Of a DNA stretch of 64,000 nt, positions 1-64,000 are shown in pieces (position 1 is the first letter of the stretch; every line of letters starts with the position of its first letter). The notes beneath the pieces are model-generated. The model saw only the letters and a list, made by a program, of their open reading frames with translations. It had not been told where the DNA came from and ran no database searches. The stretch comes from an uncultured Actinomycetota bacterium (lineage in GTDB: Bacteria; Actinomycetota; Actinomycetes; CAVWCF01): positions 800,001 to 864,000 of the forward strand of contig CAVWCF010000001.1 of NCBI GenBank assembly GCA_963753435.1, in the 5' to 3' direction. The position numbers and the translations under genes are program-made.

Positions 1-1
1 G

Positions 2-1813
2 GCCCACCCCGATGACGAGCGCTACCAACCGCTGTTCGGCAAAACCGTGCGCACCCCGCTGTTCGACGTCGAAGTGCCGGTCCTGCCGCACACGATCGCC
101 GACCCGGACAAGGGCACGGGGATCGCGATGATCTGCACGTTCGGCGACCTGACCGACGTGATCTGGTGGCGGGAACTGCAGTTGCCCACGCGGGCGGTCA
201 TCGGTTGGGACGGCCGCTTCGTCGCCGATGTCCCGTCCGGGCTCGAAGGCGAGCAAGCGCGTACGGCCTACGCGCGCCTAGCCGGTTCCACCGTCTTCAC
301 CGCGCAGCAGACGATCGTTGAGATGCTGCGCGGTTCCGGCGAACTGCTGGCCGAACCACGCCCCATCACGCACCCGGTGAAGTTCTTCGAAAAGGGCGAC
401 AAACCGCTGGAGATCGTCACCACCCGCCAGTGGTACATCCGTAACGGCGGGCGCGATGAGCTGCTGCGCGACCAACTGCTGGACCGGGGTGCGCAACTGC
501 ACTGGCACCCGACCAACATGCAGGTCCGGTATCGCAACTGGGTGGAGGGGCTTAACGGCGACTGGCTGATCAGCCGGCAGCGCTTCTTCGGCGTCCCGCT
601 GCCGCTTTGGTACCGCCTGGACGCCAACGGCGAGCCCGACTACGACAACCCGATCGTCCCCGCCGAATCCAGCCTGCCGATCGACCCGTCCTCGGACTCC
701 CCACCCGGTTTCACCGAGGATCAGCGCGGCGTCGCGGGTGGGTTCATGGGTGACCCCGACGTCATGGACACCTGGGCTACCTCGTCGCTGAGCCCACAGA
801 TCGCCGGCGGCTGGGAACGCGACACCGACCTGTTCGAACGTGTCTTCCCGATGGACCTGCGGCCCCAGGCGCACGAAATCATCCGCACCTGGTTGTTCTC
901 CTCCGTAGTCCGGGCCAACAGCGAGCACGACTCCCTGCCCTGGACGGACGCGGCGATCAGCGGCTGGATCCTCGACCCGGACCGCAAGAAGATGAGCAAG
1001 TCCAAGGGCAACGTCGTCACGCCGATGGACCTGCTCGACAAACACGGCTCCGATGCCGTCCGCTACTGGGCCGCCATGGGTCGGCCCGGCACGGACACCG
1101 CCTTCGACGAAGGTCAGATGAAGATCGGCCGGCGCCTGGCGATCAAGGTGCTGAACGCCAGCAAGTTCGTCTTGGGTGTGGGTGTAACCGCGGACTCGGC
1201 GGACCCGGCGCTGGTCACCGAGCCGCTGGACCGGGCGACACTGGCCCGGCTCGCGGAGGTGGTCACGACCGCTACCGCAGCGTTCGACGACTACCACTAC
1301 ACCCGCGCCCTCGAGGCGGCCGAATCGTTCTTCTGGTCCTTCACCGACGACTACGTCGAGCTCGTGAAAGAGCGGGCCTACGGCGGTCGCGGGGAGGCCG
1401 CGCAAAAGTCAGCACAGGCAACGCTGGCGCTGGCCCTGACGGCTCAGTTGCGCTTGCTGGCGCCCTTCCTGCCGTTCGTCACCGAGGAGGTGTGGTCCTG
1501 GTGGCAGGACGGGTCGGTTCACGCTGCCGCCTGGCCAACGGTCGCGGAGTTCGCGGAGGCCATGGATGAAGCCGACGCGAAGACGGTCGACGCCGTGGCA
1601 TCGGTGCTCGCGGAACTCCGCAAGGTGAAATCAGAGGCGAAGGTCTCGATGCGCGCGGAACTGACTGGCGTGACCGTGACCGGGCCCGCGGACGCATTGG
1701 CGGCGGCCGAAACCGTCATGGGCGACCTGGTTGCGGCCGGCCGCGTGGTGGCCGGACTGACGTTTAGGCCAGCAGATTCGCCGATCTCGGTCACGGCCCA
1801 GGTCGTGTCGTAG
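2..1813 (+). CDS. valS: Valine--tRNA ligase, 5'-truncated by window edge (type 2-like, no C-terminal coiled-coil arm)
   Basis: Frame open from base 2 (AHPDDERY); motifs [34 protein letters not shown] and an anticodon-binding helical domain. Confidence 0.96.
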
Positions 1814-1842
1814 GGATCGGTTGGAGCGCGATCGCCTGAGGG

Positions 1843-3123
1843 TCAGGCGGACTTCTCGCGCGGCGCCCGCTTGGAGCGCTTGGCCGTACGCGGCACCAGC
1901 GTCGGGTTGACGCTCTTCTGCACGACGTCCGGCGTGATGACCACTCGGGCCACGTCGTCCCGGCTGGGCACGTCGTACATGACGCTCAGCAGCACTTCTT
2001 CCATGATGGCGCGTAGGCCTCGGGCACCGGTGCCGCGGAGGATCGCCTGGTCGGCGATGGCCTCCAGGGACTCCGTGGTGAACTCCAGCTCAACGCCGTC
2101 GAGGTCGAACAGACGCTCGTACTGGCGCACCAGCGCGTTGCGCGGCTCGGTGAGGATCTTGATCAGCGCCTCGCGGTCCAGGTTGCTCACGCTGGTCAGC
2201 ACCGGCAGCCGGCCGATGAACTCGGGGATCATCCCGAACCGCAGCAGGTCCTCGGGCATCACATCGCCAAGCGAATCGCCGGCATCCTCATCACCGGCGG
2301 CGTGCAGCGGGGACCCGAAGCCGATCCCCTTGCGCCCGGCGCGCTGCTGGATGATCTCCTCAAGCCCGGCGAACGCACCACCAACAATGAAGAGGACGTT
2401 GGTGGTGTCGATCTGGATGAACTCCTGGTGCGGGTGCTTGCGCCCACCCTGTGGCGGAACCGACGCGGTCGTGCCTTCGATGATCTTCAGCAGCGCCTGC
2501 TGCACGCCCTCGCCGGACACATCCCTGGTGATCGACGGGTTCTCGCTCTTGCGCGCGATCTTGTCGACCTCGTCGATGTAGATGATCCCGGTCTCGGCCT
2601 TCTTGACGTCGTAGTCGGCGGCCTGGATCAGTTTGAGCAGGATGTTCTCAACGTCTTCACCTACGTAGCCGGCTTCCGTGAGTGCGGTCGCGTCGGCGAT
2701 GGCGAACGGGACGTTCAGCATGCGCGCCAGCGTCTGCGCCAGCAGCGTCTTGCCGCACCCGGTCGGGCCGAGCAGCAGGATGTTGGACTTGGCCAGTTCG
2801 ACCTGTTCGTCTTTGTGCCGGCCTTCGGCCCCGGCCTGAATGCGCTTGTAGTGGTTGTACACGGCCACGCTGAGCGACTTCTTGGCCGGCTCCTGCCCGA
2901 CGACGTACTCGTCGAGGAACTCGTAGATCTCCTTCGGCTTGGGCAGTTCGCCGAACGGGGTCTCGGTGGCCTCCGACAACTCCTCTTCGATGATCTCGTT
3001 GCAGAGGTCGATGCACTCGTCGCAGATGTAGACGCCGGGTCCGGCGATGAGCTTCTTGACCTGCTTCTGGCTCTTACCGCAGAAGGAGCACTTCAGCAGA
3101 TCGCCGTCGCCTATCCGCGCCAC
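1843..3123 (-). CDS. clpX: ATP-dependent Clp protease ATP-binding subunit ClpX
   Basis: C4 zinc finger CSFC...ICDEC, Walker A GPTGCGKT, Walker B IYIDE, RKH and IGF loops. Confidence 0.99.
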
Positions 3124-3265
3124 AGCGCTACCCCTCCCGATCGGTGAACCGGACCGGGCAACCGTACCCCGCAGGCTCTAACTTGGCTCGGTCATCGCGA
3201 GCGCGCCACGCCGGAATGCGTGCGCCGAGGGCGAACGCTCCTCGACCCGATCGGCGTAGTGGCCC

Positions 3266-3892
3266 TCAGGAGGCCTTGGCCGCTGAAGGCGAGCCCTTGC
3301 GCGAGTTGACCACGCGGTCGACCAGGCCGTACTCGACGGCTTCTTCTGCGGTCAGGATCTTGTCCCGCTCGATGTCGGTCGCCACCTGCTCAATGGTGCG
3401 CCCGGTGTGCCGGGCCAGCATTTCTTCCAGCAGGGCGCGCATGCGCAGGATCTCGTTCGCCTGGATTTCGATGTCGCTGCCCTGGCCACCGCCCTCGGAG
3501 TAGGGCTGGTGGATCAGGATGCGCGCGTTCGGTAGCGCGAGCCGCTTGCCCGGCGTGCCGGCCGCCAGCAGCACCGCCGCCGCAGACGCCGCCTGCCCCA
3601 TGCAGATGGTCTGGACGTCCGGCTTGACGAACATCAACGTGTCGTAGATCGCGGTCAGCGCCGTGAACGAGCCGCCCGGGGAGTTGATGTACACCGAGAT
3701 GTCCCGGTCTGGGTCCATGGACTCCAGAGTCAGCAACTGCGCCATAACGTCGTTGGCCGAAGTGTCGTCGATGGGGGCGCCGAGGAAGATGATGCGCTCC
3801 TCGAACAACTTCGTGTACGGGTCGAGCTTCTTGAAGCCGTAACTGGTGCGCTCCTCGAAGGCCGGCAGCACGTAGCGGGCCGTCGGTTCCAT
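3266..3892 (-). CDS. clpP2: Clp protease proteolytic subunit 2
   Basis: [34 protein letters not shown]; ATG at 3892 follows an AGGAGG RBS (alternative ATG at 3913 overlaps the clpP1 stop). Confidence 0.97.
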
Positions 3893-3909
3893 GCTGCGTC
3901 CTCCTGCGT

Positions 3910-4527
3910 TCATTCCGCACCCCCAACGGGCCCGGCGTGACTGACGACGTGATCGACGATGCCGTATTCCTTGGCCTGGTCCGCGGTGAACCACTTGTCC
4001 CGGTCGGAGTCCTTCTCGATGGTTTCCACCGACTGCCCGGTGTGCCCGGCGATCAGTTCCGCCATCTGCCGCTTGATGTAGATCATCTGCTCCGCCTGGA
4101 TCTTGATGTCGCTGGCGGTTCCGCCGATGCCACCGAGTGGCTGGTGCATCATCACGCGCGTGCGCGGAGTGGCGTGGCGCTTGCCGGCCGCACCGGCGCA
4201 CAGCAGGAACTGACCCATGGAAGCCGCCAAGCCGATTCCGTAGGTGGCGACGTCGTTGGGGATGAGCTGCATGGTGTCGTAGATCGCCATGCCTGCGGTG
4301 ATCGAGCCGCCAGGAGAGTTGATGTACAAGGACACGTCCTTGTCGGGGTCCTCCGCAGCGAGCAGCAACAACTGCGCCGAGATGGCGTTGGCCATCTCAT
4401 CGCGTACCTCGCCCTGCAGGAACACGATGCGCTCGCGCAACAACCGCTGGTAGACCGAATCATCCAGCGACATGCCGGACGAGCCATTGGACCGGGCCTG
4501 GCCCGGAACCAGTTCGGAGGTGCTCAC
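3910..4527 (-). CDS. clpP1: Clp protease proteolytic subunit 1
   Basis: [34 protein letters not shown]; GTG at 4527 follows AAGGGAG. Confidence 0.97.
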
Positions 4528-4686
4528 GCGGGACTCCCTTGCTAGTGCGTTTTCGCCAGTGCGTTGGTTCGACAACCCCGTTGCCGCCGAACTTGGCGCC
4601 GCGGCGCTGTGGTGACATGGACCCTAACGCCGCAGGCTGCGCTCGCACTCCCGGCGCCGCGCGTGTTCGCTACCGGGCGAAACGGC

Positions 4687-6045
4687 CTACTGCTCGGTCT
4701 CTGCGCCGTCGGCGGCGTCGGCGGCGTCATCCGGCAAAGCCGCCGCTTCCGCCTCCGCGCCGGGCACGGGCTCAACCGGGGCGTTCAGCTTGCTCAGGTC
4801 GACGGCGTTGCCCGACGCGTCGGTGATCACGGCCGTCTCCAGAACCAGCGCCAAGGCCTTGCCCCGCACGACGTCCGCCAGCATTCCGGGGGCCTGGCCC
4901 GCGCTCATGACCTCACGCGCGAACACCTCCGGCGGCACGCCATAGCGGGCGGCCTGCTGAACCAGGTACTGCGTCAACTCCGCCTCGCTTGCGGACAACT
5001 CCTCCTTGGCCGCGACCGCGTCCAGGACGAACTGCCGGCGCAACGACTGACGCAACTCGTCGGCGATTTCCTCACCGTGCGGGTCGTCGGCCTCCTTGCC
5101 TTCACCCTCGAGGTGCTCGGCAACCTGCTGAGCGACGAACTCCTCCGGGATCGGGACCTCGACCAGCCCAAGCAGCGCCTCCAGCGCCCGGTCGCGCGCC
5201 TGCATGCCTTGTTCCAGCAGCCGGTAGCGACCCAGTTGCTCGGCCAGCGCTTCACGCAATTCCGCCACCGTGTCGAACTCACTGGCCAACTGGGCGAAGT
5301 CGTCATCCAGGTCGGGCAGCAACCGCTCGTTGACGGCGGTCACGGTCGCGGTCACCTGCGCCTCGGATCCGGCGTGCTCACCGAACTGGATCGGCGCCGC
5401 CACTGTCACCGACTCCCCTGCGGACAACCCCACCAACGCCTCGTCGAGCCCGGGCACGCCAATTGAGTCCGAGCCCACCTCGTAGGACTGCCCGGAACCG
5501 CTGGCCTCCGGCAACGGTTGGCCGTCGACCTCGGCCAGCAGGTCCAGGGTGACGAAGTCGCCGGTCGCCACCTCCCGGTCAACCGGGTTCAGGGAGCCAA
5601 AACGCTTCCGCAGCCCGTCGATCTCCTCATCGACATCGGCTTCGGTGACCTCGGAGTCCTCCACGTTCACGGCCAGGCCGCGGTGGTCGGGCAGATCCAG
5701 GTCCGGCTGGACCGACCACTCCACGGTGAACGTCAGCGCCTCGCCGTCAGTGAACTCGCTGACGTCCAAGTCGGGGCGGCCGATCGCCTTGATGTCGTTC
5801 TCCGCCAGGATCGACTGCAGGAACTGCGGCAGCGCCGCATTCAGCGCCTCGTCCAGCACGACCTGGCGTCCGAAGCGCTGGTCGATGAGGGAGGAAGGGA
5901 TCTTCCCCTTGCGGAAGCCGGGGATGTTCACCTGAGCGGCGATGGACCGGTACGCGGCATCCAGGCTCGGCTTGATGTCCTCGAAAGGCACCTCGGCCGT
6001 GACCTTGACTCGGGTGGGATTGAGATTCTCCAGGGCGCTCTTCAC
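4687..6045 (-). CDS. tig: Trigger factor
   Basis: N-terminal IPGFRKGK ribosome-binding signature, FKBP-like centre, canonical position upstream of clpP. Confidence 0.97.
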   Translation of the reverse strand: MKSALENLNPTRVKVTAEVPFEDIKPSLDAAYRSIAAQVNIPGFRKGKIPSSLIDQRFGRQVVLDEALNAALPQFLQSILAENDIKAIGRPDLDVSEFTDGEALTFTVEWSVQPDLDLPDHRGLAVNVEDSEVTEADVDEEIDGLRKRFGSLNPVDREVATGDFVTLDLLAEVDGQPLPEASGSGQSYEVGSDSIGVPGLDEALVGLSAGESVTVAAPIQFGEHAGSEAQVTATVTAVNERLLPDLDDDFAQLASEFDTVAELREALAEQLGRYRLLEQGMQARDRALEALLGLVEVPIPEEFVAQQVAEHLEGEGKEADDPHGEEIADELRQSLRRQFVLDAVAAKEELSASEAELTQYLVQQAARYGVPPEVFAREVMSAGQAPGMLADVVRGKALALVLETAVITDASGNAVDLSKLNAPVEPVPGAEAEAAALPDDAADAADGAETEQ

Positions 6046-6072
6046 CGGACATCCTTGTCTGTCGTGATCGAG

Positions 6073-6145
6073 TCGGGGCGGGGAGAGTCGAACTCCCGAT
6101 CTCCTGCCCCCAAAGCAGGCGCGCTAGCCACTACGCCACGCCCCG
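6073..6145 (-). tRNA. tRNA-Pro (TGG)
   Basis: CGGGGCG acceptor stem, anticodon arm CCTGC-TTTGGGG-GCAGG, TTCGA T-loop; no encoded CCA. Confidence 0.95.
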
Positions 6146-6197
6146 TGCGGGCGCACGTATCCTAGGCGACGCTCCGGGCAGCCCAAGTCGCCCGTGT

Positions 6198-6272
6198 GCG
6201 GGTGTAGCTCAATGGCTAGAGCCCCAGCCTTCCAAGCTGGATATGCGGGTTCGATTCCCGTCACCCGCTCCA
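6198..6272 (+). tRNA. tRNA-Gly (TCC)
   Basis: GCGGGTG acceptor stem, anticodon arm CCAGC-CTTCCAA-GCTGG, GTTCGATTC T-loop, CCA end. Confidence 0.97.
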
Positions 6273-6334
6273 CGCTCCGCTGGTTCGCCCCGAATGGCAG
6301 TCTTCGGGCATGCCTGTCCGCTCCGGAGTCCAAC

Positions 6335-7135
6335 GTGCCCGCTGATCTGGGGACTCCCGAGTTCGACCTTTCCGGCCGCGTGGCGCTGGTCAGCGGAGCG
6401 GGTGCCGCCGACGGCATCGGTATGGCGACCGCGGACCTGCTCGGCCGGATGGGCGCCGCCCTGATCATCGCCTCGACCACCGACCGGATCCAGTCCCGCG
6501 CCGAGGAGCTGCGCGCCGTCGGGATCGACGCCATTGGCGTCGCCGGTGACCTGACCGACCAGGCCGCTGCCGGAGCGCTCGTCGGCGCGGCCGTTCAGCG
6601 GCACGGTCGGCTCGACGTCGTTGTGAACAACGCCGGGATGACGTCGATCGGCGATCCGATGGACGACCGCGGCCTGCTGGAACTCGACCTGGACCGTTGG
6701 CGGCACGAGTTGTCGCGCAACCTCGACCCCTGCTTCACCGTTACCCGGGCGGCCATGCCGCAGTTGCTGTCCAACGGCTGGGGCCGGGTGGTCAACGTCG
6801 CTTCCGTCACCGGACCCTTCATGGCCATGCGCCAAGCCCCCGCGTACGCGGCCGCCAAAGCCGCGATGGTCGGCCTGACCCGGGCGTTGGCGGTCGACCA
6901 CGCCGGGGCCGGCGTCACTGTCAACGCCGTCGCCCCGGGCTGGATCGCAACCGGGTCGCAGACTCCCGAGGAAGCGGTCGAAGGAACGCTGGTCCCGATC
7001 GGCCGCTCGGCCCAACCGGCAGAGGTGGCCGCGGTGATCGGCTTTCTCTGCTCCCCCGGTGCCTCCTACGTGAGCGGTCAGGTGTTGGCAATCGACGGCG
7101 CGAACACCGTCGGCGAGGAACGCCGACCCGTCTAG
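6335..7135 (+). CDS. SDR family NAD(P)-dependent oxidoreductase (FabG-like)
   Basis: SGAGAADGIG glycine-rich loop, NNAG, YAAAK catalytic motif, VNAVAPG; GTG at 6335 after GGAG (the ORF-track start lies inside tRNA-Gly). Confidence 0.9.
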   Translation: MPADLGTPEFDLSGRVALVSGAGAADGIGMATADLLGRMGAALIIASTTDRIQSRAEELRAVGIDAIGVAGDLTDQAAAGALVGAAVQRHGRLDVVVNNAGMTSIGDPMDDRGLLELDLDRWRHELSRNLDPCFTVTRAAMPQLLSNGWGRVVNVASVTGPFMAMRQAPAYAAAKAAMVGLTRALAVDHAGAGVTVNAVAPGWIATGSQTPEEAVEGTLVPIGRSAQPAEVAAVIGFLCSPGASYVSGQVLAIDGANTVGEERRPV

Positions 7136-7174
7136 GCCTCCGCGATCAGCCGGACCGACCAGGAACGCCCTAGG

Positions 7175-7700
7175 TCAAAGGCGGCGGTGCAGGACCAGTA
7201 GGTCGGCGTACGTGCCGTCCGGCCGGCGGAAGCCGTCGGGCACCCGGCCGATCTCGGCGAATCCCAGGGAACTCCAGAGTCCAACCGCGCGGGTTATCGG
7301 CCACGACCGCGTTGAACTGCATGGCCAGGTAGCCCAGTTCGCCGGCGCGACTCAGGATGCGCTCGGCGAGTGCCCGACCGATGCCCTGACCGGCGGCGGT
7401 CGGGTCGACCATGAAGGCCGCGTGCGCCACATGGCTGCCCTGGCCGGGTTGATTGGGCTTCAACACCGCCGACCCGACGACGCTCCCCGCAGATTCGGCC
7501 ACCCATACTTCGGCCGGCGGCGGGAGCATCCACAAGTCACGGGCTTGCGGCTCATCGGTTTGCGGCGCCCACGTGTACGTGCTTGCAGCGGCCACGATCT
7601 TGTGCCAGAACGGCCAGATCTCCGCCCAGTCCTGGGGGATCGCCGGACGCAGAACCAACCCTTCGCCCTGAGCGCCCGCGACATCTCCGGCTGGACTCAA
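7175..7700 (-). pseudogene. GNAT family N-acetyltransferase with a 1-nt frameshift (pseudogene or sequencing error)
   Basis: Motif A GQGIGRAL and MQFNAVVADNP in one frame; the expected C-terminus [37 protein letters not shown] continues in another frame after AAC-CCG-C-GCG (~7290). Confidence 0.82.
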
Positions 7701-7807
7701 AGTCGGCTCCCATTCGGTAGGGGCTGCGGATCCCGCAACCTACTGCGGCAGTCGCAGTCGGCTGATCATCGTCCGGATCCATCAACGGATCCGCGCCCGG
7801 CAAACGC

Positions 7808-7841
7808 CGAAGCGGGAGGGCCCGTGGGCCCTCCCGCTTCG
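7808..7841 (-). terminator. Intrinsic terminator-like hairpin downstream of the fasciclin gene
   Basis: Perfect inverted repeat CGAAGCGGGAGGGCCC-GT-GGGCCCTCCCGCTTCG 12 nt after the stop. Confidence 0.8.
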
Positions 7842-7853
7842 ACTAGGGGTTTG

Positions 7854-8411
7854 TCAGCTGACCAGCGTGGCCGGGTCCACGTCCGGCGGGATCAGCACCG
7901 CGTCGATGCCGTGGATGACGCCGTTGGACGCCTCGATGTCCGGGGCGACGACGGTCGCACCGTTGACCTGCACACCGTCGGCGGTGCTCAACGTCACCGT
8001 CTGGCCCTCAACGGTGGCGACGTCTCCGTCGGTCACCTGGTCAGAGGTCACCGCGCCGGGCACGACGTGGTAGGTGAGGATCTTCACCAAGACCGCCTGG
8101 TTCTCCGGCAGCAGTAGCGCGTCCAGGACGCCGGCAGGCAATGCGTCAAACGCGGCATTGTCCGGCGCGAATACGGTGAACGGACCGTCGCCGTTCAGAG
8201 TGTCAACCAGGCCCGCAGCCTCAATGGCGGCGACCAGGGTGGAGTAGTCCTCCGCACCGGACGCAACCTCGACGATGGTGCCGGCGTCAGTTGCCGGGGC
8301 CTCGGCGGTGGGGCTGGGGCTGCTCGCAGCGTCGTCGTCACTGTCGCTGGAACATCCGGTAAGTACCAGGCCGGCAGCGACAGCTGCCACGCCCAACAGT
8401 CGCATTCTCAT
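7854..8411 (-). CDS. Fasciclin (FAS1) domain lipoprotein, MPT70/MPT83-like
   Basis: Lipobox LTGC; FAS1 H1 motif GPFTVFAPDNAAF, LTYHVV, H2 motif ASNGVIHGIDAVLIP; AAGGAG RBS. Confidence 0.93.
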   Translation of the reverse strand: MRMRLLGVAAVAAGLVLTGCSSDSDDDAASSPSPTAEAPATDAGTIVEVASGAEDYSTLVAAIEAAGLVDTLNGDGPFTVFAPDNAAFDALPAGVLDALLLPENQAVLVKILTYHVVPGAVTSDQVTDGDVATVEGQTVTLSTADGVQVNGATVVAPDIEASNGVIHGIDAVLIPPDVDPATLVS

Positions 8412-8566
8412 GGTGGCTCCTTAAGAAGTCCTCCGCGGCGATCGCGGTCATTGGGTCTTTCCCCCATGGCACCGCGTTTGGATGCACCCCGATGCAAATT
8501 GCTTGGCCGCTGATTGTTCGGCCCGCCCGGGATGCGGTCTCGGTCCCGATACGGCACAGTGGTTTC

Positions 8567-9499
8567 ATGTTCAAGAACTTCTGGTACGCCGTTGAGTTCT
8601 CCAAGGTCGTCAAGCCCGCCGGGAAGCCCGTCCCGGTCAGGTGCCTTGCGCAGGACTTCTCCCTGGCGCGCCTGCCCAGCGGTCAGGTACTCGCGTGGAA
8701 CGTGGACCGTCCCGCCAACGAGTTGCTGCCCGTCACGGAGAAGTACGGCTTCGTTTGGATCTTCCTCGGCGACCCGGACTTCCCGGTCGACCAGCGGCCG
8801 CCGATCCCGGATTGGCCGGAATGGGACGACCCCGCCTTCGCCGGCCACAACGTGACCGGCGAGTGGCTCTGGAACGCCGGCGTGGAACGAATCGTGGAGA
8901 ACGGCGTTGACGTCGCCCACACGCCGTTCGTGCACGCGGGTCAGTTCGGCAACCCGAAGCGACCAGAAGTTCCCGAGTACGAGGTCATCACCACCGACTG
9001 GAGCGGCGAACTGACTGTCGCGCTGCACCCGCCTGCGCCCAAGGGTGTCTTCTCCGTGGTCAGCAAGCGCGGCGATCTGGACAACCGTCCGCCAGTGGTC
9101 ACGAGCACCGCTTGGTTCCTACCCAACCTGATTCGGTTGAAGGTGCGACTGCCCTTCGGTGAGTTGTGCCTTTACGACACCAACATCCCGATCGACAAGA
9201 CGACGACCCTCACCAAGTTCGTCTCGCTGCGTTCCTTCTTCACCGGCAAGTGGGCCGACCGGGATGCGTTGCGGCGCGTCTACCCGATCTTCAAGAGCGA
9301 TGCCGCGGTGGTCGAGGCGCAGCGACCAGAACTCCTGCCGTTCGACCTTTCGGCGGAGTTGCACGTTCGTTCCGACCGCATGGCCATCAGCTACCGCAAA
9401 CGGCGGCAGGAACTCCTTGAGGCCGGCTGGGGACACGCGGACACCGACCGCTACCTGGGGTCGACCTTGGCGCTGGAGGCGGCAGACTCCGTGGCATGA
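8567..9499 (+). CDS. Rieske oxygenase alpha-subunit homologue (VanA/PaO/CAO-like) lacking the Rieske [2Fe-2S] ligand motifs
   Basis: N-terminal KNFWYAV and PVTEKYGFVWIFLG flank the Rieske domain but CxH and CxxH are absent; mononuclear Fe motif ENGVDVAHTPFVH, distal IFKSDAAVVEAQ and ELHVRSDRMAISYR are retained. Confidence 0.85.
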   Translation: MFKNFWYAVEFSKVVKPAGKPVPVRCLAQDFSLARLPSGQVLAWNVDRPANELLPVTEKYGFVWIFLGDPDFPVDQRPPIPDWPEWDDPAFAGHNVTGEWLWNAGVERIVENGVDVAHTPFVHAGQFGNPKRPEVPEYEVITTDWSGELTVALHPPAPKGVFSVVSKRGDLDNRPPVVTSTAWFLPNLIRLKVRLPFGELCLYDTNIPIDKTTTLTKFVSLRSFFTGKWADRDALRRVYPIFKSDAAVVEAQRPELLPFDLSAELHVRSDRMAISYRKRRQELLEAGWGHADTDRYLGSTLALEAADSVA

Positions 9500-10215
9500 C
9501 GGAGTCGCCGGTGGTTACCGGCTCACTGCTCTTCGAGCTCGCTGACCGGTTGCGGGATCGGCTGGTCGGCAGGGTTAACGGACAGGCCAGCCCGGAAGGC
9601 TTCGCGCTGCACCTGGCCGACGGCACGACTATCGGGTCCGTCGAAGTGTGGCGCTCTGATCAGGTCCGGATAGCCGTAGAGGTCCGATTGGCCGACCCGG
9701 TGCGCGGCCTAGCGGCGTCCATGCTGCACGCGTTCTCGCCGCGGTCGTCACAGTCGCCGCATCTCGTGTGCGACATGGCGCTGCTCGGCCACAAACTCGC
9801 TGTCGGCGCGGACTTGGTACCGCGAACCGACCCGGCCGACACCCCAGAGTGGGCAACACAGGTCTGGGGACCATTGCTGCCCGCCCACGAGCTCTACCTG
9901 GCCACCCCGGGGGTGCGCACGACCACGGATGTAAGCGCGCGGTTGCGATGGCTGTGTTCGCCGTGGCTGATAACCACTTCCCAAGGCTTCGAAAACACCG
10001 ACGCCGCCGAGCGCATTCTGGAAGCTCTCATCGACCGATTCGCCGAGCTCAGTGGGCCCCCCGGGCCTTCCGCCGATGCCCTGTGGGCGGACCGCGATCG
10101 TCGCTACCTGGCGGCACTGTTCGCCGAAGAAACCGACCCTGTTTGGGAAGTCATGTCCGAACTGATCGGAGAGCCCACCCGCGACCGCCTGGTCTCGCTC
10201 ATGGTCGACGGCTGA
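9496..10215 (+). CDS. Red chlorophyll catabolite reductase / ferredoxin-dependent bilin reductase-like protein
   Basis: RCCR-type motifs PHLVCD, DLVPRTD, RxxxSPW, RDxxY...ETDPVW...LIG; ATGA overlap with the upstream gene. Confidence 0.62.
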   Translation: MTESPVVTGSLLFELADRLRDRLVGRVNGQASPEGFALHLADGTTIGSVEVWRSDQVRIAVEVRLADPVRGLAASMLHAFSPRSSQSPHLVCDMALLGHKLAVGADLVPRTDPADTPEWATQVWGPLLPAHELYLATPGVRTTTDVSARLRWLCSPWLITTSQGFENTDAAERILEALIDRFAELSGPPGPSADALWADRDRRYLAALFAEETDPVWEVMSELIGEPTRDRLVSLMVDG

Positions 10216-10268
10216 TCGGAGCCGACAAGTCATCGGCGGGCATCGACCGCATCCGGTAGTAAGGGCGC

Positions 10269-11495
10269 ATGAGCCCCGTTCTGCGTGCAGCAACGGCCGC
10301 GGACCTGCCGGCCATCCGGTCAGTTGACGAGTTCGCGTTCGGCACCGAGATCCCCGACAGTGTTTGGACGGCGTGGACCGAGGCGTTCCCGGTTGCCAGG
10401 GCATACGTTGCCGAGTCGGACGGCACCATCGTCGGCCAGACCGCGTCGCACCGGTTCCAGATGTCCGTCCCCGGCGGCTGGGTCCCCACGGCCGGTGTCA
10501 CTTTCGTGGCAGTGCATCCGCTGCACCGACGCCAAGGCTTGTTGCGCGCCCTGATGACGCGCCAGCTGACCGAACTAGCCGCTGCGGGAGAGCCGATCGC
10601 ACTGCTCTGGGCCTCCGAGCCCGCCATCTACGGCCGCTACGGCTTCGGGCCGGCGGCTGAGCACCTTGACCTCACGGTGCCGGCGGACCCGGCCGCGCTG
10701 CCGGTCCTGCCTGGGGAGGAGTCCCTCCGGGTGGACACCCCGGCACCAACGCAGGCCCGATCCGCCGCCGAGGCCGTCCTGAAGCGAGTGGCCGCCCAAA
10801 GAGCTGGCGTGCTGTCGACCGACGCCGACGCCTGGCCGCTGCGGGTCTTGGACGCCCCCGAACGGCGTGGTGGCTCCGGGAGATTGCGGGCCGCGGTCGT
10901 CTCCGACGGCAGCGGCCAACCCGTTGCCTACGCCCTGTTCGCGCCGACGCAGAGTTGGGACCACGGCCAAGCCGACGGCTCGGTCGCGATCCGCGAGTTC
11001 GCTGCCGTCGACGCGGTCGCCCGGAGTCGGCTGTGGCGGTTCCTGATGTCCCTGGACCTGATGGCCCGGCTGCACTGGGAGTACGCGCCCGCCGACGAGC
11101 CACTACCGCTCATGACGCACGCGTCCCGGCAGATCGTCACGGGTCGTCGCGACAGCATCTGGGTCCGGGTGCTGGACGTCGAAGCGGCGCTACTAGCACG
11201 CACCTACGCGACGGCGCTCGACGTGGTCCTGGAGGTCCACGACGGCCTGATGGCGGACTGCGCCGGACGCTGGCGGCTCACCACCGACGGCGCAACGGCG
11301 ACCTGTGCCCGAACCGAGGACCCCCCGGACCTGAGCATGTCGGTGGCGGCCCTGGGTTCGGCCTACCTCGGCGGCCAGGCATTCGCGAGGCTGGCCGAGG
11401 CCGGGTTGGTCACCGAGCAGACGCCGGGGGCACTGGCGGCAGCCACCACTGCCTTCGGTTCGACTCTGCAGCCATGGTGCCCATTCGTCTTCTGA
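10269..11495 (+). CDS. Eis-family GNAT acetyltransferase with C-terminal SCP2-like domain
   Basis: VAVHPLHRRQGLLRALM, LWASEPAIYGRYGFG, WVRVLDVEAALLARTY, LGSAYLGG, terminal PWCPFVF. Confidence 0.92.
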   Translation: MSPVLRAATAADLPAIRSVDEFAFGTEIPDSVWTAWTEAFPVARAYVAESDGTIVGQTASHRFQMSVPGGWVPTAGVTFVAVHPLHRRQGLLRALMTRQLTELAAAGEPIALLWASEPAIYGRYGFGPAAEHLDLTVPADPAALPVLPGEESLRVDTPAPTQARSAAEAVLKRVAAQRAGVLSTDADAWPLRVLDAPERRGGSGRLRAAVVSDGSGQPVAYALFAPTQSWDHGQADGSVAIREFAAVDAVARSRLWRFLMSLDLMARLHWEYAPADEPLPLMTHASRQIVTGRRDSIWVRVLDVEAALLARTYATALDVVLEVHDGLMADCAGRWRLTTDGATATCARTEDPPDLSMSVAALGSAYLGGQAFARLAEAGLVTEQTPGALAAATTAFGSTLQPWCPFVF

Positions 11496-11501
11496 ACGGC
11501 C

Positions 11502-11978
11502 CTAGGGCGTGGCGGGCAAGTCCGGCAGCACGTGGGAAACCTCGTATTCGCTCAGCATGTCGATACGACGCTGGTGCCGGTCGTCGCCGGAGAAGGGCGT
11601 AGACACGAATGCGTCCACGATCGCCAACGCATCCTGCTCGCTGTGCATCCGCGCACCCAGGCTGACGAGGTTGGCGTCGTTGTGCTGCCTGGCCAGGCGT
11701 GCCGTCTCCTCGCTCCAAGCGAGCGCGGCCCGCGCCCCCGGGACCTTGTTGGCCGCCATCTGTTCCCCGTTGCCGGACCCACCCAGCACGATCCCGAGGC
11801 TGCCGGGGTCAGCCACCACTGCCGCCGCTGCGGCCAGGCAGAACGGGGGGTAGTCGTCAGCCGGATCCAGGACCGCTGGCCCATGGTCCACCAGTTCGTG
11901 CCCGGCCTGCCCCAGGTGCTCGCGGAGGCGTTCCTTCAACTCGAAACCGGCGTGATCGGCACCCAAGTGGATTCGCAT
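11502..11978 (-). CDS. rpiB: Ribose-5-phosphate isomerase B
   Basis: GADHAGFELK, DDYP, GGSGNGEQMAANKV, HNDAN, RHQRRI. Confidence 0.97.
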   Translation of the reverse strand: MRIHLGADHAGFELKERLREHLGQAGHELVDHGPAVLDPADDYPPFCLAAAAAVVADPGSLGIVLGGSGNGEQMAANKVPGARAALAWSEETARLARQHNDANLVSLGARMHSEQDALAIVDAFVSTPFSGDDRHQRRIDMLSEYEVSHVLPDLPATP

Positions 11979-12091
11979 AGCGGCGAAGTGTCGCACCCGG
12001 GATCGCCCCGGTCAGCGCCGGTTGGATTCGGCGCAGCCGCGCGGCGCACCCTAGGTTTGCCCCGTCGAGACGATCACCCAGGAGGAAAGCG

Positions 12092-14626
12092 GTGCCCAAC
12101 ATCGCCAGGGATGCGGCCCATCGCCGTGCTCAGCAGGTCGCGGTACTCAGCTACGCGGTGGATCTCGACCTCACAACCGAGGACACCTTCCGCTCCGAGA
12201 CGACGGTGCGACTGCACTGCCAGCAGCCCGACGTGAAGACGTGGTTGGACCTGGTCGCGGACCGGGTGGAGTCGCTGACCATCGACGGGGAGAGCACTGA
12301 GGTCGACTACGACGGCGAGCACCTGCAGCTTCCGGTGCTGCCCGCTGGCGACCACGAGATCAAGGTGGTCGCCGACTGCAACTACATGCACTCCGGCGAG
12401 GGACTGCACCGGTTCACCGACCCGGCCGACGGCGAGGTGTACCTGTACACCCAGCACGAGCCGATGGACGCGTGCCGGGTGTTCGCATGCATGGATCAGC
12501 CGGACCTGAAGGCGACTTGGCAGCTGAGCGTCACCGCCCCGGCGGAGTGGACGGTGCTGTCGTGCAGTCCGACGCCGGACCCGGAACCGGCCGCGAACGG
12601 GATGAGCCGTTGGGTGTTCGACCCGACGCCGCGAATCTCCACCTACATCACCGCGCTCGTCGCCGGCCGCTACTCCGGCGTGACGGACTCGGTGACCGTG
12701 CAGGGGCGCACCATCCCGCTCGGGGTCTACTGCCGCACCTCTCTCGTGGAGCACCTGGAGGCCGAGCAGATCTTCGACATCACCAAGCGCGGATTCGAGT
12801 TCTTCACCGAGCAGTTCGGCACGGAGTACCCGTTCGCCAAGTACGACCAGGTGATGGTCCCGGAGTTCAACGCCGGCGCCATGGAGAACGCCGGTTGCGT
12901 GACGTTCCACGAGGACTACGCGATCTTCCGCAGCCGCGTGACCGAGGCTGCACGTGATTGGCGGGCCAACACAATCCTGCACGAACTTGCCCACATGTGG
13001 TTCGGCAACCTGGTGACGATGCAGTGGTGGGACGACCTGTGGCTGAACGAGTCGTTCGCCGAGTTCATGGCCTACCACGCGATGGCCGAGGCGACCACGG
13101 AGTACCGGGACTCCTGGACGGGCTTCTCCGCCGGCCGCAAATCGTGGGGATACCGGCAGGACGCGCTGTCGACAACCCACCCGATCGCTGCCGACGCTCC
13201 CGACCTGTTGACCGCCCAAACCAACTTCGACGGCATCACTTACGCCAAGGGCGCATCGGTGCTGCGCCAGTTGGTCGCCTGGGTCGGCGTCGACGCGTTC
13301 ATGGCCGGGGTCCGCGCCTACATGGCCAAGCACGCCTGGGGCAACACCCGCCTGGTCGATCTGCTCTCGGAACTGGAGACCACGTCCGGGCGGGACCTCT
13401 CCGAATGGACCCAGGCGTGGCTGCAGGAAGCCGGCACCAACACCCTGCGACCGGTGCTGTCCGTCGACGGAGACACGATCAAGTCCCTGACGGTGGCACA
13501 GTCCGCTCCAACCGGGCACCCGCAACTGCGTCCCCACCGCATCGGCATCGGTCTGTACGACAACACCGACGGCCAACTGGTCCGACGGGACTCGATCGAG
13601 CTGGACATCACCGGGGCCAGCAGCGACGTTGCCGCGATCGCCGGTAAGCGAGTCCCCGACCTGCTGCTGCTCAACGACGGGGATCTCACGTTCGCGAAGA
13701 TCCGGCTGGACGCCGACTCCGCCGACACCGCGACCAAGTCGATCGCTGCGATCTCGGACTCACTCACCCGGGCCCTGATCTGGAGTGCGTCGTGGGACAT
13801 GACCCGCGACGCGGAACTGCCCACGAGCAGCTTCCTGCGACTGGTCGCCGGCGGGGTGCAGACCGAAACCCACCAAGTCGTGCTGCAGACGGTGCTGCGC
13901 CAAGCCGCGGCGGCGTGGTCGCAGTACAGCGCTCCCGCCAATCGCGACGCCAACCGGGCAGTGCTCGTGGACGCTTATCGGGAAGCCCTGCACTCTGCCA
14001 AGCCTGGCTCCGACCACCAACTTGCCTTCGTTCGCGCCTTCGCCGAGCTGGCGGTGTCGGCTTCGGACCTGGACTGGCTGGCCGGGCTACGTCGCGGCAG
14101 TGAGTCCCTGGACGGGCTGACGGTGGATACCGACCTGCGTTGGGACCTGCTCGACCGGCTGATCACCGTCGGGTATGCCGAGCCGGCCGAGGTGGAATCC
14201 GAACTGGCCGAGGACGACACGGCCAACGGTCAGCGCCGGGCGGCCGTCCTGCGTGCGGCCGTGCCCACCGCACCGGCCAAGGAGGCCGCCTGGCAGGCGG
14301 CGGTGTTCGACACCTCGTTGCCCAACGCGCTGCAGACGGCGACGATCACCGGCTTCACGCGGGCTGATCAAACTGAACTGCTCGCTGCCTACCGCGACCG
14401 CTACTTCGCCGACGTCACCAAGGCCTACAAGGTGCAAACGACCGAGATGGCGACGAACGTCGCCCAAGGGCTGTTTCCAGCGCTACTGGTGGAGGAGGCC
14501 ACGGTGGCCGCAGCGGAGGGGTTCCTCGACGGCGACGGGCTGCCACAGCCGCTGCGCCGGGCCGTGGAAGAGGGCCGTGATGGCGTGGCGCGGGCCATCC
14601 GAGCGCGGGCGCGCGACGGCGCCTGA
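12092..14626 (+). CDS. pepN: Aminopeptidase N (M1 family)
   Basis: GAMEN, HELAHMWFG(x18)E zinc motif, FDGITYAKG; AGGAGG RBS. Confidence 0.97.
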   Translation: MPNIARDAAHRRAQQVAVLSYAVDLDLTTEDTFRSETTVRLHCQQPDVKTWLDLVADRVESLTIDGESTEVDYDGEHLQLPVLPAGDHEIKVVADCNYMHSGEGLHRFTDPADGEVYLYTQHEPMDACRVFACMDQPDLKATWQLSVTAPAEWTVLSCSPTPDPEPAANGMSRWVFDPTPRISTYITALVAGRYSGVTDSVTVQGRTIPLGVYCRTSLVEHLEAEQIFDITKRGFEFFTEQFGTEYPFAKYDQVMVPEFNAGAMENAGCVTFHEDYAIFRSRVTEAARDWRANTILHELAHMWFGNLVTMQWWDDLWLNESFAEFMAYHAMAEATTEYRDSWTGFSAGRKSWGYRQDALSTTHPIAADAPDLLTAQTNFDGITYAKGASVLRQLVAWVGVDAFMAGVRAYMAKHAWGNTRLVDLLSELETTSGRDLSEWTQAWLQEAGTNTLRPVLSVDGDTIKSLTVAQSAPTGHPQLRPHRIGIGLYDNTDGQLVRRDSIELDITGASSDVAAIAGKRVPDLLLLNDGDLTFAKIRLDADSADTATKSIAAISDSLTRALIWSASWDMTRDAELPTSSFLRLVAGGVQTETHQVVLQTVLRQAAAAWSQYSAPANRDANRAVLVDAYREALHSAKPGSDHQLAFVRAFAELAVSASDLDWLAGLRRGSESLDGLTVDTDLRWDLLDRLITVGYAEPAEVESELAEDDTANGQRRAAVLRAAVPTAPAKEAAWQAAVFDTSLPNALQTATITGFTRADQTELLAAYRDRYFADVTKAYKVQTTEMATNVAQGLFPALLVEEATVAAAEGFLDGDGLPQPLRRAVEEGRDGVARAIRARARDGA

Positions 14627-14629
14627 GGT

Positions 14630-14992
14630 TCAGCCGGGGCGGGTGTGCGCGGCCAGCGCCGCAAGCCCATCGACCACGCCGTCCACCAGCCGGCCAGACG
14701 AGAACTGCGAAACCATCGTGCCGACGGCCAACGCACAGCCACGATCGTCTACCCGTCTGGACGCTGCGGCGCCGGTAACGACCTCCACCGCCCGCGCGTC
14801 CGGATCCACGGCGACCAGGACGGTCGCACTCGGATCGGCCAGGCGAGCATGCAGCCCCTCGGCCGCCTTGCGCGGTTCGGGCGCAAGCGCTCCCACGTAG
14901 ACGGAGAACTGCAAGCCCGTGGTCTGTTCGGCCTGCGTCACCGCGGCACTGATACGCCGCCGCTGCTTGGCCGTCACCTCACCAGCGGGCAC
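14630..14992 (-). CDS. TPM/DUF5130 family protein (Rv2468c / CtaI-like)
   Basis: TGLQFSVYVG, VLVAVDPxxRxVEVVTG, GxLVDG; synteny next to pepN. Confidence 0.8.
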   Translation of the reverse strand: MPAGEVTAKQRRRISAAVTQAEQTTGLQFSVYVGALAPEPRKAAEGLHARLADPSATVLVAVDPDARAVEVVTGAAASRRVDDRGCALAVGTMVSQFSSGRLVDGVVDGLAALAAHTRPG

Positions 14993-15302
14993 CGCGGCCC
15001 CCGGTGGACTCGGCAGCGGTCACGGATTCGTCGGCACCGGGATTGATCCAGGTCGCGCCGTCGGGCGACTCCTCGGCGTCCGGCTCCTCGGCCGCCCCCG
15101 CGCCACGGGTCCCCGGCAGCATCACCAGGGCGACGATCACCGCGATGACGAGCAAGGGAATCCCGGCAAACAACAAGATCGCTTCAGCCGCACTCAAAGA
15201 TGAGATGTCCTCCGGTGGCTGCGGTTCCAGCGCGGCAGCGCCGCCAGCCGAAAGCGCGAGGAACAACCCGGACAGGCCCACAATCGCGGTCATGCGCAGC
15301 AC
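14979..15302 (-). CDS. Small membrane protein (Rv2468A / CtaJ-like)
   Basis: TM helix FAGIPLLVIAVIVALV and C-terminal GGRGARW resembling the CtaJ-type GG..S.W end; overlaps the TPM gene. Confidence 0.65.
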   Translation of the reverse strand: MLRMTAIVGLSGLFLALSAGGAAALEPQPPEDISSLSAAEAILLFAGIPLLVIAVIVALVMLPGTRGAGAAEEPDAEESPDGATWINPGADESVTAAESTGGRGARW

Positions 15303-15346
15303 GTCCGCACGTTATCCGACAGACCCGCGCTGCGTAGGGTCACCCG

Positions 15347-17434
15347 GTGACCTCGAACGAACCGGCCCCGGATGCCGTGCCCCGCGATGACGTCGTAGAA
15401 ACCCTGCACGGGGTCGAGGTAGTCGACCCCTACCGCTGGTTGGAGGATCCCCAGAGCGAGGCGACCCGCGAGTGGGGGGCAGACCAGGACAGCCGATTCG
15501 CGGCCGCTCAGGCCGACTGGCCGCTGCGGCAACATTTCGCCGACCGGGTCACGCAACTGCTGCAGGCCGGCAGCGTGTCCGCACCGGCCTGGCGGGGACA
15601 GCGGCAGTTCTTCACCCGGCGCACGGCGACCCAGGAGCACTCCGTGCTGCTCACCGTCGACGCCGACGGTGTCGAACGGGTGCTCTTTGATCCCGTGGCG
15701 GTCGATCCTTCCGGCGGTACGACGTTGGACTCCTGGCAACCCAGCAAGGAGGGACATCTGCTCGCCTACCAGGTGTCCGAGGGCGGCCGGGAGGAGTCGG
15801 TGCTGCGGGTAATGGACGTGGCGACCGGCCGCGATGTCGATGGACCCATTGACCGCGCCCGGTACTCGCCCGTGGCTTGGCTACCCGGTGGCGAGGCGTT
15901 CTACTACGTGCGCCGACTGCCCGCCGCCGATGTCCCCGAAGGCGAGGCGCAGTACCACCGGCGCGTCTACCTGCACCGACTCGGCGCCGGCGCCGATACG
16001 GACGTGGAGGTCTTCGGTGCCGGTCGCCTGATGACGGAGTACTACGGCGTCTCGGTGTCGATGGACGGCCGCTGGCTCGTGGTTTCGGCAAGCGAAGGCA
16101 CCGCACCGCGCAACGACTTGTGGCTGGCCGACCTGTCCACCGGCGAGTTGGGCGCACCCAACCTGCGCACAGTGCAATCCGGCGTCGACGCCCAGACCGG
16201 GCTGCATGTGGGTCGCGACGGACGCCTGTACGTGTTCACTGACGCAGACGCGCCGCGGGGCCGGCTGGCAGTAACCGATCCATTGGCCCCCGAAGCCGAC
16301 AACTGGGTGGATCTGGTCGGTGAAGACCCCGAAGCGGTGCTGGACGGCTTCGCCATCCTGGACGGGCCAGAGGCACCGCCGACCCTGCTGGTTTCCTGGA
16401 CCCGGCACGGCGTCGGTGAGATCACCGTTCATGGCCTGGACGGCAAACGCCGGGGCGCCGTGGCGTTGCCGGGCTTGGGCAGCATCTCCGGGATCGCCGA
16501 GCGGCCGGAGGGTGGGCATGAAGCCTGGTTCGCCTACACAGACGAGACCCACCCGGTCTCCGTCTGGCGCTACGACGCCCGCGACGAGTCGCTGTCGCTG
16601 TGGGCCGACCCGCCGGGCACAGTGCAACCACCGCCGGTTCGCAACCGCCAGGTCACCTACCGCAGTGGCGACGGGACCGAGGTCCGCATGCTGCTCACCG
16701 AGCCGGCCGATGCCGTCGGCCCGCGGCCGGCGCTGCTCAACGGCTACGGCGGCTTCGGGCTGTCGTTGACGCCCGCCTATTCGGCCGCGGCGCTGGCATG
16801 GGTCGAGGCCGGCGGGGTGTACGCGGTCGCGAACATCCGCGGTGGCGGTGAGGAAGGCGAGTCCTGGCACCGCGACGGGATGCTCGCCAACAAGCACCAC
16901 TGCTTTGAGGATTTCGAGGCCGCCGCACAGTGGCTCATCGACGAAGGCATCACGACCGCCGAGCAATTGACGATCATGGGCGGGTCCAACGGCGGGCTGT
17001 TGGTGGGCGCCTGCCTGACCCGTCGACCAGACCTGTTCGCGGCAGTCGTTTGCAGTGCCCCGTTGCTGGACATGGTGCGCTACGAGAAGTTCGGTCTAGG
17101 CGCGACTTGGAACGTCGAATACGGCTCCGCCGCCGATCCCGAGCAGTTCTCCTGGCTGTACTCGTACTCGCCCTACCACCACGTTGCAGACCAGGTTGCC
17201 TACCCGGCCGTGCAGTTCCAGGTCTTCGACGGCGACACTCGGGTGGATCCGCTGCACGCACGCAAGATGTGCGCTGCGCTGCAGCACTCCACCACCGGCG
17301 GGCCGGTTGTGCTGCGGCGCGAAACCGACGTCGGGCACGGTGCCCGGGCAATCTCCCGCTCAGTTGCGCTGATCGCGGACACCCTCGGTTTCGCGGCCAC
17401 CATGACCGGTCTGGGTGAGGCTTCGCAGAGTTAG
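15347..17434 (+). CDS. Prolyl oligopeptidase (S9A)
   Basis: HGVEVVDPYRWLED, GYGGF, ANIRGGGE, GGSNGG nucleophile, DTRV and GHG catalytic residues. Confidence 0.95.
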   Translation: MTSNEPAPDAVPRDDVVETLHGVEVVDPYRWLEDPQSEATREWGADQDSRFAAAQADWPLRQHFADRVTQLLQAGSVSAPAWRGQRQFFTRRTATQEHSVLLTVDADGVERVLFDPVAVDPSGGTTLDSWQPSKEGHLLAYQVSEGGREESVLRVMDVATGRDVDGPIDRARYSPVAWLPGGEAFYYVRRLPAADVPEGEAQYHRRVYLHRLGAGADTDVEVFGAGRLMTEYYGVSVSMDGRWLVVSASEGTAPRNDLWLADLSTGELGAPNLRTVQSGVDAQTGLHVGRDGRLYVFTDADAPRGRLAVTDPLAPEADNWVDLVGEDPEAVLDGFAILDGPEAPPTLLVSWTRHGVGEITVHGLDGKRRGAVALPGLGSISGIAERPEGGHEAWFAYTDETHPVSVWRYDARDESLSLWADPPGTVQPPPVRNRQVTYRSGDGTEVRMLLTEPADAVGPRPALLNGYGGFGLSLTPAYSAAALAWVEAGGVYAVANIRGGGEEGESWHRDGMLANKHHCFEDFEAAAQWLIDEGITTAEQLTIMGGSNGGLLVGACLTRRPDLFAAVVCSAPLLDMVRYEKFGLGATWNVEYGSAADPEQFSWLYSYSPYHHVADQVAYPAVQFQVFDGDTRVDPLHARKMCAALQHSTTGGPVVLRRETDVGHGARAISRSVALIADTLGFAATMTGLGEASQS

Positions 17435-17471
17435 CGGTCGCCGTCGCGGCCGATGGTGGACACAATGAAGC

Positions 17472-19016
17472 ATGCGCGCATTGGTCACCGGGGCGACCGG
17501 CTACATCGGCGGACGCCTGGTACCTGAACTGCTGCAGGCCGGCTGGCAGGTGCGCGTCCTGGCGCGGCACCCGGAACGGTTGCGCGATCGACCCTGGGCG
17601 GATGCCGTCGAAGTGCACGCCGGAGATGTGACGGTGGCTGCGGACGTTGATCAGGCCCTCGCCGACGTGGACGTCGCCTACTACCTGGTGCACTCGCTGA
17701 CCCGGCACGACTTCGAGGCCGCGGACCGGCTCGCGGCGCAGACGTTCGCGGCCGCCGCCGCGCGTGCCGAGTTGCCCAGGCTCGTCTATCTGGGCGGGCC
17801 GGAACCCACCACGCAGACGCTCAGCCCCCACCTGCGGTCTCGGGCCGAGGTGGGCCAGATCTTCCTCGACAGTCCCGTGCCGACCGTGGTTCTGCGGGCT
17901 CCGGTGATCATCGGCTCGGGCTCGGCGTCCTTCGAGATGTTGCGCTACCTGACCGAGCGGCTGCCGGTGATGGTTACCCCGCGGTGGGTGGACAACCTGA
18001 TCCAGCCCATTGCTGTTCGCGACGTGCTGCGCTACCTCGTCGGGGTCGCCGATGTGCCCCAACCTCTGAATCGGGCGTTCGACATCGCCGGTCCGGATCG
18101 GCTCAGCTACCTGCAGATGATGCGCCGCTACGCCAAGGTGGCGGGCCTGAACCGGCGGATTGTCGTCAAGGTCCCGGTCCTGACCCCGGGGCTTTCCAGC
18201 CGCTGGGTCGGACTGGTGACACCGGTGCCGCCCGGGATAGCCAGGCCGCTGATCGAGTCAATTCGCAACGACGCGGTCGCCACCGAACACGACATCGCCG
18301 AGTACGTGCCGGACCCGCCGACCGGTCTGATCGGGTTCGACGAGGCGGTCGCGCTGGCCCTGCAGCGCATCGGTGAGGCGAACGTGGCCACTCGCTGGTC
18401 GCAGGCGTCGGTGCCGGGGGCCCCCAGCGATCCGCTCCCCAGCGACCCGGACTGGGCCGGCGGGTCCATGTACACCGACGAGCGCCGGATCGATGTCGCC
18501 GCGCCACCGGATGCGCTGTGGCGGGTCATCGAAGGAATCGGCGGGGACAACGGCTGGTACTCCCCCAAGTGGGCCTGGGAGTTGCGCGGACTGCTTGACC
18601 GAGCAGTCGGCGGAGTGGGACTACGCCGGGGCCGCCGCGACCAGAACCGGGTGCAGATCGGAGAGTCGCTGGACTTCTGGCGGGTGGAAGAACGCATCCC
18701 CGGCCAACTGCTGCGACTGCGCGCGGAGATGCGCCTGCCTGGTCTGGCCTGGCTGGAACTGCGCGTGGACGACCCTGCCGCGACGTCCTGCACCTACTCC
18801 CAGCGCGCAGTGTTCGTCCCGCGCGGCCTCGCCGGGCACGCCTACTGGTGGTCCATCGCCGCCCTGCACGGCATCGTGTTCGGCACCATGACACGTCGCA
18901 TCGCCCGCAAGGCAGAACGTCTGGCCGCCACGGCCCCGCCGCTAGAGGCTGGAATCGACCCGTTGGACCAGCCCGAGCCGAGAACGGGGCCGGGCCGGGA
19001 GACAATCACCGGGTGA
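17472..19016 (+). CDS. NAD(P)-binding SDR/epimerase fused to a DUF2867 (SRPBCC-like) domain (YbjT-like)
   Basis: [48 protein letters not shown]. Confidence 0.9.
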
Positions 19017-19390
19017 CTTCGGACAGTTTCTACGACGCCATCGGCGGCCACGAGACCTTTCGCCGACTCGTGGCCCGGTTCTACGAGGGCGTCGCGACCG
19101 ACCCGGCGCTGCGGCCGATGTATCCGGAGGAGGACCTGGGCCCGGCCGCCGAGCGGCTGCTGATGTTCCTGGAGCAGTACTGGGGTGGCCCCAAGACCTA
19201 CCAGGAGCAGCGCGGCCACCCGCGCCTACGGATGCGCCACGCGCCGTACGAGATCGACGAGGCGGCTCGTGATGCGTGGCTTCGGCACATGCGCGACGCC
19301 ATGGACGAACTCAAACTGCCACCGGAGCACGACGATCAACTGTGGGAGTACCTGATCATGGCGGCGTTCGGCATGCAGAACACCGAGTGA
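19013..19390 (+). CDS. glbO: Group II truncated haemoglobin
   Basis: [30 protein letters not shown]; GTGA overlap with the upstream gene. Confidence 0.95.
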
Positions 19391-19437
19391 TTGAGCAGTC
19401 CCAGCAGCTGCGTCGAAGTGTCCCCGCCAATGACGCG

Positions 19438-20088
19438 TCAGCCGAAAAGCAACGACAGACCCGGCACATCCAGATCCCGCAGCGCCACTGACCCCCCGGG
19501 CAAGGCCAGGCGCCGCCAAGCGCCCGCCTGCAGCGCCACCGCATCGCCGTCGGGTCCCAGCAACCCCAAGCGATCCGCAGCGTGCGCGGCCCGCAACGGG
19601 ATCCCGCCGACCACGGGCGTGCGCCACACCTCCCGGGCCCACTGGTCCAGCCGCTCCTGACTGCGTTCGGCCTCGGGAACGGACTCGGCCTTGGCACGGA
19701 ACGAAGTCACTCCGCTGGCTACCGACGCGTGCAGTGACTCGACGGTTACCTGCCCGATCCGCGTCCAGCCGCTTCGCGGTGGCAGCAAGCCCGCCCACCC
19801 CGGTCCGGTCACCGACGCCGGCACGGCGAACTCCTCCCCCAAGGCAGGGCCCATCGCGTCCAACAGACGCTGCCCGGACACGGTCACGTCCAACTCCGCC
19901 GGTTCGGCAAGGGCGACGGGGCGCAGGGCCAGCACATCAAACGGGGGGCCCGACCACACGCCCAGGACGGTGCCGCGGGCCTGCAGTCGGACGGCGGCAC
20001 GCGTGTCCAAACCGAGGACGCGCTGCAGGTACGCGGCCAGGCCTTGGGCCTCAACCGCGCCGGCGGGGCGCAGGACGGTGGTGCTCAC
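19438..20088 (-). CDS. Conserved actinobacterial hypothetical protein (Rv2474c-like)
   Basis: D..AAVRL, DVTVS, WAGLLPPRSGW, WRRL motifs; coupled to the thioesterase gene. Confidence 0.75.
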   Translation of the reverse strand: MSTTVLRPAGAVEAQGLAAYLQRVLGLDTRAAVRLQARGTVLGVWSGPPFDVLALRPVALAEPAELDVTVSGQRLLDAMGPALGEEFAVPASVTGPGWAGLLPPRSGWTRIGQVTVESLHASVASGVTSFRAKAESVPEAERSQERLDQWAREVWRTPVVGGIPLRAAHAADRLGLLGPDGDAVALQAGAWRRLALPGGSVALRDLDVPGLSLLFG

Positions 20089-20495
20089 GCGGCGGGCTCG
20101 TACAAGCGCTTCAAGAACTCCTGCTCGGCCTCGGTCAGTCGCCGGGGGCGCTGCTCCTTGAGGTCGTACGGAACCTGCACCGAAGTCGCCCTGGCATACG
20201 TGGGGCCATCCAAGTCGTGCACCTCGTAGGCGAAGTCGAAGGCGGAGTTTCCGATCCGGGTCACCCAGACGTCGACCAGCACCGGCTCGGGCCGGTAGAC
20301 CAAGGGCGCGGTGTACTTGATGGTCAACTCCGCCAGCACCACGCCTTCGGCCATCGTGGCCGGCCCGGCGTGACCTCCGCTGAACAACAGGTCAACGCGG
20401 GCCTGCTCCAAGTACCGGGCCAGGTGCACGTTGTTGACGTGGCCGAACGCGTCCATGTCACCCCAGCGCATGGGGCAGGGGTAGCGGTGCCGCAC
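20085..20495 (-). CDS. Acyl-CoA thioesterase (4HBT/YbgC hotdog fold)
   Basis: RWGDMDAFGHVNN motif; starts 2 nt after the ettA stop. Confidence 0.92.
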   Translation of the reverse strand: MRHRYPCPMRWGDMDAFGHVNNVHLARYLEQARVDLLFSGGHAGPATMAEGVVLAELTIKYTAPLVYRPEPVLVDVWVTRIGNSAFDFAYEVHDLDGPTYARATSVQVPYDLKEQRPRRLTEAEQEFLKRLYEPAA

Positions 20496-20497
20496 GT

Positions 20498-22168
20498 TCA
20501 GTTCCGCGTGAGCTTGCGGTACGTAGTGCGATGCGGGCGGGCCGCCTCCGGGCCCATGCGCTCGATCTTGTTCGCCTCGTACGACTCGAAGTTGCCTTCG
20601 AACCAGAACCACTGGGAGTCGCCTTCGTAGGCCAAGATGTGGGTGGCGACCCGGTCCAGGAACCAGCGGTCGTGGCTGATGACCACGGCGCAGCCGGGGA
20701 ACTCCAGTAGCGCGTTTTCCAGGCTGGACAAGGTTTCCACGTCGAGGTCGTTCGTCGGCTCGTCGAGGAGCAGCAAGTTGCCGCCCTGCTTCAACGTGAG
20801 CGCCAGGTTCAGCCTGTTGCGCTCACCCCCGGACAGCACGCCGGCCGGCTTCTGCTGGTCCGGGCCCTTGAATCCGAACGCGCCCACGTAGGCGCGGCTG
20901 GGCATCTCCACGTTGCCGACCTTGATCCAGTCCAGGCCGTCGGAGACGACCTCCCACAAGGTCTTGCCCGGCTCGATACCGCCGCGACCCTGGTCCACAT
21001 AGGAGACCTGAACCGTTTCCCCGACCTTGATGGCTCCGGAGTCGGCCTGCTCCTCGCCGATCAGCATCTTGAACAGGGTTGTCTTGCCGACCCCGTTGGG
21101 CCCGATGACCCCGACGATGCCGTTGCGGGGCAGCGAGAAGGAGAGGTTGTCGATCAGCAGCCGGTCGCCGAAACCCTTGGAAAGGTGGTCGGCCTCGACG
21201 ACCACGTTTCCGAGTCGGGGGCCGGGCGGGATCTGAATCTCCTCGAAGTCCAACTTGCGGGTCTTCTCCGCCTCGATCGCCATCTCCTCGTAGCGGGCCA
21301 GGCGGGCCCGGCTCTTGGTCTGGCGGGCCTTGGCGTTGCTGCGCACCCACTCCAACTCGTCGGTCAGGCGCTTGCGCATCTTGGCGTCCTTCTGACCCTC
21401 GACCTTCAAGCGAGACGCCTTGGTCTCCAGGTACGTGGAGTAGTTGCCCTCATACGGGTACGCCCGGCCGCGGTCCAGTTCCAGGATCCACTGGGCGACG
21501 TTGTCGAGGAAGTAGCGGTCGTGGGTAACCGCAACGACGGTGCCCTCGTACTTCTCCAAGTGCTGTTCGAGCCAGAGCACCGACTCGGCGTCGAGGTGGT
21601 TGGTCGGCTCGTCCAGCAGGAGCAGGTCCGGCTTGCTCAGCAGCAGCTTGCACAGCGCGACCCGGCGCCGCTCCCCACCGGACAGCACGGTCACGTCGGC
21701 GTCCGGCGGCGGGCACCGGAGGGCGTCCATGGCCTGGTCCAACTGCGAGTCCAGGTCCCACGCACCGCGGTGGTCCAGCGACTCCTGCAGGGTTCCCATC
21801 TCCGTCATCAGGGCGTCGAAGTCCGCGTCCGGCTCACCCATCGCAGCGGAGACCTCGTTGAACCGGTCCAGCATCGCCTTGGTCTCAGCGACGCCCTCCT
21901 GAACGTTCTCCAGAACCGTCTTGGACTCGTTGAGTTGCGGCTCCTGCTCCAGGATGCCGACCGTGTAGCCGGGGCTGAGCTGGGCGTCACCGTTAGATGG
22001 CGTGTCCAAACCGGCCATGATCCGTAGGACGCTGGACTTGCCGGCGCCGTTTGGGCCGACGACACCGATCTTCGCGCCCGGGTAGAACGCCAGGGTCACG
22101 TCGTCCAAGATCACTTTGTCGCCGTGCGCCTTGCGCGCCTTATGCATGGTGTAGATGAACTCAGCCAT
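20498..22168 (-). CDS. ettA: Energy-dependent translational throttle protein EttA (ABC-F)
   Basis: Two ABC domains (GPNGAGKS, GPNGVGKT, LSGGE), MAEFIYTM start, ELEWVR linker. Confidence 0.97.
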   Translation of the reverse strand: MAEFIYTMHKARKAHGDKVILDDVTLAFYPGAKIGVVGPNGAGKSSVLRIMAGLDTPSNGDAQLSPGYTVGILEQEPQLNESKTVLENVQEGVAETKAMLDRFNEVSAAMGEPDADFDALMTEMGTLQESLDHRGAWDLDSQLDQAMDALRCPPPDADVTVLSGGERRRVALCKLLLSKPDLLLLDEPTNHLDAESVLWLEQHLEKYEGTVVAVTHDRYFLDNVAQWILELDRGRAYPYEGNYSTYLETKASRLKVEGQKDAKMRKRLTDELEWVRSNAKARQTKSRARLARYEEMAIEAEKTRKLDFEEIQIPPGPRLGNVVVEADHLSKGFGDRLLIDNLSFSLPRNGIVGVIGPNGVGKTTLFKMLIGEEQADSGAIKVGETVQVSYVDQGRGGIEPGKTLWEVVSDGLDWIKVGNVEMPSRAYVGAFGFKGPDQQKPAGVLSGGERNRLNLALTLKQGGNLLLLDEPTNDLDVETLSSLENALLEFPGCAVVISHDRWFLDRVATHILAYEGDSQWFWFEGNFESYEANKIERMGPEAARPHRTTYRKLTRN

Positions 22169-22209
22169 GGCCGCAGGGTACGGGCGGACCCGTGGTGTCC
22201 CGTAATCGC

Positions 22210-22641
22210 TCAAGCAGCCTCGCTGGCCGCCGTCGCGGCCGCAGCGATGCTCGGTTCGTCCCCGGCGCCCTCGGGTCGGCCGCGCCGCGCGGTCCGGAAC
22301 ACCGATACACCACGGGCCAGGTCGTGACCGACGGCCAGCGCCTCCACCTCCACATTGATGCCGGTCCGGTCATCCTTGGCCCAGTTCTTGATCCGCAACC
22401 GGCCTTGCACGATCAGCGGGTCGCCCTTGCCCACACAGGACGCAACGTGATCGGCCAGTGTGCGCCAACAGACCACCGTCACGAAGTTGGTCTCCGCGTC
22501 GCTCCACCGCCCGGACTCCCGATCGAACCGGCGCCTGGACGAGGCCAACCGGAACGAGGTGACCGGAACTCCGGTGCCAGTGCTGGCGACGCGCAGCTCG
22601 CTGGCAACGTTTCCCACCAGCGTCACCATCGTGTCGTTCAT
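22210..22641 (-). CDS. ssb: Single-stranded DNA-binding protein paralogue (SsbB-type)
   Basis: OB fold VTLVGN, FRLASS.RRFD, VVCWRTLADHV, KGDPLIVQGRL, AVGHDL; no acidic DDxPF tip; AAGGAGG RBS. Confidence 0.9.
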   Translation of the reverse strand: MNDTMVTLVGNVASELRVASTGTGVPVTSFRLASSRRRFDRESGRWSDAETNFVTVVCWRTLADHVASCVGKGDPLIVQGRLRIKNWAKDDRTGINVEVEALAVGHDLARGVSVFRTARRGRPEGAGDEPSIAAAATAASEAA

Positions 22642-22803
22642 GACTTCCTCCTTTGTCGACTGCCCGAACGCTCGTGCGTGCCAGGCGCAGTCGCGGCAGC
22701 ACGGGTCCGGCTGTGGAAAAGCGCCGGCCGTGACACCTGGGGACGGGGGGATGCAAACAACCTCCGCACGACACCGGGACACCGCCCGCGAGACACTGTT
22801 CTC

Positions 22804-24111
22804 ATGCGAACTTCGGCGCTGCGGGCCGCCCGATTGCTGGCCATTCCGGCCTCGGCGGTGGGTCTGGAGGCGGTCGGACTGCTGCGGCGGCTGGGCGGTG
22901 CTCCCGCGGCCGATGTTCGCCAGCAGTTGCGGACTGCCCACGCGCAGCGAACCCGCCGCTCGCTAGGCCAACTCAAGGGCGGCGCGCTGAAGGCCGGGCA
23001 ACTGTTGTCCACCGTCGAGGCCCTGTTCCCGGAAGACCCGGAGTCGACCTGGCGGCACGAACTCGTCGCGCTGCAGGAGAACAACCCACCGGTGGCCTTC
23101 GCAGACATCCAGAAGGTCCTTCGTGACGAATTGGGCCGCGATTGGCGGGCCGAGTTCGAATCCTTCGCCGAGGAGCCGGTGGCCGCTGCCTCGCTCGGGC
23201 AGGTCCACCGGGCCCGCATGCACGGCCGGGAAGTGGCGGTCAAGGTGCAGTACCCGGGCATCGCCGACGCGGTGGCAGCAGACGTTCGGATGCTGGCCGT
23301 CGCGTTGCGCCTGGCCGGCCTGGTCGCCCCTGGACTGGCGATGCCCCCGCTGGTGGCGGAACTGCGAACCCGCCTGGCGGAGGAACTGGACTACCGGCAC
23401 GAAGGCAGCACCCAGCAGCGTTTCGCCGACGCGTACGCAGGCGACACAGGGGTTGCCGTGCCGCAGGTGCGCCTGGCGCTGGACCGGGTTCTGGTCACCG
23501 ACTGGCTCGACGGCGAGCCCTTGGTGCGGGTTACTCCCGGTTCCCCGGCCGCCGACGCCGCCGGCATCGCCTATCAACGGTTCTTCCTGGAGTCCCCGGC
23601 GCGCGTCGGGCTGCTGCACACCGATCCGCACCCGGGCAACTTCCGCTGGACCGCCGACCGACGGCTGGGCGTGTTCGACTTCGGCTCCGCCTTGTCGATG
23701 CCCGGGGGTCTCCCGGACACGTTCGGTCGGCTGATCCGCGTGCTGCAAGGCGCAGACGGCGATGCCGTGCTCGATGGTCTGCACGCAGGGGGGTTCCTGA
23801 GGCCCGGACGCACCGTCGAGGTGGACAAGCTCATCGACTACCTGTCCCCTTTCACCGAGCCGTCACGCCACGAGACGTTCACCTACAGCCGCCAGTGGCT
23901 GCGGTCGCAGTTCGCCCGGGTCAACGACCCACGGAACCCCGAGTTCGCTGTCGCGCTGCAACTGAACTTGCCCGCCGAGCACCTGTTCACCCATCGGGTC
24001 TGGTTGGGCATCGTCGGCGTGCTGTGCCAACTGAACGCGACCGTCCCGGTGGCCGCGGAACTGCGCGAATGGTTGCCCGGTTTCGCCGACGAGGCTGCGA
24101 CAAAGGATTGA
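22804..24111 (+). CDS. ABC1/AarF/UbiB family atypical kinase
   Basis: LKGGALKAGQ (KxGQ), AAASLGQVH, VAVKVQYPG, HTDPHPGN, DFG. Confidence 0.93.
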   Translation: MRTSALRAARLLAIPASAVGLEAVGLLRRLGGAPAADVRQQLRTAHAQRTRRSLGQLKGGALKAGQLLSTVEALFPEDPESTWRHELVALQENNPPVAFADIQKVLRDELGRDWRAEFESFAEEPVAAASLGQVHRARMHGREVAVKVQYPGIADAVAADVRMLAVALRLAGLVAPGLAMPPLVAELRTRLAEELDYRHEGSTQQRFADAYAGDTGVAVPQVRLALDRVLVTDWLDGEPLVRVTPGSPAADAAGIAYQRFFLESPARVGLLHTDPHPGNFRWTADRRLGVFDFGSALSMPGGLPDTFGRLIRVLQGADGDAVLDGLHAGGFLRPGRTVEVDKLIDYLSPFTEPSRHETFTYSRQWLRSQFARVNDPRNPEFAVALQLNLPAEHLFTHRVWLGIVGVLCQLNATVPVAAELREWLPGFADEAATKD

Positions 24112-24177
24112 CCTAACCACGGCACGACTTGGACCCGCACAAGGCAGGCTTACGACTGTGGGATTGGAGGTGTTCGC

Positions 24178-24621
24178 ATGCTGAGTCCGGAGATGACCGC
24201 CTTCATGGAGGGCGTGCGCCGACGCCGCTCGGAACTGCGCCAGGCGATGGGGGACCTGGAGCGGGCACTGGCGCGGCCGGCGAATCCGGAGTGGATCGGC
24301 CGCGTCCGGCAGGCGCTGGACCGGATGCACAGTGACCTGCGCGCGCACGTGGTCGCCAGCGAAGGCGCGGACGGCCTGTACGCGCAGATCCTCGCCGACG
24401 CTCCACATCTTTCGGCCCGCGTCGAACAACTGGTCCGAGAGCACGAGGTGTTGGCAACCGCGGTTGCCGCGATGGTCACCGCCGCAGAATCCGACTCCCC
24501 CGACGTGTCCGCGCTGCGCGAGAGCGGCACGGACTTCCTGGTGCGGCTGTCGCGACACCGGCAGGCGGGCTCGGACCTGATGTTCGACGCCTACGACCTG
24601 GATGTGGGCGGCGAGACCTGA
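24178..24621 (+). CDS. Hemerythrin-like helical protein
   Basis: H..xEG..GLY, L..EH, H..(G).DL..AY pattern; GGAGG RBS. Confidence 0.6.
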   Translation: MLSPEMTAFMEGVRRRRSELRQAMGDLERALARPANPEWIGRVRQALDRMHSDLRAHVVASEGADGLYAQILADAPHLSARVEQLVREHEVLATAVAAMVTAAESDSPDVSALRESGTDFLVRLSRHRQAGSDLMFDAYDLDVGGET

Positions 24622-24678
24622 GGCGGCAACGACCGAGGCGGTCGCGCCTTTGCAGGCAGCGGCGCCTGTCCGCTTGGG

Positions 24679-24933
24679 CTAGTTGTCCAGGATCGATGGA
24701 TCGGTCAGGTGCGGTTCGATGGCCTTGAGGCCCTGGCCCACGAACGGTGCCGGTGACGTCGCCTTGATGACCTTGACCACGTGCTCTTCGCGCACCTCGC
24801 CACCTTCGCCGACCTCCTTGGTCAGCCCCTTGGTGAAACTCTTCTTGGTCACGCTCCGGAATGGCATCGGTGCGGACTTGATGGCTGCTTCGAATACTGC
24901 CTGGGAGTTCTCGGTCCAGTTGAACTCAGCCAT
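24679..24933 (-). CDS. Small helical protein, DUF2621 / PCP_red-like
   Basis: W-T-E-N-S...F....P.PFR......GEV.EE.V....ATSP pattern; GGAGG RBS before ATG at 24933. Confidence 0.55.
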   Translation of the reverse strand: MAEFNWTENSQAVFEAAIKSAPMPFRSVTKKSFTKGLTKEVGEGGEVREEHVVKVIKATSPAPFVGQGLKAIEPHLTDPSILDN

Positions 24934-24966
24934 TCTTTCGACCTCCAATGTCACCGGCTGTCACGA

Positions 24967-25194
24967 TCATTCGTCGGTATCGACTCGGGTACGGGCGTGC
25001 TCTTCCAGCCGCAAGCCGATGGTTTCGTCCTTGGCGATGGCGAAGTTCGGGCAGGCCCGGATGCACTTGCCGCAGTCATCGCATCGATCAGTGATCTGGT
25101 AGTAGTCCTTGAACTCCACCACGGCGTCCATGGGGCAGATGTCCCAGCAGGTACCGCAGATCAGGCACTGCTCCATGATGTAGGGATGAGCCAT
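24967..25194 (-). CDS. 2x[4Fe-4S] dicluster ferredoxin
   Basis: CLICGTCWDICP and CDDCGKCIRACP; TGATG overlap with the upstream gene. Confidence 0.92.
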   Translation of the reverse strand: MAHPYIMEQCLICGTCWDICPMDAVVEFKDYYQITDRCDDCGKCIRACPNFAIAKDETIGLRLEEHARTRVDTDE

Positions 25195-25922
25195 CAGTAA
25201 CCCTCCCCCGTGGACACGTTCTTCAGGTTCTCGATGATCAGCGGCAGTAGCTCCCAGTGGATCACGCAGAACATCTCCGAATCGTCGAGCTGCATGAAGG
25301 TCCGGGCGGGCGGATCGCCGAAGTCGAAGGTGATGGTCTTGTCGTTGAACACCTGCGGGAAGGACATGCCACACCAGTTGGTGCCACCGAGGGCATGGAC
25401 CAGTTCCCCGGTCTTCCACGTGTAGGCCTTGCACAGCCGCATGACCCGTTGCGGGTCGGTGATGATCATCACTGCTTCGGGGTCGGGCATTTCCTCCAGC
25501 TTGCCCATGAGCAAGTACTTGTGCTTCTCCTCGTAGTGCGGCAGTTGCTGGTTGACCCGACGCATGACCGCCTTGCTCGAGTAGGCCCGGTTCTCCCCGA
25601 CGATCATCTCCAACCCTTGGTCGAAGTCGGACTTGCTGAGTCGCCGGTTGCCGACACCGCAGTAGACCGCGCCCCCACACACGACGTTGTTCCTCGTGAT
25701 GCAGGTCAGCCCATCGCGGTCCAGCGACGCGGTCGCTTCGTAACAGGGGAAGGTCATGCCCTCGAAGGCCTGGACGCCTTCGGGTCGGGTGTTGGTCCGC
25801 CTGATGCCGAGGATCTTCCGCTTGTACCCCTCGGACTCCTGCAGGAACTTGGCGTACTCAGCGCTCTTGCTCAGGGTCGCCGTGCTCTCTGCCGCCTGTT
25901 GCGCTGCCTCCTGTTGAGCCAT
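25194..25922 (-). CDS. DUF169 (COG2043) family protein
   Basis: Spaced Cys (FPC, VCGGA..CG, NWC), PEAVMIITDPQRVMRL..AY...G, FG(D)..AR....LDDSEM motifs. Confidence 0.75.
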   Translation of the reverse strand: MAQQEAAQQAAESTATLSKSAEYAKFLQESEGYKRKILGIRRTNTRPEGVQAFEGMTFPCYEATASLDRDGLTCITRNNVVCGGAVYCGVGNRRLSKSDFDQGLEMIVGENRAYSSKAVMRRVNQQLPHYEEKHKYLLMGKLEEMPDPEAVMIITDPQRVMRLCKAYTWKTGELVHALGGTNWCGMSFPQVFNDKTITFDFGDPPARTFMQLDDSEMFCVIHWELLPLIIENLKNVSTGEGY

Positions 25923-26019
25923 GGGGTCAGCGTGGCAAGCCGCGCCTAGTGCGGTTAGGGCCTATCGGCCCGGCCATCCGCCCTTGATTGGACCACGCGC
26001 GGCTCGAGTCGCCACCCGG

Positions 26020-27657
26020 TCATCCGGATGCGAGGTCGCGCCGTTGCCATCCCGCCAGGCCGACCGACCCCAGCGTTACCGCCACCAGCGTCAAGGCGAC
26101 GAGGGGCACTGCGATCCCGGTCGGGAAGGGGGCGGGCAGCGTCGGCGAGTGAACGAAGGGGGACAAGTTCATGAGCCATTGCGGTACTTGCCACAACGGA
26201 CCGAACTCCCCCAGCACGATGGCGGCGGCGTACAAGCCCCAGACCACACCCAGCAGCCGCGGCAGCCAGCCGAAGGCGGCCAGGACGAGCGCGATGAACA
26301 GCCACACGGCCGGCAGGTGCGCCAAGCTCGCTCCGACGACAGGCGCGACCTCACCCGCATCGCCGACGGCCAGTGCGTTGCCGACCCCGATCGCAACACC
26401 GGAGACCAGGCTCAAGATCGTGACCGCCACTGCGGTCGAGACCGCATGGCTGAGCGCCCAGGGCGTGCGGGAGACCCCGGCGGATAGAACCAACTCGGCG
26501 CGGCCGGCGGACTCCTCCGAGTGCAGATGCCCGGCAGCCGCGATCCCGTACGCGGCCAGGATCACGCCCATAAGACCGATCTCGGCCGCTAGGAACGCAT
26601 CCACCAACGCCTGCTCGCCGCCGAGGGACTGGATGATTTCCTGAATGTTCGGCGACGTCAGGAAGCCGCTCACGTTGCTCGCGATCGAACCGAGCAGGAG
26701 CCCGAAGAGCGCGAAGGCCGCCGCCCATGCGAGGAACAGCCCGCGCTGCATCCGCACCGCCAGACTCCATGGACTCGACAGAGCTCCGTGCGCCGGGCCG
26801 GGACGATCGGGGATCAGGCCGCTCCCGAGATCCCTGCGTGCGCGAAGCCCGAACGCGAGCGGGACCAGGATCAGGATCAGCAGCAACGGGAACAGGACCA
26901 CCCACCACCGGTCCCCCGCGAACGCTCGGATCTGTTGGTTCCAGCCGATCGGGGACAACCAGGACAGCACCGAGGGCGGTGACGACAGGTCGCCGACGGC
27001 ACGCAGCACGTAGGTGATGGCGAGAACGACCAGCGAGACGCCTACCGCCGATCGAGCGCTGGAAGCTACCTGCGCAGCGATCGCAGCGACGGCGGCAAAG
27101 GCCAGACCGGTTGCGGCCCAGCCGACGCCGAACGCCAACGAACCCACCAACGGCAAACCCGCCAGCGCCAGACTGGACGCCGTCAAGATCCCCAGAATCG
27201 CGCTGGCCGCAGCCCCGACGATCAGCGCCGCGGCCAGCGGTGCCGCCCGCCCGAGAACGCCCGCGCCGAGCAACTCCAAGCGCCCCGCCTCTTCCTCGCC
27301 GCGCGTGTGGCGGACGGTGATGACGATCATCAGGACCGCCACGAGAGCCGTGCCGAAGGCGCTGAGCTTCAGCAAGGACACTGCCCCCAGCGATGCCGGG
27401 TCGTACACCCGACCGTAGAGCGCGATCAGCGAGGCACTTGAGTTCACAACCTCGGCCGCGGCGATGCGATCTTCTTCGCGCGGGTAGAGGTCGCTGGTCG
27501 CGGCAGCAGAGAACCCGGTCAACATCGCGAACGCAACAGACCAGCCGGGGATGAGCCAGCGGTCCCGGCGCAGCGCCAGCCGGACCATCGTTGCGGTACC
27601 GGCCCAACGCCCAACGGTCACGGTCCTGGCGGGCGCCGGGCTGACAAGCGTGCTCAC
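26020..27657 (-). CDS. ABC-2 type exporter permease (TnrB3/tetronasin-resistance-like, duplicated ~12 TM)
   Basis: RHTRGEEEAGRLELL, WLSPIGW, RRDLG, EESAGRAELV, LSPFVH. Confidence 0.88.
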   Translation of the reverse strand: MSTLVSPAPARTVTVGRWAGTATMVRLALRRDRWLIPGWSVAFAMLTGFSAAATSDLYPREEDRIAAAEVVNSSASLIALYGRVYDPASLGAVSLLKLSAFGTALVAVLMIVITVRHTRGEEEAGRLELLGAGVLGRAAPLAAALIVGAAASAILGILTASSLALAGLPLVGSLAFGVGWAATGLAFAAVAAIAAQVASSARSAVGVSLVVLAITYVLRAVGDLSSPPSVLSWLSPIGWNQQIRAFAGDRWWVVLFPLLLILILVPLAFGLRARRDLGSGLIPDRPGPAHGALSSPWSLAVRMQRGLFLAWAAAFALFGLLLGSIASNVSGFLTSPNIQEIIQSLGGEQALVDAFLAAEIGLMGVILAAYGIAAAGHLHSEESAGRAELVLSAGVSRTPWALSHAVSTAVAVTILSLVSGVAIGVGNALAVGDAGEVAPVVGASLAHLPAVWLFIALVLAAFGWLPRLLGVVWGLYAAAIVLGEFGPLWQVPQWLMNLSPFVHSPTLPAPFPTGIAVPLVALTLVAVTLGSVGLAGWQRRDLASG

Positions 27658-28580
27658 GGCCGGCCTTCCGACTCCTGAACCCCGGCCGGTGTGCCGTAGT
27701 GGCGCAAGAACAATTCCTCCAGCGTGGGCGGCTGGCTCGACAGGCTCTGCACGCCCGCTAGCGACAAGGCCGCGAGCAGCGGCTGCATGCCGTGCGTTTC
27801 GACTTCGGCGCTGATTCGGTGGTCCTTCACGAGGAGGCCGTGCACCCCCGGCAGCTGATCCAGTCCGGGCGGCACCGTGGTCACGTCGGCGGTGACGAAG
27901 GTTCGGGTTAGGTGGCGCAACTGCTGCAGCGGTCCGGTCTCGACGACCACCCCGTCACGGATGATGCTCACCCGATCGGACAACGCCTCAGCCTCGGACA
28001 GGATGTGGCTGCTCAACAGGATCGTGCGACCGTCGTCCCGCATTCGGCGGACGATGTCGCGGAACATCGCTTCCTTCAGCGGGTCCAGTCCCGCCGTCGG
28101 CTCGTCCAACAGGTACAACTCGGCGTCCGCCGCCAGGGCGGCGATGAGCGCCACCTTCTGGCGATTGCCCCGCGAATAGGCACGCGTGCGTTTCGTAGGG
28201 TCGAGGTCGAACAGCTGCAGCAGTTCGTCCCTACGCTCCCGGTTCTGGCTGCCTTGCAGCCGGGCCATTAGGTCGATGACTTCCCCACCGGTGAGGTTGG
28301 GCCACAGCGCGACGTCGCCCGGCACATAGGCCATCCGGCCATGCAGGGCGGACGCGTCCCGCCAGGCATCCCCACCGAGTACGCGGACCTCGCCGGAATC
28401 TGCCCGCAGTAGCCCCAACAGGATGCGCAGCGTGGTGGTCTTGCCGGCGCCGTTGGGGCCCAGGAAGCCATGGACCTCACCCGGAGCCACCTCCAGGTCC
28501 AGCCCGGCAAGGGCCTGCGTGGAGCCGAATGCCTTCGTGACCCCGCGGAGTCGGACGACCGGTTCCCGGCTGTCGCTCAT
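27654..28580 (-). CDS. ABC exporter ATP-binding protein (TnrB2-like)
   Basis: GPNGAGKT, YSRGNRQK signature, LLDEPT, SSH, PPTLEELFL. Confidence 0.93.
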   Translation of the reverse strand: MSDSREPVVRLRGVTKAFGSTQALAGLDLEVAPGEVHGFLGPNGAGKTTTLRILLGLLRADSGEVRVLGGDAWRDASALHGRMAYVPGDVALWPNLTGGEVIDLMARLQGSQNRERRDELLQLFDLDPTKRTRAYSRGNRQKVALIAALAADAELYLLDEPTAGLDPLKEAMFRDIVRRMRDDGRTILLSSHILSEAEALSDRVSIIRDGVVVETGPLQQLRHLTRTFVTADVTTVPPGLDQLPGVHGLLVKDHRISAEVETHGMQPLLAALSLAGVQSLSSQPPTLEELFLRHYGTPAGVQESEGRP

Positions 28581-28662
28581 ACGTCCACGCTAATCCGTAA
28601 GCGTTGGCCAACGACCGGCCAAAGGACCCACGCAACCAACGCTGCCGCCGTTGCCGGAACGA

Positions 28663-28740
28663 TGGTGGGGCGGGTGGGACTTGAACCCACGACCTGTCGG
28701 ATTATGAGTCCGCCGCTCTGACCAACTGAGCTACCGCCCC
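28663..28740 (-). tRNA. tRNA with CAT anticodon, most likely tRNA-Ile2 (lysidine)
   Basis: GGGGCGG acceptor stem, loop CTCATAA, TTCAAGT T-loop, A discriminator plus CCA; no initiator features; located with tRNA-Asn after dnaG. Confidence 0.88.
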
Positions 28741-28817
28741 CGACTGCTGCCACTCGGTGAGGACAAGCGGCAGCGGGATGCGCCGAAGTCTAGGTCCAGC
28801 GCTACGGCGCACGGCCG

Positions 28818-29591
28818 CTACCGCAACGGCCGGGACGGGTAGCCGGTGTCGAAGTGCATGTAGTCGGGGACCGAGATGTTCTGCCAGATCCAGCCTTCGT
28901 CGGTGAACGCCGCCCAAACGGGTCCACCCTCGACGATGACCCCGGGACCCTCCCGGGTAGTCCCGAACTCGTCGCTCGGACTCCAGCAACGGCACCGGGG
29001 GTCCTGCCAGGGGTTCTCGTACGGGTTGATGTCGATGGCGCGGCCATTGGCATGTGGTGATTTCGACGCTGGCGCGTTGGCCTGTGCGGCGGACCGGCAG
29101 TTGTACGCGCCGGTGTTGTCGTCAGCCATGCTGGCCTCGTTGTCACCGCCGTAGGCGTCGAGCGGAACCATCTGGCGAATGGGGAACTCCGCCTCGAATA
29201 TCCGCGTGAAGATGCGCGCCAGGCTGTCGGCGACGTCAGCGTTGACAACGATTGCGCCGCGGCGGACCTCACCCTCGAAGTCGTAGTGGTTGACCTCAAG
29301 CCGGCGCAGGGTCTGCTGCGTCATCGGGCATCCAGGCCGCCACATCCCGGCTGCCACCATTGCCTGCCACTGGTCGTCACTGATGGCCAGAATCTCCGGG
29401 TCAGCAGACGGTGGTTCGGGAGTTGGGGTGGCGGTTGGACTTGGGGTCACCGGCCGGGAAGTCACCGGTGCCGGGCTGGTGCTGATCGGGTCCGAGGCGG
29501 GCGCACTGCTGTCCGATCCGGTGCACCCGAGCAGGCCAAACAGAAGTACCGCGGCTCCCGCCGCAGCCGGGAAACGGACGTGCCGCACCAA
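28818..29591 (-). CDS. M15 family metallopeptidase lipoprotein (D,D/L,D-peptidase-like)
   Basis: Lipobox LLGC, Pro/Thr linker, YNCR, SPHANGRAIDINP (SxHxxGxAxD), DYMHF. Confidence 0.9.
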   Translation of the reverse strand: MVRHVRFPAAAGAAVLLFGLLGCTGSDSSAPASDPISTSPAPVTSRPVTPSPTATPTPEPPSADPEILAISDDQWQAMVAAGMWRPGCPMTQQTLRRLEVNHYDFEGEVRRGAIVVNADVADSLARIFTRIFEAEFPIRQMVPLDAYGGDNEASMADDNTGAYNCRSAAQANAPASKSPHANGRAIDINPYENPWQDPRCRCWSPSDEFGTTREGPGVIVEGGPVWAAFTDEGWIWQNISVPDYMHFDTGYPSRPLR

Positions 29592-29649
29592 TCACTCCAA
29601 CCGCGTTTGTTCGCCAGACGATAGGCAGAGTTGGTCGCGGAATGCGACG

Positions 29650-31053
29650 TCAGCAACGGTAGAAGCGTGCCGCGGTGTCGCTGACCACGCCCGTGGAACC
29701 AACGGCCGTGACCGCCCCCGCCCCCAGCGACGCCCGCGCGTTCTCGGTGGCGGAAGTAACGCAGGTGCCGGAGGTGAGCAGCATCGGAGCGTTCTCCCTA
29801 TCGGCGATGGGGACCGCGGAAAGGGCGTCGGGGAAGTTGAGCCCGGTCGAGAGCATGACGGTTGCCGAAGACCCGAATTGCTTGGCGATGACCGCGGCCG
29901 TGGCGTATCGATCGGACCCGGCGAGTCGACTCACGGTGCCGCTCGTGTAGGAGCGCAAGAGGGTCTCGACCCCGGACGACACGACGCCGGTGCTACCGAG
30001 AATGACGATCCGGCCCGGGCGCAGGCGTTGCAGCGCCGCGGCGGTGGCGTCTGGGATCGACTTGGTCGATACCAGGAGCATCGGGGAACCGTTGCGCGCC
30101 GCCAGCGGGCCACCCGCCAAGGCGTCGGGGAAGTTGGACCCGGTCGCGACATAAACGATGCCCACCCCGGGCGCGAATGCCTCCGACAGCGCGGCGGCTG
30201 TCGAGTACCTGTTGGCTCCGGCGACGCGCTGCACCGGGCCCGAGGTGTACGCCGCCAAGGCTGCTTCCACCGCGGCGGAGACAACACCAGTGCTGCCGAC
30301 GACAACGATGCGTTGCGGGCGCAGGCGCTGCAGTTCGGCCGCCACCGCCGGCGGAATCGAGTTGACGTCGACCGGCAGGACCGGTCCTCCGGCTCGAGCC
30401 GCGATGGGGCCGGCGGCCAGGCCGTCTGGGAAGTTGCGCCCGGTTGCGATGTAGGCGACCGGAACACCGGGCGCGAACGTTGATTCGCTGAGGCTGGAAG
30501 CGGTGGCGTACCGGTCATCGCCGGCCAACCTCTCGACGGTGACCGTCGGCGGCGGCACGTCCTCAGCGAGGCTGCGCGTGGTGGCGATGAAGTTCATCGT
30601 GGCCCAGACGCGACCGTTCTTCACGACGACGCCGAGACCGACCCAGTTGACCTTGCTGTCGAGGATGTTGGCGCGGTGCCCGGACGAGTTCATGAAGGCG
30701 TTGTAGACCGAGGCGACGCTGGATGCGTACCCGACGTTCTCGGACAGCCGCGTCCAGGAACTCGTCACCCGCGACGAGATCTGACTCGCGTACGCGGGGT
30801 TGTGGTACAGCCTGTTTTCAGCCGCCATGCGCGCCGACCACGGCCGCGATACCAAGTCGTTGGCATCCCTTGAGAGCTTCACTGGGGCAACGCCGGCGGC
30901 TGCGCGGGAGGTGTTGATGCGGTCCAGCAGGTCGAACTCCGCAGACGTGACCGCCGACGCGGCCGAAGGCTGCACCACGACCAGGCCGACGAGAAGCAAC
31001 GCCGCCATCGCCAACAGCGCGACGACGCGCTGGGTGCTACCAACTACCGACAT
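29650..31053 (-). CDS. Secreted CAP/SCP-domain protein with three cell-wall-binding-2 repeats
   Basis: Signal peptide; CAP motifs ENVG, FMNSSGHRANIL; three repeats R(L/V)AGxxRYxTA...TGxNFPD(A/G)L. Confidence 0.9.
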   Translation of the reverse strand: MSVVGSTQRVVALLAMAALLLVGLVVVQPSAASAVTSAEFDLLDRINTSRAAAGVAPVKLSRDANDLVSRPWSARMAAENRLYHNPAYASQISSRVTSSWTRLSENVGYASSVASVYNAFMNSSGHRANILDSKVNWVGLGVVVKNGRVWATMNFIATTRSLAEDVPPPTVTVERLAGDDRYATASSLSESTFAPGVPVAYIATGRNFPDGLAAGPIAARAGGPVLPVDVNSIPPAVAAELQRLRPQRIVVVGSTGVVSAAVEAALAAYTSGPVQRVAGANRYSTAAALSEAFAPGVGIVYVATGSNFPDALAGGPLAARNGSPMLLVSTKSIPDATAAALQRLRPGRIVILGSTGVVSSGVETLLRSYTSGTVSRLAGSDRYATAAVIAKQFGSSATVMLSTGLNFPDALSAVPIADRENAPMLLTSGTCVTSATENARASLGAGAVTAVGSTGVVSDTAARFYRC

Positions 31054-31312
31054 GACCTCCCCTGCCTACGAGGGGTAGATCGGTTCGCGGGGAGGCCGTG
31101 CGTACGACCGATCGGGTGGTCCGGTCCCGGCGCTAGACCGGACGGGTGACCTCAGGCGAGCGGGACCTAGGTCCTTGTGATTCGAATTGGATTCGAGTTG
31201 CCTCGATTGTGGAACCGCCCGTGCCCCCAGTGGTCCGTAGCAGAATCACTTCCAAGGCGCGGGCGGCTCCACGCGAAGTGTCAGACCACGCAACGTCTAA
31301 ATCAACAAAGGC

Positions 31313-31344
31313 AGAAGCCGCATGCGATCAGCACGCGGTTTTCT
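31313..31344 (-). terminator. Hairpin downstream of tRNA-Asn
   Basis: AGAAAACCGCGTG / CATGCGGCTTCT imperfect stem followed by a T-rich tail on the minus strand. Confidence 0.5.
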
Positions 31345-31351
31345 CGGCTCG

Positions 31352-31427
31352 TGGCTCCCGCGATTGGACTCGAACCAATAACCTGCCGGTTAACAGCCGG
31401 CTGCTCTGCCAATTGAGCTACGCGGGA
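31352..31427 (-). tRNA. tRNA-Asn (GTT)
   Basis: TCCCGCG acceptor stem, anticodon arm GCCGG-CTGTTAA-CCGGC, TTCGAGT T-loop, CCA. Confidence 0.97.
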
Positions 31428-31479
31428 TTGGCGGGGTGGAACGGTACCAGCCGGTTGAGGCCATCCCGAATGCCCAGGA

Positions 31480-31941
31480 TCAGGGCAGCAATCCCTTCAG
31501 TCGTTCCACCTCACGGGTCGCCTCGGCCCGAATCTCGGGATCATCGGCATCAAGGTTGTCGAAGATCACGGTCCAGTGGATCTCCCCTCCCGAGGGCGGT
31601 CGGCGAGCCATGATCACCGCGCTGCCGCGAGACAGCGGCACCCGCTCAGACAGGACGATGCTGGCCTCCACCCGTTCCCGCACCACCTCGGGTAGCCGGG
31701 TCTCGTCCAGCCCCAGGGTCAGCCTGATCTCGCCGAGGTCACCTCGCCGCAACACCAAGACCCCCTCATCCCAAGAGGCCCGGTGCACCGACTCCCATGG
31801 GACCTGCTGGCCGTCCGCCAGCACCAGACACGACTCTGTGGCCACGACCCACCCGGTGGCCGCCTCTGCCCAGCCCAGCGCCCGCCCGCCCGGCGGTACC
31901 AACGCGGCGGCTTCGGCCGGGGCGCGCCGAAACAGGCTCAT
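31480..31941 (-). CDS. Conserved hypothetical protein downstream of dnaG
   Basis: ATGA-coupled to dnaG; PWESV..A.W and LPEVVRERVEASIV motifs of an actinobacterial family. Confidence 0.7.
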   Translation of the reverse strand: MSLFRRAPAEAAALVPPGGRALGWAEAATGWVVATESCLVLADGQQVPWESVHRASWDEGVLVLRRGDLGEIRLTLGLDETRLPEVVRERVEASIVLSERVPLSRGSAVIMARRPPSGGEIHWTVIFDNLDADDPEIRAEATREVERLKGLLP

Positions 31942-33830
31942 CCCGCCCCGACTAGCCGATCCCGCAGGGCGCGCCGCTGCTGTTCCAGATCTAGCAGTTG
32001 CGCGAACGCCGCCCCGTAGCCGGCAGCGTCGTCCGGGTTGGTCCGCTCCAACTGCGCCTTGGCGTCGGTGATGCGTTGCAGCAGCGAGCGCTCGGCCAGC
32101 CGAGCCACCTGTTCGCCGGCATAGCGCGCATCCACTGTGTCGGTGAGCAACGGCTCCACCGCCAGCGCCGTGATCAGCGCCTGCATGCGATCACTGCCAG
32201 CGGCCTGCCGCAGTTGCTCCGCCCACTGGGCACCGGCAGCGCCGTCCTTCCACTCCGTAGCGATCAGGTGCCGCACGGCCGCGTACGCGGGGTGCCGGAA
32301 CGCCGCATCGTCGAGAGCGGCGAAACCCGCCGCTACCAGGTCCGGGCGCTGCACAGCCAACTTGCAGGCCTCCCGATCCACGATCAGGGCGCGGTCGTTG
32401 GCGTCCGGCAGCGCCGGTGCGCTCGGGCCCGCGTCCTCGAGGCCGGGTGTTCCGGCCGGAGCCGACGAGTCGCCTCTGGTCGCCGGGGCGGCCTGGCCCG
32501 AGCGGGCGGGACCACGTTTGGCCGCATCCACGACCTGCGCGACATCGACGCCAAGCCAGCTGGCCAGCCGCGCGGCGTACTCCGGGCGCAGCGATCGGTC
32601 GCGGATGTGCGACAACAACGGCGCCGTCGCCTTCAGCGCGGCGATTCGACCCTCGGCGTGCCGCAGATCGAAATCGTCGATGACCGAACGCATCACGAAC
32701 TCCGGCAGCGGCACCCGTCGGTCCACCAGTGCCTGCACGGCGGCATCACCGTGCGCCATACGAAGATCGCACGGGTCCATCCCGTGCTCATCAATGGCCA
32801 CGAACGTCTGCGAAACGAACTCCGCGTCGTGCTCAAAGGCCCGCATCGCCGCCTTGCGCCCGGCGGCGTCACCGTCGAACGTGAAGACCACCGCGCCGGC
32901 GTTGCCGGCGGAGTCCAGCAGCAGCCGCCGCAGGATCTTCGTGTGCCCGGACCCGAAAGCCGTTCCGCAGGTGGCCACCGCTGTCGTGACCCCGGCCAGA
33001 TGCGCCGCCATCACGTCGGTGTACCCCTCCACCACGACCGCCTGGCGCTGTTTGGCGATCTCACGCTTGGCCTGGTCCAGCCCGAACAACACCTCCGACT
33101 TGCGGTACGCGGCCGTTTCCGGGGTGTTCAGGTACTTGGGGCCCTCGTCGTCGTCGAACAACTTGCGGGCACCGAAGCCGATCGGGTCGCCGGTGACATC
33201 ACGAATGGTCCAGACCAGACGACCTCGGAACCGGTCGTAGACGCCACGTTGACCCTCGACCACCAGTCCGGCCGCCAGCAACTCCTCCTGGCTGAAACCC
33301 CGCCCGCGCAGGTGCTTGGCCAAGGCGTCCCAAGACCGCGGCGCGAAACCGACTCCGAAACGCTTGGCTGCTTCGGCATCGAAACCGCGACCGCTCAGGA
33401 ACTCCCGGCCGGGCGCGGCCTCGGCGCCGCTGAGCTGGTCAGCGAAGAACTGGGCTGCGGCGGCGTTGGCCTCGACGATGCGAGTGCGGATCGAGCGCTG
33501 CCGACTCGACGGCCCGGAACCGCCCTCGGTGTACTGCAACTGCACCCCGAACTGGGCAGCCAGCCGCTCCACGGCCTCGGTGAACGAAAGATGCTCGACT
33601 TCCTGCACAAAGCCGATCACGTCGCCGCCGGCGCCGCAGCCGAAGCAGTAGTACAGACCCCGCGAAGGGGTCACGTGGAACGACGGCGACTTCTCGTCGT
33701 GGAAAGGGCACAGCCCCTTCAGGCTCCCGCCACCGGCGCCGCGCAACTGGACGTACTGACCCACGACCTGGTCGATGCTGGCGCGCTCACGTACCTGGGC
33801 GATGTCCTCGTCGCGGATCCGCCCGGTCAT
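31938..33830 (-). CDS. dnaG: DNA primase
   Basis: CHC2 zinc finger CPFHDEKSPSF...CFGC, PKYLNTPET, TOPRIM VEGYTDV and FDGD. Confidence 0.98.
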   Translation of the reverse strand: MTGRIRDEDIAQVRERASIDQVVGQYVQLRGAGGGSLKGLCPFHDEKSPSFHVTPSRGLYYCFGCGAGGDVIGFVQEVEHLSFTEAVERLAAQFGVQLQYTEGGSGPSSRQRSIRTRIVEANAAAAQFFADQLSGAEAAPGREFLSGRGFDAEAAKRFGVGFAPRSWDALAKHLRGRGFSQEELLAAGLVVEGQRGVYDRFRGRLVWTIRDVTGDPIGFGARKLFDDDEGPKYLNTPETAAYRKSEVLFGLDQAKREIAKQRQAVVVEGYTDVMAAHLAGVTTAVATCGTAFGSGHTKILRRLLLDSAGNAGAVVFTFDGDAAGRKAAMRAFEHDAEFVSQTFVAIDEHGMDPCDLRMAHGDAAVQALVDRRVPLPEFVMRSVIDDFDLRHAEGRIAALKATAPLLSHIRDRSLRPEYAARLASWLGVDVAQVVDAAKRGPARSGQAAPATRGDSSAPAGTPGLEDAGPSAPALPDANDRALIVDREACKLAVQRPDLVAAGFAALDDAAFRHPAYAAVRHLIATEWKDGAAGAQWAEQLRQAAGSDRMQALITALAVEPLLTDTVDARYAGEQVARLAERSLLQRITDAKAQLERTNPDDAAGYGAAFAQLLDLEQQRRALRDRLVGAG

Positions 33831-33858
33831 GGCCGCACCCTAAGCCGGGCCGGTCGGC

Positions 33859-35079
33859 TCACACTTCGCCGAGGGGAACGTGTGCGTCCACCAGCCGCTC
33901 CACCGCGGCCGGTCGACCGGACTTGATCAATCCCTGGATCTCCTCGGTCACGTCCCAGACGTTGACGTTCATCCCCGCGACCACCCGGTCACCGGACAAC
34001 CAGAACGCGATGAACTCCAGCGACTCCGGCCGGCCGCGGTAGACGACGCGGTCGTAGTCACCGGGCGCGGCGACGCCGCTGAACTCCATGCCCAACTCGA
34101 ACTGGTCGGTGTAGAAGTACGGGACCCGGTCGTAGGAGACCGACTCCCCCGCCATGTTGCGTCCGGCCACCTTGCCGGTGTTCAACGCGTTGGCCCAGTG
34201 CTCGACCCGCAACGGCCGCTGCAGCAGCGGACTGAACGCTTCGACCACGTCGCCGGCGGCAAAGACGCCCTCGGCTGACGTCTGCAGGTTGGCATCGGTG
34301 CGGATGCCGGAGGCCACCTCCAAGCCGGCGTCCGCGGCCAGGGACAGCCGTGGCTGCGCTCCCACCCCGACCACGACCACGTCGGCTTCCACCGGCTCAC
34401 CGGCGACGGTCAGCACCGCGGCACCGTTTGCGGCGGCAACGCTTTCGACGCCCGATCCGGTGCGCACTTCGACTCCATGGTGGCGATGCAGCCGGGCGAA
34501 CAGGTCGCCCAACTCCGGCCCCAAAGCACCGTGCAGCGGCGTTGGCTGTGGCTCGATGACCACAACCTCGTTGCCGGCGTTGCGGGCGGCGGCGGCGACC
34601 TCCAAGCCGATCCAGCCACCACCGATGACGGCGACCCGCCGACCGCCCACATCCAGGGCGGCTTTCAACGCCCGGGCGTCGTCCAGGGTCCGCAGGTAGA
34701 GCAGCTCCACGTCGGCAGCGCCGGGCACGTCCAACCGCCTCGGTTCGGCGCCGGTGGCGAGCAGCAGTTTGTCGAAGCCGATCGCCGATCCGTCCGCGAG
34801 ACCGACCATGCGCGCGGCCAAATCAAGTTGCACAGCCTCCGACCCCGTACGCAGATCAACGTCGTTGTCGGCGTACCAGTCCCGGGGCAGCGCCAGCGTG
34901 TCCTCGGCGCTCTTACCGCCGGCCAGGAACCCCTTCGACAACGCCGGTCGCTCATACGGTGCTTCATCCTCGGCCGCGAGCAGCGTGACCGGCCCGTCAA
35001 AACCGGCACCTCGTGCCGCTTCCACCGCCCGGGCACCTGCCAACCCGCCACCAACGACCACGATCCCGGACTCAGACAT
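33859..35079 (-). CDS. FAD/NAD-dependent ferredoxin reductase (Pyr_redox_2 + Reductase_C)
   Basis: GGGLAG, PYERPALSK, GGGWIGLE, AAGD, EHWANA, PYFYTDQF. Confidence 0.92.
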   Translation of the reverse strand: MSESGIVVVGGGLAGARAVEAARGAGFDGPVTLLAAEDEAPYERPALSKGFLAGGKSAEDTLALPRDWYADNDVDLRTGSEAVQLDLAARMVGLADGSAIGFDKLLLATGAEPRRLDVPGAADVELLYLRTLDDARALKAALDVGGRRVAVIGGGWIGLEVAAAARNAGNEVVVIEPQPTPLHGALGPELGDLFARLHRHHGVEVRTGSGVESVAAANGAAVLTVAGEPVEADVVVVGVGAQPRLSLAADAGLEVASGIRTDANLQTSAEGVFAAGDVVEAFSPLLQRPLRVEHWANALNTGKVAGRNMAGESVSYDRVPYFYTDQFELGMEFSGVAAPGDYDRVVYRGRPESLEFIAFWLSGDRVVAGMNVNVWDVTEEIQGLIKSGRPAAVERLVDAHVPLGEV

Positions 35080-35107
35080 AGACCCCATCGTGGACGAAGA
35101 CCGGGTC

Positions 35108-35569
35108 TCACGCAGCCGGTCGGGAGAGACGAACCGCACGGAAGTGCGGAATGCCCGTATCTGTCACGAACTCCTCGCCCACGATGTCGAACCCCGCCCG
35201 CTCCCAGAAACTGAGGGCGCTGGTGCGGGCGTTGCACCAGAGCAACTGGGGCGGATTCGGCAACGTCAGGGCGCGGCGCACCACCGCAGCGACCAACGCG
35301 GAACCGATGCCTTGGCCTCGCGCGTCTTCGCGGACGGCGACTCCCCGCAAGCGCCACCCAGAATCCGAGGCCTCTTCCGGCAACGGGTCCGGGACATAGG
35401 ACGTGACACCCAACAGCTCTTCCCCGACACAGGCGGCCAGGTGCACCGCCTCAGGGTGATCATCGAGAGACCAGACCGCGGCGGCGGTGTCCCCGCCGCG
35501 CAGGACCGCTGCCCGCAACGGCACCACGCGGGCCAGCGGCACCGCCTCGATCAGCAGGTCGCCGGTCAT
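35108..35569 (-). CDS. GNAT family N-acetyltransferase
   Basis: LR..VLR, WRLRGVAV...RGQGIG, LWCNAR..A..FW...GF; TGATG overlap with dgt. Confidence 0.88.
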   Translation of the reverse strand: MTGDLLIEAVPLARVVPLRAAVLRGGDTAAAVWSLDDHPEAVHLAACVGEELLGVTSYVPDPLPEEASDSGWRLRGVAVREDARGQGIGSALVAAVVRRALTLPNPPQLLWCNARTSALSFWERAGFDIVGEEFVTDTGIPHFRAVRLSRPAA

Positions 35570-36804
35570 CACGAACTCATCGACAGGTGCCGATGCAGCG
35601 CCAGCGCCGACAGGTCGGTGTAGGAGGCGACCTGGTCGACAACCGCGCGAAGTCGAGCGGAGTCGTCGCCGGCCGCGGCGAAGGCCTGCCGAAACTCCGG
35701 GCTGAGCGTTTCCGGTGCGCCGCGGCGTACGTGTTCGAACACCTCTTCCAGGATCTCCCGCTGTTCGGCGTACCGCTGCTGGGCCTGGGGCCGGTGCATA
35801 ACCGCCGAAGCGGCCATGGCTTTCAGTCCGGCGACTCGCAGCCGCGTGTCCTCCGGAACGATCAGGTCCGCCGCATAGCGACGTAGTGGCCCGCCATGCA
35901 CCGCTGTGGTGGCTGCCACCGCCGCCGAGCAGAAGCGCCCGATCAACGCACTGGTGAGGGCCTTCAGCGCGGCCAGGTCGGCACGGGTGCCGGAGAACGC
36001 CTTGGGCCACCGCAACTCGACGACCAGTTCGCCCAACGCCGAAGCGATCGTTTCGACATCCACATCCGGTGCGTAGGCAGTCACATGACCCGATAGGGCG
36101 TCCGTGAGCGCTGCGGAATCGTGCAGCACCGCAAGGTCCACGTGCCCGGCGTGGATGCCGTCCTCAAGGTCATGCACCGAGTAGGCGACGTCGTCGGCGA
36201 AGTCCATGACCTGCGCTTCCAGACAGGTCGCGCGTGCCGGCGCGTCTTGCCGCATCCAGTCGAACGCGGCCCGGTCGTCGTCGTACACACCGAACTTGCC
36301 CGGCCCGGATCGTTGCCATGGGTACTTCGTGGCGGCGTCCAAGCTGGCCCTCGTCAGGTTGAGGCCGGCGGGCCGCCCATCGGGAGCCGTCGCCTTGGGC
36401 TCCAACCGCGTGAGGACCCGGAAGGTCTGGGCGTTTCCTTCGAAGCCACCGGCATCGGCGGCCAGGCGGTCGAGCACCGATTCGCCGTTGTGCCCGAACG
36501 GCGGGTGCCCGAGGTCATGGGCCAGCCCCGCGCAATCCACCAGGTCAGCGTCGCAACCCAGCGCGTTTCCCAGTTCCCTAGCGATCTGGGCGCATTCCAA
36601 GGAATGCGTCAGGCGAGTCCGGGGGAAGTCGCTGATGCCCGGTTCGACGACCTGGGTGGTGGCGGCAAGTCGACGCAGGCCGGCACTGTGCAGCACCCGG
36701 GCCCGATCCCGGGCGAACGGTGACCTGGCCGTCGCCTTCTCTGGTTCGGCGAGCAGCCGGGCCAGCGATTCCGGCCCGTACCCGGCGACCGTGGCGTCGG
36801 TCAC
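35569..36804 (-). CDS. dgt: Deoxyguanosinetriphosphate triphosphohydrolase
   Basis: RTRLTHSLE, HDLGHPPFGH, FEGNAQ, DDVAYSVHDLED. Confidence 0.96.
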   Translation of the reverse strand: MTDATVAGYGPESLARLLAEPEKATARSPFARDRARVLHSAGLRRLAATTQVVEPGISDFPRTRLTHSLECAQIARELGNALGCDADLVDCAGLAHDLGHPPFGHNGESVLDRLAADAGGFEGNAQTFRVLTRLEPKATAPDGRPAGLNLTRASLDAATKYPWQRSGPGKFGVYDDDRAAFDWMRQDAPARATCLEAQVMDFADDVAYSVHDLEDGIHAGHVDLAVLHDSAALTDALSGHVTAYAPDVDVETIASALGELVVELRWPKAFSGTRADLAALKALTSALIGRFCSAAVAATTAVHGGPLRRYAADLIVPEDTRLRVAGLKAMAASAVMHRPQAQQRYAEQREILEEVFEHVRRGAPETLSPEFRQAFAAAGDDSARLRAVVDQVASYTDLSALALHRHLSMSS

Positions 36805-37463
36805 AGGGCGTCAGGTGCCGTCACACCCGGCTGGTTCCCAGTCCACCGGAACCACTGAAACGCCCACCAACCCATGGTTTCGCGCAAGACGTATCGGGGT
36901 TGTGCCCAAACCGGCGCGGCCGGGCCGTCCTGAACCGGCGACGCCACCGCATCCAGTCCGGCGACGGCGGCCATCTCGGTGCTGCGCAGCGCGTGCGCCG
37001 GGTCGGTCACCACGGTCACCCGCGTCCCGTTCCCCAGCGCCTCGGCGACCGCCTGCATGCTCGTCCAGGTGTCGCTGCCGGCATCAACCGCCAGCGTCGC
37101 CTCGTTCGGCACCCCGGCATCCTGCAGGTAGGCGGCCCCGGCTTCGGCCTCGGTGAACCGGTCACCGGGTTGCTTGCCGCCGACGGTGATGATCCGGTCG
37201 GCCACCCCGTCCTCGTACAACGCGAGCGCATGATCCAGGCGCGCGGCCAGCACCGCGGACGGTTGCCCGTCGTATTGGCTGGCGCCAAGAACCACGAGGG
37301 CTTCACTGGCGGACCGGTCATCGCTCAGGCCGGCCGCGAGCACCCGGATTCCCGACCAGGCGAACAACCCGACCAACACGAGGACCGCCACTGCCAGCAG
37401 CCGACCGATCCACCCGCGGCGGGCGCGGGTCGGGGTATCAGCCACGGCGGTCACGGCAGTCAT
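36801..37463 (-). CDS. YdcF/DUF218 family protein
   Basis: N-terminal TM, VLGASQY, ARLDHA, GGKQPGD..TEA, VTDPAH.LR, RE; start may be GTG at 37454. Confidence 0.88.
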   Translation of the reverse strand: MTAVTAVADTPTRARRGWIGRLLAVAVLVLVGLFAWSGIRVLAAGLSDDRSASEALVVLGASQYDGQPSAVLAARLDHALALYEDGVADRIITVGGKQPGDRFTEAEAGAAYLQDAGVPNEATLAVDAGSDTWTSMQAVAEALGNGTRVTVVTDPAHALRSTEMAAVAGLDAVASPVQDGPAAPVWAQPRYVLRETMGWWAFQWFRWTGNQPGVTAPDAL

Positions 37464-37505
37464 TGTCCCAGGTCCGCGGACCTGGGCCGGTCATCTCCGG
37501 CTGGA

Positions 37506-40202
37506 CTACCGGCTGTCCGATCCGCGAGCCGAAACCGACGCCCGCCCCGCCTCCAGCCGCGCCACCGGCACCCGGAACGGCGAGCAGGACACGTAGTCCA
37601 GCCCGGTCTCGTGGAAGAAGTGGATGCTCTCGGGGTCGCCGCCGTGTTCCCCGCAGACGCCCAGGTGCAGGTTCGGCCGCACCGACCGACCCTCGGCCGC
37701 GGCGAAACTGACCAGCCGACCCACGCCGGCGACGTCGATCGACTCGAACGGGCTGACGCCGAAGATCCCCTTCTCCAGGTACTGCGAGAAGAAGGCCCCT
37801 TCGACGTCGTCGCGCGAGAACCCCCAGGTCGTCTGGGTCAGGTCGTTGGTACCGAAGGAGAAGAACTCCGCCGACTCGGCGATCTCCGCAGCGGTCAGCG
37901 CCGCCCGCGGCAACTCGATCATGGTCCCGATGGGGGCGCTCAGGTCCATCCCGCGCTCGGCGGAAACCTCCGCCAGCACCGCCTCGGTCTCGGCGCGCAT
38001 CAACTCCAGTTCCTGCACCGTGTCCACCAGCGGGATCATGATCTCCGTCCGCGGTGTGCCGCCGGCAGCCAGTCGATCCGCCGCCGCGTGCGCGATCGCC
38101 CGGACCTGCATCGCGTACAGACCTGGCACGACCAGACCAAGCCGAACACCGCGCAGGCCCAGCATGGGGTTCTGCTCATGCATGCGCTTGACCGCGTGCA
38201 GCAAGCGTTCGGTGTCCGCGTCCACCTCGCCAGAAGCCTTGGCCAGCGCGGCCTTGACCTCCAGTTCCACGAGGTCCGGCAGGAACTCGTGCAACGGCGG
38301 GTCGAGCAGCCGAATCGTGACCGGCAGCCCGTCCATGGCCTCCAGCAACTCCACGAAGTCGCCGCGCTGCAGCGGGAGCAGCTCAGCGAGCGCAGCCTCG
38401 CGCTCCTCGGCGTTGGCAGCCAGGATCAGTCGTTCCACGATTACCCGACGGTCGCCCAGGAACATGTGCTCGGTGCGGCACAGACCAATCCCTTCCGCGC
38501 CGAAACGGCGCGCCCGGGCGGCGTCCTCGCCGGTGTCGGCGTTGGTGCGGACGGCGAGTCGCCGAACCTTGTCCGCGTGCCGCATCAGGCGATCCACCGC
38601 CGCGACCAGCTCGTCGCCGTCGGCGACGTCCAGCCGCCCTTCGAAGTACTCCACGACCGGTGAGGAAACGACCGGGACGGCGCCCAGGAATACCTCGCCG
38701 GTAGAACCGTCGATGCTGATGACGTCGAACTCCGCGATCGTGGTCCCGTCCGGCAGCAGCGCCTGGCGCGCGACGGGGTCGACCTCCAACTCCTCGCACC
38801 CGACGACGCAGGTCTTGCCCATGCCGCGGGCAACCACTGCGGCGTGAGAGGTCTTGCCACCACGGTTGGTGAGGATGCCGGCGGCGGCGATCATGCCGTC
38901 GAGATCATCGGGGTTGGTCTCGCGACGAACCAGGACCACCGACTCCCCCGCGGCCGCCGCCTTCACGGCTTCGGCGGAGTCGAACACGACCTTGCCGACC
39001 GCGGCCCCTGGCGAGGCGCCGACGCCGTTGACCTTGGCCTGACGGTCCGGATCGGTGGCGAAGCGCGGGAACATCAACTGCGCCAACTGCTGGCCGGTGA
39101 CCCGCTGCAGCGCTTCGTCCTCGGCGATGACGCCCTCGTCGACCAACTGTGTTGCGATGCGGAATGCGGCTGCGGCGGTCCGCTTGCCCACACGGGTCTG
39201 CAGCATCCAGAGCTTGCCGCGTTGAATGGTGAATTCGATGTCACACAGGTCGCGGTAGTGCGACTCCAGTCGCGCCATGATCTGCATCAACTGCTCGTAG
39301 GCGGCGGGATCGATTCCGGCCAGGTCGTCCAGCGAGAGGGTGTTGCGGATGCCGGCAACCACGTCTTCACCCTGAGCGTTCTGCAGGTAGTCGCCGTAGA
39401 CGCCGCTGTGCCCGGTCCCCGGATCCCTGGTGAACGCCACGCCGGTGCCGGAGTCGGCGCCGAGGTTGCCGAACACCATGGTGCAGACGTTGACCGCGGT
39501 GCCGAGGTTGGCGGGGATGCGCTCCTGGCGGCGGTAAAGAATCGCCCGCGGTGCATTCCACGAGTCGAACACGGCCCGGATCGACAGGTCGAGTTGTTCG
39601 CGCGGGTCCTGAGGGAACTCACGACCCGTTTGCTCCAGGACCACCGACTTGAACTTGGCCACGACGGCGGCCAGGTCATCGGCGTCCAGGTCCAGGTCCG
39701 CGGTCGTGCCCTTGGCCTTCTTGGCGGCGTCCAGCGCGGACTCGAAATGCTCGCCTTCGATCCCCAGGACCGTCTTGCCGAACATCTGGATGAGCCGCCG
39801 GTAGGAGTCCTGCGCGAAGCGATCGTTTCCGGCCTGCTTGGCCAGCCCGACGACGGACTCGTCGTTGAGGCCGATGTTCAGGACGGTCTCCATCATCCCG
39901 GGCATGGAGAACTTGCCCCCCGAACGCACGCTGACCAGCAGCGGGTCAGCCGGGTCGCCCAGCCGTTGCCCCATCTGCTGCTCCAGGGCGGCCAGGTGCT
40001 CGGTGAGCTCAGCGGACAACTCCGGCGGCTCCGCGCCGTCGTGCAGGTAGGCCACACAAGCCTCGGTCGTGATGGTGAAACCGGGCGGCACGGGGATGCC
40101 GAGATTGGTCATCTCCGCCAGATTGGCGCCCTTGCCCCCCAACAAGTCCTTCAAGTCCTTGTTGCCTTCGGTGAAGTCGTACACGTACTTGGTCAACGTC
40201 AC
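37506..40202 (-). CDS. ppdK: Pyruvate, phosphate dikinase
   Basis: LLGGKGANLAEM, SMPGMMETVLN, GGKTSHAAVVARG (phospho-His), GTNDLTQ, CGEHGG, SCSPFRVP; the ORF-track upstream extension overlaps dusB and is spurious. Confidence 0.97.
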   Translation of the reverse strand: MTLTKYVYDFTEGNKDLKDLLGGKGANLAEMTNLGIPVPPGFTITTEACVAYLHDGAEPPELSAELTEHLAALEQQMGQRLGDPADPLLVSVRSGGKFSMPGMMETVLNIGLNDESVVGLAKQAGNDRFAQDSYRRLIQMFGKTVLGIEGEHFESALDAAKKAKGTTADLDLDADDLAAVVAKFKSVVLEQTGREFPQDPREQLDLSIRAVFDSWNAPRAILYRRQERIPANLGTAVNVCTMVFGNLGADSGTGVAFTRDPGTGHSGVYGDYLQNAQGEDVVAGIRNTLSLDDLAGIDPAAYEQLMQIMARLESHYRDLCDIEFTIQRGKLWMLQTRVGKRTAAAAFRIATQLVDEGVIAEDEALQRVTGQQLAQLMFPRFATDPDRQAKVNGVGASPGAAVGKVVFDSAEAVKAAAAGESVVLVRRETNPDDLDGMIAAAGILTNRGGKTSHAAVVARGMGKTCVVGCEELEVDPVARQALLPDGTTIAEFDVISIDGSTGEVFLGAVPVVSSPVVEYFEGRLDVADGDELVAAVDRLMRHADKVRRLAVRTNADTGEDAARARRFGAEGIGLCRTEHMFLGDRRVIVERLILAANAEEREAALAELLPLQRGDFVELLEAMDGLPVTIRLLDPPLHEFLPDLVELEVKAALAKASGEVDADTERLLHAVKRMHEQNPMLGLRGVRLGLVVPGLYAMQVRAIAHAAADRLAAGGTPRTEIMIPLVDTVQELELMRAETEAVLAEVSAERGMDLSAPIGTMIELPRAALTAAEIAESAEFFSFGTNDLTQTTWGFSRDDVEGAFFSQYLEKGIFGVSPFESIDVAGVGRLVSFAAAEGRSVRPNLHLGVCGEHGGDPESIHFFHETGLDYVSCSPFRVPVARLEAGRASVSARGSDSR

Positions 40203-40298
40203 CCTCACCTCACCCCGGACGGTCGGACGCCGGAACCCTAGACGCCAGGGGCGGGCCCGCGGCAGGGACCTCAGTCCGTCATCCGGGACAATCGGCGA

Positions 40299-41426
40299 AT
40301 GACTTCCCCACCGGCCCCGCTGACGCTGGGTCCGTACGAGTTGGCGACCCCCGTCGTGCTCGCCCCGATGGCCGGGGTCACCAACGTCGCGTACCGGCAA
40401 CTGTGCAACGAGTTCGGTGCCGGCCTGTGCGTCTCGGAAATGGTCACCACGCGCGGGCTGGTGCACGGAGACGCCACGACCAGATCCATGATCGCGTTCT
40501 CCGAAGGCGAGCGGCCGCGCTCGGTTCAGTTGTACGGAGTTGACCCCAAGGTGGTCGGTCGGGCCGTAGAAATCGTGCGCGCGGAGGACCTGGCCGATCA
40601 CGTCGACCTCAACTTCGGCTGCCCGGTCCCCAAGGTGACCCGCAAGGGTGGGGGGTCCGCGCTGCCGTTCAAGCATCGCCTCTTCGCCGGAGTTGTCGAA
40701 GCAGCCGTGCGCGCGGCCGGGCCGCTGCCGGTGACGGTCAAGATGCGCATGGGAATCGACGACGACCACCTGACCTACCTGCGGGCGGGGCGCATCGCCG
40801 AGGACGCGGGCGTGGCCTGGGTGGCCCTGCACGCCCGCACGGCGGCGCAGTTTTACGGCGGACAGGCCGACTGGTCGGCGATCGCCACGCTGAAGGAGGC
40901 GCTGTCGGTTCCGGTCCTGGGCAACGGCGACATCTGGACGGCCCAAGATGCGCTACGGATGGTCGCCGAAACCGGCTGCGACGGCGTCGTTGTCGGGCGC
41001 GGCTGCCTGGGGCGGCCATGGTTGTTCGGTGAGTTGCGGGCCGCTTTCCGCGGCCAGCCGCAGCCGCCGGCTCCCCACCTGCTCGACGTGATCGACGTGA
41101 TGAAACGTCATGCCGAACTGCTGGTCGCCGCCTTCGGGGAGAAGAAGGGCTGCATCGAGTTGCGCAAGCACATCGCCTGGTACCTGAAGGGGTTCTCCGT
41201 CGGTGGCGAGACCAGGTTGGCCCTGGCCCACGTGGAGTCGCTGTCCCAACTGGCGGATCTGCTGGCGCGCATCGATGCTGATCAGGTGCTGACCGCCGAG
41301 ATCGCATCCGCGCCGCGCGGGCGGACCAACACGGCCAAGCGCGTGGCGTTGCCGGCCGGCTGGCTGGACGATCCAGACGAGATGCTCGTGCCTGCCGGGG
41401 CCGAGTTGGCTCATTCCGGTGGGTGA
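40299..41426 (+). CDS. dusB: tRNA dihydrouridine synthase DusB
   Basis: LAPMAG, DLNFGCPVPKV, LHART, GNGDI, GRGCLGRPW. Confidence 0.95.
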   Translation: MTSPPAPLTLGPYELATPVVLAPMAGVTNVAYRQLCNEFGAGLCVSEMVTTRGLVHGDATTRSMIAFSEGERPRSVQLYGVDPKVVGRAVEIVRAEDLADHVDLNFGCPVPKVTRKGGGSALPFKHRLFAGVVEAAVRAAGPLPVTVKMRMGIDDDHLTYLRAGRIAEDAGVAWVALHARTAAQFYGGQADWSAIATLKEALSVPVLGNGDIWTAQDALRMVAETGCDGVVVGRGCLGRPWLFGELRAAFRGQPQPPAPHLLDVIDVMKRHAELLVAAFGEKKGCIELRKHIAWYLKGFSVGGETRLALAHVESLSQLADLLARIDADQVLTAEIASAPRGRTNTAKRVALPAGWLDDPDEMLVPAGAELAHSGG

Positions 41427-41427
41427 G

Positions 41428-42123
41428 GTGAGCGGTGCTGCCACGGTCGGAGCAGCCGCGACCGAGCAGTCCGCTGTTTCGCTGGACGTGTGGGCCGACA
41501 TTGCCTGCCCGTGGTGTTTCCTGGGGCACCGCACCCTCGAACAACTGCTGACATCTGGCGAGGCCGGGCCGGTGCAGCGCCGGCATCGCGCGTTTCTGCT
41601 GCGCTCGGACATGCCGGCCCGCGGCATCCCATACGACGAGTTGATGACTCAGATCTTCGGGAGCCGGGAAGCGGCGCTGCCTGCAGAGGACCGTCTCACC
41701 GCGCTCGGCGGCGCCGCCGGCATCAGGTTCGATTTCTCGGCCATGCCGGTGGCGGCCAACAGCCGGCTGGCGCACCAGGCAGTGCTGGCCAGCGAACCGG
41801 ACGCCCAGACTCACGTGCTGGATGCCTGCTACAGCGCCTACTGGGAACGTGGCATGGACATCACCGACCCCGACACGGTCCTGGGGCTTGCGGTCGAAGC
41901 CGGCGGCGGTACCAGGGAATCGCTGCTGCACGCGCTATCGAACGACACGGGCGCATTGGCTCAGGACCTCGCCGAGGCGCAGACCCTCGGCGTCCAGGCG
42001 GTGCCCACATTGATCGCCGACGGACGTCTCGCGGTCCAGGGCGCCCAACCGCCCGAACTGCTGACCCGGTTTCTGGCTCAGGCCCGTGCGCAGGCGGCGC
42101 CTAGCCCGACGACGCCCCGGTAG
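41428..42123 (+). CDS. DsbA/FrnE family thiol-disulfide oxidoreductase
   Basis: WADIACPWC, GVQAVPT cis-Pro loop, GAQP. Confidence 0.88.
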   Translation: MSGAATVGAAATEQSAVSLDVWADIACPWCFLGHRTLEQLLTSGEAGPVQRRHRAFLLRSDMPARGIPYDELMTQIFGSREAALPAEDRLTALGGAAGIRFDFSAMPVAANSRLAHQAVLASEPDAQTHVLDACYSAYWERGMDITDPDTVLGLAVEAGGGTRESLLHALSNDTGALAQDLAEAQTLGVQAVPTLIADGRLAVQGAQPPELLTRFLAQARAQAAPSPTTPR

Positions 42124-43500
42124 TCAGCCGCGGAACTCCGCACCCAGCCAACGCTCCAGGCCGTCCAGGCCGATCCGCTCCTGCTTCATGGTGTCCCGCT
42201 CGCGAACCGTCACCGCTTGATCCTGCAACGTGTCGAAGTCAACGGTGACGCAGTACGGGGTGCCGATCTCGTCCTGGCGCCGGTAGCGGCGACCGATCGC
42301 GCCGGCGTCGTCGAAGTCGACGTTCCAGTGCTTGCGTAGTCGCTGGGCGACGTCCTTGGCCACCGGACTCAGGTCGGCGTTGCGGGACAGCGGCAGCACT
42401 GCGACCTTGATCGGGGCCAGCCGCTTGTCCAGACGCAACACCGTGCGCTTGTCCACACCGCCCTTGGTGTTCGGCGCCTCGTCCTCGCTGTAGGCGTCCA
42501 TTAGGAACGCCAGCACCGCTCGCGTCAGCCCAGCGGCCGGTTCGATCACGTACGGAACCCAGCGCTCGGACTTGTCCTGATCGAAGTAGGACAAGTCCTG
42601 GCCGGAATGCTTCGTGTGCGTGGACAGATCGAAGTCGGTGCGGTTGGCGATGCCTTCCAACTCCGCCCACTCCGAGCCGCCGAACTGGAAGCGGTACTCG
42701 ATGTCCACGGTGCGCTTGGAGTAGTGCGACAACTTCTCCTGCGGGTGCTCGAAACGACGCATGTTGTCCGGGTTCAACCCCAGATCCACGTACCAGTCCC
42801 AGCGCTTCTTCAGCCAGTACTCGTGCCACTCCTCGTCGGTTCCCGGCTCGACGAAGAACTCCATCTCCATCTGCTCGAATTCGCGGGTTCGGAAGATGAA
42901 GTTGCCCGGCGTGATCTCGTTGCGGAACGACTTGCCGGTCTGCGCGATGCCGAAAGGCGGCTTCTTCCGCGCCGTCTGCATGACCTGCGCGAAATTGACG
43001 AAGATGCCCTGAGCGGTCTCCGGACGCAGGTAGTGCAGGCCCTCCTCGGTCTCGACCGGGCCCAGGTGGGTGCGCAGCAGCCCGTTGAACATCCGGGGGT
43101 CGGTCCAGGAGTCCTTGTTGCCGCAGTTGGGACAAGGGACCTCGGCCAGCCCGGCTGGTTCGCGGCCCTTGCGCTCGGCGAACTCCTCAAGCAGCGTGTC
43201 GGCGCGGAACCGGTGGTGGCAGGACGTGCACTCCGTCAGCGGGTCAACGAAGGCCTCAACGTGACCGGAAGCGGTCCAGACCTGCGGGCTCAGGATGATC
43301 GATGAGTCGATACCCACGATGTCGTCGCGGGAGTGCACCATCTCCCGCCACCACTCCCGGCGGATGTTCTCCTTGAGTTCCACCCCGAGCGGGCCGTAGT
43401 CCCACGCGGACCTGGTGCCCCCGTAGATCTCGCTGCACGGATAGACGAATCCGCGTCGCTTAGAGAGATTGACGATCTGGTCGACGAGGTCCACGGCCAC
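42124..43500 (-). CDS. glyQS: Glycine--tRNA ligase (dimeric alpha2 type)
   Basis: [44 protein letters not shown]. Confidence 0.98.
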
Positions 43501-43645
43501 GGCGCTTCTCCATCCGGCTGGTTGTCGGCGAGCGCGCGCGGCAACGGCCGCGCAGTCGCGTCAGGCTACCCGCGCATCGGGTCCGCAGCGGATCGGGGAC
43601 GATGAGCCCTCGACCGGGCTTGCCCCGGCGGCACCGGGAGGGCAG

Positions 43646-43948
43646 TTGAGCACCAACGGGTCAGGCGACGGCTTCGAGCGCGGTGGCTTCGAGGAGGCCA
43701 GCCGGCCCGCCCTGCGGTGGCTGTCCCGCCAGCCACGGTGGCTGCTGCTGCTTGCCGTCCTCGCCGCGCTGGTCGCCGGGCTGTTCCTTCGCAACGCCGT
43801 CGGCGGGGTGATCCTGCTGCTGCTGGCGGGGTTCCTGTCCTGGTTGCTGGCACTGAGTTGGCCAGTCCTGTCCCCAGGGGGTCGCTACCTGCGGCTGGGC
43901 ACGATCCTGCTGTTGGCAGCAGCGGCCGGCCTGCGGCTCGTATCCTGA
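43646..43948 (+). CDS. Small membrane protein (DUF6703-like)
   Basis: TTG start after GGGAGG; E.ASRP.L..L, three TM segments, LSWP. Confidence 0.65.
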   Translation: MSTNGSGDGFERGGFEEASRPALRWLSRQPRWLLLLAVLAALVAGLFLRNAVGGVILLLLAGFLSWLLALSWPVLSPGGRYLRLGTILLLAAAAGLRLVS

Positions 43949-43951
43949 CTG

Positions 43952-43972
43952 AATTGACAATCGTTTCCATTA
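43952..43972. promoter_or_regulatory. Zur box overlapping the -35 (TTGACA) of the znuA promoter
   Basis: AATTGACAATCGTTTCCATTA matches the actinobacterial Zur palindrome; CAGGAT -10 lies 7 nt before the ATG. Confidence 0.8.
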
Positions 43973-43990
43973 CCGGCCAGGATCGGCCAC

Positions 43991-44914
43991 ATGAAGTTGC
44001 TGACCGCGCTAGCCGGGGCCGCCACGCTGACCGCCCTGGCCGCCTGCTCGTCCGGAACTGACTCCGACGACGCAGCTGCCGACACCTTGTCCGTCGTCGT
44101 GTCCGCGTACCCGCTGCAGTTCGCCGCCGAGCGGGTCGGTGGGGATGCCGTGACCGTCACCAACCTCACTCCCCCGGGCGCTGAGCCGCACGACGTGGAG
44201 TTGACGCCGAAGCAGATCGCCTCGATCGGTGCCGCCGACCTGGTCCTCTACATCGGTGGCTTCCAGGGGGCCGTGGACGACGCTGTCGCCCAAGAAGGTG
44301 GCGACCGGTCCCTGGACGTCGGCGCCGGGCTCACCACCCTGCCGCCCACAGAAGACGCAATCGCCGAGGCGGTCGAGGAGGGCGAACCCGCTCCCGTCGG
44401 CGACCCGCACATCTGGCTGGACCCCACGCTGATGGCCGACATTGCCGGCGCCATCGAGCAGCGCTTGAGCGCACTGTCGCAGTCCGATTCGGCGGCATTC
44501 AGCCAGAACCTCGCCGCCCTGCAGTCGGAACTGTCGGACTTGGACCGCGACTGGGAAGACGGCACCAGGAACTGCGAGAGCCGCGACCTGGTCGTCAGTC
44601 ACGAAGCTTTCGGCTATCTGGGTCAGCGCTACGACTTCACTCAGGTCGGCTTGTCCGGGCTGGACCCCGAGGCCGAGCCGACGCCAGCGCGCCTGGCTGA
44701 AGTCGCCGACTTCGTCGTGGCCAATGACGTGACCACCATCTACTTCGAGACCCTCGTCGATCCCGCAGTAGCCGAGACGATCGCCGCCGAGACCGGAGCG
44801 AGCACGGCACCCCTGGATCCAATCGAAGGCGTGCTCGATGGCAGCGACGACGACTACCTTTCGCTAATGCGCGACAACCTCGCCGAGGTAGTCACCGGCC
44901 AGCGCTGCGCATGA
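43991..44914 (+). CDS. znuA: Zinc ABC transporter substrate-binding lipoprotein
   Basis: Lipobox LAAC, EPHD, DPHIW, SHEAFGY, YFE. Confidence 0.93.
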   Translation: MKLLTALAGAATLTALAACSSGTDSDDAAADTLSVVVSAYPLQFAAERVGGDAVTVTNLTPPGAEPHDVELTPKQIASIGAADLVLYIGGFQGAVDDAVAQEGGDRSLDVGAGLTTLPPTEDAIAEAVEEGEPAPVGDPHIWLDPTLMADIAGAIEQRLSALSQSDSAAFSQNLAALQSELSDLDRDWEDGTRNCESRDLVVSHEAFGYLGQRYDFTQVGLSGLDPEAEPTPARLAEVADFVVANDVTTIYFETLVDPAVAETIAAETGASTAPLDPIEGVLDGSDDDYLSLMRDNLAEVVTGQRCA

Positions 44915-44976
44915 GCAGGCGCCCGGGCGAAGCGAACCGGTGCTCAGCCGCGTACCGGTAGATGGCAAAGGTGTCC

Positions 44977-45741
44977 ATGTCGGAGTCCACCCCGTTCGTC
45001 TTGCGCGATGTCTGCGTTGAGTTCAACGGCGAAAAGGTCCTGGACGGAATCGACCTGACCATCACGCCTGGTGAGTACTTGGTGCTGCTCGGCGAGAACG
45101 GCTCGGGCAAGTCAACGCTGCTTCGCGCGATGCTCGGGCTGGTGCCATTGCGCTCCGGACAGATCGAGTCCCACGGGCAGCCGGTGGGTCGCGCGCCGAG
45201 GGACGTCGCCTACGTGCCACAGCGACTGTTGGCCGCGACCACGGTGCCGGTCTCGGTCCTGGAAACGGTTCGTGCCGCCCTGATTCAGCCAGGCAACCGG
45301 TTGCGCCCAGCGCGCCGGGAGTCGCGCCGCCGGGCCGCCGAGGCCCTGGACGCCGTCGGGCTACTGCACCGCCAGCACTCGCGCCTGGACACGCTGTCCG
45401 GTGGCCAACAACGCCGGGTGATGGTCGCGCGAGCGCTGGCCACCGGTGCGTCAACGCTGCTGCTGGACGAACCCACGGCCGGCATCGACGCCGACAGCGA
45501 GTTGCGGATGGCCGACGTCATCGCCGACCTGCACGCCAACGGTCGCACGATCGTGTTGGTCACCCACGACCTCGGGGAGATCACCCAGACAGCAACCAGA
45601 GCAGTGGTGCTCGGGGGCCGGCCTGCCGGTCGAGTTCGGTACGACGGGCCGGTGCCGCCACCAGCGCACATCTACACCGGGACCTGGCACCACCACGACC
45701 CGGACCCGGATCCGACCCGACCAGGCGTGGTGTCCGGATGA
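44977..45741 (+). CDS. znuC: Zinc ABC transporter ATP-binding protein
   Basis: GENGSGKST, YVPQ, LSGGQ, LDEPT, VTHD, C-terminal HHHD. Confidence 0.92.
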   Translation: MSESTPFVLRDVCVEFNGEKVLDGIDLTITPGEYLVLLGENGSGKSTLLRAMLGLVPLRSGQIESHGQPVGRAPRDVAYVPQRLLAATTVPVSVLETVRAALIQPGNRLRPARRESRRRAAEALDAVGLLHRQHSRLDTLSGGQQRRVMVARALATGASTLLLDEPTAGIDADSELRMADVIADLHANGRTIVLVTHDLGEITQTATRAVVLGGRPAGRVRYDGPVPPPAHIYTGTWHHHDPDPDPTRPGVVSG

Positions 45742-46553
45742 GCCTGCTGTCGTACGAGTTCATGCAGCGGGCGCTGCTGGCGGCGGTGGTCATCGGCGTG
45801 GTCGCGCCGATGATCGGAGTGTTCCTGGTGCAGCGGCGGTTGGCGCTGCTCGGGGACGGAATGGGACACGTGGCGCTATCGGGCGTCGGGCTGTCCTTCC
45901 TGCTTGGCACCGCCCCGGTCCCCACCGCGCTGCTGCTCGCGGTGCTCGGCGCGGTCGCCCTGGAGATCATCCGCGCCCGCAGCCGTACTGCGGGTGACTT
46001 GGCCCTGGCGATCGTCTTCTATGGCGGTCTGGCCGGCGGTGTCCTGTTCACGTCCCTGGCCGGTGGCCAATCGAGCAGCGCGCTGAACCAGTACCTGTTC
46101 GGCTCCCTGTCCACGATCTCTGTCAGCGACCTGGTTGCCCTGGTGGTCGCCGGAGTTCTGGTGGTCGCCGTGCTCGTGGTCTTCGGACGCGAGCTGTTCG
46201 CGGTCAGTCTCGACCCCGAGACCGCACACACCCAGGGCATCCGCACGCAGTGGATCAGCGGCCTGCTAACCGTCCTTGCATCCGTAACCGTGGTCATCGG
46301 GATGCGGACCGTGGGATTGCTACTGGTGAGCGCGATCATGATCCTGCCCGTAGCCGCGTCACAGCAGTTGGCCCGCTCATTCCGCGGCAGCGCCATCGGT
46401 GCTGTGGGAGTCGGCCTATTCGCTGCTACCGCCGGCCTGGTGGCGTCGTTCTACCTGGACGTTCCCCCCGGGCCGACGATCGTCTTCATGGCGCTGGGTG
46501 TCTTCCTCCTCGCCCTGGCCGCCGCCTCGCTCACCCGACGCGCGGTGGCGTAA
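45738..46553 (+). CDS. znuB: Zinc ABC transporter permease
   Basis: FMQRAL, GDGMGHVAL, YLFGS, VG.LLVSA.M..P. Confidence 0.93.
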   Translation: MSLLSYEFMQRALLAAVVIGVVAPMIGVFLVQRRLALLGDGMGHVALSGVGLSFLLGTAPVPTALLLAVLGAVALEIIRARSRTAGDLALAIVFYGGLAGGVLFTSLAGGQSSSALNQYLFGSLSTISVSDLVALVVAGVLVVAVLVVFGRELFAVSLDPETAHTQGIRTQWISGLLTVLASVTVVIGMRTVGLLLVSAIMILPVAASQQLARSFRGSAIGAVGVGLFAATAGLVASFYLDVPPGPTIVFMALGVFLLALAAASLTRRAVA

Positions 46554-46556
46554 GGG

Positions 46557-46584
46557 ATATGCATTGTTGCTAATGTACGCATAT
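46557..46584. promoter_or_regulatory. Putative ArsR/SmtB operator
   Basis: AT-rich inverted repeat ATATGC-N16-GCATAT overlapping the smtB start. Confidence 0.5.
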
Positions 46585-46909
46585 GGCTATGCCTGAAACC
46601 CCTGCGGAAGTCCCGAACTATGCGGGCTCCACGTTCGACGCAACGGCGGAGATGTTCAAGGCCCTCTCCAGCCCGCTAAGGCTGGCGATCGTGCACGCGG
46701 TCCATGCCGGCCCTAAGTGCGTCCACGACCTCGTTGACGAACTAGGCGTCTCCCAGCCCCTCGTGTCGCAACACCTGCGCGTGCTGCGGGCGGCGCGCGT
46801 GGTGCATGGCGAACGCCGGGGCCGGGAGATCGCCTACCTGCTCACCGACCACCACATCGGTCACATCGTCGGCGACGCGTTGGCGCACACTGCCGAGCCG
46901 CTGGAATGA
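46583..46909 (+). CDS. smtB: ArsR/SmtB family metal-sensing repressor
   Basis: CVHDLV, SQPLVSQHLRVLR HTH, alpha5 site DHHIGHIV.DA..H..E. Confidence 0.9.
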   Translation: MAMPETPAEVPNYAGSTFDATAEMFKALSSPLRLAIVHAVHAGPKCVHDLVDELGVSQPLVSQHLRVLRAARVVHGERRGREIAYLLTDHHIGHIVGDALAHTAEPLE

Positions 46910-47370
46910 GCAGCAGTAGAAACGGCGCGGACGCAACGTCCACGGATCTCGCGGTCCCCGGCCTGCGTGCCACCAAGCAGCGCGCAGCGCTGGCGGAGTT
47001 GCTCGAGCGCACCAGCGAGTTCCGCACGGCCCAGCAACTGCACGACGCCCTCAAGCAGGAGGGGCGACGCGTCGGGCTCACCACCGTGTACCGATCGCTG
47101 CAGGCCCTGGCCGACGCCGGCGACGTCGACGTCCGGCGAACCGACGACGGCGAAGCCCTCTACCGGCTGTGCGCCGACCGAGGCACGCACACGCACCACT
47201 TCCACCTGGTTTGCCGCAACTGCGCCAATGACGTCGAGTTGGACACACCAGCCATGGACAAGTGGGCGCACGACCTTGCGCGCGAACACGGCTACCGCGA
47301 CGTCAGCCACACGATCGAGATCTTCGGGCTGTGCGCAGCCTGCGCCGGGTCCGACGCGCAGCCCGACTAG
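46906..47370 (+). CDS. zur: Zinc uptake regulator (Fur family)
   Basis: TKQR, GLTTVYRSL, HHFHLVCRNC, HTIEIFGLCAAC. Confidence 0.92.
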   Translation: MSSSRNGADATSTDLAVPGLRATKQRAALAELLERTSEFRTAQQLHDALKQEGRRVGLTTVYRSLQALADAGDVDVRRTDDGEALYRLCADRGTHTHHFHLVCRNCANDVELDTPAMDKWAHDLAREHGYRDVSHTIEIFGLCAACAGSDAQPD

Positions 47371-47388
47371 GAGCGCGGCAGCGGGCGT

Positions 47389-48165
47389 CTAGCGACCGCC
47401 GACGTTCGGCTCAGCTCCGCCGTAGCGACGATCTCGCCTGGCGTACTCCACGCACGCCGCCCACAGGTCCGCGCGGCCGAAGTCCGGCCAGAGCACATCG
47501 GAGAACACCAACTCCGCATAAGCGGACTGCCACAACAGGAAGTTGCTGATGCGCTTCTCGCCACTGCTGCGGACGAACAGGTCGACGTCGGGCAGGTCCG
47601 GCTCATCAAGGTGACGGGCCAACACCTCCTCATCCACGTCGGCGGGGCGCAGCCGGCCGGCGGCGACATCGGCCGCCACCGCGGCGGCGGCGTCGGCAAG
47701 TTCCGCGCGACCGCCGTAGTTGATGCACATCGTCAGGGTGAGGCCGGTGTTTCCGGCGGTGACGCGTTCGGCGTCCTCAAGCTCGGACACGACCGAGCGC
47801 CACAACCGTTGCCGCCGACCCGCCCAGCGCAGCCGGACACCCAACTCGTTCATCTGATCCCGCCGCCGGCGCAGCACGTTGCGGTTGAAACCCATCAGGA
47901 ACCGCACCTCGTCGGGGGAACGTTTCCAGTTCTCGGTGCTGAAGGCGTAGGCGGTCAGATACCGCACCCCGATCTCGATGGCGCCTTCGACGACGTCGAA
48001 GAGGGCCGCCTCACCGGCCTCGTGGCCGGCCGTCCGCGGCAGGCCACGTTGGGCCGCCCATCGACCGTTGCCGTCCATGACGACGGCCACGTGCCGCGGG
48101 ACCAGTTCAGCCGGAAGCTGCGGGGCGACACGAGGCGGCGTCGTCTCCTCGGGCGGCGCGGTCAC
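47389..48165 (-). CDS. uppS: Isoprenyl transferase (undecaprenyl/decaprenyl diphosphate synthase)
   Basis: [41 protein letters not shown]. Confidence 0.97.
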
Positions 48166-48185
48166 GCGCGAACGCTAGCCGTCGC

Positions 48186-48914
48186 TCAGGTGCGATCAAC
48201 CAGCGGAAGGGACCGCAGGCCGCGTTCCAGGTGCCACTGCAGGTAGGCCGTGACCAGACCCGTGGCCGCCCGCCGCTCCCGCTCGGCCGACTCCTCCGCA
48301 ACCGGCCAGTCACCGGCCAGCAGCGCCCCCAGCAGCACGATCGTGGCCTCGTCCACCGTCGCCGACCCGGGTGGTCGGCAGTCACCGCACACCAACCCCC
48401 CGCCGGCCACCGAGAAGAAGCGGTGCGGTCCCTCAACGCCACAGCGGGCGCAGCCGTCCAGCGACGGGGCATAGCCGGCAACAGCCAGCGACCGCAGCAG
48501 ATAGGAGTCCAGGATCAGTCCGGCGGGACGCGATCCACTGGCCAGGGCGCGCAGGCCGCCGACGAGCAACAGGTACTGCTGGACCGCAGGTTCGCCCTCG
48601 TCGCTGAGCCGTTCCGCGGTTTCCAGCATCGCCGTGCCGGCGGTGAACCGCTGGTAGTCCCCGCCGATGTGCGACCCGAACGGGTCCAACGCAGCGACTT
48701 CGGTCACGACATCGAGGGTGCGCCCGATGTAGCACTGGGCGTCTACCCGCGTGAACGGCTCCAAACGCGCACCGAACTTGCTGCTCGTCCGGCGCACCCC
48801 CTTGGCCACCGCCCGGACCTTGCCGCGCTCCCGCGTCAGCAGTGTGACGATCCGATCCGCCTCACCGAGTTTGTGCGTGCGCAGCACAACACCCTCAACC
48901 CGGTAGGTAGCCAC
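48186..48914 (-). CDS. recO: DNA repair protein RecO
   Basis: LGEADRI, AVAKGVR, CxxC...CxxC zinc finger. Confidence 0.96.
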
Positions 48915-48948
48915 GGCGCCATTGTCGCCGCATGTTCAGTTGCCGCGT

Positions 48949-50514
48949 TCAGACGCGCGCATCCACCCGGAACTTGGCGATGGACTCCTCCAGGGAGTCC
49001 GCTATCTCGGCCAACCGCCGGGCGGCGTCCTCGGAATCTCGGGACCCGCTCTCCGCTTGCCGCGCTGCCGCGGCGACCTGGGTCATGGCGACAACCACCT
49101 GATCCGAGGCGTTGCGCTGCTGCTGCGTGGCGATGGAGATCTCCCGGGCGGCGGTTGTGGTCTGGTCGGCGGTGTCCGCGATCCGGTCCAGGGCGCGTTC
49201 AGCTGCGCGGGCCAAGTCCACGCCGGCGTGCACCTCCCGGGCCCCGGCCGTCCCCGCCGCCAACGCGGCCGCCGTCTCGGACTGGATCCGAGCCACGATC
49301 TCTTGGATCTGCGAGGTCGCCTCCTGCGCCCGCTCCGCAAGTCGACGCACCTCCCCCGCGACCACGGCGAAGCCGCGGCCGTGTTCGCCGGCGCGGGCCG
49401 CTTCGATTGCGGCGTTGAGGGCCAGCAGGTTCGTGCGATCGGACAACTCGTCGATGACTTGCAGGATTTGGCCGATCTGTCGACCGGACTCGGCCAGAAG
49501 TTCGGACCGCTGCGCAACCGACTCCACGTGCTCGGCGATGTCCTCCATGGCCCCAACGCTGGCCGCCACGGCAGTCCGGCCGTCCTCGGCGTGCCGCAAC
49601 GTGGTCACGGCGAACTCGGCCACCAGTTCCGCAGTGGCGGCGATCTGCGTCGCGGTCCCGGCCAACTCCGCCAAGATCGCGTTCGTCTCCTCCACCGCCG
49701 AACTCTGCTCCCCGGCACCAGCGGCATGCTCACGCGCTGTCTCCAGCAGTCGCCCGACGCTGCTGGACAACTCGTGGCCACCGTCGGAGACCGAGACGAC
49801 CAGTTGCTGCAGGCTGCGCACCGCCCCGCCCAGCGACTCCGCCAGCGAGGTCAATTCCTGCGATCCGGCAACCTCATGGGCTCGAACCGTGAGATCGCCA
49901 TCAGCGGCTGCCTTCAGGACGGCTGATAGTTGCGTCACGCCCCCGGACAGGGCACTGCGGCGTTCCTCGGCCTCCTCGTGGGCCTCGTACACAGTTCGCG
50001 ACAGATTCTGCGTGCTCGCAGTCGCCCAGAAGAGCGTCACCACCGCCGCCAGCAGCAGTGGAGCCGTGTCCGCGGTCAAGGTGCCCGCCCAGGCCACCGC
50101 TAGCGTCAAGGCGAAGCAGTAGCCCACAGCAGTCACTCGTGCCCAAGCGGTCACCACAATCCCGCCGTAGTAGACGAGCGCGGGGAAGGCCAGCAGCCAA
50201 GTGGCGCCGAGCAAGCCACCCGAAGCCGAGACGAGCCCAGCCAGCAGCCCCAGCAGGATCAGGGTGGTGGCGTTGTCCCAGATGTCGGATTCATCGAGAT
50301 CATGCCCTTGGCGGACGGCTCGCGCCGCCAAGAGCGTGGTCAGCGACGCGTTGATGACCATCAGCACGATCCACGCGGCCGCCGCGCGCGGCTGTACCGG
50401 AGCCGCCGCCACGAGCCGATCCACCACGACCACGAGCGCCACCGACAGGGCGGTCGACCCCCAGTGCAGCAGCAGCGTCTCGGTTGCGTACTGCCGCGTG
50501 TAGCGCAGACTCAC
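48949..50514 (-). CDS. Methyl-accepting chemotaxis protein with multi-TM N-terminus
   Basis: Hairpin [35 protein letters not shown]; HAMP-like GDLT; 5-6 N-terminal TM helices. Confidence 0.93.
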
Positions 50515-50521
50515 GCAGGGC

Positions 50522-50549
50522 TTATCGGATCAACCCCGCCTGGGCTGAA
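50522..50549 (-). promoter_or_regulatory. Sigma-28 (FliA/WhiG)-type promoter of the MCP gene
   Basis: TTCA-N16-TCCGATAA ending 7 nt before the GTG start. Confidence 0.65.
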
Positions 50550-50567
50550 CGGGTGAAAGCCGGGAAA

Positions 50568-52500
<1,933 letters not shown>

Positions 52501-52505
52501 GCGCG

Positions 52506-54521
52506 TCAGGGTACACCGGGACCGGTTGGGGTCGAACCTAGGACTGCGGACACGTCCAGCGTCGGATTCCAGGCGCGTACCTGCTGCTGAATCGCGTCGC
52601 GGGCCATGGCCAGTTGCTGGGTCACGATGCGGCGCGAAGCCCACTGCTCCTCGCGCTCCCGCAAGGCCTTGTCGATCGCGACGATCTCGTCCTCGCTCGC
52701 CTGCAGGCGGTAGGCCTGCTGCGTCATTCGCGCCAGGGACAGCCGGTAGTCGTGACCGGACGCCACGAACTGGCCCGGAACCGGGTCCATCCCGTTCTTG
52801 GCGTCGATGGCCGTCAGCACGAACGTGGTGAAGGGTCGCCAACTGACTCCTTGCGGGACCCCAGGGGGACGCGTCCCGACCGGACCCAGCCAACTCGGGG
52901 CCTGGACCAGCAGATCGGGTGAGAACTTCACGATCGGGTCATCGTGATTGCTGAGCAGCACGAACCGGACCGAGGCACGCGCGTCCGGATCCAGCGCCTC
53001 CCATTCGGTGGCGTTGGCCACCTCCACCACCAAGCCGTCGGGGTCGTACCGGTCCGGGTAGGCGCGCCACTGCTGAACCCAGTTGGTCAGCGCCGGTGTG
53101 CCTAGGAACAGACCCGAATCAGCGCCGGCCTGGACCATCCCGCGCGAGCCCTGGCTCTTGAAGACGTCCTGCATCGAGTTCGCGCCCAGGCTCTCGCCGA
53201 AAAGAACCAAGCGCGGCCGAGTGCTCGGGTCCATGGCGGCGAGTCGGCCCGAGATCAAATGCATCAAGGCCCGGTTCTGCTGGATGGCCAGGTCGACCCG
53301 GTCCAAAGACAACGGTGACGGCCGCAGCGAGTACTGCATCGCCACAGACGCGCAGTCGCCCCGGGTGAGGTACTCGAGGGTCTCGATCGCCTGCGGGTTC
53401 ACGTACCCGGTTCCCGTTGGGGACGCAAAGCAGAGCACCGATCGCTCGAAGGCGCCCGTGCGCTCCAACTCCCGAAACGCCAGGAACGCCCGAGCATCGG
53501 TGTCGTCGCCGGAGGCGAGGCCGACGAAGACCCGGATCGGTTCGGCCTGGGCTCCCCCGACCACCGAGTCGATCTCCGCACGGGTTAGCGCCATGTTCAC
53601 GAAACGGCGTCCTTCGCGGCCGATGTCATCGAACGAGACGTGGCTGTCCGGGCTGCCGCTAACCGTCGCAAGCACCGGGCGGTCGTGATAGGCCGCTTCG
53701 ACGGCGTTGCCACCGTTCTCCGATTTGCGCATGACGTACTCCAGCCCCGCCATGCCGGCCGCCGAGACCGCCCCCAGCACCACGGCGTGCCCAATGGGTG
53801 CCGCGAGGATCTCCGCACCCGGAGCGATGCGCCGAACACCGCGAGCCAACTGGCCAGCCAACTGGTTCTCCGCGGCTCCGAACAGACTCAGCCCGACCGC
53901 GACGCCGATCCCGATAACCACTGAACGTCCTGCTGGGCCGCCCGCCGCATCGCCGCCGTTCGGGTCGACCGAGATCGCGCGACGCCGCACCCGTTCCACT
54001 TCCAGCGCCGCAGCTGCGCCGCCGATGGGCGCCATGACCGGCAACGCTGTCCAGGGCAAGCGCGCGCCGGGGCGTTGTTCCAACGCCTCCAGGGCTCCGA
54101 GGACGCTGCCGGCGGCGGCCGTGATGGCCGCGCCCCGAGTCATGCGCCAGCCGAGGGTGCGCAACGCCGCGCGCCGCAGCGGCTCGGCGTGCTGCTGGCT
54201 GAATGCGCGCTGCAGAACCACGCCGGTGCCGGCCACCAGCCCTGACGACGCGAGCATCACGCCCGTACGCGCCAGCGCGGACTCGGGTCGGCGACCTCCG
54301 GCCAGGCGCATCGCCAGTCCCCGCATCAGCGAGGCGCTGGAGGCCTCCAACCCGTAGTTGACCGCTGCGGTCAACCCCGTGGCGATCACCTGGTCCTGCG
54401 TGCTCCGCGGGCGCAGTCCGGGGTAGAGGGACGGCCCAACGCTGGCTGCGGCCGACAGCACGCCCGCTCGCTGGGCCGGGTCGAACCCCGCGAACGCGCG
54501 CTGTAACGCCGGTCTCGCCAT
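52506..54521 (-). CDS. Membrane alpha/beta-hydrolase (Abhydrolase_9 family)
   Basis: N-terminal TMs with PSL.P, GREGRRFV, PTGTGYVN, QYS..PS, GESLG nucleophile, DPI, GHDY. Confidence 0.88.
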   Translation of the reverse strand: MARPALQRAFAGFDPAQRAGVLSAAASVGPSLYPGLRPRSTQDQVIATGLTAAVNYGLEASSASLMRGLAMRLAGGRRPESALARTGVMLASSGLVAGTGVVLQRAFSQQHAEPLRRAALRTLGWRMTRGAAITAAAGSVLGALEALEQRPGARLPWTALPVMAPIGGAAAALEVERVRRRAISVDPNGGDAAGGPAGRSVVIGIGVAVGLSLFGAAENQLAGQLARGVRRIAPGAEILAAPIGHAVVLGAVSAAGMAGLEYVMRKSENGGNAVEAAYHDRPVLATVSGSPDSHVSFDDIGREGRRFVNMALTRAEIDSVVGGAQAEPIRVFVGLASGDDTDARAFLAFRELERTGAFERSVLCFASPTGTGYVNPQAIETLEYLTRGDCASVAMQYSLRPSPLSLDRVDLAIQQNRALMHLISGRLAAMDPSTRPRLVLFGESLGANSMQDVFKSQGSRGMVQAGADSGLFLGTPALTNWVQQWRAYPDRYDPDGLVVEVANATEWEALDPDARASVRFVLLSNHDDPIVKFSPDLLVQAPSWLGPVGTRPPGVPQGVSWRPFTTFVLTAIDAKNGMDPVPGQFVASGHDYRLSLARMTQQAYRLQASEDEIVAIDKALREREEQWASRRIVTQQLAMARDAIQQQVRAWNPTLDVSAVLGSTPTGPGVP

Positions 54522-54551
54522 GCTTCCTCCTACTTGCCCAGCAGTGGGGCC

Positions 54552-55127
54552 TCAGCCTGCCACCAGTGCGGCGTACTGCGCGGGTGTAACTGCTGCAGTG
54601 GCGATCGTGCCGTCCGGCAGCGGAACGCCCAAGACGTTGCCGTCGCCGCCGACGAACCCGATCGATGTCGCGCCCGCCGCACCAAGGGTCTGGGCGATCT
54701 GACCAATGCCCAGGGGCTGGTCCGGCGGCGGCACACCCGCGAGGTCCGCGTTCAACTGCACGACAACCGTCGTCCCGTCCGGTGACGAATCCCGGACCTC
54801 CAGGGCATCGAACGCGCCGGTGAAGATGGAACGGAATCCCGCCGCCGTCTCCTGATCCGTTGGGCCCGAGACCAGGGCGTCCAGTAGCGCTTGTGGGCCG
54901 ACGTCGGCGTCCACCTCGCGGGACACCGCGACCAGTTGGTTGTTGCGCACCAAGAAGATCGCTGCGGCGGCGGGAACCGGGGAGCCGGTGGGGCTGGCGG
55001 TGGAGGTCGGGGAAGGTGTCGGTTCGGCGATAGGTCGCGCGGCGGAGTCGGTTGGGACCCCGCAACCGCTGGTCAATCCGAACAGGACGACAGCAACGAC
55101 CGCCAGCAGGAAACCGCGCACATTCAC
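54552..55127 (-). CDS. GerMN-domain lipoprotein (AfsQ3/LpqB-like accessory)
   Basis: Lipobox SGCGVPTD, L..L..GPT..E...GFRS, QIAQTL; coupled to the kinase gene. Confidence 0.82.
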   Translation of the reverse strand: MNVRGFLLAVVAVVLFGLTSGCGVPTDSAARPIAEPTPSPTSTASPTGSPVPAAAAIFLVRNNQLVAVSREVDADVGPQALLDALVSGPTDQETAAGFRSIFTGAFDALEVRDSSPDGTTVVVQLNADLAGVPPPDQPLGIGQIAQTLGAAGATSIGFVGGDGNVLGVPLPDGTIATAAVTPAQYAALVAG

Positions 55128-56509
55128 TGCGGGTCGCCTTCGGCCGCGGGCCAGTCGGCATCGGCCGGCAGTTCCGGAGGCGGCAACGACGGGATCGACA
55201 ACTGCATGCGCGCGCCGCCCTCGGGCGAACGCAGCACCTCCAGCGATCCCGAGATCGCCGCGGCATGGGTCCTGGCGATGGCCAGGCCCAACCCCGCACC
55301 GTCAGTGCGTTCACTACCTCGGCCCCGATTGAACGGTTCGAATAGCCGGGCCACGTCATCGGGGTCGATACCGGGGCCGGCGTCGTCGACGTAGATGCGG
55401 GCGCCCCCCGAATGGGCGTCCACGACAACGCGGACGACGCCTTCGCCGTGTTTGCGCGCGTTGTCCAGCAGGTTGGCGATGACGCGGCGCAGGTGCCGTA
55501 CGTCGGTGAAGACGCGGACCTCCGGACCGTCGACGAGGCGATCCGGGATCGCCCGGCTCTGCAACAGGTTCAGCACGGCGTCGCGGATGTCCGCTTCAGC
55601 CACCTGCAGATCAGGAGCGGCAGTCACCTTGCTGACCTCGAGCAGGTCCAGCACCACTTGGTTGAATCGGCGGACGCTGCCACAAAGAACTCCGACAAGT
55701 CGCGCGTCGCGTTCCGGCAGCGAATCGAGACTCGGTTCGATCAGGTCGACGGTCCCCATCATCGCCGTGATCGGGGATCTCAACTCATGGCTCACGTTGG
55801 CGGCGAAGCGCCGTTCGCGCTCGATGCGTTCTTCCACCGCCGCCGACATGTCGTTGAACCCGTCGGTGATCGAGGCCAGGTCCGGGTCGTCGGTATCCGG
55901 CATGCGCACATGCTGTTCACCGCGGGTGATTCGTTCGGCGGTGTCGGACAGGGTGCGCAGCGGCCGCATGATGCGCTGACCCGCCCGGAAGCCGATGAAA
56001 CCCCCGAGCAGCGAGACAGCGCCAGCCGCTCCAGCGGCGGAGAGCGCGACGGTGTTCAAAGTCCCTTCGAGGGAATCCAGCCGAACCAGCTCGACGTAGA
56101 GGGCACCTTCCAGCCGCGACGCGGTGCCCAGGAAGGGCGCCCCCGTGACGCGGAACTTCTGAATGGCAGCGCCGTCGTCCAGGGCGACCTGCAGCAGGCT
56201 GTCCGGGATCTGCTCCGGCGCGACCGAGACGCTGCCGAACCATTCCCCGCCGGTTCGCAGCAGTGGCGACGCGTCACCGACCGGCAGTTCCTGCAGGATC
56301 GCCGCGTAGTCGTCGCGACCACCGGCCAGCGCGCTCGCCACCCGGTTCGCATCCAGCAAGGCTCGGCGGCTGGCGAGTCGCTCCTGCTCGTCGACCAGGA
56401 AGTTGCGAACCAGGACGTAGGTCAAAGTGCCTAGCAACACCGAGACCATCAGGGCCAGCAGCGCGAAGGCGACTGTCACCCGGGAGCGCAGCCCCCAGCT
56501 GGTGTTCAT
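55124..56509 (-). CDS. HAMP-domain sensor histidine kinase (AfsQ2-like)
   Basis: Two TMs, HAMP, NVSHELRSP H-box, NLLDNA, DAGPGI, GAGLGL. Confidence 0.95.
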   Translation of the reverse strand: MNTSWGLRSRVTVAFALLALMVSVLLGTLTYVLVRNFLVDEQERLASRRALLDANRVASALAGGRDDYAAILQELPVGDASPLLRTGGEWFGSVSVAPEQIPDSLLQVALDDGAAIQKFRVTGAPFLGTASRLEGALYVELVRLDSLEGTLNTVALSAAGAAGAVSLLGGFIGFRAGQRIMRPLRTLSDTAERITRGEQHVRMPDTDDPDLASITDGFNDMSAAVEERIERERRFAANVSHELRSPITAMMGTVDLIEPSLDSLPERDARLVGVLCGSVRRFNQVVLDLLEVSKVTAAPDLQVAEADIRDAVLNLLQSRAIPDRLVDGPEVRVFTDVRHLRRVIANLLDNARKHGEGVVRVVVDAHSGGARIYVDDAGPGIDPDDVARLFEPFNRGRGSERTDGAGLGLAIARTHAAAISGSLEVLRSPEGGARMQLSIPSLPPPELPADADWPAAEGDPQ

Positions 56510-57186
56510 GCCTCGAAGCGGTACCCGAACCCACGCACGGTCTTGATGTGCTTGGGGTCAGCGGCGTCGTCCTCGACCTTGAGCCGAAGCCGATACACCA
56601 AGTTGTCCACGACGCGACCGTCTCCGGCGTAGGCGTACCCCCACACATCGCGAAGCAGCTTGTCCCGCGCAAGGGTTCGGCCCCGATTGGCGACCATTGC
56701 AGCCAACACCTGGAACTCGGTTCGGCTCAGTGGCAGCAACTGGCCGTCCTTGCGGGCCTCAACCCGCTCCGGGTCCACCTCGAACGGACCCGCTGTGATC
56801 CGCGATGAGCCCTCCGAAGCCACGGAACCGCGACGCAACTGCGCCCGAATGCGCGCCAGAAGTTCCTTCATGACGAAGGGCTTGGTCACGTAGTCGTCAG
56901 CGCCGGCTTCCAGCCCGGCCACCACGTCGTGGCTGTCCGCTTGCGCGGTGACGATGACGATCGGCACGCTGGAGAAACTACGTAGTTCGCGGACGACCTC
57001 GAAGCCATGCCGATCCGGCAGGCGCAGGTCGACCAGGGCGAGATCCGGTTCGGCTGCGTGCGCTGCCTCGATCGCCGCGCCGGCCGTTGGGGCCTCCACG
57101 ACCGAGAAGCCCTCTTCCTCAAGGAAGGTGCGGATGACCAGGCGAATGTCCTGGTCGTCCTCAACGAGCAGCACGGACTTCGTCAC
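56506..57186 (-). CDS. OmpR-family response regulator (AfsQ1/MtrA-like)
   Basis: LLVEDD, DLRLP, GADDYVTKPF, VWGY, TVRGFGYRF. Confidence 0.95.
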   Translation of the reverse strand: MTKSVLLVEDDQDIRLVIRTFLEEEGFSVVEAPTAGAAIEAAHAAEPDLALVDLRLPDRHGFEVVRELRSFSSVPIVIVTAQADSHDVVAGLEAGADDYVTKPFVMKELLARIRAQLRRGSVASEGSSRITAGPFEVDPERVEARKDGQLLPLSRTEFQVLAAMVANRGRTLARDKLLRDVWGYAYAGDGRVVDNLVYRLRLKVEDDAADPKHIKTVRGFGYRFEA

Positions 57187-57320
57187 GGGCCCAGTTAACA
57201 CGAGGGGCCGTCCCGTGGGGGCACCGACCTCGGGCGAGTCTGGGACGCGTCTGGGACAGGTCTTCCACCGTTTGGCGGCAATAGGTGCCCGACACTTCCC
57301 AGAGTTGAAGGGAGGGCGCC

Positions 57321-58175
57321 ATGATCGAATCGGCGTCACCGGTCGCCGGTGAGTGGACTGCGCTGCAGCACTTGAAGGGCGACACGACCGTGGCGGTCGC
57401 CATCCCGGCGCGCAACGAAGAGGCGACCGTGGGCGGCATCGTGGCTGCGATCGGACGGCACCTCGTGGAGGTGGGCCTCGTTGATGAGGTCGTGGTCCTG
57501 GATCACGCCTCAACCGACAGGACCGGCCAGGTCGCCCGCGACGCCGGCGCCTTGGTCGTGGACGCCGACGCGGTACTGCCGGAGTTCGGGCCGGCCGTGG
57601 GCAAGGGCGACGTGCTGTGGCGGGCGCTGGCCGCCACTGAGGCGGACCTGATCATGTACTGCGATGCGGACCTGAAGGTGTTCGACCCGTACCGGTTCAT
57701 CAGGCTTACCGGGCCCCTGCTGGCCGACGACTCGGTGCACCTGGTCAAGAGCACCGGCGACCGCATCCTGCACGGACGCCACGGTGAGGGCGGCCGCACG
57801 ACCATGCTGGCGGCTCGGCCGATCCTCAACTTGTTGCACCCCGACGCCGCACACCTCACCCAGCCGTTGGGCGGGGAGTACGCCGGGCGCAGGTCGGCGC
57901 TGATGAGCGTTCCCTACGAAGTGGATTACGGCGTGGAGATCGGCCTCATCATCGACATCGCGCGCCGTTACGGGGCGCGCGCGGTGACTGAAGTGGAGAC
58001 CGGCCCGCGAGCGCACGGCTCACAGCCGTTGGCCGCGCTGTCCCGGCAGGCCGAGCAGGTACTGCGGACTGCGCTCCTGCGCGCCGGGATGGAGGTGGCC
58101 GGTCCGATCCCGCAGCCACGCCCACCGATGAGCCAAGCGCTTGCCGATCCGGTCAGCGTGGCCAGCAGCAGCTGA
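57321..58175 (+). CDS. gpgS: Glucosyl-3-phosphoglycerate synthase-like glycosyltransferase (GT81)
   Basis: PARNEEATVG, GKG, DAD, GGR, QPLGGEYA, YGVEIGL. Confidence 0.82.
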   Translation: MIESASPVAGEWTALQHLKGDTTVAVAIPARNEEATVGGIVAAIGRHLVEVGLVDEVVVLDHASTDRTGQVARDAGALVVDADAVLPEFGPAVGKGDVLWRALAATEADLIMYCDADLKVFDPYRFIRLTGPLLADDSVHLVKSTGDRILHGRHGEGGRTTMLAARPILNLLHPDAAHLTQPLGGEYAGRRSALMSVPYEVDYGVEIGLIIDIARRYGARAVTEVETGPRAHGSQPLAALSRQAEQVLRTALLRAGMEVAGPIPQPRPPMSQALADPVSVASSS

Positions 58176-58238
58176 CTCGGTCGCTGCCCGCGGCCCGGCC
58201 CGCGATGATGTGCCCTGACTGATGCGATCGGGAGGGGT

Positions 58239-60191
<1,953 letters not shown>

Positions 60192-60204
60192 ATGTGTGTA
60201 CCGG

Positions 60205-60220
60205 ATACCCCCTGGGGTAT
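60205..60220. promoter_or_regulatory. CsoR/RicR/CstR-family operator
   Basis: Palindrome ATACCCC-CT-GGGGTAT overlapping a TATAGT -10 just upstream of the MBL-rhodanese gene. Confidence 0.8.
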
Positions 60221-60249
60221 AGTCGGCCCGTCCAAGAGGAGGGCAGCAG

Positions 60250-61698
60250 ATGAGCGCACAACCGCAGCAAGACCTTGAGGTCGTCACGATCGACACCCCC
60301 AATCTGGGTGACCGGTCCTACGTCGTCGCCAACGGTTCGCACGCCGTAGCCGTGGATCCGCAACGGGACATTGATCGGGTCTTGGAGATTCTCGCCGCGC
60401 GCGGGTGGACGCTGACACACGTGATCGAAACGCACATTCACAACGACTACGTCTCCGGCGGCCTGCAGTTGGCAAGCCAGACGGGCGCCCGGTACGTAAT
60501 CCCCGCCGGCTCCAACGTTGACTTCGAGTGCGACGCCCTCGGCGACGATGAGACGTTCACGTCCGGCTCGGCGACTTGGCGGGCCCTGCACACACCCGGG
60601 CACACGCCCCACCACATGTCGTATTCGGTCGAGGTCGAAGGCACTACCGCTGCGGTGTTCACCGGTGGCTCGATGCTGTTCGGGTCGGTCGGTCGCCCCG
60701 ACCTCCTGGGAGCGGCGCTCACCGACGAGTTGGCGCAGGCCCAGTGGCATTCAGTTCGGCGTCTCGCCGAGCTGCCCACGGGCACCAGCGTCATGCCCAC
60801 CCACGGTTTTGGTTCATTCTGCAGCGCCACCGAGACGACTGGCACCGAATCAACCATCGGCCAGCAGCGGATGAGCAATCCTGCGTGCGTGCTGGAACTC
60901 GATGAGTTCGTCGCCGAACTGCTGGCCGGCCTGGACGCGTTCCCGGCGTACTACGCGCACATGGGACCAGCCAACTCCGCGGGGGCCGGACCCATCGACC
61001 TCTCACTTCCGGAGAAGGCCGATGCCAACGAGTTGCGGGCACGCCTGGACCGTGGCGAGTGGGTCGTGGACCTGCGCAGCCGCCAGGTCTTCGCCGAAGG
61101 CCACCTGGCCGGCACCCTCAACTTCGCCGCCGATGGCAACGCCGTCACCTACCTGGGCTGGCTGATCCCTTGGGGGACCCCGCTCACTCTGCTCGGCGAT
61201 ACCCCCGAGCAGGTGCAAGACATGCAGCGGGAGTTGGTGCGCATCGGCATCGACCGGCCCGCGGCCTACGCAGTCGGCTCACCGGAGCAGTGGGCACAGT
61301 CACCCGACGACCTTTCCGGCCACGAGCGAATCGACTTCACCGACCTGGCCAAGGCGATGGCTGCGGATCCCGATCTGCTGGTCCTGGACGCCCGGCGACG
61401 GTTGGAGTGGCAGGACGGACACGCCGCCGGCGCGGTGCACGTACCCCTGCACGAACTGCTGACCAGGAGTGACGAGATCGCCGACCTGGTCGCCGCCGCG
61501 GTCAGCGCCGGGCGCGACCCGCGAGTCCACGTCTACTGCGGCAGCGGTTTTCGGGCGGCGATCGCGGCAAGCCTGCTGGCCCGAGCCGGCGTCGCGGCCG
61601 TCCACGTCGACGACGACGTGGCAACAGCGGCGGACAAGGGTGTTCCGTGGACGGCCGATCACACCGCGGCCCGATTCGGTCAGGCGGTGACCGCCTGA
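60250..61698 (+). CDS. MBL-fold persulfide dioxygenase-rhodanese fusion (CstB-like)
   Basis: ETHIHNDYVSG, TPGHT, GRPDL, PTHGFGSFC; two rhodanese domains, the second with active-site YCGSGFRA. Confidence 0.9.
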   Translation: MSAQPQQDLEVVTIDTPNLGDRSYVVANGSHAVAVDPQRDIDRVLEILAARGWTLTHVIETHIHNDYVSGGLQLASQTGARYVIPAGSNVDFECDALGDDETFTSGSATWRALHTPGHTPHHMSYSVEVEGTTAAVFTGGSMLFGSVGRPDLLGAALTDELAQAQWHSVRRLAELPTGTSVMPTHGFGSFCSATETTGTESTIGQQRMSNPACVLELDEFVAELLAGLDAFPAYYAHMGPANSAGAGPIDLSLPEKADANELRARLDRGEWVVDLRSRQVFAEGHLAGTLNFAADGNAVTYLGWLIPWGTPLTLLGDTPEQVQDMQRELVRIGIDRPAAYAVGSPEQWAQSPDDLSGHERIDFTDLAKAMAADPDLLVLDARRRLEWQDGHAAGAVHVPLHELLTRSDEIADLVAAAVSAGRDPRVHVYCGSGFRAAIAASLLARAGVAAVHVDDDVATAADKGVPWTADHTAARFGQAVTA

Positions 61699-62045
61699 TG
61701 GGCTGGTTCAGCAGGGTGCCCGCGGTCAACGCAGCCGAGGCGCGTGCGCTTGTCGACGCCGGCGCAGTGCTCTTGGACGTGCGCGAGAAGGCGGAGTGGG
61801 ACGCTGGCCACGCACCTGCCGCAGTGCACGTTCCGCTGGGGCGGCTGGCCCAGGCCGGACCACGCGTGTCCGGCGCGGACAAGGTTGTGGTCGTGTGCCG
61901 GTCTGGGAATCGCTCGGCACATGCGACCAAGGCGCTGCGAGAGACCGGAGTCGATGCGGTGAACCTCAGCGGCGGGATGAACGCGTGGGCCGCCATGGGC
62001 GGCCCGGTGCGGACCAAGTCCGGCCGCCCCGGCACCGTCGTCTGA
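61698..62045 (+). CDS. Single-domain rhodanese / sulfurtransferase
   Basis: LDVRE..EW..GH, CRSGNRS, GGM.AW; TGATG overlap. Confidence 0.92.
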   Translation: MGWFSRVPAVNAAEARALVDAGAVLLDVREKAEWDAGHAPAAVHVPLGRLAQAGPRVSGADKVVVVCRSGNRSAHATKALRETGVDAVNLSGGMNAWAAMGGPVRTKSGRPGTVV

Positions 62046-62055
62046 CGCCGGGGTC

Positions 62056-62805
62056 GTGCCGGCAGCCGTGGAGTTCGTTCTTGCGGGACTGATCCTCGGC
62101 TTGATCGTCGGCCTGCTGGGTGGTGGCGGCGGCATCCTGGCCGTGCCGCTGCTCGTCTACGTCGTTGGCGTCGCTCCCGACGAGGCGATCACGCTTTCCC
62201 TGGTCATCATCACCGTCGCGGCCGCCACCGGCCTGCTGACCCACGCTCGCGCCAACAACGTGCAGTGGCGCACGGGCATCACGTTCGGCTTACTCGGACT
62301 GGTCGGCGCCTGGGTCGGCTCGCTGGCCTCGGTGCGCGTGCCGGACGAGGTGCTGCTGGGGACCCTCGTGGTGCTCTTGCTGCTGGCGGCCGGGTCGATG
62401 CTGCGGCCACCCCCGCAGCGCGTGGCCAAGCGGCGCTCCCCCGTCGTAATCGTCCTGCTGGCAACGTTGATCGGGTTCCTGGTCGGGTTCGTCGGTGTCG
62501 GTGGGGGGTTCTTGACCATCCCGATTCTGGTCGCGGCACTGGGCATGCCCGTCCACCGAGCCATCGGCACCGGACTGGTCGTCATGGCGGTCAACAGCGT
62601 CCTGGCATTGACCATCAGATTGCTAACCGATGCCGGATCGCCCGACCTGGCGATGGCCGTACCCCTGGGGGCGGCCGCCGGGGTGGGTGCCGTGGCGGGG
62701 GCGCTGTTGTCACGACGGCTGCCCGGACGCACGCTGCAGGTTGGCTTCGGCCTGCTTGCTGCAGCAGTAGCCATCGGGACGGCCGCCGAAGTAGCGCTGC
62801 GATGA
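62056..62805 (+). CDS. Sulfite exporter TauE/SafE family protein
   Basis: Duplicated GLLGGGGGILAVP / GFVGVGGGFLTIP motifs, about 8 TMs. Confidence 0.9.
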   Translation: MPAAVEFVLAGLILGLIVGLLGGGGGILAVPLLVYVVGVAPDEAITLSLVIITVAAATGLLTHARANNVQWRTGITFGLLGLVGAWVGSLASVRVPDEVLLGTLVVLLLLAAGSMLRPPPQRVAKRRSPVVIVLLATLIGFLVGFVGVGGGFLTIPILVAALGMPVHRAIGTGLVVMAVNSVLALTIRLLTDAGSPDLAMAVPLGAAAGVGAVAGALLSRRLPGRTLQVGFGLLAAAVAIGTAAEVALR

Positions 62806-62904
62806 TGATCCCGACTCGGGGCAGGGACCGAAGACCCTGACGTCGACAGCGAGTGCGTTCCTACGGTCCGAACACCGGGGCAAATCTCAACCCATGGAGG
62901 GGCA

Positions 62905-63711
62905 ATGGCCGGCGTGGCGCTGATCACCGGAGCAGGCAAGGGCATCGGCCGGGCGCTAGCGCTGCGGCTGGGCGGCAAAGGAATGGCCGTGGCTCTGGTC
63001 GCTCGCACCGAGTCCGATGTCGAATCCGCTGCTGCGGAGATCCGCAGTGCCGGGGGAACCGCGCTGGCCTTGGCTGGCGACGTGGCCGATCGCGCCTTCG
63101 TGGAGGGCGCCGTGGCCCGGACCGTCGCCGAGCTCGGCCCGATCGACCTCCTGGTCAACAACGCGGCCCGGTCCGCCAGTTGGACTGGGGAGAAGCTCTG
63201 GGAGGTCGACCCGGACGAGTGGTGGTCAAAGGTCGAGACCAACCTGCGCGGCCCGTTGCTGTTCAGCCACGCAGTCCTACCGGACATGGTCGCACGCGGA
63301 TCCGGACGAATCGTGATGATGAACTCCGAGGCCGGCGGGATCTCCCTGCCGATGACCGATGGCGCATACCCGGTCAGCAAGGGTGCGCTCTTCCGTCTGA
63401 CTGACCACCTGGCCGCGCAATTGGCCGGTAGCGGCGTGGTCGTGCTCGACGTTTCGCCCGGGCTCGTCAAGACCCAGCCGGATGCCCCCGCCAGCATTCC
63501 CGACTCCGCGTACACGCCGGTCGAGGTGGTCTGCGACCTGGTCGAACGAGTAAACGCCGGCGACTTCGACGCGCTGTCCGGACGGTTCATCCACGCCACC
63601 GACGACTGGGATCTCGTCATCGCCAACACCGATGTCATCGTTGAGCGCGACGGGCGGACGCTGCGAATGCGCGCCGGATTCGATTCCGACCCCCGGGCTC
63701 CCAAAGGCTGA
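62905..63711 (+). CDS. SDR family oxidoreductase
   Basis: TGAGKGIG, NNAA, YPVSK, SPGLV. Confidence 0.9.
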   Translation: MAGVALITGAGKGIGRALALRLGGKGMAVALVARTESDVESAAAEIRSAGGTALALAGDVADRAFVEGAVARTVAELGPIDLLVNNAARSASWTGEKLWEVDPDEWWSKVETNLRGPLLFSHAVLPDMVARGSGRIVMMNSEAGGISLPMTDGAYPVSKGALFRLTDHLAAQLAGSGVVVLDVSPGLVKTQPDAPASIPDSAYTPVEVVCDLVERVNAGDFDALSGRFIHATDDWDLVIANTDVIVERDGRTLRMRAGFDSDPRAPKG

Positions 63712-63729
63712 TCCGCCCAGCGACAGTCC

Positions 63730-64000
63730 TCAGGCTGCGCTCGGTACCACCGGCTCCGGGGCGGCCGCTTGCAGTTGGTGGGCCATCGCGTCGTCGACTT
63801 CATCGAAGAACGCACCGACCACGTCCACGACTTGGTCGAAGGAGTCCGCGCAGAACAACACCGGTTGATAGTGCGTGATGTCGTAGGTCTGCGTGCCCAT
63901 CCTGGCGATGTCCAGAGGCAGCAGGATCGCGCGTTCGATCTGCTGGATCTCACCGAAGCTGGACAGCAACCCCGCTCCATACGTCCGCACCCGACCCTGC
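63730..64000 (-). CDS. phhA: Phenylalanine 4-monooxygenase, C-terminal part (truncated by window edge)
   Basis: YGAGLLSSFGE and YDITHYQPVLF..DSF motifs of aromatic amino acid hydroxylases. Confidence 0.88.
   Translation of the reverse strand, partial: QGRVRTYGAGLLSSFGEIQQIERAILLPLDIARMGTQTYDITHYQPVLFCADSFDQVVDVVGAFFDEVDDAMAHQLQAAAPEPVVPSAA

Follow-up and report, generated by a model that had tools for sequence, protein, structure and literature searches.

Among the closest described systems is the PAO/RCCR pair of plants, in which a Rieske-type oxygenase (PAO, PF08417) is found together with an RCCR-fold protein (Arabidopsis RCCR, PDB 2zxk, 3aga, and 3agb). Microbial opening and mineralization of the chlorin ring are largely unknown. 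We found one preprint on the subject, in which Aliyu et al. (10.64898/2026.03.19.712979) propose a prokaryotic 'SH-RCCR-type' degradation of chlorophyll a from the co-occurrence, among heterotrophs, of genes resembling those for PAO, RCCR, and hydrolases, Actinomycetota being the largest group (156 genomes). That proposal rests on genome-wide co-occurrence and a Shewanella PPH/CLH knockout, and a ring-opened product is not demonstrated. Both precedents for oxygenases without a Rieske cluster of their own draw on one supplied in trans. NdmC of NdmCDE (Pseudomonas putida CBB5) relies on a cluster on the reductase NdmD, with NdmE also required and encoded alongside, as reported in PMC4408171; in the two-gene CAO of Micromonas and its relatives, the iron site and the Rieske cluster are described on separate polypeptides, both halves being incomplete (10.1101/2025.02.10.637544). 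According to PMC13193486, the characterized enzymes of the RCCR/FDBR/CPO fold all bind tetrapyrroles. Bacterial RCCR-like sequences serve as an outgroup in PMC10151467, RCCR-like sequences in Nostoc appear in PMC2716323, and further background is provided by 10.1101/2021.10.07.463469 and PMC12445004. Our literature search, the coverage of which excluded most subscription journals and bioRxiv supplements, returned nothing on the Rieske-less clade or the gene pair described here.

We analyzed a 64,000-nucleotide stretch of actinobacterial DNA, hereafter the window, containing a two-gene locus that is a real, old, and selected variant in a PAO/RCCR-like setting, and that is neither PAO nor a stand-alone new system. 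Gene 1 (8567–9499, 310 aa) and gene 2 (9496–10215, 239 aa) lie on the + strand and overlap by ATGA at 9496–9499, as the initial annotation had observed. It had also placed the pair between tRNA-Gly and rpiB, both of which we located (6198–6272 and 11502–11996, respectively). The GC content of the pair is close to that of the flanking DNA, and the adjoining genes in the window are a fasciclin gene and a gene for an Eis-family acetyltransferase (10269–11495, + strand; NCBIfam NF002367). The latter has its own TAGTAA/TATAAC-6 nt-ATG start and is the downstream neighbor in seven of eight loci, the eighth (L120) being too short to show it; it is probably not part of the module. The genes 5′ of the pair differ among loci. 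Contigs from an estuary RNA library cover parts of both genes and are used here as a sequence record, not as evidence of transcription or co-transcription.

The sequence upstream of gene 1 had been read as an apparently leaderless CACAGT-6 nt-ATG start. In the window, CACAGT does lie at 8555–8560, 6 nt 5′ of the ATG, without a Shine–Dalgarno sequence, and we annotate a putative leaderless promoter region (8531–8566, + strand) that combines GATGCG about 35 nt upstream with an nAnnnT hexamer 6 nt before the start codon. The upstream GATGCG and the A2/T6 spacing are common to the window and to all six relatives with upstream DNA, but the exact hexamer does not carry over to these relatives: its letters vary (AAGAGT, GACGCT, GAGACT, GAGGCT), with A2, T6, and the 6-nt spacing as the sole constants. 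By itself the pattern is no more common in the window than expected by chance (2 observed versus 3.7 expected), and a sigma-70 scan detected no promoter. An alternative gene 1 start at the ATG at 8492 is disfavored because of the starts of homologs.

Gene 1 (P0001; 8567–9499, + strand) had been described as a VanA/PaO/CAO-type oxygenase subunit. The VanA assignment is well founded, with a match to Pfam VanA_C at E = 1.2e-21 and 78.2 bits (cut-off 23.5). The PaO assignment is not: P0001 has no Rieske or PaO Pfam match at E ≤ 1, the PaO domain PF08417 was found in neither P0001, nor its full-length paralog, nor any of the five genomes searched, and the nearest solved structures are SxtT/GxtA, NdmA/B, DdmC, and CARDO. 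From the Pfam match, the SxtT/NdmA relatives, the homolog-supported start, and dN/dS, we assign gene 1 as a Rieske-less mononuclear-iron oxygenase subunit of the VanA_C family.

The missing Rieske cluster, also recognized in the initial annotation, corresponds to an in-frame gap of 47 alignment columns relative to full-length relatives, with its junction between V46 and D47 (8702–8707, + strand). The gap takes out the cluster-binding CxH...CxxH segment and leaves in place the Rieske-domain β-strands on either side. An identical gap is present in 10 proteins, nine of which come from the top 120 of 387 homologs. Five proteins (P0042, P0072, P0106, P0108, and P0115) were left out of the clade count as probably N-terminally truncated, as was P0123, in which the gap differs. 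An independent RNA-library contig crosses the junction (8601–8786) with 0 differences, and the deletion is therefore not an assembly artifact. The Rieske-less proteins, which are 55–62% identical to one another, form one clade (9/9 rows, support 100/99), and a quick tree likewise groups 13 Rieske-less rows (SH-aLRT 98). The deletion recurs beyond this assembly, and it is old and, by these trees, of single origin. No further genomes with the Rieske-less form were found among 401 genomes of the phylum, 401 of the class, 201 of relatives, and 8 of the sister family.

Both genes are under purifying selection, and on gene 1 this selection is strong: dN/dS is 0.05 against the related locus L119 and 0.03–0.13 within the sister genus, and for gene 2 it is 0.08–0.20 between close relatives. 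Cross-genus values (0.34–0.72) were not used because of synonymous saturation in high-GC DNA. The identical in-frame gap in 10 proteins, the dN/dS values, and the independent contig spanning the junction together rule out a pseudogene or an assembly artifact.

The iron site of gene 1 is retained. The motif E111-N112-x2-D115-x2-H118-x4-H123 (8897–8935, + strand) supplies the bridging Asp and two His iron ligands, the counterparts of SxtT D161, H164, and H169, and D245 (9299–9301, + strand), aligned to SxtT D280, is the third ligand. H118, H123, D245, the bridging D115, and E111/N112 are invariant in all 10 Rieske-less proteins. The roles of the SxtT residues are taken from PMC7293229, in which the cluster and the iron of one subunit are reported to be 45 Å apart, and therefore cluster-to-iron transfer takes place between subunits. 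At a conservation threshold of 95%, the 105 full-length proteins share 91 positions, of which the Rieske-less proteins keep 67. The 24 altered positions are mostly at the junction and in a lost C-terminal tail, which is conserved in 95 of the 105 full-length proteins and gone from all 10 Rieske-less ones. Position 106, a Tyr in 104/105 full-length proteins, is Val or Ala in the Rieske-less proteins. Either the Tyr106 change or the loss of the tail could affect oligomer contacts. Further changes specific to the Rieske-less clade are Q126, F162, R190, and P240.

Gene 2 (P0002; 9496–10215, + strand) had been called RCCR-like, and the family profile, the structural model, and Foldseek agree with that reading. 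P0002 alone has no match in Pfam or in PDB sequences, and it is below the cut-off of the RCCR family PF06405. Its look-alikes in a protein language model are RCCR/FDBR clusters (0.96, with a low recognition score, used as a lead only). A full search recovered 105 relatives of P0002, and the 131-row family profile matches Arabidopsis RCCR (E = 1.6e-13) and HY2 (E = 1.5e-8); among the 131 family members, PF06405 matches 38 and PF05996 matches 15 (E ≤ 0.01). The structure predicted from 131 sequences has a pLDDT of 94.2 and a pTM of 0.92, and Foldseek places RCCR at the top (E = 3.4e-11, probability 1.0), followed by HY2, PebB, PebA, and PcyA. Gene 2 is therefore predicted to have the α/β/α sandwich fold of RCCR and the bilin reductases, the fold on which the initial annotation had made its reading depend.

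At the residue level, gene 2 and RCCR share about 16% identity. D93 (Asp or Glu in 127/131 family members) aligns with RCCR E154, given a numbering offset of 43 set via the F218V mutant chain. D214 (116/131) is the DP Asp of HY2-type enzymes and, in the HMM alignment, lies opposite RCCR D293, two residues off D291. We take RCCR E154 and D291 to be catalytic pocket carboxylates. The profile alignment puts a Met in gene 2 at the position of the HY2 Asp and of what is presumably a His in PcyA. Several family-conserved positions are altered in gene 2 (D73A, H75S, H104G, and R205L), and the protein is acidic, with a net charge of −13. His78 marks a subfamily that forms its own 18-row clade, separate from the operon reductases described below (FastTree support 99). 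Together with the profile, the model, Foldseek, and the residue counts, this clade defines P0002 as an RCCR/ferredoxin-dependent-bilin-reductase-fold protein of the His78 subfamily.

We then considered the gene pair across genomes. Gene 2 lies directly 3′ of gene 1 in all eight loci with context, which come from three genomes of one family (G000, which holds the window, G001, and G002) and from five metagenome contigs of close relatives. The pairing is thus found beyond this assembly, in loci that are close kin rather than independent events and that do not include the other Rieske-less subclade (P0009–P0014). In G002, which has many frameshifts, the pair is frameshifted. The ATGA overlap characterizes the pair only in part, being present in the window, L119, and L120; in the remaining five of the eight loci, the genes are about 50–65 nt apart. 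The overlap is genus-specific, and in the sister genus a TAGGGT hexamer precedes gene 2. Two genomes of the sister family (G010 and G054) carry the His78 gene at the same chromosomal site, between tig and pepN, without an oxygenase next to it, and in the eight genomes of that family all 17 oxygenase matches retain the Rieske cluster. Coupling between the oxygenase and gene 2 is not obligatory.

The genome that holds the window (2.17 Mb, 98% complete) also has one full-length Rieske paralog (C1:1569222-1567957), which keeps both the Rieske cluster and the iron site, is 38% identical to gene 1, and carries the sole Rieske domain of its oxygenase family in this genome. Such a paralog is present in all three genomes bearing the Rieske-less gene, although it is frameshifted in G001 and G002. 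Grouping the Rieske-less clade with the G000 paralog is rejected in a tree test (p-AU 2e-80). Together with the separate His78 clade, the trees rule out a recent duplication of the genome's own operon for both genes. The Rieske-less clade does not derive from the paralog, and a specific partnership between the two is therefore not given by descent.

The island around the paralog includes two RCCR-like genes as well as genes for an α/β hydrolase, a C–N hydrolase, an SDR, two aldehyde dehydrogenases, a family III CoA-transferase, an HMGL-like lyase, a maleate-isomerase-like protein, and an unknown protein of 323 aa; it also carries transporters. The second RCCR of this operon is above the PF06405 cut-off. 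The best solved matches of the operon hydrolase are polyester hydrolases, not chlorophyllase, and it has no match to PF07224. We surveyed the best 80 of 145 GTDB oxygenase loci. Among these 80, an RCCR-fold gene lies within 8 kb of the oxygenase in 55 of 58 actinobacterial loci and in none of 22 cyanobacterial and alphaproteobacterial loci, two RCCR-fold genes flank the oxygenase in about 51, and the hydrolase, amidase, isomerase, and SDR are present in 46–48. An operon of RCCR, hydrolase, amidase, and isomerase genes is widespread in actinobacteria, and it shares with the gene pair the order oxygenase, then RCCR-like gene. The stand-alone new system proposed in the initial annotation is thus better described as an accessory copy of the core of this widespread operon, which is intact in the same genome.

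In total, G000 contains six RCCR/FDBR-fold genes, one of them behind pyruvate:ferredoxin oxidoreductase. Pfam searches found neither heme oxygenase (PF01126) nor phytochrome (PF00360) in any of five genomes, of which G002 is only 58% complete; synthesis of a bilin chromophore is disfavored for this reason. A Pfam search of G000 gave no stand-alone plant-type ferredoxin, although 4Fe-4S ferredoxins and Rieske ferredoxins are present. None of the five Rieske matches in this genome is a reductase with an extra Rieske domain, and the genome has no dedicated Rieske-only gene of this oxygenase family. Nothing specific supports a free 125-aa Rieske protein (C1:1626985-1627359) as the dedicated donor. 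Of 201 genomes, 19 encode it, and many of these lack the oxygenase family; one of the 19, G015, is flagged as unpublished and carries no claim here. In G001 and G002, about 4 kb of unrelated genes separate it from an RCCR fusion. A DUF169-ferredoxin operon in the window (24.7–25.9 kb) was not found in G010, G054, or the best 80 of 145 oxygenase loci.

Our leading explanation, to which we give about even weight, is that the pair is likely an accessory module of a bacterial pathway that probably degrades tetrapyrroles of the chlorophyll type, with gene 1 fed electrons in trans. A donor in trans, already anticipated in the initial annotation, is needed if gene 1 acts in the manner of a Rieske oxygenase. 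The donor would most likely be the Rieske domain of the full-length paralog, on which gene 1 would dock in a mixed oligomer, the cluster-to-iron step being one between subunits in any case, and less likely a free Rieske ferredoxin. The gene 1 iron site would then oxygenate a meso bridge of a chlorin or bilin, a substrate different from that of the main enzyme and possibly another pigment or a later intermediate. Gene 2 would reduce the opened pigment with a non-plant-type ferredoxin, or at least bind it and pass it on. From there, the main island would process the products further with its hydrolase, amidase, isomerase, CoA-transferase, and lyase. Pyrrole rings would yield maleimide or maleamate products, and the island amidase, isomerase, and lyase would finish the rings via intermediates of these types. 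Turnover of tetrapyrroles by the pair is what we infer from this setting; the nearest characterized oxygenases, which act on saxitoxin, methylxanthines, and dicamba, count against it. In favor of the leading explanation are the invariant iron site, the single origin of the deletion, the selection on both genes, the co-resident paralog, the RCCR-fold genes and operon enzymes around actinobacterial members of the oxygenase family, the six RCCR/FDBR-fold genes in a genome with neither heme oxygenase nor phytochrome, the tetrapyrrole-binding fold, and the two cluster-in-trans precedents. Also weighing against it are the missing PaO domain, the altered family-conserved positions of gene 2, the offset of D214 from RCCR D291, the lone His78 genes and cluster-bearing oxygenases of the sister family, the 22 cyanobacterial and alphaproteobacterial loci with no RCCR neighbor, and the close kinship of the eight paired loci.

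The oxygenase relatives also bear on the unlikely reading that the substrate of this oxygenase family and of the RCCR-fold proteins beside it is not a tetrapyrrole but another compound, such as an N-heterocycle or a methylated aromatic degraded by a maleamate-type route. Gene 1 belongs to the VanA_C family, its nearest solved relatives are demethylases and hydroxylases, the operon hydrolase resembles polyester hydrolases, and amidase and maleate-isomerase-like genes are also compatible with pyridine catabolism. The same maleimide and maleamate products, however, are expected from pyrrole rings, the characterized members of the fold all bind tetrapyrroles, and in most of the surveyed loci two RCCR-fold genes flank the oxygenase. 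Gene 1 might instead be a self-sufficient Fe(II) dioxygenase that cleaves the electron-rich meso bridge of a pigment pre-reduced by the RCCR-like protein, in the order reduce, then cleave, with all four electrons coming from the substrate. 2-His-1-carboxylate iron sites of other folds perform such chemistry. The excision is clean, old, and limited to the cluster-binding segment, the C-terminal tail and the otherwise invariant Tyr106 are lost, four clade-specific changes have appeared, and a Rieske-only gene dedicated to this family is missing from the genome. We nevertheless consider this reading rather improbable: the bridging Asp and E111 are invariant, though perhaps for structural reasons, each of the three genomes also carries the full-length paralog, and the two Rieske-less precedents depend on a cluster in trans. 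Similarly doubtful is its extension, in which a reductant-free gene 1 and its His78 neighbor form a dedicated reduce-then-cleave module for the remaining meso bridges of opened chlorophyll; if true, it would be the missing bacterial step from phyllobilins to single pyrrole rings.

The losses in gene 2 raise a further alternative, in which the module has no catalytic role or a modulatory one, gene 1 tuning or capping the oxygenase oligomer and gene 2 sequestering, but not reducing, a phototoxic opened pigment. The gene 2 protein is acidic and lacks several pocket and basic residues that are conserved in its family, and a plant-type ferredoxin gene was not found in G000. The full iron triad and both candidate pocket carboxylates, however, are retained across proteins that are only 55–62% identical, and selection on gene 1 is strong, so that we give this alternative only a small chance. 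The least probable alternative, in our view, is a purely historical adjacency, in which the His78 gene has long occupied the tig-pepN interval and, in a single family, insertion placed the Rieske-less oxygenase next to it, with no direct coupling and with the two genes serving the same pathway or different ones. The lone His78 genes of G010 and G054, the 50–65-nt spacing between the genes and the TAGGGT hexamer in the sister genus, and the varied upstream neighbors are all compatible with this history. Against it, the pair repeats the gene order of the main operon, has been kept through 64% and 40% protein divergence, and overlaps by ATGA in the window's genus.

This small genome, with its six RCCR/bilin-reductase-fold genes, its one complete and one cluster-less oxygenase, and neither heme oxygenase nor phytochrome, offers a compact, defined set of proteins for work on bacterial tetrapyrrole cleavage. 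In the locus, nature has in addition set up a test of how a Rieske oxygenase functions once its cluster is lost, whether in a mixed oligomer, with a free ferredoxin, or with no outside electrons. The main text of Aliyu et al. is silent on the operon's downstream enzymes, a Rieske-less subunit, and RCCR subfamilies; the supplementary tables could list these genomes. Gene 1 resembles NdmC in being a non-heme iron oxygenase without a Rieske cluster, and NdmA and NdmB are among its sequence matches, but no reductase with an extra Rieske domain and no GST-like subunit is encoded beside it. As in the tetrapyrrole-acting two-gene CAO, the iron site of gene 1 is apart from any Rieske cluster; unlike in that system, the enzyme that would donate electrons is itself complete, iron site included, and there is no Rieske-only paralog. 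Gene 2 shares its predicted fold (TM 0.6–0.75) and the DP Asp with HY2, PebA, PebB, and PcyA, but it differs from these enzymes in the Met at the HY2 Asp/PcyA His position and in a setting that lacks heme oxygenase and phytochrome in the five genomes searched. Compared with the plant system, gene 1 differs from PAO in having neither the PaO domain nor the cluster, and gene 2 differs from RCCR in its low identity, its position below the Pfam cut-off, and a genome in which a plant-type ferredoxin was not found. In both structure and profile, gene 2 nevertheless matches plant RCCR best, with D93 aligned to E154, and the plant and actinobacterial systems alike combine a Rieske-type oxygenase with an RCCR-fold protein.

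The window's own genome (G000) carries a full-length Rieske oxygenase within a catabolic island of ~30 kb (contig C1, about 1,555,500-1,585,100; loci L001 and L143), the core of which is kept in many Actinomycetota. Alongside this oxygenase, the island encodes two RCCR-like proteins, a hydrolase, a C-N hydrolase, two maleate-isomerase-like proteins, a CoA-transferase, an HMGL lyase, ALDHs, and both MFS and ABC transporters. A conserved 323-aa operon protein (L001:8205-9176, minus strand) has no Pfam match; it shows a weak language-model resemblance to DUF3598/BFA1_C barrel proteins (0.87), which we treat as a lead only.

Further genes of the RCCR/bilin-reductase fold lie elsewhere in G000. A Fe_bilin_red protein (C1:506530-507414; L142:2531-3412) scores over the Pfam cut-off, has a weakly PCP_red-like tail, and is directly preceded by genes for a pyruvate:ferredoxin oxidoreductase and a DHO-dehydrogenase-like protein. 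An NAD-dependent epimerase domain is fused to an RCCR-fold domain at C1:1302701-1305215 (L002), with a divergent MarR gene upstream and a flavin-reductase-like protein with a weakly PCP_red-like tail following; the fusion is also present in G001. Finally, a solitary RCCR gene (PF06405, 51.8 bits) sits behind glnA (C2:126917-127774; L141).

A possible electron donor is encoded in the window by a three-gene minus-strand operon (24679-25922), in which genes for a DUF169 protein and a 2[4Fe-4S] ferredoxin are joined by a third whose 84-aa product has no Pfam match. This operon is kept in G001 and G002, same-family genomes with the gene pair; DUF169 was not found in G010 or G054, sister-family genomes in which the gene-2 subfamily lacks an adjacent oxygenase.

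Upstream of and divergent from gene 1, a minus-strand fasciclin lipoprotein gene (7857-8500) is preceded by GCATCC-17nt-GGAA, which we take to resemble an ECF (SigK-type) promoter consensus. A GNAT acetyltransferase gene (7170-7700, minus strand) contains one frameshift, its C-terminal part continuing in a different reading frame; this is either genuine or an assembly error.

The oxygenase homologue P0123, a single short-contig protein, has lost the Rieske segment in frame by a different deletion, apparently an independent event, and one that could be an assembly artefact.

Oxygenase-family members in cyanobacteria (Chamaesiphon and others; L057, L062-L082) and likewise in alphaproteobacteria (L023, L025, L067) are solitary, without RCCR-fold neighbors. 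Small genomes (1.0-1.7 Mb) of family f9 (G010, G054, G061, and G066) each hold two or three full-length oxygenase paralogs, and G010 and G054 have five gene-2 matches apiece; relative to genome size, these numbers are a large expansion.
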